Shown: in pieces, positions 1-64,000 of the stretch
Position numbering within the stretch: position 1 is the first letter of the stretch
Layout of the letters: each line of letters opens with the position of its first letter
Origin: Dimorphilus gyrociliatus
Lineage: Eukaryota > Animalia > Annelida
Direction: 5' to 3'
Assembly: GCA_904063045.1 (NCBI GenBank)
Contig: CAJFCJ010000002.1
Coordinates: 3,219,891-3,283,890 of the forward strand
DNA length: 64,000 bases
Made by a program: the position numbers and the translations under genes
The notes under the pieces: generated by a model
Seen by the model: the letters and a program-made list of their open reading frames with translations, nothing else
Database searches by the model: none
Told to the model about the DNA's origin: nothing

Positions 1-1196
1 GGAAATCCTATTTCTTCAGGGAAGAACCAAGGCTGCTCATAAAAAGAAATATAATTTTATATTTGCATTTCCATTGGAGTAGATTTTGCAGTCAATTACC
101 CCTCCACCTATAGCCCATGCGAACATAATAGTATTACACGAACTGAGAGCACTACTTTTCGACTCATAGCAATTCCATGTAGTTCCCACCTCCGAACTTA
201 AATTTCCAGCGCAGCCATATATTATTATATGATGGACCAAAGTTTTATGGTCTTGGTTTATAAGTGGGTCAACCTTTAAACAAGAGAAAGATAAGTTATT
301 GATATTTTATTACTGTTTAGTATTTTGACCTACCACAACTACGTGGTGCTTTCCGGGAGGATGGGTCAATTTGAATATTTCACATCTATAGACTGTATCT
401 GTATTGTTTGGTATGCGATACTGAAGAATATTAAAAAAGTTAAGGTAATGTACTGTATATAGATCGTATCTAATTATATAAAATGACAAACCGGTGTGTG
501 TGTTATATCAATAGGAAAGGAGTCTTTTATTATATCCCCGGCGTTGTTTGGGGGTCCTTCAGCTAGTAGTGCCACACTGGCAGTACCTCGCATCTCGGTA
601 CCATGATAAATTGGACGATCTATAGGCTTTAGCGGATTAAAGGCCCATATCAGTCTATTCGTTCCTTTCTGAAGTTTTTTATTTCAATTAATAGGATTGG
701 AGATATTATAAAATTTATTCTTACTTTGATTTCAAGATCCTTATCATCACAGGTATTTAGTTTTCTATTAAATTTTGCAATTGTAAATTCTCCTTCTTCT
801 TTAAGGGAATCTAAATGCCAATCTTGCTTTTCGTCTTTAATAGGTTCAATTTTATCAACGGCGTGTCTATCCTAATAGAGAAGAGTCAGCATTTTATATT
901 AATTTTATATTATTGTTTCAAATAGGATATACCTCAAAGGTTATTTTATTATCAGTACCCTTCCAAAACATTACAATATCTGATCCAGGCATACCCCCAT
1001 TAGGAGAAACACCAAAGCCAATCCAACCTTTAGTTTTAGCGTGAATTTCAAACGTTATAGTGTTGTCATCATACTTCCAATAAACTTTGTAAATGTCAGG
1101 CTCTTTTAAAACAAATTCTCTCATATACTCTTCCGATGGAGTAGGAAAAGATAGAGAACAATGTATTAATGCTATAAAAATAAATTTCTTCAACAT
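1..1196 (-). CDS. MOXD1: DBH-like copper type II monooxygenase (MOXD1-like), 5' part; gene continues beyond window start
   Basis: In-frame GT-AG exons 1196-933, 871-725, 668-492, 420-334, 273-100, 32-<1 (introns 56-71 nt). Signal peptide MLKKFIFIALIHCSLS; DOMON domain (GWIGFGVSPNGGMPGSDIV, QDWHL); Cu monooxygenase N-domain motifs LVHHIIIYGC and AWAIGG. Confidence 0.88.
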
Positions 1197-4038
1197 TATG
1201 AGGTCCTCGCCATACCATTTACTATACAATTTTCTGTTTATATATCCTAATCCTCATCAATATTTATAGGTCATCCTATAATAAAGATAAAAAATTTATC
1301 TTACGTTCTAACAAGTTAACACATTCGACGATGAGTCAAAATCATGTGTCATGGTTTTTCCCATCCTCTAAATGGGAAGACCATTTGAATCATTCGTATT
1401 TTGGTTTTATTAGTCTCTTTTAAAATCAGTTGGTTTATTAATTGTAACAAAAGTAATAAAACAGTGTATGCCCATGATGATTCAATCATTTTATCACAAT
1501 TTAAGTGTAATATAAACTTTGGTTAACTTTTCTCTTTAAATAAATAAAACTTATAAATATCCATTTCGCTATAACGTAATTTGGTTTTTAATTCAGATAT
1601 GTTTTTTTTTTTAAAAAAAAAATAAATACTTTTTTCTTTCTTTTTTCTGAAACTTTGGTAAAACTTATAGACCGTTGAATTCTTTACGTAACGCCATCTT
1701 ATGTCTATTGAGTAAACTTGGTTGAGGCGTACAAAGGATTACGAGCTCCACGAATATTTGTAAAGCATAAAGAAAATATGTTATATTATTATTGTTGGAT
1801 ATTTTTAATTTTACTTGAATTACATAAAGCTTTAAAGAGTATATAGCATATCCTGTTATTTCTAAACTACTTTCGAATATTATTTTCTCTAGTCTCTTCA
1901 ATTTCCGTTAGAGATAAATCTAGAATTTAGTTATTACCCTTCATCCTTAACCAATAACATAAACGAGTAAAATAATATCATTTTCCCCCTAATACTTTTA
2001 CTGAAGAACGTTCATAGATAATCTTTAAATAGTACAAAAAATAATAATAATAACAAGATAGCTTCATTGCATGCACACATCTCCGAATAAAATATGAATA
2101 ATTACAATTATGACTAGCGTTCGTGAGAATTTCTAAGGTTACATGTAAAAGAAGAAGGGAAGACGGAGAAGAAGAAGAAGAATACCTAAAACTTTTTTGA
2201 GTCTAAAGGAAAGAAGGAATCTTATCTTACAAGGGAAACAAATTAGTAAAATATTAAGAACATTGATAGTTATTTATCTCTTGAGGAAGTTGAAAGTACT
2301 TTTCAAACTAATAAATATTTTAAGGTAGAACTGAAGATGAGAAAAAGAAATGTTTCAGTTTTCCTTTCGCTGACCTAATTTCGTTTTCTCAAAAATAATT
2401 TTGGAGCAATTTCTTGTAAAGATAAAATGAATAAAATACTGCTATTGAATGCTAATCTATGGCATACTTTGATGAATAATGAAATAATGGACGGAAAAGC
2501 GTTATCTTGTTTTGTTATCTTGTAGTAAGGATTGGTCGGTAAGCCGGTCATATATTTATGAGTATAACTATGTCAGATAATAAAAACTTATAGTTGGTTG
2601 TTCTGCCAATAGAAATTTTAATAATCAAGATATTATTATAGATCTTTTCATTTAAAAAAATGATTTATTAGCAAAAGAAATGGATGTTTGTCAACTGTAC
2701 AAAGAATAGTTGAACAGAAAAGACATGAGGGATAAACAAAACAGCTTATCTGACCGATATAAAATGCCTTTTGAAATTAAATGTAAATGTTTCATGGTAA
2801 AACAATTTCATTTGATAGTATTTCTCCCTTGTTTATTCTACTGTAGTGTTTCAATATATCAAGTATATTAAGAGTTTTTTATCAATTTTACAATGCGCCA
2901 GACCTTGAATTTATTTCGTATTTGTAAAAAAAAAAAATAGCGATTATAGTGTAAAAATTATCTGTTGAAGTTAACTCCAACATCGATAAAAAAGAATTTC
3001 AATTAATCCTTTCTATCTATATGTTTAACGTTTAAAACTATTAAGAGACTTTTAGATGAGTTATACATTACACTTTAATTTAATTATAAATATTATAACT
3101 AAACCGTTCTAAAGTTGAAAAGGGTCACATTTATTCACTGATTCTAATACTCTCTAAACCTATATCTGACTATAGATATTTAAGACATCTTATTTTCAGT
3201 AAAGTACAACCATTTATGGAATAGAATACTAAAAGCAATTTTACTTGATAAAATGGACTTTTGCTAGTTCTGATAAAAGAATTTATAATTTGTTCAGATT
3301 GATTTGTTCTTTTCGTGAGAGAAAAAAGATTTATTTTCTTAATTTCAATTCGTGATTAACCAACATCTGAGTTTGACTCAGAATTATTAAAATTTTAAAA
3401 TGTAATCATAATTTTCATCATGTTAGCCTTATCCCCTGCTACTGTTGATAAACTTTTATTAATGAAACAAATCAAATGAAGATAATCTTACATGTTTACT
3501 TTGTCTACGGTAGTATAGACTTTCTACCCGCTTATTCATTCTTCTTCTATACAATATAATTGTAGTTCTATATCATGAAAAATTTCTACATCATTAGGAA
3601 TCATGCTAAAAAGTAGAATATAACAGAATTGATCACAATTAAAAATTGATCTGTATTTAAAGAATTGAAAAGTATAGAAATACTCTGACAAAAGTGAAAA
3701 AAAAAGAGAAGAGACAGAAACAATTAACGAATAAAGTCCGTGATGTAGCTGGATTGGGCATAATTGTGGTTATTAGATATTGAAGAGAGATAGCTTTATT
3801 AGATTGAACTATCTTAGGTTGTTGTTTTTTTTACCTAGTTTAAAATATTATCCGATAAAGTACTGATAACTTATTCAACAGTTCCTAAAATAATTTGGAG
3901 AAAGATAGTATTATCGCTGAATTTGGAAAACTACTTTTGACAGAGATTAAAGAATATTCATCAAAAGAAAAGAAAACAAATAACGAATATATCTATCCTA
4001 ATATATACAGTTTATATATCTATATTGTAGATATGTAT

Positions 4039-4059
4039 AGAGAGAGAGAGAGAGAGAGA
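4039..4059. repeat. (AG)n microsatellite
   Basis: Direct reading of the AG dinucleotide run. Confidence 0.9.
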
Positions 4060-6206
4060 AAGAAAGAGAAAACTTATAGCTCTCTTGTCCCTTTCAAGAA
4101 AAACAGAAAAACAAGACTTTCTATTACTGTGTAAATATTTCTGTGCTTTTAATTTTATTTATACTAGATTAAAACCGTAACGAAATTCTCTCAAAATGAA
4201 AGGGAGACTCGTTTCTCAAAGTTAAGAAAGCTTAATAAAAGATGTACTGTTCAGTTTATGTTCTTCCAATATTATTGACCTTAATAAGGATAACGATTAG
4301 ATAGAGTAAGTAAGAAATATTTAACTATTTTTATATTTATATAAAGTTTTTAACCTGATATTAAACACTATGCTAAAAGTCGTGATTATGAATCTATTAG
4401 AAAAGATAAAATTATTCATTTAGTTAAAAATGATTACTGTTCAACAAAAGGTTAAGGAAACAAAAACAACCGAAAAAGATAAAATTAGTTTTCTTTTTTG
4501 TTTTTTTTTTTAAAAAAAAGAAAGAGAGAAAATTATCAGTTTTTCTTTTTCCACTGGAATACTCTTTGAATTATTTGTAATTTTTGCCAAATTATTAAAT
4601 AATTAGGCCTATTTTGTTTCTCTAATTTTTGTTAAATAATAGAGATATATATATACTGTATACTGTATATATATATATGTATATACTAACATATATGGAA
4701 AAATGTCAATGCTTAACTTGACATTAATTATATTTTTTTAGATCTTATTTCAAAAGAGGAAAAAATAATTTTAAGAAGGAAAGTAAACTGTAGAGATATT
4801 AATATGTATTGAAAAAGGTGGAAAATTGCACATTCAATTAAAACTAATAAGGTTAGAAGGATTTGTGTAAACGAATATAGAAAAGGTATGATATTAAGAA
4901 TTAAATGGAACGAACTTTTAGTTTTATTCTATTTTTTTTGTATATGTAGAGCTTTTAACCTTTTCTATAACCGTTTATTTCGCTTATCCATATGCAATTT
5001 GTGAATATTGTTGATATATGTAAAATCAGGAAAGGGATTTAACAATTTCAGTAATAAAAGATTAGTTATGTAGCATTATCTTCAAAACTATTTATCTTTT
5101 AAATATTCTGTGATTTATCTAGAATAACACCAATTTTCTCTTAGTTTTCTTTGCTGTTTCCTATATCTTAGATTATTCTTCATTTATTATTTAAGAAGAG
5201 AAAGACAGAGAAAAGAGAGCCAAGAAAAGAAAAAGATATATACAAGAAACATTATAGTACAAGCAAAAGATGCAAATTAATTTAATAAATGTAGTAATTT
5301 AACTTAATAAAGAATAATATGTCCACGCATCTCTCTCACTTTTACAAATTTTACAAATTACGTCTTAATAAAATAGAAAGCAGCTTTTTCTATTTAAAAA
5401 ACTTAACCTTTATTAAAGGGAATAAGAGATTTCACACATGATTTTTAATTGCAAAATACATTATACTATACAGTAACGAAGGTTAAAACTGTTATCCTTC
5501 TTTTTTATCTTTAATAATTTAAAAAGTCGATTAAAGCAGCTCCTACTTAAAGGCATTTTTTCTTTATTCTAAGATAATATGGTTATCATAATCCTTTACC
5601 TCTTTACCTCTTTTCTTTCGTTTTTTTTATATTATTTATTCATAGAATAGAATGATATTCTTTCAGTCGAAATAGATTTATAATTGATTTTGAATAGCGT
5701 TCATACAAAAAAAAAAGCAATTTAAAGACAAGTTGAAATGTGTTGTATATTGAACTATTCCCATTGATTCCGCTATGAATTAAAAAAAAAGAAAGTTAAG
5801 TAATACTTTATAAAAGTTTTCAAAAAGGAAAAGTTGATAGGAGAGAATATTTCGATTAGGATTTTTCTTGAACGGTCTACTAACTTTTATCTATACACAT
5901 TAAACGGATAAAAGCAGTGCTAATGCACCCCTTTTATATCGATCGTTTGATTTAAAATAAAAAGAGCGAAAATTTTATGGTCGATCGATTTTTCGGTTTT
6001 TTTTCTCTTAAAACATCGATCAAAATAAAACAAAAAGTCTCACTTCAACGCCCCCTCCGACCTTTTTCTTTCCTCGATCGCTTCTGCACCTAAATATGAA
6101 ATATATTGTTTTCTTTCTTTATTCGATTTACTTTCAGTGATACTATTGGTTGGCGAAAACTATAAAGATCTGACAAATAGAAAGGCATTGACGAAGATTT
6201 GAGAGC

Positions 6207-6736
6207 ATGTCGAGAATAGCCTATGCTATGGGTGACAGGTGAGTAAACGAATCGAATAATTACCTTTAGAAAAAAGAAAGGGAGGAATCGATAGGGAAAG
6301 CCGAGAAAATAAAAAATCTCTCTGGTATTTCTTAGCGCCCCTCCCCTTTCAATCCTCCCTTCTATTTTTGCCTATATTATCAACACCAATAGCTTCCTCG
6401 ATTCCCCGATCACAACACTTCTCTTATTGTTAACTCGTCTCTTTTAACAAGACATATAATTCAATTAGCAGCTTTATCGAGGATTTAGTAGCGCCTTGTT
6501 CATCGCCGGCTTCGCCTAGGACACCAGAAATTCACATTGATTTAGCAGCTCTTACTTTGAAATTGGAAATGACTGAGGAAAAGAGACCAGAAGTAAGACC
6601 AAGAGATTTAACAAAACCTAGAGAACTGTACAGAATACCAGTTCCGGCTGGTTTTTATGTAAAATTGCCACCTATAAAAAAGGATGAGAAGAGATTTTTT
6701 AAAGTAGCAGAGAAAATAGCTAAAGGAAAATTGTAG
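6207..6736 (+). CDS. Two-exon orphan gene, 98 aa, absent from the ORF track
   Basis: Exon 6207-6238 (ATG...GACAG|gtgagt) joins exon 6472-6736 (ttagcag|) in phase 2, giving MSRIAYAMGDSFIEDLVAPCSSPASPRTPEIHIDLAALTLKLEMTEEKRPEVRPRDLTKPRELYRIPVPAGFYVKLPPIKKDEKRFFKVAEKIAKGKL*. GC is elevated relative to the flanks. Confidence 0.6.
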
Positions 6737-7395
6737 CCATCCAACAAAAAAAAGTCTACTACATAGTATCTAAGTAATAATACTTAAAAGTGACGCAATG
6801 AATGTAAAAGAATAATAAACGTAATGTTGACTTTGAACGGATAATCTTTGATCTATTTGTATAGGCTTATTATTATGGAATCTCATCAAACGTTAGAGTG
6901 AATAAGTAAATAATTAAACGTAACTTTAAAGAGTCTAATAATAAAGTGCCGCATCGCATCGTATGATAGGTTTTTTTTTTAAAGTTAAAGAGAACCTCAA
7001 GAATGAAATATGAACAGAACACAATATAATGTACAGTATATAATATATAATGTGTACACATTCGAATATTCTCTAATGGCAATATATATATTTTATTGCG
7101 TACTTCTTTTATAAAGTTATATTGTATAATATGATATAATAAACGATTAGTTATTAGTTACTAATCCGTTTTATAAATCCATTTAAAGTGTGCTACTTGA
7201 TTAATTCAATTAATTTGAAATAATTTTAGCAATAGAATACTCATTGCGAAGGATAAATGTAAAGCTAATTTAGGGATTGTTCCGACGATTTTTTATTGAT
7301 TGTATCATTTATTAACTACCTAAACAAACTAGTAACATTTTCTTCCTCTGAAAAATAGAGTAAATAAAAATTAATTTTCTCTGCTGCTTCAAAAG

Positions 7396-8085
7396 AGTAA
7401 GGATAATTGGAAAGCATTACCTATAGCGACCTCTGTACCTACAACAAGTATCCAGAATGAGGTACATCTGCTCAATATACCTGAAAAAGAATCTGATATA
7501 TCAAGTGATTTGTGCAGCTCTTCTTCGTCTTCTCGTTCAACTACATCTATTAAAAGAGAAATAAAAAAAATTGAACTACGTCCAATCGATGTATCCATAT
7601 CGATTACTCCGAAAGAGGTCCTAAGGCGGCGTCACCACGTTCAGCAAGTGCAAGAACAATTACACAATGTTCTTCATCAGCCTAAGCTGTCGCAAAGGCA
7701 GAATTCTACGAAAAAAGCTTTACGTGATGAATTTCTTAGGCAAAAATCTATTCTAGGCTTGCATGTAAGATGTCCTACTGATTTAATGGTTCAACGTAAA
7801 ATTAATAGCAAATCAAAAACCATACCTGTGCGTAATAAGCATACTACAGAAGATAATCGTTCTTCTAACAGACCCAATTGCCGTATAGTCAATGGTCTGG
7901 CTGTAATTTCGAGTCAATGGTCACCTAAAAGGGAAAAGAAGTCGGAAAAGTTACGAAAAACTTCATTTGAAAAATTAGATAAATCCTATGAGACGCCTGC
8001 AACTAAATTATTCAATGTTTATATTCAAAATCGAACAACAGATAGCTTTACTCGTTTAAATTCGAATAATTATAATGAATCTTGA
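7396..8085 (+). CDS. Probable terminal coding exon, uncharacterised basic Ser-rich protein
   Basis: Frame is open from about 7375 to 8085 with no ATG at its start, preceded by a pyrimidine-rich acceptor (ttttctctgctgcttcaaaag|). No family recognised. May be spliced to the 6207 gene. Confidence 0.45.
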   Translation, partial: SKDNWKALPIATSVPTTSIQNEVHLLNIPEKESDISSDLCSSSSSSRSTTSIKREIKKIELRPIDVSISITPKEVLRRRHHVQQVQEQLHNVLHQPKLSQRQNSTKKALRDEFLRQKSILGLHVRCPTDLMVQRKINSKSKTIPVRNKHTTEDNRSSNRPNCRIVNGLAVISSQWSPKREKKSEKLRKTSFEKLDKSYETPATKLFNVYIQNRTTDSFTRLNSNNYNES

Positions 8086-10588
8086 ATATTTCATCTGATT
8101 TCCCCAATAGATGGCATGATATTTACTCCCTACATTGCTAATCGTAAGAAAGAGGAAGTAACTTTGCAAATGTTTCTCTGAACATTTCATGATTGGTTGT
8201 AAACAAAGCAATAAATAGTAAAAGAGTTATAGATATGAACTTTGTATTATATTTATAATTCTTTATTAGTTATAAGATTATATAAAATATTATTTAAATG
8301 AAGAAAACTTTTTATCTTTGGAATAAAAAATAACATACTTTTTTAAGTCAAAAGTCAATAAATAAAAGCCATGAATTACTTGTGTTATTTCTCACTTTAG
8401 CATAATTTAAATAATGATTGATTGATATAATTCCATATTTATACATTACTAGTAGTTCTTGTACATATTGATTTATATGATTACATTGTTCAAAATATAA
8501 AACGTATTACTATACTGTTTATTAAATATTATTATGATAAATTACCTATTATTCAGCGTTTTACCAACTTTACTAATACTTTGTCACTTTATCTACTGCT
8601 AAATGTAATATAGAAATAAAATATTGATTTCTTTTAGTTTGTACAAATCACGTGACATTGTTGACATACATAAAATCTTTATTTCGTTTTGTTTTGTCAA
8701 AACTCACTCTTATTATGATCGTTTGTCAATAATTAATTTTTTCAAGAGAACATAAGAGCTATTATTGTGTATACTACGCTTAATAGATTATCACTATTAC
8801 CTATAAATTAACAGATTATTCTTAAGCGAACATAGTTTCATACGATCAAAACAAATTACTCCTTTGTAGTTTCAAGAATTGATTAGTAAAGCGAATATTA
8901 ATCGGATTTACCTTTGACAATAATACTATTTGATTATAAAATGCAAATAGAATGAGAAAACAATGGATAAAAACCGTATAATTATTGTTTATATCGAATA
9001 ATGTATAGACCCTTTATGATCAATAAATGGATATCATAACAAATCGAATCAAAGTAGAACATTTTATTTAATGCAATATAGTTTATATATACTGTATATA
9101 TAGTATAAATTTTATACAGGATATACGTGTTTTTCCATCTTTAATAGCAAACAACTAAAATAACCTACACCTGCGTGTGTACGTAATTACCAAGGTAGAA
9201 AATGGCAAAAAAGAAAATGAGATATTACAGAGAAATGGAAATAAAGAACTTTTACAAACTATATCAGCTAATATCAGAGAGCAAATTAAAACTTATATAC
9301 ACTAAACAGAGGAAGCGGAAATAAAAAAATATGTAGTAAAATCATAAAAATGATGGAAATTTCCATACAAATATAAAAATTCCTGCTGAAAGAAAAGACG
9401 AAGAAAAGGGTGGCCTATATTCAGATCATAATTGGCAACAAAACATCTCTTCGCGTATTAAAAAGATAGCTACATTAATTTATTCTTTGCTGCTTTTTTT
9501 ATTTAAAAAAATTACTTAATGTTTATTTAAGATAAACTTCAGTATTTTTATTGAAATAATGCAAGACAGGCAATTACATAATTGATAAAGATTCTTTTAG
9601 TCATTTCTAGATCTGAAGAGGACAAATAAGCAAAATAGTTATTTAATAGCAATTTGAATGTTTATAGGAAATTAAATTTGGAATAATGATAAAACAACTA
9701 CTAACAATGAGAAAAGGAATAGGAATAGGGGAAAAAATGTAATCGTGGTTGTAATGCGACTGACATAAACTTCTGCTTAAAATATTTCATATTCCTTTCA
9801 TAAATCTTTATAAACGGAATTTTATATTTTTTATCTTTCATGATAAAGTAATAATTAAAGGTTTTTAGATGAATAGAGTCAGCTGTGCTCTGTTTTTATA
9901 CAGTATATTTATTTACTGACTTATAATTAACTTCTTTCCTGTTTTTATGCGGAACATGCTGTTATATTAGTTAAGATTAAATATAACTAATCATTAGTAT
10001 TTTTTTACCATGATATGAAGCTAATTTTGATTATTAGTTTATGTTTCTATAAAGGTAGTGATGTGCTTTTTTTTTTCTTCTACTTGGAAAAAAATATACC
10101 GCAATATCTAGGGAAACTGCATTAGAAAGTCGCTTGTAATCCGACTTTAATCCAACTGTGTCATATTATGTTTATCACTTAGACCTAAGTTACGTTTCTG
10201 CAACTTTCTTTTATCAACAAATTTTGCCAGGAATGAGTAATGTAACTCATTTTTATTAGCTTTTTCGGAACGTGGGAAATTTTTAGAAATGATCTCCAAT
10301 TCAACATTCTTTCCTTGGAAATTTTGATAGATTCGAAAGAAATATAATATCTTAATGAATTGTCGAAAACTAGTCCAATGATTCTCTTCTTTGCATTATT
10401 TTTGCATAGGAATTCTAAAAGGTACTCTAGCTATTTCTGCTTGCATTCTCAAATAATATGGGTTCCTCTTCCATATTTTATATAAAGATTTTGAAATAAT
10501 TTATTAAATCTTTTCTCTGTATTAACTAAATACTGTATAGGCCAAATAAAACCGAATATCAGATCCGGTAACCAGATTAGACAGAATT

Positions 10589-10606
10589 GCGTTACCTAGG
10601 TAACGC
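10589..10606. promoter_or_regulatory. Palindromic RFX X-box upstream of PDE9
   Basis: GCGTTACCTAGGTAACGC is a perfect 18-bp palindrome. Its core GTTACC-TA-GGTAAC fits the X-box consensus GTTNCC(N0-3)RGYAAC and lies about 45-60 nt upstream of the PDE9 ATG. Confidence 0.6.
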
Positions 10607-10649
10607 CAGCGTCGAGCGCACCTGTATCAAGCGTCTCTTTTCAACGAAG

Positions 10650-13600
10650 ATGGGGAATGGTTCGAGCGTCACTCATCCTCGAGTTATTTACGTCGAAATT
10701 GCATCTAAAGTCGAGAAGGTATTTGAATATATTCTTTCTTTTTATTAAGAAATATAATAGAGAATTGTTAAAGGAAAGCATATTTTCAACACTAATTCTT
10801 TCTTTTCAACAAAAAAAGAAGTCAAAGTAGATAATTACTTTTTGTTTAATACTAGAACAAGAACATCTTTATTATCAGTGTTGTGCTTATTAATTAACGA
10901 TAATATCTCAAAAATTACTCCATCGATTTATAAAACAATATATTTACAATATATTTCGTACACGCTACCGTCGCTAAGTTACCCATTCGCTCGACTCTAA
11001 TTTCTACGATGTAAACACTTATAAATAATGGATTATGAATATATCTATGTTAAGGATATATAGTATAAACAGCAGTAGAGAATAACTGTTACTTTTAAAA
11101 AATTTATTCCTTATCTATTGTAATTATTCTTTAAATTATAAACATGTTTTGTAGTTAAAAAAAACTGTTAATAGTCTTGTCATACTGCATTTAAACGTAA
11201 TTATCAAACAGTTTATATGTGACTTACTTATATGTTATATGTAAATTCGATGTCGATAAGTCAATTTTCTAAGAATGAAAGCTATACGGAAAAAATTGAT
11301 TCAAGTTAATTGTATAGTCAATGGAAAGAGAGACAAATTGCGTAAATATCATTGTTAAGTAACGAAGAAATCCTCATTATTATCCTCTGTAAGATAGCAT
11401 TTAGAAGCAGTATTATATTTTTTATTTTAATGAAAGATAAAAATTGCATCATCATCCAACATTCTTATGTATGTAAGCCAACCTTTTAACTAACAGAAAG
11501 GAAGTACTTTGTATGTTCTAACGCTTATTTGAGAATAGTAGAGAGTATACAGACCCATTTTATAATAACAACGGATGAATTAGTATTCAATATTTTTATA
11601 AATAAGTTTATAATGATACTAAGGAGGATAGATAATAAAGGGAAATAATTTGAAAAGCTTGATCGTGTCTTAATCTTAAGGACCAATTAAGCATAAAGTA
11701 AATTTCTTTTACAGCTTGTCTTCACTTCCAACTGTAGTGGAAGAGATATTCAGGAACAATTGGCTCAACTGTGCGGAGCAAGCAGGTCAGATTTAAAAGC
11801 AAATAATTATTTATGAATATTTTTCTATTTCTAAAAAGGTATGCTTCTGTTTCTTTGAAAAATCAAGATGGGTCTGTTATCGCTCTGTCACCGGCAATGC
11901 CATCGAATAGTCAGAGGTAAGAGGCAAATTAATATTAATTACTATAATTACAATATATAGTATAGTAATATTTATAAATGATTTTTATTCAATACATATA
12001 TATACATACGTATAGACAGATATATAGCTAAAATATTTACATATAATATTTATATACTGAATATTTAGGGTAATTTCAAACATTTTTTCTAACAATCTAC
12101 TATTAAATTTATTATAAATATAAAATAACTAGAAATACCATAGAAAATATTGTTATACAACTGCAAGTCTATGATAAATTCATAGAAATGCATTGTATGG
12201 AAAAGAATGTATATATGGAAATAAAATGAGGTCTATATATAAATGTTTAGATTTGTATATGCTTCATTTTTTATATTTTTATTGCTGGCTGTAACTTTTT
12301 AATCTTATAGTTTAGCAGAAAGTGTAAATGATGTATAGGTTTCAAATACCTTTAAATAAAAAAAATCTCTCATTTAATAGTAAAGTGTATTACTACACAG
12401 ATATATACAGTATACAGTATATATACATAAAAAAAGCTTACCCTTCAAGCGAAATCTTTGATTCAACGTTACTATTGACGTCATAGCTTTTCACCTCCCT
12501 CTACTCTCTTCTAGTTCTGATAATTAATGTCACGCTTAATCTGTACAGATAAATTAGGGTATTTTTGTTTAGAAACCAATATATTTAATGAAATTTTGTA
12601 GAAATAACCTATAGTTATCTGAAAGTTGTTAAATTCTTATTTTTCTTACCTGTGAAGAAAAAAAGAATTTTTATGAATAAATCTAAATTTATAATGAAGC
12701 GTGTGTATAAATATAAGCATACATATATCTATAATTTATATAACTTGAGATTATAGCGCATTTTAATCTACTCTTTAAGCTAATAACAACCCTCGTAAAA
12801 TTAGTTAACATTACCTTGACGATTTCTTATTGAATGTGTCTGTCCTAAATTTGTGTTAATGCATACAACAGTCGTAATAGAGTAGGCTTCAAAGTGCTCT
12901 TATAAAAATTACGTTTGGTGTCAAATGAATCATAAATGTCATTAATTACGACTATCTTTCATGTTATCTCTTTATAGCGCACCTTATAAAGTTGTGGTGA
13001 TTCAAGAGCCTCAAAACCAAACTAAAAGTAATTGAAATTTCTATTATTAAATTCTTTTTTTATTAAATAGTATTAAACTATTACAAGGTGATTCATACAT
13101 AATAAAGATCATGTACTTTCACTAGATGAACTACATTTACTGCAAGAATGCTTAATAAAGGTTGTCGAACAGTTTAAAGATTCATTAAATAAAGCTTTTA
13201 GTATGGACGAAGTAAAGGAGGATGTAAATAAAAGATTAACAGCGCTTGAAAGGCGATTGGAAAGTAATGATTAAGATTATAGAGAGATAATGTATTATTA
13301 AAATAAACCAAATGTTTCAGTTGAAGGTATGAAGGCTGTTGATATCGAAAAATGTAAGAAAGAAATTTACGACATCAAAGAACAGATTTCGTCTGCTCAA
13401 CGAAAGGTTTTGGATTATCAGATGAAGTAAATATTAAAATATATACCTAATTTAGCGCGTATGCGATAAATTTTGAGCCTATTCAGATTAGATTTTGATA
13501 ACGCAACTAATAATAAGAGCAATAAGAGTAATATATTCATTTATATACTCAAAATATATATATATATATATATACATATTTAATAAAAAAGAGAAACTTT

Positions 13601-16600
13601 ACATCAAGTTGTTACTAGCTAAAAAATGACTAAGATAAACATGAAACTAGCAAAAAAAGAAAGGCTAACTTTTTTCTATCATAAAAAGATTAAAAGACAC
13701 TATTTTTTAATAATTAAATTCTTCTTCTCTTGTTTATTACACCTTGTATACTTTTTATATAAAAAATTTTTAGACGTCCTTACCGTCGAGTCCTGAAAGT
13801 AGTATAGATCCATTTCTGAATAGCTTTTATCCGAATATTGTTGCCTAAAGCAACTGTCTTAAACCTTTCTACTCTTTGGAAAAGAATAAGTAATTATTAG
13901 AATTGCTTAACGAACTTACTTACCCTATTAGTTACGAAACCTGCTGGTGTAATTTTTAAGAGGTTCTTTAATAATCACCATTTTCCTTTTGATTAATTAC
14001 GAGATTTTCAATACTTTACAAATAAAATAGCTAGCTAATTTATTCAATTAACATCAAAAAAGAAAGGCTACAAGTAAAAGATCAATGGAAAATTCTTTTT
14101 TTTTTGTTTTCTACCTTTTCAAAGTTTGACGAAAGCAATAAAAGTCAGTTAATGAAGTCGTAAAAGAACTAAATCTATTCATTACAAAGTACCTTTTTAC
14201 ATATGATACTTGTTTCATGTTTTATGTATTTTTCAAGTTATACTTTTATGATGTATGGTAAAAATGGAATGCGTTATCGATAACTAATCTAATGGCCTTT
14301 ATCTAATTTGTGTAACAATAACAACGATACCTAGCGCAATGTCAGACGATCGGAAACTACAAAATCTTCGTCGACGTGACGTTTTGACATATCCTAAGGT
14401 AAAGATAACCAAATCAATGGAAGCAAATTAAAATAATCTGTTCTTTCTTTAAACAAACGCAAGTGTGTGTGTTTTTTTTCTTGCTGCATTTCTATCTCTA
14501 TCTTTCTCTTTTCTTTTACTCATTCTCTCTTTTATTCTATAGATGCAAAACATTCAGTTTAAATTATCATATAAATGATATTTTTTTGGCATTAAGCTAA
14601 AGTTCCTTTACCGATAGGGGTTTTACGATATTATGTTATCAATAAAAATAGATTCTTAAAAGAGATAGTTACAGAATTTAACAGTCGTTGTGCGCATGAG
14701 CGATTAGCCAGAATTTAATTTCTCATTAGCTGTTGTGCGCTTGTTTTTCATTATTTAAAGCGGAAACAACGAAAAGAACGGCAATAAGAAAATACGCATA
14801 CCAAATTTTCAGAAGGTATTCTTTCTCTTTAGCAAAGTTTACTGTATAAATTTATATAATTTTAGCATGATTATGAAAAGAAATTAAGACATTCGTTAAT
14901 ATCATTAACATCTGCATCCGTAAAAGTTTGATATGATATAATCCTCTCTAAGGGAAACTTTTCGAAAGAAAATTTTCTATTTTGTAGTTTTTTCCTTTAT
15001 TTAATAATAAGGAAATATATATATATATGTTGTACTGAACAAAAAGGGAAAAAACTATACCCTAACGATGGAGAAGAGAAGAAAAAGCTTTTTTTTCCAA
15101 CGTACCTTACAAGGCTTTTTCTTTCAATCTTTTTCAGTAGAGAGTTTTTTTTTCAAACACCAACTTTTAATTGAAAATAAAAAAAATGTTCAGTACTTCA
15201 CTAAAGCATGATTTCCAATTTTCTCCATTTTTCTTTTTTTAATAGAATCTCTCTATCTCTATCTCTCTCTACGTCTCTCTCTTCTCATAAACTTTTTAAC
15301 ATTTTTGACTATTTTCTCCTTTTATAATATCATCTCGTTCTTTTAATGAATGTATACAAAAAGACAATACTTTTTAAGATGATAAACAATATCTAATGCC
15401 ATTAATACGGAAATAACAATTAACTGCAAAAAGTTACAATGCTGCATATTATGTTATTTTCCCTGGCATTTTTTCAAGTAATAAATATAAAAGCATGTTA
15501 AAAAACAGTACAAAGTTTTATGTTGTATTCTAACCATTTAACATTCTTTTAGTCAAGTTTCATTTGTTGTTTTTTTTTGAAAATATCCTACGTACTTATG
15601 CACTATTCTATTTATTTTAACAAAATTAAATTTTGCAAAGATGACTAGATGAAATAAATTAAATATACAGTATAAATAAATTCATATACATATATATACT
15701 GTATATATGTTATTATAATGGAAATACTGTGTAAGAAGTATTCATTTGCAAATGTTTATATATACTGTATATACTGTATAATAGATAATATTTTCTATAT
15801 GTTTTTACTTTATAAAAATCTTTAAATATCTTTTACAATGCAGTATACACTCTCGCAAGAAACTATAGCTTACCTGAAACAACCAACGTTTGACATATGG
15901 CATTGGGAACCGAATGAGGTTAGTTTAACTATTTTAATTTACCTATAGTTGGTATACTTATGTAATTTTTTATTTCTTATTATTCCTATACAGATGTTAA
16001 GTCTTCTCGAGCATATGTATCATGAATTGAATCTTGTTCAAGAGTTTAACATTAATCCTATAACGTTAAAGAGATGGCTGGTAATAATAATATTTTATTA
16101 TATTATTATAGCATTATTACTATCTATGTAAATTAACTAAATAAGAAAATGTTTTTTCTTTGTTTTTTAATTAATTAGCCGCTAACATTTAACCAACTCT
16201 TTCAAGAGATTTCCTCTCCTTCTTTTCTCTTTCTTAATGCGTAATTAATCAAGATTAGAAGCAATACTTTTTATTTTGTTTACACTCGGCGGTTTTCATT
16301 AGCAATCTCGATTAGCTCATTCATTTAGATTTTCTTTTTATCTCTCGTAGTTGGATAAAATGTTAAGTACAATAAAAGAGGAAAGGAAATTTCTTAGTTT
16401 GTATCTTATTATAAAAGTTAGTCGAGTGCATCTTTAAAAACTATTATTCGCTTTAAAATCTAAACAAAAGAATTCCTACAGCTCTGCATACAAGAAAACT
16501 ATAGAAATAATCCTTTTCACAACTTTCGCCATTGCTTTTGCGTAACCCAAATGATGTATGGAATGATAAACTTATGTAAACTTTGGGAAAAGATGAGCAG

Positions 16601-17918
16601 AGAAGATTTAGGAATTTTATTAACAGCCTGCATATGTCACGATCTCGATCATCCTGGTTACAATAATACTTATCAAATAAATGCCAGGACTGAATTAGCT
16701 ATACGTTACAACGATATTTCGCCGTTGGAAAATCATCATTGCGCAATAGCATTTCAAATCTTATCGAATCCAGAAACGAATATATTCTCAAATGTAGACG
16801 CTCCGACTTTTAAAAGGATAAGATCGGTATGTATTTTTTAAAAAAAGTAACGTTTTGTCACTCCTTTACCACCTTGATAAGATAATTAAATAGTTTGGGC
16901 ATTAAAAGCCTGTAAAACTATAATTTCCCCTCTAAAGATCTTTGTATCAAAATATGAAAGACTATTTTTATATTGATAATATTTTGGAAAGATGAGATAT
17001 GGATCATTTTCTCTAAAAATATAATATATAAATAGACATTGTTATGGTATTAAAAAAAAACATATCTATAAAAAAGAGAGAGATACCTGTAATTAAAGGA
17101 AAGTTGTAATGATAATTTAGGAGATCAGACAGTTAATTCTTGCGACTGACATGGCTAAACACAAGGAGATTTTAAGCAGCTTTCTACAAATTGTTGAATC
17201 ATCTTTCGATTTTAATTCGGAGGAGCACATATCATTGGTAATTAAAGATTTTTCTTTTTTCTCTTTCCCAAATTCTTTCGCAGGGCGTGATTATGCTGAT
17301 TTTAGCAACTGACATGGCACGTCATAACGAAATTCTGGAAGCTTTTAAAAGTAAAATCGGTAAATTCGATTTTTCCAAGGAGGATCACGTCAACTCGGTA
17401 AATATCTTATTTATAGCATTTTCACGCCATTAGAAAGAACTTGTGATATACTTAATTAAACTCTATTAGTTAATTATCCAAAATATTTTATGTAATACTT
17501 AAAAGCTATACACCCTTTAAAGCTTAAAATGGTGCTGATAAAATGCTGCGACATCAGTAACGAAGTAAGACCTTTTGAAGTTAGCGAGCCATGGGTTGAT
17601 TGTCTTCTCGAGGAATATTTCAATCAATCGGATAAAGAGAAAGAACAAGGCCTACCAGTTGCTCCATTTATGGATAGAGAGAAAGTTACGAAGCCAACTG
17701 CTCAAATTGGATTTATAAAATTTGTTCTTATTCCCATGTTTGAAACAGTGGCAAAAGTAAAACATTAATTATTTCGTTTCTAAATTGCTCTCCTATAAAA
17801 ACATTTATCTCTACAGCTTTTTACTGAACTTGAAGATGTCATGGTAAAACCATTGACGGGAGCCAGGGATCGCTATGAAAAGATGAAAGAAGAAGTTAGT
17901 TCATCAGATACAAAATGA
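10650..17918 (+). CDS. PDE9A: cGMP-specific 3',5'-cyclic phosphodiesterase 9 (PDE9A-like)
   Basis: Exons 10650-10718, 11715-11785, 11839-11916, 12978-13027, 13126-13263, 13321-13426, 14335-14398 (or 14761-14815), 15844-15918, 15994-16080, 16482-16826, 17284-17397 (or 17121-17237), 17523-17756, 17817-17918, all phase-compatible. N-terminus [17 protein letters not shown] resembles PDE9A; [26 protein letters not shown] and TAQIGF motifs are intact. Confidence 0.93.
14335..14398 (+). other. PDE9 alternative exon 7a ([21 protein letters not shown])
   Basis: ctag| acceptor, |gtaaag donor; phase 2 in, phase 0 out; resembles vertebrate PDE9A RRDVPTYPK. Confidence 0.8.
14761..14815 (+). other. PDE9 candidate alternative exon 7b ([18 protein letters not shown])
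   Basis: ttgtttttcattatttaaag| acceptor, AAG|gtattc donor; same phases as 7a; ends IPNFQK, comparable to VPTYPK/VLTYPK. Confidence 0.6.
17121..17237 (+). other. PDE9 catalytic-domain alternative exon 11a
   Basis: tttag| acceptor, |gtaatt donor; phase 0/0; encodes [39 protein letters not shown]. Confidence 0.8.
17284..17397 (+). other. PDE9 catalytic-domain alternative exon 11b
   Basis: ttctttcgcag| acceptor, |gtaaat donor; phase 0/0; encodes [38 protein letters not shown], close to human [38 protein letters not shown]. Confidence 0.85.
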
Positions 17919-19126
17919 TTTATGGCAAGATTTTTCTCTTTCATCGCTTTTTTTCTCTCTTTCATTATTTTACCTTTGAAAAAATACGTATGATAAAAGA
18001 CCCTCTACATTCTCTCTTTTGCACCCATTTACGATTGTAATTCAAAAGTGCACTACTATAAATGTAACGCTCTTTTCTTTTATGGTATATTATAAAGCAC
18101 GTCCAGTTTATAAAATTTTAACATTAATTGATGAAATTATTAGCTATAATTCCCGAATTATCGCAACAGATGGATGAAAAAAGTCAAGTCAACTCTTAAC
18201 GTCTAACAACTCTATTGGGATAAATAATCTTCAAGAATAAAACAGTTGACCATTTACTATTTTATCTATATTTATATGTATTTGTATACTCTATATACTA
18301 TATATATATATATAGAAATATGTGTACAAAATAATAATATCCATACGATGTATTAATATAAATTTATATACTATCTTAACTTAATAGTTTTTAATCAGTT
18401 TTCTTTTATTCTCACTTATTGTAGTTATTTAGTTGATTCTATTTGTTTTAATAATTTATTCAATGTTCTAAATTTAGTGATAAAAGTAATTATTAATCAA
18501 AAATGAAAGAAAATGAAAAAAAAAAAAAGATTGATATGATAAAAATCTAATAATCTTTCATTCCTTTATATTTCTTGTAGCATTTTCGTACTTTTACTGC
18601 AAAGGTTGGAATGAAAAAAAAAAAACCTTTTTTTTATGCAAAATTTCTTTTTTTTATAATTTATAATTAGCTGTCAATTAATTGTCATAATTATGTCTTT
18701 ATGTCTTTTCTTTATTTTCCAATAAAAAAAGACTTTATCGATTTACGTTCTTATTCTAATTTATGTTTTTTGAAGTATGAAACCAAGAACTGGAAAAAAA
18801 TCATCAAATTGGTTTGAAAACCACAACATATTTATTATCTTTTCTAATAAACTAAAAATAAGATGGATAAATTTTTCCTTTTGAAGGATTTTATATATAT
18901 TTTCCTTGCTTGCTCTCACCAATCCATTAGAGAGAAATTTCACACCCCTAGGGTTGCCTTAAGTACTAAATAACTATGGAGACAGGAAGTTATCTCGTCT
19001 CTGATCATAAGATCTTGAAAAAAAACCCGGTAAATGAGTCAATAAAAGCAGAATTTCTATTTATTCAGATAAAGGGTAATAAATTTTCCATCAGGCGAGT
19101 GTTAATTTGAAAATTTCTTTTAAATT

Positions 19127-20648
19127 TTATACTCCATTCAACATATTGGATATATTCGTCTTTTCTAATTCTTCTTCTATAATAGTCCAATGTCTCTTTG
19201 AAAACTACAATAGAGCGTATTTACAATATTAGATATGTACATTTTCCATCCAAATGGATAATTAGAATTACCTTTTCTGATGAATTATAGTTATTCATAA
19301 ATAATCCTATAGTCCCTTCTCGTATAGTAAAGCCAAATTTTTTGCATTCTATTTCAGTTTCGTCATTATGGTTTAATTGTAGGAAAGACGTAAATTTTGA
19401 TAAAGGTAAACTAAATCGTTTCAAATTAAAGGCAGTATTAAACATATCAATGACTTTTCTGTAAATGATAAAAATAAACAATAATATAGAAATTACCTAG
19501 GTTAACTATATAAAAATACTAACTTTTGTATAGTATGAAGATGATAATGTATGCATAAAAGATAAATTAATGGTAATGATTTTCCCTTTTTAATAAATCT
19601 GTAGAAATTACCCGAGGCGTACGATTTCGTTATATCTAATACTCTATTAAACATTTCATAGTTTCTTGAATCCCTGTGAAAAAAGAGAACATGTTTTAAA
19701 AGTTTTTTTATAAGTCCTTAAGTACCTTCTCAAGTTCATTCTTAGAATCAAAGCTCTCCTCAATATTCTATCGTTCTCAAGATTTACTAAGAGATTAATA
19801 CATTCCATTTCCTCTCTTAATTTAAAAGGTAAATTTAAAGCTTCTGCTAACTCAACGGACTTGGATATACACTCGGTGACATGGGTGGTATTTATTTTTG
19901 GGTCAAACTCATTAATGGAATGATCACACAGTCTGTAAAATGTAATTATTTACAAATTGATTATGGCTTTAAGACAGAAGAATAATAAACTATACTTGTA
20001 ATTAGAAAATACATGAAATCTGACACATATTTGTAAAATTTCAAGGGCCAGTCTTGTCTCAATTCTCTGGATGACAATTTCTTGTCTGATGGACCTCAAA
20101 CGATCGAAAATGAATTCGTAGACCTGATACCAAGGTCTATCATTTCTCTCAGCAATTCTTTAATAGAATAATAATAAGATATAAATATATAAAAATGCCT
20201 AAAGTTTTGATTAACAATTTGCTTTTTAAATTACTTTGTAATTAAGTAATGTGATGTCTTTAATAATGTTTCTGGCGTACGCAATTCGCTGTTTTTGGTT
20301 TCTTTTCCTGCAGCTGGACGGTGATATTCTTTCACTAGTAAACTTTTATCTAGTTTTCTGTAGATTGTCAATATAACTGTAATTTAGCTTCTCGGTAATG
20401 TTTTATTTTGATATAATACCGTTTCTTGTGTATATCAGTTGGTTGTTCAAAGTAATTAACTAAGTTGCGTGAGATTCTTCTGAGCGAAATAAAAGAACCC
20501 GGTGTAAAAGAAAAAAAAAACCCTTTGATTAAGGTTATTATAATAACAGTTACAATATTAAAAATATATGAAATAATTAGCTTCTCTATTATTACATCTT
20601 AGCTTCATCAGCAGGGCACATATCTTCACTTGTACCCTTCTTTTCCAT
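19127..20648 (-). CDS. SAC3D1: SAC3 domain-containing protein 1-like (SAC3/GANP family)
   Basis: Multi-exon model (20648-20596, 20479-20420, 20357-20235, 20157-19996, 19932 onward, to TAA at 19127). Family motifs MCPADE, VKEYHRPAAGK, LRTPETL, YEFIFDRLRSIRQE, FDPKIN. Confidence 0.85.
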
Positions 20649-21119
20649 GTTTCTAATGATTATTTTATATACACTCGCACTCTAGATTGATACAAATACT
20701 AAACGTATCGTAAGTATACAAATATAGGACACCGTAAATTTCCTAAAAGATTACTTTTCGACAAGAAATGAATAGTTCCCTTAAACTTATGATAAAGTTA
20801 TGTTTACATCTAACAACAATAAAAAGTTTGTTTTATATTATTTAAACAAGCAGAGTAAAAAAAAACCTTATATTTCTTACTATTCTGAATTACAACTAAC
20901 TGGAAAACTTGTATAGTAAAAAGAATGTATTGTAGTGTAATCTAGCGGTTTAGAAATGAACTAAAATGATTATATATATACTGTATATTTTAGTGAATAT
21001 ATGCTTGAAAAAGTATGTAAAACAATATAAAAACTACTGTAATTTTAAAAACTATTCAGAAAGAATATTAAAGGTAAAAAAAAACATACAAACACACACA
21101 TAAGTGATTTTTTTCTTTA

Positions 21120-21617
21120 TTAATGATGACGTCTTTCGAAGAAGGATATCACTGAACAAATTATACATAAAACAACAACTGTAACCTGAATATCATATCC
21201 TGTGTGTAAATCGTGTAAACCAGCCTTGGCTGCAAAAATGGAAAGTGTGATAAAACCAGTTCCAATGGCTGCAACAATGAAACTGAATATAACAGTAGAT
21301 AATAATTTTTTCCAAGGAGATTCAACAAGAAATTTATAAAAGGAGATACACCATGCTATGAATAGGATTAATAATGTTAAAATGGAGAAAGTTTGGCAAG
21401 CTTCCAGCCATGGTTCAATATTGGTTAAGTGTTCGCATTTAGAAGATGCACATCTTCTCCATAAGCCGTAGTTTACTTTCTGTCCAGATACAATCGTGTC
21501 AACTTTCCAATCAGGTAATGCCAGAGCTACAATATGAAGTATTATCATTACAAGGATCAGGAATATTAAAGCCTTTAGCCAGTTTGTTGACCGTCGCCAT
21601 CTTTCAATTAATTCCAT
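21120..21617 (-). CDS. PMP22/EMP/claudin-like tetraspan protein, intronless
   Basis: Four hydrophobic segments and the ECL1 signature W...GLW..C...C (LPDW, YGLWRRCASSKC). First ATG at 21617. Confidence 0.8.
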   Translation of the reverse strand: MELIERWRRSTNWLKALIFLILVMIILHIVALALPDWKVDTIVSGQKVNYGLWRRCASSKCEHLTNIEPWLEACQTFSILTLLILFIAWCISFYKFLVESPWKKLLSTVIFSFIVAAIGTGFITLSIFAAKAGLHDLHTGYDIQVTVVVLCIICSVISFFERRHH

Positions 21618-22139
21618 AATAAAAGATTTCAATTAAAATTAATATAAAAATGTTACTAGTTCCTTAATTCCAAATGATAATTTAAGAAAAAACTTGGCTT
21701 TTAAATTTTCTTTTAACCTAGTTTTACAATATGACTATTTTATTCTATTCAGGACATCATGATCTCAATACTATGAAGTATTCAATACAATCAGGTGACT
21801 TTATAATTGTTATAGCTCAATTGTTGCTGAATTAATAATTTCATGGGAAAACGATCCTTTTCTATTTAATAAGAAAAAAATGGTTTCTTCTAATAACAAT
21901 TTCGAACAGTATTCAAGTTCCCATGTTACCGGAATTATGTTTAACCTCAATATTTCTTCAAGTACAAACCACTTTTCTATAGTGTTAAATGAATATTTGT
22001 ATTGAGTATAACTTTTAAAAAGAAGTAATAGATTTTCCGATGGAAAATGGTACATAAATAAAGGCCAATAGCTTGAAAGTTTACTATTTCTCATGCTAAA
22101 AGTGTTGACTTTCAATACTATATTATTAAATTTTAATAC

Positions 22140-22500
22140 TCTTTTAGTATCAACAAGCTCTGTTACATACTTATCAATATAGTATAATTAGAACTTTAAA
22201 GGTCATTGCCCTCTGGTAGATAAATCATGAACATTTCAAATATTCTTTTTAGTCTGTCTAACCGAAATATGAGCTCGAAAACGTGAGAATTGATCACGTT
22301 CACCCAAGATTTTTATACATAGGGGTTCGGTGAAAAGATATTGTTTCGGGAGTGGAATAAGAATTATCTTTCATCGGGTACAGGGAACAATAGATTTTTA
22401 ACATTTTTCTGTTTTCCTTTTTCAAATTATTATGAGATTAACATATAAGGAACGATTTCCCCCGAAGTAGTGAGACTGTAACGTACGATTTCTTTCGGCT
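22140..22500 (-). mobile_element. Possible decayed pogo/Tigger (DDE_1)-like transposase relic
   Basis: Interrupted translation KKSYVTV(frameshift)TTSGEIVPYMLI**FEKGK resembles the pogo DDE_1 stretch TV..C.SA.GE.LP.MIIF.GK. Many stops; no terminal inverted repeats seen. Confidence 0.3.
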
Positions 22501-25215
22501 ATAGTTACTTTTTAAGACTTTTGTTTTTTTTTTACAGTTACAACTCAAACTTTTCAAGAAGAAGGAAATTTTTATGAATAGACTCTGTTTTATATTTACA
22601 CAATATAATTTACAAAGTTTTTATATACTACACAACGCCCTCTGAAAGATAAAATAGGTCAAATTTTATAAATAGAAATCCCAGTAAGAATTTTGGGTCA
22701 CCTCTTTTTATCTAGAATTGTATTATTTTCCAATCTTAAGCCTAAATAGATAGATAGCAATCCAAACATTAAAATAAATCATAAAATAATGTTTTACTTC
22801 GAAGATGAGTCATAGTTAAATTATAAAAGGGGAGGTACTGTTTTAATGGACAATTTACCTTAAGAAAGAGGTATGCTTCCCTTGAATTTTAATCACAAAG
22901 AAGTTATTTTACAAATATCTGCAAAAAGTAATACCAATTGAATTATCTTTTGTAAAATGTTTATCATTTACATTGAGTATGATATAGAACACTCGTAAAC
23001 GAAATCTTCTGATATTGAAGTAAATTGCCCACAGTATTTTCTTAATGCTAAAATCAATTAATATCTTTTTTGGCGTAAGCCATCATTTTTAGACTAAAGT
23101 AGAATAATACAAAAAATTTTAAATTTATTCTAACAAAACTATAGGCAAGTATAAATCATTCGTATACAACACTAGCTTCCTTCAAAGTAGAATAAATATT
23201 TAGGGTGAAAATTCTTTTTTTTAGAAAAAAAATGGATGGGACGTAACCTCTATTTTCACATTGAATTTTTGTATATTCTTTCTTCTACAAGTATAATAAA
23301 TTTTAAATTCATTATCAGCAAAAATTTTTTATTCTATCCTCTGAGTAATAAAGTAGATATTTAATATCTACTAATTTGATTAAGGAATTATAAGCATTTT
23401 TTTTATGTTCATGTTTTCACCTCTCATTTATTCGGCTAGTGAATTTATCTTTTGCAAAATTATTGTTTTATTATAGCAATTAATGAGGCATTAGTGGATA
23501 GTAGAAATTGTAAAATTGACTCTTGTAGCCTGTATTGTTGTATAGAATATATACTCGTGTTTTTGCTTGGGTCTTGGGTTGACAGGAAATTTTTGATAAA
23601 AATTTCAATGATTCATATATTTTCCGGTTCTATCATATTTAAAAAAAGAAATCAATCATATACACGCATAATCCATACTCGTCACAGATATGTAAATTAT
23701 AGTATGAATAGGTTATAAATATACTATACTGCGTATACGAAAGCTTGCCTTTATACTATTTATTTTAGGAAATTTAAAATATAGTTTTGAAGTCTACAGT
23801 TACAATGGTGATTATTCATATTTTCCAGTATCACAGTCGCGAGTTGTTGCTTTTTAAAGAGGAATGTTTAATGTATTAATTAATTTCAGTGCCCAGTATT
23901 TCCTAAATAGCAGAAAGAGAATTTTTGCCCTTATACATACATTTACGATTTACATTCATATTTATTATGTACACAGTACTATAATGATTCTGTACTTAAA
24001 CATATAGTGTTTTCCACTGACATGACTGATTAGAAAGTATAGTACAGAATGTTAACTTAACGATAACTTAGAGATATACTTTGTCCTTGTATACTATAAA
24101 AAGATACATATATTTAAGACTAACAAAACTAATGAATTATTAATAAAGAATAATAGTAGAGATGTTAAACTATGCTTATATATAAAAATCTTATAATATA
24201 GCTGATTCGATTTCCCTTCGAGTAACCTGATAAAAACAACGATAGCATTCTCTACATCAGCAGTTTGCCGTGTATATTTAGAACTTCGACAGGGGAAGTA
24301 TGCTCTAAAAATATCTGAAACTATATACGAGAACCATATGTAGCTCTATATTCAACAAGTACTCATAATATTTTTTCTTTCTATAAAGCTCATGATGCCT
24401 GGAACGTGGAAGTATCCTGGATGCTTTTTCCTTATGTACATTTTAAGTTATTATATTTGTAAACTAATTAAATTATGATGTGAAAAAAAAGGAATCTGTC
24501 ATAAGGTTTAGATGAAATTATTAATAAAATTATTATACGAACGTTTTTATCATACAAATTAACCAATGAAAAAGTTTATATATTTTCCTAAAAACAATAT
24601 ATACTCTCTCTTTGTTTGCATATAACAATGAATTTAGTTTACATTGCAGAATAGAGATAGTTATTTATATAAGAATTTCAAACTATTTTTAATATAATTG
24701 TAGTAAAGTGGATAGAAGGATAGATATATGAAAGAGAAACGTGTGTGTATAGGGCAAACATATATGAAATACGCAATTCTTTCATTGGATTATTTAATAT
24801 CTTTATTCGTAAAATTTTTGAAAATCAACTTTCACGCAAGGCTAAACTAACTAAGACACCCAAGTCAATGTATTATATGCCAATTTGTACTTGTACCTTT
24901 ATACTATATTCAAAAGACAAACTCCTAATATAATTTTGAATAAAAAATCTCTTAATAAACATAAAAAAATAGTGAAAAAATGATAACATTTTCTTTAAAT
25001 GTTATTGTGGAGACAAAATTGATAAATATTGAATTTTAGAGGAATAATTATTATTTAAGGACATTTCGTATAAAATGTTACATAAAGTACAAATCATATA
25101 GAAAGAAAAACAGCTATTACTATAAATATATATTTGTGCTCATGGTAAGTGAAACATAATAGATGTAGCAAAAATTATTTAATTTATCAAAAATTATTAG
25201 AAAAATCTTGAAGAA

Positions 25216-25815
25216 TTAATCTTTTTTTCCTTCAATGTAGCCGAGAATGGCGCTCACAATAGAGCCTATTAGTGATATACAAACCAAGGCGAAGCCAGCG
25301 TGTAAATTCTTCCTGCCAGTGTCGTTCGATTTTCCAGCAAATACAGCTACCGTTATTAGACAGCTGAAAGCTGAAAATAAAAAGATTAAATGTAACATTG
25401 GCCAATAATATTTACTTGAACTGAGATATTCACATTAGATAATTAATATAGGCTTTTATTATCAAAATATCTTACCAGAGCAAATGGATGTGGCTATTAT
25501 GATTTGCGTAAGAAGTTTCTTTCTTATTAAATCGGTGAATGTTCTAAGGCATAAGGCCACTAAACATCCAATCAGACTCAGCGTTGCAATTATTGCAAAA
25601 GCTTGACAAGCTTTAATATAGTCGGATGCATTTGAACCGTATTCACCACAATTTCCATAGTTGCAGAGCTTCCATAATCCTATTTTAGTATCACCAAATT
25701 TTATCCACTCCGGAATAGCTATTCCAACGATGTGTAGTAATAGCACGATTGGAAGAAGAAAAAGATGAAGTTTACAGACTGTAGAAGCGGACTTCAAGTT
25801 TTCTAAAATAGACAT
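25216..25815 (-). CDS. PMP22/EMP/claudin-like tetraspan protein, two exons
   Basis: Exons 25815-25476 and 25370-25216 (phase-1 intron, 105 nt). IPEW, IGLWKLCNYGNC signature, four TM segments; paralog of the 21120 gene. Confidence 0.82.
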
Positions 25816-26114
25816 GTCGAATAATTTATTCTTTCTCACCAGCCAGTGAATATAAACTGTGGAGAAGTTTGTGTGTGTGTGTGGCTTTATACCAATCGTA
25901 AGTTTAGAAATATATGAACAAATGCGCCATCTACGCCACTGACAAATGGTATGTTTGAAAACGAAAATAAAACAAAAAAAGTCAAATCAACCACTATACC
26001 TTTGTGTTGTATACTTTTTCAGTTGTCATAGCATTTTATTAAATCTCCATATAAGATTCTGATTTAATATTAATTTGCTTCCTATCTAGAACTTGTTTTT
26101 ATCAGAACCTATTT

Positions 26115-26277
26115 TCTGGCAGACAATAGTTCTTAATTTTAGGATCATAGCAGCCGTATTAAAATTACTTAATAGCCTAGGAAATAATTTAGATTATAAA
26201 CATGTTTTGGCCATCAAAAAATTCACATGTTTAAAAATTTTATCCTTTGTAACAATTACTTAGTATCATGACTGTAT
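26115..26277 (+). repeat. Copy 1 of a diverged direct repeat (decayed LRR-like pseudo-exon)
   Basis: Aligns by eye at about 85% to 27264-27427; translation LKLLNSLGNNLDY...KKFTCLKILS then a frameshift. Confidence 0.7.
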
Positions 26278-27263
26278 CTAAAAGATTTAATTTGACCGTC
26301 ACTTATTGCATTTGAAATCTTTTGGTGATTAATTTACATAATAATTATAAATGATATTTTTTCGTATTAGTCATTTTATATAAATGTATGTTATTTACAG
26401 ATTGCAATAATTTATTTAAAAACTTCATCATTCAGTGAGAATTTTTATTGCTTTATACTTAAGTAAATTCATAAAAAGGAATTTTCGTATTATTCTATTA
26501 CTTCTATTTGTTTTATCTAGAAAAAATTTCACTATTCAATTAGAGCATTATTCAAAAAATTTGATATTAAAAGAGAAAACACTATTTTAATAACAATAGC
26601 TTAATGTTTATTTTACATCCTTAAGTATTTTATACAATGTAAACTTAAACTTCTTTTATCTTTTAAAATGAAACCTCTCTTTCTTTGTTCTCTCTGTCTT
26701 AAGTTTGTGTTGGTATATTAGATTAATACTATTTGAGATAAGATTATTCATCGTTTTGGGAAAATCGAAAAAGAAAGTTGAAAAAACATGGATTATATTT
26801 TCTACCCTAATGTGTTTTCTAGATTTCACCTTTTCACTTCTTTTACTAACTAAAGGGATATTTTTAGCTTTAAAAATTACTGAAAAAGATCTGTGTGTAA
26901 TTAGCATTACTCTTTTCATATCATATATTATTTTCATCTAGAATATCATGTATGAGAAAATTGGATATTTTGATAATATTTTCTAATTTTCCTTAAATTC
27001 AACAGCATAAAACTTTTTTTTACTTTTTTTTAAGATAATGTATCTTAATAGGTCAGAACCGTTTTGTAAAAATTCCGGTTGTATTTTACTATTATCATCC
27101 TAAGCAATATGATAGTATTTCATTAATTTACTTCCTATTTAAATTTGTGTTTTATGGAAAAGTCTCAGAAGGCCAGAGCAGTTTTGTAAAAATGCTTGTC
27201 CTGTTCGGTTTAGGATAAATTTGCATTTTTTGTAACCACAATTCTTCTGGTTATTGTATGTAA

Positions 27264-27427
27264 TCTGGCAGACTATAACTCTTAATTTTAGATACATAGC
27301 AACCGCTTTGAAATTACTTAATAGCTTATGAAATAATCTAGACTATAAAAATATTTTGGCCATGAAAAAATTCACTTGTTTAAAAGTTTTTATCCCTTGT
27401 AACAATCACTTATTATCGTGACTGTAT
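27264..27427 (+). repeat. Copy 2 of a diverged direct repeat (decayed LRR-like pseudo-exon)
   Basis: Aligns to 26115-26277; carries an in-frame TGA (LKLLNSL*NNLDY...KKFTCLKVFIPCNNHL). Confidence 0.7.
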
Positions 27428-27641
27428 ATTCATTTATGAGATGATGGGTGTGAGCTAGAGGTTTTTTTAATAATTCACAAATATCTCTCGAACATCTCGA
27501 AAGGTAAGCAACAAATATGCTTTTTTTCATAAAGTTATTTATATTTGTGTTCAAGTTAGTAGCATTGTTCAAATACCTGACAACAAAGAAGTACAACAAC
27601 TAAGGGGAGAAGTGTTCATATTGAATCAATACGAATATTTT

Positions 27642-30600
27642 TTAGGTGGGGCTTGAACTTCTCATTGAAAATTCTTCTGTTGATCGTTTCTTTGCTGAAG
27701 CTTCCCTTTTCCAGAAATTAATAATTGAAGTTTTCTGCCATGCAGAAGATTTTCTCCAATTCATTGAACCCCAATTATCCGAGTGCTGATCATCATCGCT
27801 ATCATCGTCTTCAACGCCATCATCTTCACTTTTAATTTCCATTTTTTGAACAACTAATCTTACTAATTCAAATTGTTTTTCAAGTGCCACTTGAAGCTTA
27901 TCAATTTTCTTTCTTTGTCTGGCAAATTCATCGAACATGTAAACCTTATGATCAACATCTGGATCATCAAGTTTTTGGTCAAAAGAATGACTCTCTTCCT
28001 CAAAATGGACAAGAGAGTTCACAAATTTAGACATCCTTCTACAGCGAATATTGGGATAATTTTTCACTTCTGTCTTGTCGACAAATTCCAAGAATCTTTG
28101 AGGTATCTTTCTCTCCAGTTCGGTAAATATATCCACTTGCATGGCCAATCTCCTCAAACGAGCATTCCTTTGCACAGATTCAATATCCCCAACGGCAAGA
28201 CCAATTAGTAAGTTCATAAGGAGAATGGCAATTAGCAAAATAAAAGCGAGGAGTATCATGAAAGACAGAGAACTAAAATGCATCGTATATGGGTCGGCGT
28301 CTACAAATGGTTTAACCCAGTTCTCAATATAATAAATATTTCCCAACATCATAACAAAAACGGATAGCATTGATAAACCAATTGTTTGATTTGTTGGCGA
28401 TTCTTCTCCACACATGAGTATGTAAAAGGCGAAGGCAAATGCAACAATCAAGATGGAGAACACAATCAGTACTTGGACTAGAGTTTTCAATATGCCCATA
28501 AACATAACGACATAAATGCCAAAAAAGTCAAAGCTGAAAAGAGAAAAAGTAATATTTTACTGTCACATCTAAATCGGTAATGCGTTCAAATATGAATATT
28601 TACCGTTGTAAGAATAGTAATAGATTCAGCCATGCGAAAAATGAGGAAACTGCCGCATATTCCCATTGCCAATGACTAGATCTAAAACATAAAGATAAGT
28701 TAGTAATAGTAAACAAGAGATAATTCAATTACATACTTTCCATTCACGAACGGAACGATAAACAACATGCTAGTTATGTAAAGCGTCCATTCAATTGCGT
28801 TCGTTAAGTCGGTAAAGTATTTAAATTTCTAAGATATAAAGCAAATAAAAATGTATTATACTATGTTTTATTGAATGTTGTAGTTATAGCAGACCTGTTG
28901 AATCATTTGCCCAAACTCTTTAATAATGTTCAAACATGAGAACACTATAATGATGTACACAAAAACTTTCTGATACGGTTCAAGCTGTTTAGAGAGTGGA
29001 ATTTGTATTTATATTGCTGTCAGTTGCGTTAGGATAAATGGTATTAGTACCTGTTCTTTTTCATGCCTTTGCCAGCGTTTAGGAAGTCCAGTTCCATTTA
29101 AGCCTTTGTCAGTATGATATCTGGGATCATAGGTTGCAATAAACGTACTAAGTGATGCTAGAAATATGAGGTAAAATATCAGATTTATTGTATGAATCCA
29201 CATGCCATATGCTTTCCATTTCATTTGCAAATAACCCTGACAAACTGAGTGAGATAAAAGATCAACTCTGTTGTATTTAACCATGATCTGCAGTGATTAG
29301 ATTAATTATTTAAATTGTTATTAATAATAATATTTGTGTTTAAGTTTACGTTTAAGGTCAGCAGGGGAGTATAAACTTTCTTCTGTTCCCTCAGCTTTCT
29401 TACAGCTTCCATGGGTAGTTGTAGGAAATCGAAACTGTAAATCCAATGAAAATCCTTATGCTTTCTATCCATGCTAGATGGCTGCCTGCATCTATCAAGA
29501 ACGATTTGGAAGACCTCTGGTAGGTGTTGAATCATTCCTACAGCAGGCCAGCAGAACTGAGAGCTACAATATTTTAGAGCCTCTCTCCAACGTTCATGTG
29601 TAACAACTGTAACAGCTGCGTCCTTATGCTCATTTAGAATAATCATATCCATGAAATGTTCACTTCTGCTGTTCTTTTTAAACGCAGCATTCCTTGTCAA
29701 TAATAGGTTAACACAAGAGGCGTGACCATTAAGGGCTGCCAAATGTAGTGGGGTATTACCATCCGAGTTTTCATCATTTGTCAAATTGCCATTCCAGTCC
29801 AAAAGTACGGATAGTGTTGCCATATATCCACTGCTTGCCGCCAAATGGGCTGGTGAATTACCAGCGAAATCTTTTTGTAAACTAGCCCCCATAGTCAAAA
29901 GAAAATCAACAACTCTGGTGTGACCACCATATGATGCCAGATGTAAAGGAGTTTGACCCGTTTCATCTAATTCATTCAAAATGTTCATGCCATTAACCAC
30001 ATTTAATAATCGTTTGCAGGAATGAAATCGACCGTATCGAGCAGCAAAGTGCAATGGAGATTGCTTCTCTCTATCTTTAACATTCAAAAATGCTCCCATA
30101 TCAATAAAGGCCGCAATTGTATTGAAATTTCCCGTTCTAGACGCATAATGGAGAGGTGTACATCCCTCAGAGTCTTGATCATTTAATAGGGACTTCACTT
30201 TTACCTTACAACACAAAAAGCACATTTTTTCAGGCCTCCCACCGTTCGTTACAATAAGATGAAGTATATTTCTCTTGTTATCATCCGTACAGAACAAATC
30301 TGCCTTTTTGTTCATAAGCATTTCCATAGCTTTCCACGCCTTCTTGGATGCGGCTAGCAATAATGGGGTCATGCCATCTTGATTTGTTTCATTAACATCA
30401 GCTCCCTTTAGTAAAAGTAAATTTTAAAAAGATTGAAATATTCCAATGTAATAACACAAAAGCTAATACCTGTTGAATGAGATATTCTATAACATCTGGT
30501 TTGTCAAAAAGTGCAGCTGTGTGTAAAGGTGTCATCATACTACTATCTTTTGACTGCAAGCTTTTAAGTTTCTTATCAGGTTGAGCTTGAAAAAGTATCT

Positions 30601-32113
30601 GTGAATGTAAGAGCGAATTTAGCATATAAGTTTATATATTTTTAAAATACCATGTCTCGATAAAATTTTTATCTATATGTTAATTAATATCTTTGTTGAA
30701 TGCCATGACGGAAAATATGAGCTTAAATCTCATTATTTCTCTCATTAGTATTGTTATCTGCTATTGTTAATGGGGATTTATCTAAAGCCAATTTTTACCT
30801 CTAGAATATTAACGGAACCTCTCGAAGCTGCGATATGAACAGCTGTCTCTCCATTAGCTTTTTTAGTATCAATGGACGCGCCAGAGGTAAGGCACATTTT
30901 CACTATAGTCTCATCCCCAGATAGAACAGCTTCGTGTAATGGAAGCTTATGCATTCTCAACGGACACGCTTGTCCTTTACTATTCATACTCGAAGCTTCG
31001 GCTGTTGATTGAAAATAGTGTACTTGTACAATTTAGTTTATGCAGTTTATAGAAAATACCTTGTTGAATCAGTCTTTGTAAAACATTCTTTGAGTTTCTC
31101 ATAGTCGCAACATGCATAGGTGTAAAACCCATACTACAGGCTTTGCACATCCCTGCTCCAGCTTCTAGCTATGAAAATGCAAACATAATTCTTTTTTGCA
31201 AACTTTTTATCATAAATTTATGTAAGCCTACGCAAAAAATATATATAACATATTTTTTATCTAAGATTGTCTTATCTCGGTTTAATGAAACAGTAAAAAC
31301 TTTTTAGAGTCATTTTTTATGATTACACAATCTGGCCACTCTTTAAAAACAAATTAATCTTTTAAGCAATGATTCATGTATGGTATACCAATAATTTAGC
31401 CGCTTCTTCGTTATCTTTAAATGCAGCTACATGAAGGGGTGTTCCTCCAGTACGTTCAGTAATAGAAGGATCAGTTCTATTACATTTTAAAAGTTCCTGA
31501 AAAAAACCGTTAAATAAACAATTGAAATGAAATTTTGTCTGATTTTCTTACACGAATAATATTAATTCTATTTTCGGTAGTAGCAATATGCAAAGCTGAT
31601 TCAATATTCTTATTGGGAATGTTAGGATCAGCTCCCAATTTAAGTAGAATGTGAACCGCTTCTCTATCATCTTCTTCTGTGGCTACAAGAAGGGCTGTGT
31701 CTCCTTTAGAATCTTTTATATCCACATCTATAATTGAATTAATGATTAAAGTTTGACGTTTTAATGTACATATAAAAAAAGTGAAATATTTTACCCAATT
31801 TATATCTTGACAATAAGTGAAGGATATCATATTGGCGATTTCTTGTTGCACAATGAATCAAAGCTTCCCCCGAATTATTTCTTGCGTTAGCCCAATCAGG
31901 TTTATTATCCAAAATTGTTTCAACTTTATTAATATTTCCATCTTCAGCTGCCTATTTTGCATAAACGGACAAAGAAAGAAACAAGAATTAAAGTGGACAA
32001 AATGAAAAAAAGACTTTTATTCTGTAAAAGATATTTGAGTTAAGTATTACTTTAAACAATTCAGTTATATTAGCGCACCGCTCGTTGAATGGTAAAATAC
32101 TTTTCTTTCGCAT
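27642..32113 (-). CDS. TRPA1: Transient receptor potential cation channel A1
   Basis: Exons 32113-32051, 31951-31795, 31727-31552, 31496-31389, 31168-31060, 31001-30799, 30598-30470, 30405-29350, 29287-29051, 28984-28895, 28828-28737, 28681-28604, 28533-27642, all in frame. Long ankyrin array, LLSHSVCQGYLQMKW, six TM segments, LLMNLLIGLAVGDI and a C-terminal coiled coil. Confidence 0.93.
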
Positions 32114-33290
32114 TCTTCCGAAGTGACGCAAAACTCTTATTGGTGCGTATTATATATCAGACATGTTGGAAAAAGTTGAATAATTCATTGGTTTCGTCGT
32201 TAATACAGGAACTTAAAAGGAATGCAAATATATGAAAAAGGAAAATACATTTATAATGAAATTCATTTCAAGCAAATGGTTATAATATTAAATGATGGAT
32301 TATGTATGTTAATGGCTTGATTGCAAAATCTAAATACGTATAATTGACATAAAAACAAGACTACGACCCATATCTTAACTTGGCTTCTAATCATTAATGA
32401 AACATTTTTATATTTATACAATTGCATCGTTACTTGACACTTTATGGAGCTTTTAAATCACTTAAATCTTTCTTCCGATATATTAACGTCTCAGATGCTT
32501 TATCTTATATATGATGTTTCAATACCATTATAGCCTTGCATTAAGATAACGAGCTACTCTTCACAAAATAATTATGATATTGCGCAAGAATAGAAAAGAC
32601 AAACCAGATGAAAGAATAGAGAATCAAATATGACAAACTTTTCTATATAGGATCGTAGGTCATAATTTAGCTGATAAAACTATTAATTTTACAACAGAAA
32701 CTTTTATTACTTCAAATAGTCACAACTACATTATTTTTTAATCGTTAAAGCAGATGGATAAATAGCTTTGCTCACGCATGATCGATTATGTAATTGAGGT
32801 AAAAGGGTCATATAAAAATACATATTAACCTTTTGTCTCTATTATGCTGTACGTATTCACGAAAAGAGGCTTTTAGCCATTCAAGTATTATTATATCAAA
32901 TATTTCACTCTTCGTATAAATAGCTAAATGACCATACTTTCAGTTATTATAAAACTTATATTTTTTTCTGTTCTATTTTCTTTAGTTGTATACTTGAAAA
33001 CAATATTATTATTCATTTATGTTATTCAATGGTGATTGAATAAGAAACATTACGAACCCCAATGGGAGACTGAAAATGTACACTTGACTATTAATGAACC
33101 AATTGATATTGGAAGCTTTCATAAACAATTTATTCCAGTATTAACAAAAGAGTCACTTTTGACATAATGTTTTCCTTTTTATCATATTCTTATGGTTCAT
33201 TATATAGTCAATAACATAATTATTCATTTACAAAAATCAAAAGTTTAAGATGTATCGTTAAAATATTCAATTAAAGAAGAATTATAAAAC

Positions 33291-33410
33291 CTTAAATAGA
33301 GCTGAATGGTTCAGCCAAAGATCATGGCCTTCGTCTATCATTTCCATACTTGTTGGTTGTAAACATTTAACATGATTCTTATTTGAATTTCTTGTGAGCA
33401 ATTGCTGCAT
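33291..33410 (-). other. Candidate alternative first coding exon of TRPA1
   Basis: ATG (in-frame stop just upstream) opens 40 codons, MQQLLTRNSNKNHVKCLQPTSMEMIDEGHDLWLNHSALFK, ending AAG|gt in phase 0. The proximal first exon also ends LFK in phase 0. Confidence 0.55.
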
Positions 33411-33959
33411 CGCCGATTATGAGTGAGTTATAATCTACGCTTTGTAGGTCTGTTACTGTGATAGACGCCCTCTATCAAGCAACTGATTTAAGGTTAGAGA
33501 TATTATGATCTTCTTTAATTGGAGATTAATCTTAAGGCAAATGGAATCGTTTTTTTATTTAGGCTGATTGGAAACTTGAAACATTTTTTGTCTGGTATAT
33601 TTCTATTATTATTTTCAGCTAAGTTTAAAGATGAAGGCAAACGTACAGTTTATTATTATTTTATTATTCAGCTATTTAAAACTACCATTCAAAGCCATTT
33701 ATAAATCTTTAACCACCATTTAAAAGTGTTGCAATCTTTGCAAAAACGTTAGGGATAAAGAGAAAGAAATACATATTTTAGTAAAGCAAATATCAATATT
33801 AGTTGTTATGAATTATTTATGAAGAAGTGTGACTTCTGTTTGAGGTTTATTTATTTTTCATCCCTTTTCCCTGCAAGGGTCGTTATTAAGGTTAATGTCA
33901 AGTTTACACATAAAAAAAGAAGTAATACACGTATTATCATAATTGTTTATTTAATGTAT

Positions 33960-34568
33960 TTACAAATAATTATGTAAATTTTCACCATTTAAATAAATGC
34001 ATATGCATTCGGTATTTTTGCTTTCCTTCTTCTTTCCAATAGTCATACAATGATGATAGTTTGCCGACAATTTTCTTGTCTCTATAACAATTAATTGATC
34101 TAAACAATCCCAACTTGATATACTTTTATCTTTGCATAGGTAAAATTTTCTTTTATTGAAGCCTATCATTTCGTATTGAATCTTTCCGGCTTCTTTTAGT
34201 AAATTTTCGCTTGGAATTCCATTCGCATCCTTTATCTTTTTATACAACAAAGTTTTTTCGAATCTCATTAAGTCATTTACAAGATATTTAGATGCATATT
34301 GAAGGCATTTTCTGTGCATATTCCTACAATCAGTAAGATCTTTACACCTCTTCAATCTATCTTTTCCTCTAAACAAATTTAAAACCAATTCTAGATTTTC
34401 TCCATTACCTTTTATTCCTAACGATAGCTTATCTCGTCTGAAACTTTTAAGATAATCTTGCCATGGAAGAAACAGTTTACCAAAATCTCCAAAAGTCATA
34501 CTATAATTTTTCAAAGACAACGATTGTTCTAATGTTATAAAAAGAAGTAAGATTGTTACCAATTTCAT
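33960..34568 (-). CDS. Orphan secreted Cys-patterned protein A (202 aa)
   Basis: Single ORF; signal-peptide-like MKLVTILLLFITLEQSLS; Cys pattern shared with the neighbouring gene, ending CICI. Confidence 0.75.
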   Translation of the reverse strand: MKLVTILLLFITLEQSLSLKNYSMTFGDFGKLFLPWQDYLKSFRRDKLSLGIKGNGENLELVLNLFRGKDRLKRCKDLTDCRNMHRKCLQYASKYLVNDLMRFEKTLLYKKIKDANGIPSENLLKEAGKIQYEMIGFNKRKFYLCKDKSISSWDCLDQLIVIETRKLSANYHHCMTIGKKKESKNTECICIYLNGENLHNYL

Positions 34569-34955
34569 TCTCTCGGTTTACTAATCTCAAGGGATTAGAG
34601 AAACTCTCACGTTATTTCCTATTTAACATAGCAGTATTTGTCTAATTCGGTTTTTTTGCTTTTGATTTATAATCCTCATAAAATAGGAATGATTTAAAAA
34701 AAATCGCCTATTAAAGTCTAATTCAATACATCTGTTCAAAGTTCTATTATACTTTAACAAACAAGTATCATAAAATATTAGCATATTCTTTCACAAATAT
34801 TATAGTTCTCAGTACTTTCTTATCGGGTACTGATAACAGTAAAATTTGCCTCAGTAAATGTATAAATATTGTCTATATGGTATCATTTGTTTTGAGAATG
34901 TGTAATTATTTAGAAGTTTATTCAAATTTTACAGAGTTTTCATATTCACATCAAT

Positions 34956-35606
34956 TTAACCATCAATACAGATACAGAGATCATCATTGGTAAGAATTTT
35001 AAGACATCTTATGTATTTTTGTTGTATTATTCTTATATAGATCAAAGCCTTATTCAAAAATTGATTTATACCTAAATTGCCGACATTTTTAAAATTCAAA
35101 TTTTTAGGATAGTACATTGTCGTTGAGTCGATATTGAATTCTGTTATATACTTCATTATTTCCTTTTCATTTTTAGCTTTTTTAATATTATTAAAGACAT
35201 TTTCTAAGGTGTATTCCTCGTTGATAAACATTCGAAGAGAGTACTGAGCACATCTAATATGCCTTAAATTACAATTAATTCGTTGATCTCCTTTACAGAT
35301 AGTTTCATTCCGACTCTGGAATAATTTTATAAAAAAACCAATATTCTCTAAATCTAGAGAATTTATTTTCTTCCTCTCAATAAAATCAGACCAGGTCATT
35401 AAGTCCTTTAAAAATTCTTCATAACCTATTGTTTCATTAAGATTTACAGTATTTTTCAAGCTACTCTTCACCTTCTTGAATCCATAGCCTTGATAAACAA
35501 AAGAGTAAGAAATCAGTTTATCAATTGAACATAAAAAAAGAAAAAAATAGAGAAACTTACTTAACGAGATGAGATTAAGAATAAAAAACACCTGTTTTCC
35601 ATGCAT
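34956..35606 (-). CDS. Orphan secreted Cys-patterned protein B, two exons
   Basis: Exon 35606-35561 (MHGKQVFFILNLISL, donor A|gtaagt) and exon 35488-34956 (tcttttgtttatcaag|). The 72-nt intron is stop-free, so the ORF track reads through it. Paralog of protein A. Confidence 0.72.
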   Translation of the reverse strand: MHGKQVFFILNLISLSKFLYFFLFLCSIDKLISYSFVYQGYGFKKVKSSLKNTVNLNETIGYEEFLKDLMTWSDFIERKKINSLDLENIGFFIKLFQSRNETICKGDQRINCNLRHIRCAQYSLRMFINEEYTLENVFNNIKKAKNEKEIMKYITEFNIDSTTMYYPKNLNFKNVGNLGINQFLNKALIYIRIIQQKYIRCLKILTNDDLCICIDG

Positions 35607-35895
35607 GATATTGTCAAACATTTAGTTGTATTCTCTCAAAATTTTACTATAAAAGTGAACTAAATCATAAAAGAGTATAAACTTGATATGATATATGGAA
35701 AATGAAACAAAAAGAGTATACAAGATCTTAATTTATTGCAATATTTACTCTTTTACTTCTTTTTATTTATGCTCAAATTGAAAGAATGAAATTAATTGGT
35801 ATTTAATAAAAAGAAATGAAATCATTAGATTAAGCACATGTAGAATATAGTTTACTCTAGGTTTATTAATGTAAGTAAGGTAAGTAGACGCTGTT

Positions 35896-36954
35896 TCAAT
35901 CTTCTACTGCTTCGCCCCATGTACTTAACACAACACATGCTCCAATTAAAACAGCAGCGTGGCTTATTTCGGCTTGTGGCATGTCTAAAATTATTTAAAC
36001 TTTTTACCTGTTCTATATTTTAATTAAGTAAACCCACAGCGTATAACAACACCATTTCGCATATTTTTTGGTCCTAGTAGATTTACTTTTCCCGTTATCT
36101 TATTGATCTTAGTCAATTTTATCTGTAATATAGCCGACATTCAGAGAAAATCTAATATGTTTAGTATATTTAAAGTATTGTAGATGCTCTGGTCTTACGT
36201 CATACGAAATTGGCTTCAAATTCCTATTACAATAACAGGAAAAGAGAGAATTCTCAAAATTTGCTGTTATTGTATACAAGGAAGTTCCAGAAAAATCCAA
36301 AACAGTAAACATATGCTCAGGTCTATTGGAGATTTCAATTTAAACAAAGTTATGATATGAATAAATTAATAAAATATATTTTTAAAATACCTTGGTAAAA
36401 TATATCCGATAGTATTGCCATCTGGAGCCTGAATAATTACACTATCATATACAGATTTTCTTGTTCTTGACGGTTTAATGACCATTGGGTCATGACAATT
36501 GAACTTTCTGACAAGATACTGATAGCTTTCTCTTCTGGCTAGATGATCTCTAGTTGTAGGATCTCGGACTATAAGATAACATATTAATTAACAAACAATA
36601 TATACTAAAGTTGAACTAAAGAGTTAAGAACTTACGTTGAATGCCACAAAATAACTCGTTTCCTTCAGCATGTCTCACTTTAAACTTGACTAATCGAGAT
36701 TTAGCTGTTGTATAATGGTAAATTTTAAATTATTACCTTTTACACATATATTTGAAAGTATTAATCAATTATGCTATACTAAGCTAACCGGCTTCTCTTT
36801 CAATATCGATTATGACACTCCCCGTATTTGCTAACTGAAATATACCCTTCGATAATTGCTTCTCCATAGTTTGTTGCTGTCTCAAAACGTTTTGAAAAGC
36901 AGTTGTTTCTGTAGTTTTGCTACTGTCATTCCAAAATTCAGCTAATGCATCCAT
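35896..36954 (-). CDS. Divergent phospholipid scramblase-like (tubby C-terminal fold) protein
   Basis: Six phase-compatible exons: 36954-36789, 36704-36636, 36568-36391, 36322-36199, 36122-36038, 35984-35896. IQAPDGNTIGYI resembles PLSCR QAPPG.PIGYV; terminal helix AAVLIGACVVL resembles KAVMIGACFLI. Confidence 0.65.
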
Positions 36955-38461
36955 ATCTGAGAAACTTCTAAATTGTTCTATCTATTTTAGACTGTGCCTT
37001 ATCTAAAAAATTAGAAGAAAGGGAAAAATTCTACTAATTTTCATACCCCTTATCTCTGTTGTCGTGTGCAAAGTAGCAACTTTTGATTAGAATAGTATAT
37101 AGTATATGAGTTTGGTTAATTAATAAGTTTTTATTTGAGAAATTATAGAGTAAGGGTGATATTGTAGAATTTTTATATGAAGAATGAATAACGATTCATA
37201 TGGGAAAATTGGTGGATTTAAGGTGAAAAAGTATGGAGATAGTCGTCTAAATAAAAATTTTATGGTATGTTTTTTATTAGCCAATAAAACGGTCCTATCG
37301 GCATATTTCTAATACTCTTTATACATTTTAATAATTCAAATGTTAAGAAAATCCATTTACTTGTCAATTACATCTAATACCCTAGATGTTATGTTTATGC
37401 GTGACGTAATATCTGGAAAGTATGATATGTTGCGAAATATGTACTCTACTTTAACAAATAGGTATAATGTATACAAATAAAATAACGATTAAATATTAAT
37501 AGGGTTTTTTCTTTTCTTGAATCCTAAAGAACGTAACGAATAAACGAAAACATGTATTTTAGACTCATCATAATATACAATAATAAACCAGGTTTTTATA
37601 AGGTTTTTGAAAGAAGCAAAGACGCTTGAAAGTTTCTTTTCTATCGCAAAACGTTCAAGAATTATGCAATATAAAATATTGATGGCCTTTCGTTCGAAAT
37701 GAGTATTCATTAAGCCACTGCAGTTTTCATATTTCTAAAGAATTGTACTTTGATATAAATATGATGAAAATGCCATCTATTGGATTATTTTTGTACAAAA
37801 TATCATCTATATATATGATAGTGAATGTATATCGTAGTATATATCAGAATTTGTCAGTAAGAGGGTGTTTGAAAACTGTTATATGGCATGCAAAATTTCA
37901 TCATTAAATATTCAAATATGAAAAATTGTACTTGGAGAAAAATAATAGGTTTATTCTAAAGAGTGTCAAGTGTAAATAGGGTTTATTCTCTCCTATTCTC
38001 TATATAGATTAGAGTGTTGACTTAACAAAAAACCCATTCAAGGTGACATGTTTCGTATGGATTTGTTAAAGAAAACATATTTCTCTTTAGTATAAACTGA
38101 CATATAGAATTTCTTTACTCTGCATGACTATCTCGCCTAACACAATATGTAATTGTATTAATAGTTTCTTCTCTTTTCTCTTTCTTTTTTAATAAATTTC
38201 AACCAAAAAGGAAAACTTTTTCATGTACAAAATTTCATATCATTTGACTATTTCATTCTTCCTATAAGAGTTGCGTTTTTTATGTCAAATCAAGAAAATT
38301 ATTCCTTGAAGTATTTAAAAAATTAAAGTTTTCTACTTAATACTGAACTTTCCATTTAAAAAGTAAGAATCTCTTCATTAAAATGAGATGTTTGTTCTCT
38401 GTCTTTCTCTCTCTCACACACACACATGAACAAACACAACTTTTTCCTCTTTTCATTCTTC

Positions 38462-41400
38462 TTATGTAAACTTTTCCACTTTTGGAACTATCATCGATAT
38501 TCTTCTTCGATCTTCGATTGTTATAGTTTCTTCTATACGAATTTCATTGTCTTTATGCTTTAATTGAACACTATCTGCCAACCATTTTGTTACATAATCT
38601 CTTTCCTTGGATTCATTTAATTTCTTTTTCATTGGTTCAATATCCGGTTTGGATTTTGCGCTGAGCCGTCTTAATCTATTTATGACTTCATTAGATTTGT
38701 TTGCTGATTTTCGTATGAAAATATCAGTAAATCTATTACTACATAGCAGAGCTGATTTGACTGTTTGTCTTTTATAGCTTTCCCATTGGCACTTTTGGAG
38801 GTAACTACTTATAATTGTTCTTTCAGAAGGATACCTAATAAGCAAAATAAACGTATATGCATCTTAACAGACGAAGGAAATTAAAATCTTCACATACGGA
38901 TCATTATCAGCAATCGACTTGACATGATCCACAAGTTGTTCTGACTCATGATTCATCATCTTTTTCCACGTTTCTTTGCGTATTCTGAACATTTTACAAC
39001 CATTACTAACTAGTATTAGACCGCTAGATTTATCTTTGTCCTTCTCAAACAAAGGTTTTATGTCCTGTATAAAAGCATAACTTATAATTGAAGTAATGAA
39101 ATATATTGCTGTTCAATAAACATGGATAAATTTATTATAAATATTTAATAATTTCTCTTTCTTGATTTTAATATGCTTAAAAGTTAAAAGATAAGAATTC
39201 AGACAGAGTTGTAAATATTTTACATTTGCTTATGAATTATTAAAAAAACGTTAAAATTTCTTATCTATATTATACGTTATTAAAAATGAATCAAGTCAAA
39301 GTATACAGTAGTGTGAAGAAAATCAATTCAAGTAAAAAATAACTGTAAAATGGTTTTTAATGTTCGTAAAAGAAACGAACTACACTATCAGTTAATTGAA
39401 CTCTTAGATAATCGATTTCTAATTTTAGTACAGCTCTCTCAAAGTTGATATCTATACTTGTACAGCATATGTGTATATGTATATTATACAACTATATCAC
39501 AAAAATCATAGTCTTATTCAATAAATATATCTACACTTAGAACTTAACGATTATATTAAACTTTTTATACAATTACACCTTTGTTTGTATCCAAAACCAT
39601 TATGCTCTAATGATTTACATGAATATTTTGAACGGAAATGGAATTGAAAAAAATACCAAATTGAACGTTTATATTGTATATACACTTTGTGTTAGGGGAA
39701 AATATCCTAAGGAATAATATTGAATATTGTTTGCACGTTGTTAGTTGCTTTCTCAGAAGTATTGAACGCTCGATACGCCAGGTGTAATAATTTTACCGTG
39801 AGAATTGAAATTAACGGAAAAGTGGGATTTATGTTAACAAAAAACTGACGTATTTCCCCCCTCCTTTCCCCCAGTTTCATGGTACTAATGCTATAAATAA
39901 CATAGAGCTGGCAAAGTGAGGATTTTTTGGGAAAACTTAATAACTAATAATTAATAATTAATAATTTCCCATGTACTCACAAAAGCTTGTTTGCTGTCTA
40001 AATTGCCGATATGCATGAAAACGAATATTCTATCCGGATTGCTTCTCTTTTTCTCTCTCATTAAAGTATTCAATGTAATTATTCCTGATCGATCTTCTTC
40101 CTCAAATTCCTCTTCGCTTTCTTCTTTTATTTCATCTTCCCTAAATCTGAGAACGAGGTTCGATGAGCTTTTGTTTGTATCTTCTTCTTCGTCCAAATCT
40201 CTATATCGAACTTCCATTGCAGCTAATAGTCTTTTCTTTTCAATAGAATCAATCATTCTGTGCTCTTCATTCTCACTAAAGTATTCGTCCCGATCATCAT
40301 CATCCTCAGAGCTAGATATAGTTGAAGTTTTTAAAATTTTCAATTTTCCCTTTAAACCATGATCCTCTCTAACGCTGATTCGTCTATTTCGAACGTCGTG
40401 AACACTAAGACACTTAATTACTTTACACTGCCCCTGAACAAAAATTAACTATAACGTCTTAAATTCAAGAAAGCAAAAAGAATAACCTACAGTCATACAG
40501 ATATAAAACCATTCATCCTTCCAGCTGTCCTTTACCACGACTTTGTTAGTTTTGAACTGTTTAAAAGAAAAATATTATTTAGACTATTATTCATCAGGAA
40601 GCTTGATTGGCAAAATAAAAAGAGTTATTGAAAATTCCGATCTGATTTGCTATTTGACAATCTCTTTTTCACTGATTGAAATTTGTTTGTAATCGTCAAA
40701 TTTAAAAGTATAAAGAAAGTAAAACATCGACAGATAAAAAGGATAGGATTGCAAAAATATATCATGTCTTTTTTTTTATTTATTGAACGCCATTACTCTA
40801 TTCTAAAGGAAATTAATAAATGACTTAAATTATTAACTTTACGTCCTTGACTGCTTTCTCAGTTTGTATACTAATTCAACATATCTTTTGCTATAGTTTA
40901 TCAGTATACGTTTCTCTTACCTGTTGTATTTGAGCATCAAAAGCTAAACTACTCAGTTTGTCAGGAGACCAAAACTTGTTTTGGAAGATGTTTATAGACC
41001 TAATAAATGGGATGAAAGATGCAAAATTAAATTTAGAAGTAAAAAACAAAATAGTTAAACAAGATGAAAGTCACTTTAAAAATCGAAGCTTTTCATCCAA
41101 TTCACGTTCGAATATCCGTGGACAAACTTGCGCAAACACTTCCTTATCGACGACAAACATCTCGCAACTCTCTCGGCACGTTACCGTAGCAGTTCGCCGG
41201 ATATCTTTTAAGAGAGCCAATTCCTGTTAGAATAAAATTTTTTAAAAGAACTTCATAAAACATTTCTTCCTCAATAAATCTCTATTTTTATTATTTAAAC
41301 AAATAAAACGAGTTAGTACAGATAACTCAATGATCCTCTTCTGTTAGAGCCCTCTAGAACAGTCTATAATGGTGTTCAATCGGTTGATTGTATCAGAAAA

Positions 41401-43920
41401 TTAATATACGCATATATTATAGAATAGGCTACCTGTGTTAATATACAGTATATAAATTAAGTAAATTTTTCCTTATCGACAAATTAATATACATCTAAGT
41501 ACTATTCTATCAATCTACACCTTGTTAATCTCTTTAAGTAACATTTACCTTTAACAATATCATTAGCAAAGAATGAATAGCTGTTTTTTTTCACTCCAAC
41601 CGTGTTGTTTTAAAACATTTCCGAGTAAAAATTTGCTTCGTTTATACGAAAAAAAAATTAACAAAAGACTATTCAATTACCCTCTTTTCTTTTTCAGGTA
41701 GGTTATTTTTTTTTTAACAAAAAAAGAGCAAAAAAGAAGTTTTGATTGATGGTAAGTAAGTAAAAAAAAAAATCGATAGCAGTTTGTAGTATAAATAAAA
41801 TGCTAAATCGATTCAATCAAGTTTGATGATTCGTGAAGTTGTTTTTATACTTTAAACTATGTTTCGTTGAAAAGTTTCCATTAAAATAATTAAAGAGAGT
41901 ACATCTTAATGTTAGAATAAAAAATGGATTTGTCCTTATTCAACCCAGGCTATTGTAAATAACACTTGAAAGAGAGAGGATAATACCTCCCTGATTCCCT
42001 TATCTATGCGGTTATTCATAGATATTTAAAAAAAATCGAGTCTAATAAAGCAATTCGGTACATTTCAATTGTTATTAGTACTTTAGGAAGAGAGAATTTC
42101 AGAGTTTTAAATTCAATAAATTTGCAACTTACACCGAATGACTCTCCTCTTTTAAGAACAACTTCTGTTTTATAGAATGTTTGCCCTTTTGAGTTTGTTT
42201 CTTCAACGTTTACGAACACTGAACCGGAGAAGATGAAATAAAAGTTTTGCCCTACGTGACCCCTTCTTAAAATTGTTCTCCCACAATCGACACTGTCAAG
42301 ATAAAGATTGAAATTTATTCCTTCTTATCAGGTAAAAATGAGAAAATATTAAGAAAAGCTCTCTTACCTAAAGTATGTGAACGCTTTACACATGGCCAAT
42401 TGGATAGGCTCAGTAAACTTATCGAAACTTTTTAATCCTCTTAATAGTGCGTGTAATTTCTTACAATCATCATCAGCCCGGTCTAATGGACCTTTAGCCA
42501 TAATCCTCTTTGCCCAGCTGGGTACGGAAGTTTTTATTTGCGCTCGTGAGAAAAGACTAGCGTCAAATCTTCCATAATTTAAATCTCGCTTTCTCCTATG
42601 AAGTTCATTCCATTGCATTTCAACAGCGCTTCTTATACTTTTCGATTCACTTATTATTATCATTGATTTGAGTAATCGATGTATCTAAATAATACAAGTA
42701 TCTTTTATCCTTAAAGGAAAATTTAAAAAGAAGTAATCGTCAAGTTCTCTCTTCATTCAATTCTTTACGATTTGACTATTAATCTATTTCTATTACTAAG
42801 CAATACAAGAAGAAAAACAGAGCGAAGTGGTGGAGAAAAAGAGCTACAAAGAAAGTCTTTCAATTAGTTCAAGAGACATAAAGAATTGTTATAATTATCC
42901 TTTTCTTTTCAATTATCCCTCAATAAAGAGATTTAGTTAATTGCAATATTAATTATATTATATAGTTGGTTGAATTGCCTATTTTACTTGTATTTTACTA
43001 TACTTTCTTTGTGTTTAATTATTATTAATTATCTAGTAATACGAGTTGAAAAATATGAATTTTAATTCGCCCATCTTCAAGAATATATTTAAGTTAATAA
43101 TTAAGTTAATAAAAAGGCTTTGTTCGATTACTAAAAGTTGTATTTCTTAAGAAAATGAATATTTTAATATCTCTTTTTTTTGTAGTTTTACATTTTCGTC
43201 TTCTCTTAGAAAAGAATAGAGAGAAAGGAAGGGAAAACAAAGGGAAAGCGAGAGAGAGAGAGAGAGAGAGAGATAGTTATAAACAAAGAAAAATTTACTA
43301 TTTCAAACACAAGCTATCAGATAAAATAAATAGTAAATATAAAAGAATATTAAGAAAAATATTTCATTATCTCTATTACTGTTTAAAATAAGATACTTTA
43401 CTGATAATCGATGTTTAAATTTATTTTAAAAGCTACCTATTGAAATAATTATAATAATAATACTTAACAAATTAATTTATTAACTTATTTAACAACTCTG
43501 ATTAGTTAAAAGGAATCAGGTTATGTTATACATACAGTATATACTGTATATTTATATTAGTATATTACTGTTTTAACTGTTCAATATAAGTCATTTTTTA
43601 AGGATAAACTTAAAAAAAATAATATCAATGCTATAAAATATAAAACAACAAAGGAATAAGTTATAAAATTCTTTACTTACTAATAATATCTTTCTGACCG
43701 ACATTCTAAATAATTTTGCTAATCTTAGTTTCTCTTCTGAACTGAGAGTTTTAATTTCTTCTACTTTTTTTTCTTCTTTTTCTCCGAATCTTGCAAAGTG
43801 TGGTGCACTTAGACATCTTGACGATCTTTTTGATCTTCGTTTTAATATATCTTTTTTTAGTGTACGTAAGTTTTCCAAATAGAAAGCGCTATGTGGTCTT
43901 ACTGTATATGTTTTTATCAT
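38462..43920 (-). CDS. Cyclic nucleotide-binding domain-containing protein (CNBD1/CNBD2-like)
   Basis: About nine in-frame exons starting at 43920-43681. LRGLKSFDKF, GHVGQNFYFIFSGSV and phosphate-binding cassette GESFGELALLKDIRRTATV; a second degenerate cNMP-like region carries an acidic insert. Confidence 0.82.
43250..43273. repeat. (GA)n microsatellite in CNBD intron 1
   Basis: Direct reading. Confidence 0.9.
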
Positions 43921-46900
43921 TCTTAGCGGACGTCGAAAGTTCGAATGGTGTTATAGGCGCCGCTTATCGGCGTAATTCTTATCGACCGAACAGGCTTATC
44001 GAACGCTTTCTACAGAATAAGGAGGAAAGAAAAAAAAAGTATATACTGTATATAGTATTTACTTATATACTAATATATATACTTCTTAAGGGGGCAGTAG
44101 AAAGTACAAGATAGATTAAGAAAACCTAATCTCTTTATACTGAATGAATTGCTACAAAAAATTAATTGTAAACATTAACGAAGCATTCCTAATTGACGCT
44201 TTTTTGTTTATTTTTTTCAGAATGACTTGATAGTTTTAGTAGTTTCGTTGTTCCTTTCAAAACTTTGAAAGCTCTTTTTGCATTTATACTTTTATTTTGT
44301 TATGCACGAATGAGTTTTATTAGTATTTTCTTTTTTTTTTGACAAATTCTATTAAACAAGCTGACTGTACTTTTTTCTACTTTTTTTTTCTATTCCAAAT
44401 TAACAGAGTCTAGTGAATTGAAAAAACAACAACAGCAACAACAGCAAAATCTAAAAAAAATCGATAAAACATGATTTTATGCTTTTATTTACAATTTAAA
44501 TTATATATACTGCAAAACGGTTATCAAAAAGTAATTAAATCTGATTTCCTATGTCTTCAAACATATCTTTCATATATAAAAATGTACATTTGTTGTCATA
44601 ATAATTATTTCTTATCTTTGAACACATGTTAAGATTAGGATAATCAAAGATGGTTCAAAGATACCATGTAAATTTCTATATATACATATAAACTTTTGAT
44701 ATATTGCTTTTTTTATAACTAACAAAGAGAGTTTTTATTATTTTAAATAGAGTAAATAGAATACTTGCACTAGTTAGAATCTATAAAGTATATCATTTTT
44801 TTCACCTAGTGTTTATGGACATTTTACAATTGTTTTAACTATTTATTTAATATTATTTTCTATTTATTTTTAGTTAAATAATTCTAAAGAGATGTCTTAA
44901 AGTAAATAGTTGTTATTGTTAATGATTAAACAATCGATGGTAATTAACGATTATAATAAAAATTAACTTTTTACATTATTTAATTAAAATCATTTTAAGA
45001 AGAAAGGTTAGGTTCAATAATTAAAAGTTGAATGTTCAATATGGGACTGAGGTAAGATAATTATAGTCTTTTTTTTATTTTTTTACTTTTTCAAGGTTAT
45101 TATTATCCATCAATCTGTGGTAATTTATGATATCATTAACAAATCTCTTTTTCAAAATCAAAATTATCTCTATAAAAAATGTTGATGAAAGTTAGAAATT
45201 ACAAGTATACGAAGCTATTTATAAACATTATCACAACTTTTTACTAATTTTATATTCTAGATAGTTTGTTTGTCTTTAAAAGAAAATATTCAAAGTGTTT
45301 TATTCAATTTTAACAAGACTATATAGAAGGGAATCTATTACTTATTATTTACCATGTTTTCGCCTGTTGCTAAGATAATGTTTATAATTTTCTTTAAGAT
45401 TACAAAAGGAAGCTCATGATTCACTTGATTTGGTATAACAAGTTTAATTATCAACAAATCTTCTTATTTTTCCAATAAGTAAATAATAATGATGATAAGT
45501 ATTTATCAACAGCCAAATAAAATAATATTTTATAGTTAAAACAAAATATAACTAGATCTTGTCAAATATTTGTTATTGGTCAAGCTCATATACAGTATAC
45601 TATTTATACTTGGGATTATTTAAAGGATAGATATTCGGTAAGATCTTTCCAACATATTTAGTGGTTTTCTAATTATTTTAATAAAATTTAATAACAATTT
45701 TAAGAAGGATAATAGGATTTATTAAGATTGACAATATCAGAGATTATCTTTAAAATCAACATCTATTTTATATTGAAATTCGTTGTAAAATCAAAAATAT
45801 AGCGATAGAGAATATTAATAGACGAGATCTGATAATTTATCACCACTTGAATCGCTGAAAGAAGCACTTTGACAAATTATAATATATAAGCCCAATAAGA
45901 AATGAGGAAGAATAATTTCTGAGTAGAGATATATCTGTACAAAATACAAAGGAATATTTGTAAAGCATCCCTATCTTTTGTATAGAAAGCGAAGAGAATT
46001 AATTTCTTACCTTATAAACTAAATATTGTTTGCTGGAGAAAAAATTAAGAAAACATTAAATTATGATTATTACATATGATACAATTGATTGACAGAAAAG
46101 AACTATATACTGTGCATAAGAAGATAAGAATCACTTTCAGTATATCACTGAAAAAAAGCTATTATTAAATAACAAGAAGAGACTAAAATTTTAAGTAAGA
46201 TTGACTTATATACGATGGAATTATTAAGAGTAGCAGGGTTACTTATTATAATATAGACACTGTATATACTAATAATATATATATATATATATACTCAAGA
46301 GTCATAGTTAACAGAAAGAAAATGAAAATTCTGATAAGAGAATATTTGAAATCGTTAAAGAGCTTTTTAAATTACTAGATTGATTTTTTCTCTTCTAAAT
46401 ATAACTAATGAATTTGTCTACTTTTAACAAACTACTATTTGTCCTATAATAGTATTATTATACAGTATATTAAACATTCATTATCTTCTCTTAAATGCAG
46501 AAATTATGTCTTCTTAATCGAAAATATAGAAAACTTAATATAATAGCGAAGAAAAACGTATTCTAATTTCTAGCTAATAAATTATAATTCCGAGAATTCA
46601 ATGAAAAAAAGGATTATAAGATAATCCAGTAAAACATGTGATTAGCCACCATCTGTTAAGTTATCAAAACAATTATCAAAGAAAAGTCGATGGATTAACT
46701 GAAAGAATAGAGAAAGCAAATTGAAAAAACAGAAAAGAACAAGATAATACCTTAAATATATGTTAATCCTTTTAATTTGATAGATATTCGTTATTTATCA
46801 TTCAACAATAATTATCCGACATTCTTGACAAGTTAAGAAGATTAATATTTTAAAGAAGAAAAGTTAAAGAAGTAGAAAATTCGGAAATTAATCTATTTTT

Positions 46901-47570
46901 AGAAAATTTCTTCGTTTTTCCATTTAAATGCTTAATTTATAATTTGGGAGGATTGGGGCAAAAAAATCCCCCTCGGTTTCTATTTTTATATATAATGAAT
47001 TACATTTATATTATTCTATTTTGGTACTTTCTCTTCTTTTTAAGAGAAAAGAAACAAACCTTTATTATTTTAAAAGTAATTGCTGTAGAATTTACTTGTT
47101 GATTGCAGTGTAAATTAATAGGCCAATAATAGTAATTAATGATTTTACTAACCCAATTCTTTTCTTTTATAGAAACTAGAGACCGTCTATTTCATTCTTT
47201 CATTAAGGATAATTAATTATATTTTATACCTATGTCTTTTAGTAGGACGTCATCCATTCCATAAGTAGTTTCCTCTCATAATAACGTAGTAACTTACTGT
47301 ACTAGATTTAGTCTAATTCTGACCTAAAACTTTTTTCTAGTACTGGCAGTACAATCAACCTCATGTAATTTGCATTTACGACATTTATGAATCATACAAT
47401 TAGTTAATAAATTGCCATTTTTTTTCATGAAAACTTGCTCAAATATATTCTTAAAAAGTAAATTATATATTCTACTTAAAATATATCATTAAATTTCGTT
47501 TTGTTTCCTAGAAATAGACGATTTAGCCATAACTTATCGTTTTTTCGTCTGCAAAAATAATGGCCTATAG

Positions 47571-47580
47571 ATCACGTGAC
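47571..47580. promoter_or_regulatory. E-box ATCACGTGAC (bHLH-zip class) upstream of the first P450
   Basis: Motif about 200 nt upstream of ATG 47775. An identical 10-mer occurs near 8647 in an intergenic position, so function is uncertain. Confidence 0.25.
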
Positions 47581-47774
47581 ATAACAAATGATAGTATATA
47601 TTGATCAAATAAGAACAGTTCAAGACATAAACACAAGCGAGTTAACATCAAAACAAAATTGGACTATATTTTAACAATTCTGATATAATTTCCAATGTAA
47701 TTATGAGAATTAATTGATGAAAATTATTTAAATGCATGTATTTGATTTGTAACTATTGCAGATTACGAATAAAA

Positions 47775-49460
47775 ATGAGCTCCATAGACTCTTTAGCTGT
47801 AAATTTGATTAGCGAACTGGTCACATATTTCTACCAGCATTATATTTTTGCAACTGTATTGTTCTTAATTACCTATTGGATCTTGGTATGCCTTTTAAAG
47901 CCTAGAAATCTTCCCCCTGGACCCATTAATATCCCTTTTTTCGGTGGCTCATGGATTTTGACATCAAATCCTTATAACGATTTCGAACGCCTATGGAAAA
48001 AGTATGGTAATTTAGTGTCAGTTTACGTTGGAAATAAGTTAGTTTTCAAATTTCTTATCGTTTTACACAATAGTATAGAAATCTCTATTACTTAGATTGA
48101 TGATTTATATATTTTCGAAACGATTGATAAAGGAAGTTTATATATCAAGGGGAGATGATTTTCAGGCAAGAGTTACTGAAGACCTGCCCTTTGAAGATGG
48201 TAAGACTTCACGAATAAAATATATCTGGCAAACTAATACATGTTCTAATTATTAAATAACATTCATAGTTTTATTCCATCAACCATATGGTGAAGCGTGG
48301 AAAAAATCTAAAAAAGTGATTGTTCAATTGCATAAGAAATTTATTATGAACAACATCGAAAATGAAGCTCTGAAATCTTTAGAAGATTTATCCTGGGAAT
48401 TGCAACAAACTCAGTCAAAATTGGTTAATCCAAAAAATCTGTTGAGACAATTTCATACTCAGATAATATTTTCATTATATTTTAATGAAAGAAAACCAAT
48501 AGATGATACTGAATTGAAAGAAGTTGGTAGTCTTATGAGTCAAGTATATACTGCAACAAGCGTTCATTACAATAGCTGGGTACTCTTTGTGCCATTTTCA
48601 TCGCTAATTTTTAGAAGGGCTCTTAACAAACCGAGCGTTGTTGTTTCAAAGTTAAGAAGACATTATGAAGTTCGTTATGAAGAACGACTATCAAGAATTG
48701 AGGGGAAAAATCCATCGGAAGCAAGTGACATCATGGAAGCCCTTATGATTGAACTTGGTGATTTAACAAAAATACAAATAATTGATACAATGATTATACT
48801 CTCAATTGACGCTATTCATTCTCAAACTATTGCCTTGCAAACCTGTTTACTATATTTGGCTTATTATCCAAAGCTTCAAGGAGAAATTCATGATTTATTA
48901 GATAAATCTACAGATAATCAACCTCCAAACCTTACCCATCGTCAAGACTTAGTTTTGATTGACGCACTATATTTGGAAACTCTTAGAACAGACGACATTT
49001 TAAGCGAAAGTTCTAGTCATCGACCTATTAAAGATACAACACTAGAAGGTTACAATATACCTAAAAATGCTATTTTAGTACCAGTTTCTTCCAGCATTCA
49101 TTTTGACGATGGAATTTATCCGAATAGCGAGAAATTTGATCCAAAAAGATTTATTAAAGATGGTAAATTGTCTTTTAAGAGAGATGAATATTTATCATTC
49201 GGAATAGGTTAATATTTATTTATTTATCAATAGTATTTTCATTAAATAATTACTTTTAAATATATTTTTCAGGTCCTAGATCGTGTACCGGTGAACAATT
49301 TTCAAGAACAGTAGTATTTCTAACTATTGCAAGATTACTACATCAATTTCGAATAAGTTTATCAATGAAAGATTATTTTAATGAAAAGCAATTGAAAACG
49401 ACAGAATATTTTGATAATTCTCTCTTAGATGTTAGTCTAGTTTTCAGTCCGAGGAGATAG
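47775..49460 (+). CDS. Cytochrome P450, clan-2-like, atypical I-helix (copy 1)
   Basis: Exons 47775-48037, 48096-48199, 48269-49207, 49273-49460. N-terminal anchor, PPGP hinge, W..S.K C-helix, ETLR, FDPKRF and heme motif FGIGPRSCTG. Confidence 0.9.
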
Positions 49461-52094
49461 AATATGAAAACAAACACTTGAAAACTATATTCTACATTAT
49501 GTTTTCCCTTTGAATATACTGTATTTTTGTTTGTTACTTTTTGTATAGTAATCATGATATTTATGATTTGTGGATGAAAATGGGTATTAACATAAACAAT
49601 ACTATTTGTACATCTGCATTTTTGTAGTGAGACTAACCATGATGGCATATTTAGTTTTTCTTTAAATTCTGTACTGAATAAAACCCGACTATTCCAATCG
49701 TATATTGTAACTATACTTTGTATAGAAAAAAAAGGCAATTACCTTTCGCTCTGTTTATAATTGAATTATTCTCCATTGAATATTTATTCATTTACTGTAA
49801 TTGTGAATTTCTTCCTTTCTTTATCTTTTTCCACTTTTGTATTAAATTTAATAAAATTAACAAGACATTTAAATTACTAATTCTTTTTCCTATAAATTTA
49901 AGAAATTGGAAATTCTTATTTTTACTAGTCTTGTTATAAGCGTAGAAAACTGATTATCGATAACTGTGGTAGCATTAAATTTTCTCTAGCTTGATTTAAC
50001 AAGTCTTAATATATTCTCCATTCTCTAAATAAATGAAATTTACTCCGTTTCTACCCTCAGGTTAAGGAGCCAACTCCGGTGTTAACTTTAAGATTAGGTA
50101 ACCGTCCCACTTCTAGGACATGTTTCCAACTGTACACATAAAACTTTGCATCGGCTAATACTTTCCTACTGTCTCTCTAGTTGCAATTATTTTTTATCAA
50201 ACTTTGTCAGCCCTTCAATTTACAAATTGATTGTTTTGTTGACTAGAATAGTTGAAGTCCTTCCAGCTTAATCAGTGAAGCTTAATTTTGTCTAGGCAAT
50301 TTTCCAAATAGCGTTTACTATTCTCTATTAAATATTGAATAGAAAATTAGCCAACGTTTGCTGATGTAATTTTTCTGAAAAATAATTCGTTAACTAAAAA
50401 GAGAAATGCTTAATTCCGTTGAAAGTTTATAAAATATTCATTTGAAATTCTAAAAAGTTGCTTTATTATGAATAAAACTAATCGTTTGGAACAGAATTTC
50501 AACATATTAATTTATGAAATTCTGCTGTCAGAAAACATTAGAATTTATTTATTAAATGTTATTTGAAATTGATGGAATAGGATACACACAAAGAAGATAG
50601 AGAAACAAAATAAACGGAGAAATTGTAAAATAAAAAGCGAAATGTAAGAGATAACAAAATTAATAAGATAGAAAATATCTATCAACTTTTGCTTCTAATC
50701 AAATGAAAGCTTAACAATCATCTGATGAGGAGAAGCAATTTAACAGAAACCTTTTTCTTTGCTTTCCTCTTCTTTCTTCAGCATGTCATAGAACAGGGAA
50801 GATTACTACTTTTGCGTAATATACATGTGTGCCAATTTTTATAGACTAGGAGATGATAAAAGAGAATGTAATGATTGACATAAAACTCTCTGGTATCATG
50901 CAGACTAATCTAAACTAATTAGATCAAGTAATAGGCTACCTAAATCATGTCACTTAAATTTTCCCTACATGGTATCTTTTTATAATAAATTCATCATATT
51001 TTTCATTCTAGATATCTCAATGTCAATTTAAACCAACTATTAATCGTAAAAACCGTGTTTTTTTCTTTAGCAGGACAACTTATCTAGGAGTATGTTTTTT
51101 TTCGCCCTTTAAACGAGCAACTTCGTCTCATTCGCCTTTCAGACTTCCTTTCTAACAAAAATCATAATTAATTTTCTCAATATTGTCAAAGCGTTCGTTA
51201 AAATTTCCTTATTTAATATGTTATGTCCTTTTTTTTATAAAAAAACAATGCGAAACGTAAGGAACAGGAAATTATGTCAACATTTAAGTAGATTTGTAGA
51301 AGTAAATTGAATGTATAATCTTATATTGTAGCTAGTTTTAGGGTACAAAAATTATTATGCTACTTAGACTGGCTACCAGATAAAAATGCACTAAAGTCTG
51401 TAGATTTTGGTATTGATGCTCTCTGAAATCATATAATATGTCTCCCCCCTGCAGGTATCTTCGTATTTGAATAGAGAGATGACCTCACTATAAACGAATG
51501 CACATCGATATTAAAGAGAGATTGATAAGAAAAATAGACGATTTAAGAAAATTTACATAAACCGCTTAAAGGTAATCTTTAAATAAAAACATTTTTAAAG
51601 TTCGGTAAGGATAACAGCGACATAATTAATAAGAATAGTATACATTAAGGAGATGATCGCCTCAATATTATGGATTTATGGTAGGAAAAACCGTCCCCAT
51701 ATTCAAATTAGTACTTGCATATGTAAATTTTATCGACATTACCAAAAGAAAAATATAAAACAATTGGAAAGTCAGATTAAAATAAATTTGCATTAAGTAA
51801 GCAAAAGTGAAAAACGAAATTACCATTAAAAGGGCTGTTCTTTCGATAAATTATTCTACTAACCGACCCTAGTAGCGTGATATTAATACGTATACGTCTT
51901 AGATTTCAATAAGAGAATTAATTGAACTCCGTTAGAAAACGTTACTATTTTTTCATTTTATTTAATTCTTTACTTAATATCTAGTTAGTTATGTGATTTC
52001 TATAATTTAAATATTTTATTGATAAATGTCTAAATGTAATAAATTAGATTCTAACTGAAAACAAAAGACATTTTTCCCATTATTTATTTCATAG

Positions 52095-53763
52095 ATGATC
52101 TCCAAATTGAACAATTTAATGGTTTCTCTTTCATTATCTGATTCTATACAATTCGTTGAAAGGCATCCATTCCTTTCAATAATTGGAGCATTAACAGGTG
52201 TATGGACTATAAAGCAATTAAAAAAGCCAAGAAATTTACCACCTGGTCCTATAAGTTTACCTTTTATTGGAGGTACTTGGGCTCTGTATCTTTATGGAAA
52301 TCTTCAGAAATTAAGGCAAAAATACGGTGATGTATTTTCGATGTATATAGGATCCGAGTAAGTTTTATTAAGAAAGTGAACTTATTCTTATTTGTTGAAT
52401 ATTTTTTATCTAGATTGGTTATCTATATATTTTCAAAAGATCTAATAAAAGAAGTATACGTTGATAGAAGGAGCGATTTCAGTGCTGGAAATACTAATTT
52501 ATTTGATTTAACTAATAGTAATTAATGCATTTATTATAAGAAAAGAGACAAAGACTTATTGTATGATTTATTTCATTTGTAGAGAGTCTTGTGAACTCTT
52601 CCAATACCGACAGATGGAAAAAAATTAAACTCCTCATTTTACCTTTATTTAATTGCTATATCGCTCACAATTTAGAAAAAACTGTAAATTGGACAATGGA
52701 AGGAGTTTGTCGAAAACTAACTGAGAATAACAATGTCCTTAATCCAGATAAATTAATTAGGCAAGCCTTAACCCAAATAGCTTTGTCATTATATTTAAAT
52801 GAGCGTCGAAATTTGGATGATTTCGAACTGAATCTATTACAAGATACTATCTCTCAGGCTTTTAGTGCTTTTAGTAATTTTGTATTCAATCCTTTTATTA
52901 ATTTTGTACCATTTCCAAATGTTGTTTTCAGGAAGAGTTTCATTAGGCCTATAGAGTTAGGTAGAAAACTAAGACAATTCTTTCAAAATCGTTTGATTAA
53001 GCGTCAAAAGTATCATAATCAAACCAAACCTGGAGACTTTCTTCACGCCTTAATGATCTTATTCGATAATGCAACGGATGGACAGGTTATTGATATTTTT
53101 ATAATTTTAATAATCGACTCGATACACACAATATCGATTGGTATTTTATGGACAATTTTACGTCTCGCATTAAATCAGAAACTTCAATATGAAATTCACG
53201 AACTAATAGACAGGGCTACCGGAAATCGATGTCCAAATTTAACCGACCGAGCTAAATTAGCTTTAATTGAAGCTGCATTTCTTGAAGCCTTACGTCTAGA
53301 TGATTTGCTAATGGCATCCGTATATCACCGTTCTATTAAGAATACCGAATTAAAAGGTTATTTTATACCAAAAGATACTGCAGTAAAGGCAGTCGTTGAG
53401 AGCGTTCATCTTGACGAACAAGTTTATTCAGATCCATATTCTTATAAGCCTCATCGATTTCTAAGCGACAACGGACTGCTAATTAGATCCGATGAATTTT
53501 TATCCTTTGGGTTAGGTAATTAGAAATTATTTAATCACAATATATTCCTTTATCTAAATATAACGAACTCATTGATAAAAACAGGATCGAGAAGATGTAT
53601 TGGAGAGCAAATGGTCAGAATTGAAGCGTTTCTAATCTTGTCGACTCTACTGTTTAGCTTTAAAATGGAATTTGACGGTTCGGAACCATCAATCGAGCGT
53701 CAGAATAACTCTGCTATACCAACGCCACATCCATTCAAAATTAAATTCACACCTAGGCGATAA
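52095..53763 (+). CDS. Cytochrome P450, clan-2-like, atypical I-helix (copy 2)
   Basis: Exons 52095-52357, 52414-52517, 52583-53515, 53585-53763; first two exons are the same lengths as in copy 1 (263 and 104 nt). PPGP, EALR, YKPHRF and FGLGSRRCIG. Confidence 0.9.
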
Positions 53764-54548
53764 AATATTGAATTATAACCTTTACAAATCTTATTGTCTT
53801 ATATTTTGTTCGGAAATATTAAAATATACATTTTTGCACCAGGTTTTTTTTATCCTATTCCGTCAGTCTTTTATTAAAATATCTTTTATAAATTTCCATT
53901 TCTTAAAGATAAGAAAAAGAAAGAATCTTTCACTAAAACAATTTAATTTTATCCTTTTCACTCTTGTTATGCCTATCGTACAGTTTGAGTAGTAAGTCAA
54001 TTAGAAAAACTTTAAAAAGAGATAAAAGTTTACCTTTGGTATTGTATAACCTTCGTGTTATGTTTTGAAAGTATTATATTTTAAAGTAGAAATATTGAGA
54101 TGTTACTTAAAATAACTGTTGACTAAAAATTGGTGTCATTACATGACATTAACTTATAGAATAGTATCTATTAAATCCAATAGGATATCTTTTTTTTAAA
54201 AGCAAACTTATTTATGCATTTATTCCTGGAAAGCTCTTAGCTGGAAACCTTTATAACCAAAGGACAAAAATTTGCGTTTGAATTAAAATTGGATAGTTTT
54301 ACGTTTCTGAAAATACATATATTCGATATCCTTTTCCTCTCCGGCTAAATTATAAGAGCAAGTATATAAAGCAGTATATACTATATGTTGTCGTTTGAAT
54401 TTATCGATTCATTGACGAATTATTCTCCAATAGTTGTCCAATTCCTTTATTAGCATCAAGTCGATCTGTTTAAGGTTTTATAAATATCTTGTAAAAAAAC
54501 TTTCTGGCGATTGCTTCAAAAGATATGTAAAGACAAGTTTAAAGTAGG

Positions 54549-55830
54549 ATGAGAAACTTGATTGAAGATCAACTGACAGATTTTATTGAAGCTCTGATAA
54601 TAGAATGTTCTTAAAACGCTTAATAGGATACCGTCATCTTTTATTTTTGTTTATAAGACTATCGTTCTTATAAGACTACTGTTCACACTATATCGATTGT
54701 TAGAAGATGATTGCAGCGTATATTTCATCTACCCACGAAACACAGGAAACTTATCTATGTTGTGTTTTTCATCTACTACCTATGGCGATCGATCTAATTG
54801 ACATTGATTGAAACTTATTCGATGTAAAATAAGTCTGGGAAATAATGATTTGGTTGTAGAATTCGTTTGATAAATGTTATAAAGCAACAAAAAGAGAAGA
54901 AACATTTAATTAAAGCATTCCGGCAAGAATAAGAATTCTTTTATATAACAAAATACTTTTATAATTAACTATACAAAATGACTTTAAACAATTTTATTAA
55001 TAAACTTCTTCCTGAAAGAGAACGCATACATCTACAGCTTTTTATAATAAATTATTCATAGAGAAACATTGCTGATTATTAGATATTTCATTAAAAATTT
55101 TATCAAAGTTAATAACCGTTAGCGACTCAATCATTCAAAAAATAATCTATTAATAGTAGCTCAAAAAGGGAACATTTCAAAAGATACTCGTTTCTTCATT
55201 CTGATGATAATTTTTTTTTTTACTAAAATACTGCTTTTATTTTCACAGAAACTCATTGATTTTGTATACTTTATTATTTTTCATTGTAAATTTTGAATAG
55301 ATTTTTTAGCTGTCTAATATTCTTTATGAATAAATTAAAAAATTAAATTTAACTCTTTAGAGTGTAATTGTTATACTATCCATTGAATAGGCTGAAACAC
55401 ACAGTAGACAGAGAGATGTTGCTACTATGTAGAAGAAGAACAAGAACAATAACAGCAGCAATATAGTTGAAAGATAATAAAGTAATATTCCGTCTTTTAT
55501 ACAGAGTTCTCGATAATCCTCCCTATAATGTAACAATAGAAAAGCTTATTTGCTAAGAAAGGAAGTGAGAAGATTACAAGTTTGACAAGGGAATTATTAT
55601 TAACTCTTTTATTAATAAATACGAAATGGAGATTAATGACGTAACTTTCATACAATTCCAATAATTCTCAAGAGATACTAAAGATCGCAATCTTCCAAAT
55701 GACGTGACCGGAAATCAACCACCGAGCTTGGCACATCTCCAGCAATTAGCATTGATAGAAGCGGCATTTTTTTGGAGCATTAAGAGCAAATGAATTATTG
55801 ACAATAACGACTAGCCACGGAGCTATTAAG
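54549..55830 (+). pseudogene. Fragmented third P450 copy
   Basis: Collinear remnants of exon 3: DFIEALIIE (about 54579), VHTISI (54681-54698, I-helix) and DVTGNQPPSLAHLQQLALIEAAF(frameshift)GALRANELL...SHGAIK (55701-55830). Stops, a frameshift and about 1 kb of inserted sequence. Confidence 0.7.
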
Positions 55831-57439
55831 TGGGGAAAATGGCAAAATTTACCTCTGTCCTTGAGTAGTAAACAAATTTAGGGACTGCCTAAATTAAAGG
55901 AAAATATTTATCAAGTGAAACTTTCAAAATGAAGATAAATTGCTTGTCTTCAGCATCGAATTTATTACTCCTTAGAATTGATAATTCGTGGCTTGTTTTA
56001 TCGTAAAAAAAAAGAGAGAGAGAGGGGGGGGAGAGAGAGTAAAAGAATAAATTTGATAGTTATTATTTCTCCAGGGAAATATCACTTTCCACTATAATAG
56101 TACCTTCTGTAAAGTAAAATGAAAGACAAGAATAATCCTTTATTTGCCTAGTTTATCCCCATTCCCTCTTTTAAATAACGGATATTCATAAATACAAGTA
56201 TGATAATACTAGATAGAGAAAAAAAAATACTCTTTACTTGTCGCGTTTCTTTTGAAGATTTTTCTATAATAAAAAAGAACGCTAGACGCACTGATTTCAT
56301 AGAGTGTAAAAATAAAAGAGCTGTCTATTATCAAAGAAATACACATATATATTTTTTGCCTTGAAATTGTCCTCTGTTCTGTGAAATTTCTTTTTTCCTT
56401 TCATTATTTTTTTTTTTTTTTTATAAAAAAAACCGAAATTTACTATTTTTATATATCTAGTTATAGGAATTGTTTAGTTGAGTAATTTAGTAAAAACAGA
56501 TTTATTAGAGGCAATAGATTTTCAGCTTTAACGTTTTGTTCTCTTCATATTAAATTTCTTATAAATATTAATTGGGTATTTGAATGCTTCCGATAACTTA
56601 TAAAACAGGAATTATTAAAATCCAATTATCAAAGGAGGTAAACATAACACTTTTGGATTGGTGAAGGGGTAAATTTGTGTATATCCGTGTTTATAAATGT
56701 GTTAGCAGTTGTTTTTGACAGATGGAGAGAGAGAAATACAAAGAGAATGAGAGTGACAAAGATAGAGAGTAAATTAGACAGTAATTTGGGTGAGTAGAGT
56801 CCAATTTTAACAGTTCAAACATCACTGACCTAAAACAGAAAGTTATTAATATTGAAATATTGAGTGCCAAAAATTCTGTGGGGATTTGAATCATCCTGGG
56901 GAGATAAAATAACAGAATGAAATAGCAATTAAGAATAAATAATGTGGTCCATATTCCTTATAGAATATTAATTATTAAAAGCCAAAACCATCAAATCATA
57001 GCTTGTTCTTGTTATATTTACATGTATCTTATGTTCTATGCTCTTAGCGGCAATTCTTTTGTGTGACTAATACGCCCTCTAGTATAACCTCATTTGAATA
57101 GAAAGAAAGAGACTAGCGAGATAGAAAACAAGGAAAATAGGAAAGTAATAAAACAATTTCAAGATAAGAAGAACTAGAAAATTTCGATAATGAAACATTC
57201 ATTTTTTTAGATAGATTGTCAATAAAAAAGCTGTTTATTTGTTTATTTAGATAAATCTTAAGGATTTGCATAATAACTTGTTTAATCATATTATTTGAAT
57301 ATAGAAATACTCGTGCAGAAATATATACGTTTTTCAAACATTTTGCGTTTAATCAATTCCTTTCGTTTTTCTTCGTTTAAGCTAATTACGTTGAATTCTC
57401 TTTTATAGAAGTTAATTAGAAAGACACCTCTTAATACAG

Positions 57440-59167
57440 GATGCAATTTTAATTTGAAGAACATGAAAGCGACCATTTTACGTGACAGTACGTTGCAATA
57501 AATAATCTAGATTTACTTTTTGAAACTTCCATATTGTAAAATTGCTTTTTTTTTTTATTATAACAAAAACAAGAAACAAGTAGTAGAAAGAGTCGGAAAG
57601 AGAGAAGGTGAGGGTAAGGGCAATGGTAGAGGGGGAAGAGCAAATCAATGAAAATTTTCTTACCTCCTTAGCCCCTTTTGTTTATAAATTCATGAATATT
57701 ATTAGTATGTAGACAGATATCTTATACCTAAAGTGGAAAGGGGAAATGAAACTGATATTATGAACAAGTGATTTGATCCTTTTTTCACAGCTCCTGCAAA
57801 TGTTAGCTGGTGTACGAGTACCAGTGTTACAACAACACTTGTTTTAATAGTGACTTACGTTTCCCAACAAGATACAAAAAACAATTTCTACATATATATG
57901 AATTTATACATATGTATGTAAAAGAAATATGAGTGAACTTGAAAAATTCTTTCGTCTATAAATTTAAGAGACAGGAATAGATAAAATGAACAAAGATAAA
58001 TCATGAGACATCTTTTCTTTTTTGTCGCGCCTCGCTCTGTCTCTGTCTCCTTCAGACGTTTCTTCTCGCATGGCTAGACACGCTATCGATAATGTTTCCT
58101 AAGTTTTATCTTCGAAATCGCACTCTCTCAAGTTTATCATGCTTAAAAAGTATACAATATTAAAAAATTCTCTGCCCTCTAATCTCGACGAATATCTATT
58201 TTCGTTTCTACTGCAGTATTTAGTATCATATTAGACACAAGGGGAAAATAATTCTCATTTAGAATGTGAGAAACAATAGAGCAATTCATTTTTATTGACC
58301 TACAAAACACCTCTGTACTGTATTACAGTGTTTGATAAGAGAAATCACTATAAAAAAAAGGATTTCCTATATCAATTCTTCAAATATAGAAAAAAAAGAT
58401 GAAGAGAGTAGTTAAGAGGTAGATAACACAAACTCTTCTTAACATTACACAGATATCAATTTCAAGATAAACTTTATTTTTTTATAATTTATTGAATAAG
58501 AAACAATAGTTTTTAAATATAGTTAAGATAATGATTTACGCCCCCTTCTAAATTTCCATTCATAATCATTTCCAATAGTATAGCTCTCAAAGAAAGGAAT
58601 AATGTTGAAGAATCTAATATTTCTATCCTTCTTCATTTACATAGTAAACGCTCAAGAAAGTAAACTTTATTTTTTTATTATTTATTAGATAATCGTTTCC
58701 ATAAACTAATTATATATTACAAAAACAGGTATTAAAGTTTCCGAAGGAGTAAACTTGGCTATGCATGCAGGAATTTCCGTTGGCATGTGCTTCTTTATCC
58801 TAACAACTTGCACACTTACTACAAATTTTATCAAGAGAAAATATTTCAAGGATGTCGGTTTTCACAGTTAGTTACTCTTTACTTTCACCCTTAAAATTTG
58901 TCATATATTAGATAAAAAGAAAAATCAATAGGCAATTATTTATATGGTGTAAAATTTCACAATAAAAGTAGAAACACAGTGTATGAAACTATAAAGACTT
59001 TTCAAGTTATTCATCAATATATTACTAACAAAGTAATCTTAGTTTTCGTAAATATACGTAAAAGTAGCGTCTTTAGAATTGTCTATTTATATTCCTTTTA
59101 TATTCATTATTATCTGCTCATAATCATAATTTTCTTTTTCTTACATATAGGAACTTATGAAGACTGA
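57440..59167 (+). CDS. Orphan single-pass membrane protein built from short phase-1 exons (5' end not defined)
   Basis: Exons 57440-57487, 57672-57704, 57791-57913, 58584-58643, 58729-58866, 59151-59167 join in frame with good donors (gtacgt, gtatgt, gtatgt, gtaaac, gttagt). N-x-S sequons, TM segment AGISVGMCFFILTTCTL and short tail KRKYFKDVGFHRTYED*. Confidence 0.5.
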
Positions 59168-59727
59168 AGAGATACTTTTCAACAATGTTTCCTACTTTTC
59201 TAATAAATTGTTTCTTTAGTTAAATCTCTGCTTTAAATGAAAGTAGTATGTAACGAGTCATTAAAAATAAACAATAGTAAGATCAAACATCTTTTCAGAT
59301 TCCTTATAATTATTAATATAAATAGAATACACATGTATGTATAATATATAATAGGCTTTGCGCTAGTCTGGGAGACGTAAAAGTAAGCTTTCCTTTGTGC
59401 GCGTATACAGTGTGTAACCCTTAATAAATCAACCGTACAAAAACTTTAAATGTATACCAAAGTGATAAGTTTAAGCAAATACGTCCAATATTTATATACT
59501 ATTTAATTAATTATTACAAGAATACATGGAAAATGAGAGAAACGATAAAAATTCGATTACTAGATTACTGTACTGCTTGTGTTCTATTACTGTTGTCGGC
59601 TATATATAGAAAATATACTGTACTTAAAGGCAATAGCAAGAAACTGCTTAATGTAATAGTTAAGGGATAACCTAACTATGAAAAGAAGTATTGCTTACTT
59701 GAATAAGAAGCAGCTTATGAAATATTT

Positions 59728-59732
59728 ATATA

Positions 59733-59772
<40 letters not shown>
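59728..59772. repeat. (TA)n microsatellite with a CTG interruption
   Basis: Direct reading. Confidence 0.9.
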
Positions 59773-59774
<2 letters not shown>

Positions 59775-61442
59775 CTATATGCTAATATATCTATATTTAT
59801 TTATATAAACACAAACGTCAAAGTTTGACGAGTTGAAGGAGAAGGAGAAACAACATCTAGCTTGAATATAAATAGTAGTTGTCGTTCAAGACTATAAATA
59901 AAACATATCGGCAATACTTTAGAAGGAGTTAGGATATCTAGTCAATTCTATAAAGTATAAGAAACAAGACAAGACAGGCGAAAGGTAAAGTATTATAAAG
60001 AGCTTTGTATTAAAGGAGAAGATAGGCAATGATGAAAATATAGGATTACTCGTAAGCAGAATTGCTGAGTGGTAACGAAGAAAAAATATGAGCTTACATT
60101 GTAATACTTAGTTTAATAGATAATCAAAAAATATTTTCTTAAGTTTATTGTGTTCGTATGCTTTACTTTTCTTTATCATGACCTTTGAACTCGATTGTTG
60201 ATGCAGCCTACGCCTACAACTAAAAAGGAAACACAAAGCATGATTCCTATTTCAAACATGATTATAACGCTGATTGTAATGAGCACGAGTGTCCAATAAA
60301 AAAGGAACAACCTATAGCTTAAGGGATACTTTTTGTTCTCTCTTTTTTCTTTCATCTGAATATTCAACTCTTTCTTTGTTAATGCTTGTTGCCATAAGAT
60401 ATATTTTTTTAATCTATAAAAAAACGTCAATTAGAGGAAAAGGCGTTACCAAATTTTCAGGTACGTTTTTATCTTTTTCGAGCGGCAACAACAAAAAGCG
60501 AACGAGAGAGAGGCGGTGTTGAAAAACGACGCTAATTTGTATAGTGAACGCTGTTCGCGTGACGAAGCGTTGGTAGCGTTAAACGGTCGTAAGATCTCTG
60601 GGCATCAATTATCTCTAAATCATCATAAAGCACAGACGTTTTAGAGTAAAGAGGGTATAGCTTCGACAACGCATCTAAACCTCCGTAGGGCTTTATTAAA
60701 CCTTATTAACTTGAAGGCGAACTAGTAGCTCGAAAAAGCAAGCGTGTCCTATATTCCGTACGTAAAATCTGTCTAATATAATACTAGAAAAATGCATTTG
60801 ATTTCCTCTTTTTTCCCTTAACTAGAACTGATATCTGTATTTTATAGAATTATTTATATCTCAATATATGCATTTATATCTATATATCTGTATTTATACT
60901 GTATATATTTATCTATATATTTTTTTCTTTATATTCGATTCCATTTATTTCAATTGATATCTTAGAAGTAAGGATAATAGGTCTAGGCTGGATAGAATAA
61001 ATTCTCTATTTAGGATTCCCATAAATTTGTTGCAATTTAAAGCAGTGGCATATATTTACATAATCTACATCACTTTCTACATTTTCCATATATTTCGCAT
61101 ATTTTTCCAATAAATCAATAGGAAACTTACGTGCAGCGTTTATCAAATACAGGTAAAACGTTGTGTGAGTAAATATGTACAAAATTTCACTTTTATGGAA
61201 AGTTTACCAAGTGATAGACTATAGTTTTATATCTTGACCATATACCAACCTCAATTTAGTAACAATTTGAATATTTTTAATTGATGGACCATCACCAGAT
61301 GGTGCCACCCATTCAAAAACTTAATAGTTAAAACAGTATAGCACAAACCTAATAAGTAGTTTTTATGTCAACGAACACCGAACGCGATGACAAACATTGA
61401 CTTTACGCATAATTTATTAGACGCTTATTAAACGATCGAAAT

Positions 61443-61443
61443 T

Positions 61444-61495
<52 letters not shown>

Positions 61496-61570
61496 TATTA
61501 ATACACGCACATATAAATTTATATATATATACAGTATATATATATACAGTATATATATATACAGTATATG
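61443..61570. repeat. Compound (TA)n microsatellite with three CAG interruptions
   Basis: TACAGTA at 61530, 61543 and 61560. Confidence 0.9.
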
Positions 61571-61899
61571 TCTATATTAATACAAGATTCTTTATATGCT
61601 GTTTATATTAATATACTTGTCTTCTAAAAATATGATGCTTGTGTGAGGAGATGCACGACGTACGTACGATTGTTGCCTAATTCCACTAATTACTGAAGCG
61701 TCGTTTTGCGTTAGATGTCGAGGACAGTCTCTAATCACAGTCGAACGCGTTTGTCAGTCTTTGTTCTGAACTTAGCTTTATCTGTTTTTATGTAAAGGAC
61801 GCCATAAATTCTGGCCGCGAGTCTGTCTATTGATTAGTGGAATATTAGCTTGATTAGCCAGAGACAAACTGCGCGGTTCCCTTTCTGTTTGTCAAGTTC

Positions 61900-62570
61900 A
61901 GAATATAGATAGTCTCTATAAAGCTGGTTGCGTTGTTTGCTCTGCACGGTCAATATGAGTTGTTTTTCATGTTTCTAGGTGTATAGGCCTAATCTTTTAG
62001 AATTTATAACTAAATATCGAAGAGTTATAAGCTACCTCTTCTTTTCCTTTTCTTTCCCTTTTTAGTGTTTTATTATAGTAATAAGGGACATATTGTTTTT
62101 TCATTGTGTCTCCATTGTCTCATTATTACCGATTATGAGTCGAAAGTAATTTCTAATTCATTCAAGCTATTGTTGGCCTTTCACAAGTTGTGAGAAAATC
62201 ATAGATTCAAAAAGCTCAGCGTATAGAATTAGATAATGTAAAAATCATCTAAATACCAGTCAATTTTTTCAACTATAATCCCTTTCGTAAAAAACCTAAT
62301 TAAAGTTTGTCAAGGGTCAATAAGCGCTTTGTTCTTCGTTTTTCCTGCGTAGACAGCTAAGGGTAAATATACGTTGTCTCGCAGACTGCTACTTACGATG
62401 CCATAAAGAGAAAAACCAATACATAGCATCCTTTGTTATATAAATAAAGTTCAAAGAGGGTTAAGCTGCCGAATATAGTCTTTGTATTTTAGCGTTAACG
62501 CATCCGTGTTCTTTCTTTGTTTCTCTGTCACTTTCAATTTTTCTCTTTTTCCAATTAATTGCACTATGTC
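61900..62570 (-). mobile_element. Possible decayed CACTA/EnSpm-like transposase relic
   Basis: One minus frame with scattered stops reads LRDNVYLPLAVYAGKTKNKALIDP*QTLIRFFTKGIIVEK, resembling the animal CACTA-type stretch N..LA..W.G..KP....FL.PF..EL..L...GI.V. Downstream NMKNNSY*PC resembles N...NGY.GC. Confidence 0.3.
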
Positions 62571-64000
62571 AGCTTATTTAAAAAAAGGAAAATCAAATAT
62601 TTCTAAAAATAGACTGATAAAACGATGTATATAGTGAAATAGCGCACAGATTTCTAGAAAACTTATATAACTGCATAAACCATATGATAAATGTTATATT
62701 ACATTATATATCTCGTTTTTTGTTTCTTTGTCAAAAGGGAGATTAAGTTGTAACCGAAATAGGACTTTGTCATAAACTGGATATGAGTGACCTACAATGA
62801 AAGTGTTTATGCCTTCTAGGCTTATTATTTCATTCTGAAAATTGTAATAAGCAAAGCCGTACTGAGGGGACGTAATTATCAAGAAAAGAAATTCTTCATT
62901 GCCCGAGAGAAATTATACTTTCTTTTGTTTGTCAAAGAAGGGTCTGTGTCTCCAAGTACAAAACGTAATTATCAATATACTTTTTCTCTACTGTATATCA
63001 TAATAAGACTGTAATTGAGATATCAAATTGCTTTTTCATAGCTGATGTTAAAATCAACATTTTTCTTAAACGATTCGATATAACTAGAAGAGTTCATAAG
63101 GGAGAAGGGAGTAAAGTAGACAATCAATATCAGACCTAGAATGTAAGTGATAGGTTGACTGTGGCTCAGATGAGAATCTGATACAAGAAATGATTTACAA
63201 TTTCAATTTTCACCACGTAAATGAATCTCTAGATATGAGCTTAAATTTCCAAGAAACCGCATATAAAATACAGGCCTGAGGAATTTTTTTTGTTTTATTC
63301 ATGCAAGTATTTCGTTGGTGGCTCTATGAAACAGATTCTGTTTGTTCCGCAAGAACAATTATCAGATATATGTCATGACTCATCTTTTGTTTGTCACGAG
63401 CTATATAGGGAATACGAGCAACACCTAACATATTGTTTGTTCCGTTTCAGGGGGAGTGAAAAGCGTTATAGGCCTATTAAGGGACAGTTCGATATCGAGT
63501 TTCTTTTTTGCGGTAAATATTGAACTGTATTGAACAAACACGACAAACTAACTCGTATAAAAAATATACTGACTAGTAACAGCGTTTTTGGCCATTTAGA
63601 AAGATAAAATACATTTCTTCAAAATAAACAACAAAACACAGTGTATAGGCTGTGTCAAAAAAGTTTGTCAATTATTTTGATAATGAAAAATGAATTTCGA
63701 ATATTGTTTGCAAAAGTTTTTTTTTGTTTTGTTTTATCCTGCAGCAAATCGTCTAGTAGAAATAAAAAGCACTACATTGAATTATTGTAGTTTTGTACTA
63801 CAGCATTATGAAAGCACCAATGTTTATAAATAAAAATCGACTACATCTAGGCCTGTAAATTGTGGAGACATAAGAAGAAGTTTGTCAAAAAGATTCTAAA
63901 AATAAAACAGATCTACGTAAATGACGCTACTGACCCAAAATTCAGATGACAAGGCTAATGGAAACATATTAAATAGTTTAAGTGGTTTAAACCATGTCAT

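What the first reader, a model, noticed from the sequence alone, without database searches (positions are those of the whole stretch)
17121..17397. Tandem mutually exclusive exons inside the PDE9 catalytic core, separated by only 46 nt
Seen: two intact homologous phase-0 exons both encode the LILATDMA-H segment but are otherwise strongly diverged (39 versus 38 aa). Both have good splice sites and no stops. The 46-nt spacer is shorter than any other intron I could delimit here (minimum 53 nt). Known: the ATDM motif lines the metal/solvent pocket of class I PDEs (Met365 in human PDE9A2 contacts inhibitors); too-short spacers are a recognised steric way to enforce mutual exclusion; reported vertebrate PDE9A splice variation is mainly N-terminal. 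Inference: one gene yields two catalytic domains that may differ in kinetics, dimerisation or inhibitor sensitivity. The cGMP-selectivity residues (TAQIGF, EEYF) lie in a shared exon.
Basis: partly seen in the sequence, partly recalled or inferred. Interest (0 to 1): 0.78.

Follow-up and report, generated by a model that had tools for sequence, protein, structure and literature searches.

The report
Swappable catalytic-core exon pair in PDE9
This small marine invertebrate's PDE9 gene, which encodes a cGMP-degrading enzyme, has two neighbouring versions of one exon in the enzyme's core. Real messenger RNAs carry one or the other, so one gene makes two enzymes that share the same active-site residues but differ on a nearby surface.

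Summary

- **The exons.** Exon 11a (17121-17237, 39 aa) and exon 11b (17284-17397, 38 aa) are homologous phase-0 exons, 46 nt apart. Both match human PDE9A residues ~355-392 and Pfam PDEase_I positions 106-144.
- **RNA evidence.** Spliced RNA contigs show 10>11a, 10>11b, 11a>12 and 11b>12. None shows 11a>11b or skipping of both.
- **Conservation.** A relative's contig (L001) keeps the same layout with a 43-nt spacer. Both exons are under purifying selection: dN/dS is 0.23 for 11a and 0.07 for 11b, and all 8 differences in a closer relative are synonymous.
- **Origin.** 11b is the canonical type; 11a is the faster-evolving copy.
- **New here.**
  - A conserved long-range RNA stem (-33 and -37 kcal/mol; 0 of 1000 shuffles reach it) pairs 11b's acceptor with an intron element just downstream. 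Two relatives with a single exon lack it.
  - 11a has a weak pyrimidine tract and 11b a strong one.
  - The pocket residues Met365 and Ala366 are identical in both exons, so the two forms probably differ on a surface rather than in direct inhibitor contacts.
  - A second organism (L004) has a tandem pair in reverse order.

This is a new instance of a known mechanism. I found no paper reporting it for PDE9. The scan has noted this same stretch before (s1-081390), read in another window or again. It has also noted many exon pairs of this kind elsewhere in the genome.

The parts
16482..16826 (+). Constitutive exon 10. It encodes the HD motif [11 protein letters not shown] and ends ...FKRIRS in phase 0.
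   Evidence: Pfam PDEase_I positions 1-103, E 1.8e-41. RNA joints 16080>16482 and 16826>17121/17284.
16827..17120 (+). Intron upstream of exon 11a. Its acceptor is purine-rich and weak (36% pyrimidine in the last 28 nt). RNA contigs contain it unspliced.
   Evidence: X8 record 17 lies unbroken over 16798-17149, while the other introns have no contig. Pyrimidine content.
17121..17237 (+). Alternative exon 11a (E-type, 39 aa: [39 protein letters not shown]).
   Evidence: Joints 16826>17121 (X8) and 17237>17523 (X8, X3). All 8 X2 differences are synonymous. dN/dS against L001 is 0.23.
17238..17283 (+). 46-nt GT..AG spacer between the two alternative exons. It holds a 20-nt CU-rich tract and the conserved CCAAATTCTTTCGCAG.
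   Evidence: It is 43 nt in L001 with 85% identity. No RNA contig splices it out.
17284..17397 (+). Alternative exon 11b (G-type, canonical, 38 aa: [38 protein letters not shown]).
   Evidence: Joints 16826>17284 and 17397>17523 (X8, X2). dN/dS against L001 is 0.07. Its first 22 residues are identical to the single exon of L003.
17265..17299 (+). Stem arm 1: the end of the pyrimidine tract, the AG acceptor and the first 16 nt of exon 11b.
   Evidence: Inverted repeat I1. Consensus fold. Duplex -32.7 kcal/mol, reached by 0 of 1000 shuffles.
17413..17447 (+). Stem arm 2: an intron element 16-50 nt downstream of the 11b donor, complementary to arm 1.
   Evidence: The core is 27/29 identical in L001, where the rest of the introns are 37-46% identical. 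The L001 duplex is -37.0 kcal/mol. It is absent in L002 and L003.
17461..17477 (+). Second conserved intron block (CTATTAGTTAATTA). Its role is unknown.
   Evidence: 14/17 identical in L001. Its pairing with the 11a donor is no better than shuffles in the window.
17523..17756 (+). Constitutive exon 12. It encodes [14 protein letters not shown] and TAQIGF.
   Evidence: Pfam PDEase_I positions 151-226, E 8.8e-29. Joints. Translation.
17817..17918 (+). Last coding part of the gene (...SSSDTK followed by a stop).
   Evidence: Joint 17756>17817 (X2, X3). Translation.

Best explanation
**What is shown.** A tandem duplication of one catalytic-core exon of a PDE9-type cGMP phosphodiesterase gene has become a mutually exclusive exon pair. 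Each mRNA takes 11a or 11b between exons 10 and 12. This gives two full catalytic domains. They share every pocket and metal-site residue encoded here (LILATDMA, H, the EIL..F core face, FDF, E.H). They differ in the four residues before LILATDM, at alternate positions of the helix after ATDM, and in the following loop. In that stretch 11b is lysine-rich and 11a is acidic or neutral. Both exons are used, in separate spliced RNAs, and both are kept by selection.

**What is inferred: how exclusion and choice work.**
1. The 46-nt spacer (43 nt in a relative) is too short to be removed as an intron. The only adenosines that could serve 11b as a branch point lie at most 34 nt from the 11a donor. 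Co-inclusion is therefore blocked at the spliceosome.
2. 11b has the strong CU-rich acceptor and would be the default. A conserved stem of about 25-29 bp pairs this acceptor with an intron element just downstream of 11b and loops the exon out. When the stem forms, splicing shifts to the weak acceptor of 11a.

**What is inferred: function.** The two enzymes probably differ in a surface used for regulation, partner binding or fine kinetic tuning, not in substrate or inhibitor contacts.

**Confidence.** The figure given (0.85) is for the shown part, a real, selected, mutually exclusive pair. For the two-part mechanism I put about 0.5.
For: **Sequence and homology:**

**RNA.**
- X8 contigs are at least 99% identical to the window and spliced, so they are RNA. 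They carry 16826>17121, 16826>17284, 17237>17523 and 17397>17523.
- One 172-nt contig runs exon 10 > 11b > exon 12.
- X3 has one contig running 11a > 12 > 13.
- X2 has 10>11b and 11b>12>13.
- No run shows 17237>17284 or 16826>17523.

**Selection.**
- All 8 X2 differences in 11a are synonymous third-position changes.
- Against L001, dN/dS is 0.23 for 11a and 0.07 for 11b.

**Layout.** It is conserved in L001 and in an unspliced X2 contig covering 17080-17312.

**Stem.**
- It was found as inverted repeat I1 and appears in the consensus fold. The single-sequence fold has z = -2.76.
- The duplex is -32.7 kcal/mol in the window and -37.0 in L001, against shuffle means of about -13. None of 1000 shuffles reaches it.
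- The intron arm is 27/29 identical in introns that are otherwise 37-46% identical.
- L002 and L003 have a single exon and no such duplex. L003 uses GGT GTA where the window has GGC GTG.

**Acceptors.** Pyrimidine content is 0.36 for 11a and 0.86 for 11b, in both species.

**Pocket residues.** Met365 and Ala366 contact PDE9 inhibitors (PMC6089849) and are invariant in both exons.
Against: - All the RNA evidence is assembled contigs, which drop rare variants. Low-level co-inclusion or double skipping cannot be excluded, and relative use cannot be measured.
- Both co-inclusion and double skipping would stay in frame, so nonsense-mediated decay would not hide them.
- The branch point of 11b is unmapped, and the minimum spliceable intron of this species is unknown. 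Median introns here are already short: 66 bp if this is Dimorphilus gyrociliatus (PMC7854359).
- The stem has no covariation. Both arms are invariant in the two sequences available, and arm 1 is constrained anyway as an acceptor plus coding sequence.
- The link between stem and exon pair rests on two lineages with both against two with neither.
- No enzyme data exist for either form.
Confidence: 0.85

Rival explanations
1. The exon pair is real and mutually exclusive, but exclusion and choice rest on only one of the two proposed devices. Either the short spacer acts alone, and the stem is a fortuitous or otherwise-used conserved element such as a splicing-factor site. Or the stem plus trans-acting factors act alone, and 46 nt is in principle spliceable in this short-intron genome.
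For: Introns in this gene go down to 60 nt. The species' median is reported as 66 bp, with splicing adapted to short introns. So 46 nt is not far below the working range. The stem shows conservation but no compensatory changes.
Against: The spacer is kept short, and is even shorter (43 nt), in L001, while the neighbouring introns changed length by tens of nucleotides. The stem energy lies about 7-8 sd beyond shuffles in both species.
Confidence: 0.35
2. Exon 11a is a young, decaying duplicate that is spliced in as noise. Only the 11b enzyme matters.
For: 11a evolves faster at the protein level: 8-9 of 39 residues differ from L001 (one search prints 8, one search counts 30/39 identical), against 2 of 38 for 11b. 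It has a weak acceptor, and the intron before it lies unspliced in contigs of all four runs.
Against: There are no stops or frameshifts in three lineages. dN/dS is 0.23, and the closer relative shows 8 synonymous and 0 non-synonymous changes. All core and pocket positions are kept. Fully spliced 11a>12>13 mRNA contigs occur in two independent studies (X8 and X3). 11a is as far from 11b as from other animals' PDE9 exons, so it is not young.
Confidence: 0.06
3. The two exons are normally both included, or the duplication is an assembly artefact.
For: Co-inclusion would stay in frame (117 nt + 114 nt).
Against: No 17237>17284 joint appears in any of four runs, while all four single-inclusion joints do. 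Both exons map to the same Pfam profile positions, so co-inclusion would duplicate a core helix. The copies are only about 60% identical in DNA. The tandem layout is seen in independent contigs of two other lineages.
Confidence: 0.02

Closest known systems
Alpha-tropomyosin exons 2/3: mutual exclusion by steric hindrance, with repression of the default exon through its long pyrimidine tract (textbook knowledge, not tested here)
   Same: Two adjacent alternative exons, with the donor of the first too close to the branch point and acceptor region of the second. The downstream exon has a long CU-rich tract and looks like the default. The spacer here is 46 or 43 nt.
   Different: The branch point is not mapped here. 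The exons here are homologous duplicates. The species has very short normal introns, so the margin for steric exclusion is narrow.
Chicken beta-tropomyosin exon 6B and other exon-looping or splice-site-sequestering RNA stems; more loosely, the docking/selector pairings of Dscam, 14-3-3xi and Mhc in insects (from memory)
   Same: A conserved intron element base-pairs with the splice-site region of one exon of a mutually exclusive pair. This would hide that exon and shift the choice to its partner.
   Different: Only one stem was found. There is no common docking site with competing selector sequences. There is no covariation and no functional test.
Human PDE9A (for example PDB 2HD1, 3DY8, 4QGE)
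   Same: It is the best structural match for both exons, at residues ~355-392. The ATDM motif with Met365 and Ala366, EEYF and the TAQIGF glutamine are all present in the gene.
   Different: Reported vertebrate PDE9A variation is N-terminal (my own knowledge). No alternative catalytic-core exon turned up in the paper searches.
Other mutually exclusive exon pairs noted by this scan in the same genome (beta-arrestin, p38, ACE, TRPV and others)
   Same: The same genomic habit: tandem homologous exons inside functional cores, several reported with RNA support.
   Different: A different gene family. Those notes are AI leads that I did not check.

Membership tests
Class I cyclic-nucleotide phosphodiesterase, PDE9 subfamily | PDEase_I (PF00233) catalytic domain with the HD metal motif | tested here: met
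   Exon 10 scores E 1.8e-41 (positions 1-103, with [11 protein letters not shown]). Exons 11a and 11b cover positions 106-144. Exon 12 covers 151-226.
Class I cyclic-nucleotide phosphodiesterase, PDE9 subfamily | Closest to PDE9 rather than to other PDE families | tested here: met
   Both alternative exons hit PDE9A chains first, 100- to 10^7-fold better than PDE2, PDE7 or trypanosomatid PDEs. This was tested exon by exon only; the joined protein was not searched.
Class I cyclic-nucleotide phosphodiesterase, PDE9 subfamily | High-affinity, cGMP-specific hydrolysis | not testable with these tools
   Needs enzyme assays. Only the motifs EEYF and TAQIGF were seen.
Mutually exclusive exons from tandem exon duplication | Adjacent homologous exons of near-equal length and the same phase, each with AG/GT sites | tested here: met
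   117 and 114 nt, both phase 0, 18/38 residues identical.
Mutually exclusive exons from tandem exon duplication | Each exon is joined to both constitutive neighbours in mRNA | tested here: met
   All four joints are present in RNA contigs.
Mutually exclusive exons from tandem exon duplication | The two exons are never together in one mRNA, and never both absent | tested here: inconclusive
   No such joint appears in four runs. These are contigs, which drop rare variants, so raw reads are needed.
Mutually exclusive exons from tandem exon duplication | Both copies are kept by selection in relatives | tested here: met
   L001 and X2.
Steric-hindrance type of mutual exclusion | The distance from donor to branch point is below what the spliceosome can use | tested here: inconclusive
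   The spacer is 46 or 43 nt, and candidate branch adenosines lie at most 34 nt from the donor. The branch point and the species' minimum are unknown.
RNA-structure-controlled mutual exclusion | Conserved complementary elements at a splice site and in an intron | tested here: met
RNA-structure-controlled mutual exclusion | Compensatory changes, or competing docking/selector pairings | tested here: not met
   No pair has changes on both sides, with two sequences available. No competing pairing beats shuffles.

The most novel reading that the evidence does not exclude
The E-type/G-type exon pair may be old rather than lineage-specific. In that reading it is shared with at least one other invertebrate lineage: L004 has both types, and its E-type exon groups with 11a. 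PDE9 would then be a class I phosphodiesterase with an anciently maintained swappable catalytic-core helix and loop. In this lineage a bistable RNA device would set the choice: the 11a donor lying next to 11b's branch region, plus an exon-looping stem. The swapped surface would direct the enzyme to different partners or cGMP pools.
Probability: 0.2. Interest if true: 0.65.

Novelty: new member of a known kind. Interest (0 to 1): 0.5.

Why it matters
Isoform diversity in cyclic-nucleotide phosphodiesterases is usually described as N-terminal or regulatory. The catalytic domain is treated as fixed (my own knowledge).

Here one gene makes two catalytic domains by swapping the helix that carries the ATDM pocket motif and the loop after it. 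RNA evidence and selection support both forms.

This offers a natural experiment on what that surface of the PDE9 fold does. It is also a compact case in which the cis-elements that enforce and tune mutually exclusive splicing can be tested directly: a 43-46-nt spacer and a single conserved stem of about 25-29 bp.

It also adds to the picture, from other notes of this scan, that this compact genome makes heavy use of tandem alternative exons in the functional cores of its proteins.

Tried and rejected
1. **Search of 11a against 1.84 billion representative proteins.** Only one a-type relative came up (P0004). The other hits are single canonical exons of other animals.
2. **Word-index searches.**
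   - With the 11a open reading frame: P0004 only.
   - With the 11b open reading frame: three distant b-type exons.
   - With an E-type alignment: a lineage with AKHKEIL in a single, G-start exon (L007, P0031). That motif is therefore not diagnostic of 11a.
3. **JGI metagenome scans.** No relatives found.
4. **Pairing of the 11a donor with the conserved block 17461-17477.** It is no better than shuffles in the window (316 of 1000) and borderline in L001 (32 of 1000). I dropped it as a structure.
5. **Purine/pyrimidine-tract pairings between intron 10 and the spacer.** These are low-complexity and I did not pursue them.
6. **Rfam on the whole window.** No match.
7. **Exact look-up of window ORFs to name the organism.** They are not in the collection. 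I could not verify the organism myself.
8. **Paper searches for a PDE9 or PDE catalytic-core mutually exclusive exon.** Nothing relevant turned up. This is a limited test of novelty.
9. **Contigs for P0001, P0025 and P0031.** They could not be read because the files were too large.

Full report
**1. The observation**

The window is AT-rich (about 28% G+C) and carries a PDE9-type gene on the + strand with short GT..AG introns.

- Exon 11a (17121-17237, 117 nt) reads [39 protein letters not shown].
- Exon 11b (17284-17397, 114 nt) reads [38 protein letters not shown].
- Both are open only in frame 0, are bounded by AG and GT, and are separated by a 46-nt GT..AG spacer.
- Each exon on its own finds human PDE9A as best solved structure, at residues ~355-392 in PDE9A2 numbering (E 4.8e-6 and 2.1e-9).
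- Each matches Pfam PDEase_I at profile positions 106-144 (11a) and 106-134 (11b). Exon 10 covers positions 1-103 and exon 12 covers 151-226.

The domain therefore needs exactly one of the two. Taking both would duplicate a core helix. Taking neither would delete the ATDM motif. Both errors would stay in frame, so nonsense-mediated decay could not clean them up.

**2. RNA evidence**

One run (X8) holds 73% of the sampled words of the stretch. Three RNA or probable-RNA runs hold parts of it. All were laid on 15800-18200.

- **X8.** Its contigs are at least 99% identical to the window and are spliced, so they are RNA. One 172-nt contig runs from exon 10 through 11b into exon 12.
- **X3** (a marine metatranscriptome) has one contig running 11a > 12 > 13.
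- **X2** (organism A, a few per cent diverged) has 10>11b and 11b>12>13.
- **Joints not seen.** No run has a 17237>17284 joint or a 16826>17523 joint.
- **Limit.** These are assembled contigs. They show presence, not absence, and they cannot be used to rank the two forms.
- **Intron 10.** X8 also has a contig lying unbroken over 16798-17149. That is the intron before 11a left unspliced, while the other introns of the gene have no contig. X1, X2 and X3 likewise hold contigs that run from this intron into 11a. This fits slow removal of that intron, whose acceptor is purine-rich (36% pyrimidine, against 86% for 11b).

**3. Relatives and selection**

*Search for a-type relatives.* A search of 11a against 1.84 billion representative proteins found a single a-type relative, P0004. 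This is an ORF that reads 11a, the spacer and the start of 11b. Its contig L001 has the same layout: exon 10, 11a, a 43-nt spacer, 11b, exon 12, exon 13.

*Selection, window against L001, Nei-Gojobori counts.*

| Exon | Synonymous changes | Non-synonymous changes | dN/dS |
|---|---|---|---|
| 11a | 8 | 10 | 0.23 |
| 11b | 6 | 2 | 0.07 |
| 10 | 50 | 4 | dN 0.014; synonymous sites saturated, no ratio |
| 12 | 17 | 0 | ~0 |
| 13 | 5 | 0 | ~0 |

*Closer relative.* Against X2, all eight differences in 11a are synonymous third-position changes. An unspliced X2 contig (17080-17312) spans 11a, the spacer and the start of 11b. Both exons are therefore maintained as coding sequence, and an assembly artefact is excluded.

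*Which copy is canonical.* 11b is the canonical type. Its first 22 residues are identical to the single exon of a Tara metagenome contig (L003), and it groups with L002, L003 and P0022. 11a is the faster copy. It is as far from 11b (18/38) as from other animals' PDE9 exons (up to 23/38), so the duplication is not very recent.

**4. How widespread is the pair**

- **Single exon only.** Five other PDE9 loci have one exon within the range I could read:
  - L002 and L003, with about 430-455 nt read upstream.
  - L005, L006 and L007, where the whole stretch from exon 10 to exon 12 was read.
  - L008, with about 1.2 kb read upstream and 4 kb downstream.
- **A second pair.** One further contig, L004 (a different organism, 40% G+C), does carry two intact tandem versions, in the opposite order. 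A G-type exon (122-238, 39 aa) is followed after a 666-nt intron by an E-type exon (905-1018, 38 aa, beginning [14 protein letters not shown]). Both have AG/GT sites.
- **Common origin?** A FastTree on about 38 residues places this E-type exon next to the 11a clade with support 0.84. That is weak. Whether the pair has a common origin or arose twice stays open.

**5. Mechanism: what is shown and what is inferred**

*Shown.* The spacer stays short (46 and 43 nt) and is 85% identical between the window and L001. The flanking introns are 37-62% identical and changed length.

*The spacer.* It consists of:
- GTAATTAAAG,
- a 20-nt CU-rich tract,
- then CCAAATTCTTTCGCAG.

Its only adenosines lie within 11 nt or at 32-34 nt of the 11a donor. 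If 11b's branch point lies in the spacer, it is very close to that donor. This is the geometry of steric exclusion. It remains an inference, because the branch point is unmapped and this genome splices short introns well.

*The stem, found here.*
- The stretch 17265-17299 covers the end of the pyrimidine tract, the AG and the first 16 nt of 11b. It is complementary to 17413-17447, in the intron just after 11b.
- The consensus fold of the window and L001 closes this stem around exon 11b. The single-sequence fold has z = -2.76.
- The duplex is -32.7 kcal/mol in the window and -37.0 in L001. Dinucleotide shuffles of the intron average about -13 (sd 2.6-2.7). None of 1000 reaches the observed value in either species.
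- The intron arm's core is 27/29 identical between the species. The single indel falls in an internal loop.
- L002 and L003 have a single exon and no such duplex. L003 spells the first two codons GGT GTA, where the window and L001 have GGC GTG. Those G+C-rich codons form the core of the stem.

*Inferred model.* The stem hides the strong acceptor of 11b and loops the exon out, which shifts splicing to the weak acceptor of 11a. There is no covariation, because both arms are invariant in the two sequences available. Arm 1 is also constrained as an acceptor and as coding sequence. The argument therefore rests on the conserved intron arm, the energy, and the presence/absence pattern (two lineages against two).

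**6. What differs between the two enzymes**

- **Invariant in both exons:** LILATDMA, H14, E16-I17-L18, F21, FDF, E and H.
- **Pocket residues:** Met365 and Ala366, which contact PDE9 inhibitors (PMC6089849), fall in the invariant ATDMA.
- **Variable positions:** the four residues before LILATDM (EIRQ against GVIM), alternate positions of the helix after ATDM, and the loop before FDF. There, 11b has KSKIGK and 11a has LQIVESS.

This pattern suggests a solvent-exposed face with a charge change, with the core and pocket kept intact. I therefore expect differences in regulation, partners or fine kinetics rather than in direct inhibitor contacts. This is inference only.

**7. Organism and context**

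I could not name the organism with my own tests. Earlier notes of this scan call the genome Dimorphilus gyrociliatus, a miniature marine annelid, and list many mutually exclusive exon pairs in it. These are unchecked leads.

The genome paper for that species reports a median intron of 66 bp and splicing adapted to short introns (PMC7854359). That fits the introns seen here. It also narrows the margin for a purely steric explanation.

**8. Comparison with what is known, and novelty**

Tandem-duplicated mutually exclusive exons, steric exclusion and splice-site-sequestering stems are all known devices. My paper searches found no report of a mutually exclusive exon in PDE9 or in a PDE catalytic core. 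The library is incomplete, so this is a limited test.

I file the finding as a new member of a known kind. It has unusually complete support for a sequence-only lead, and it offers a compact, testable cis-regulatory layout.
Noticed in passing
window 17647-17686: Contigs of all four runs share only this 40-nt stretch of exon 12 and then diverge. Their flanks read [34 protein letters not shown] second, expressed PDE9-like paralogue therefore exists elsewhere in this genome and its relatives.
   Followed up: partly
window 16827-17120: The intron before exon 11a lies unspliced in an X8 RNA contig (16798-17149), while other introns of the gene have no contig. X1, X2 and X3 also hold contigs that cross from this intron into 11a. 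This may be slow or regulated removal linked to the exon choice.
   Followed up: partly
L004 122-238 and 905-1018: Another organism (Logan SRR12008146, 40% G+C) has two intact tandem versions of the same PDE9 exon in reverse order: G-type, then E-type, 666 nt apart. No RNA was checked and the organism is unknown.
   Followed up: partly
window 16482-16826 compared with 17284-17923: Synonymous divergence from L001 is much higher in exon 10 (50 changes in about 65 sites, 0.76) than in exons 11a to 13 (0.24-0.37). This is unexplained. It could reflect RNA-level constraint in the 3' part of the gene or a different history of the two parts.
   Followed up: no
window 14335-14815: Another first-stage note (s1-084702) claims a frame-enforced mutually exclusive exon pair in the same gene, just before the catalytic domain. 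I did not examine it.
   Followed up: no
window 17924-18168: An X3 contig skips 245 nt after the stop codon with GG..CA ends. This could be a non-canonical 3'-UTR joint, or a difference or artefact in a relative.
   Followed up: no
window 17015-17060: A deep X8 contig covers only this A/T-rich part of intron 10 and then runs on unlike the window (loose end at 17060). It is probably a shared low-complexity or repeated stretch of another transcript.
   Followed up: no
window ~10650-10745: An open frame begins [17 protein letters not shown].... This looks like an N-myristoylation-type start and may be the first coding exon of this PDE9 gene. It was not checked against RNA.
   Followed up: no
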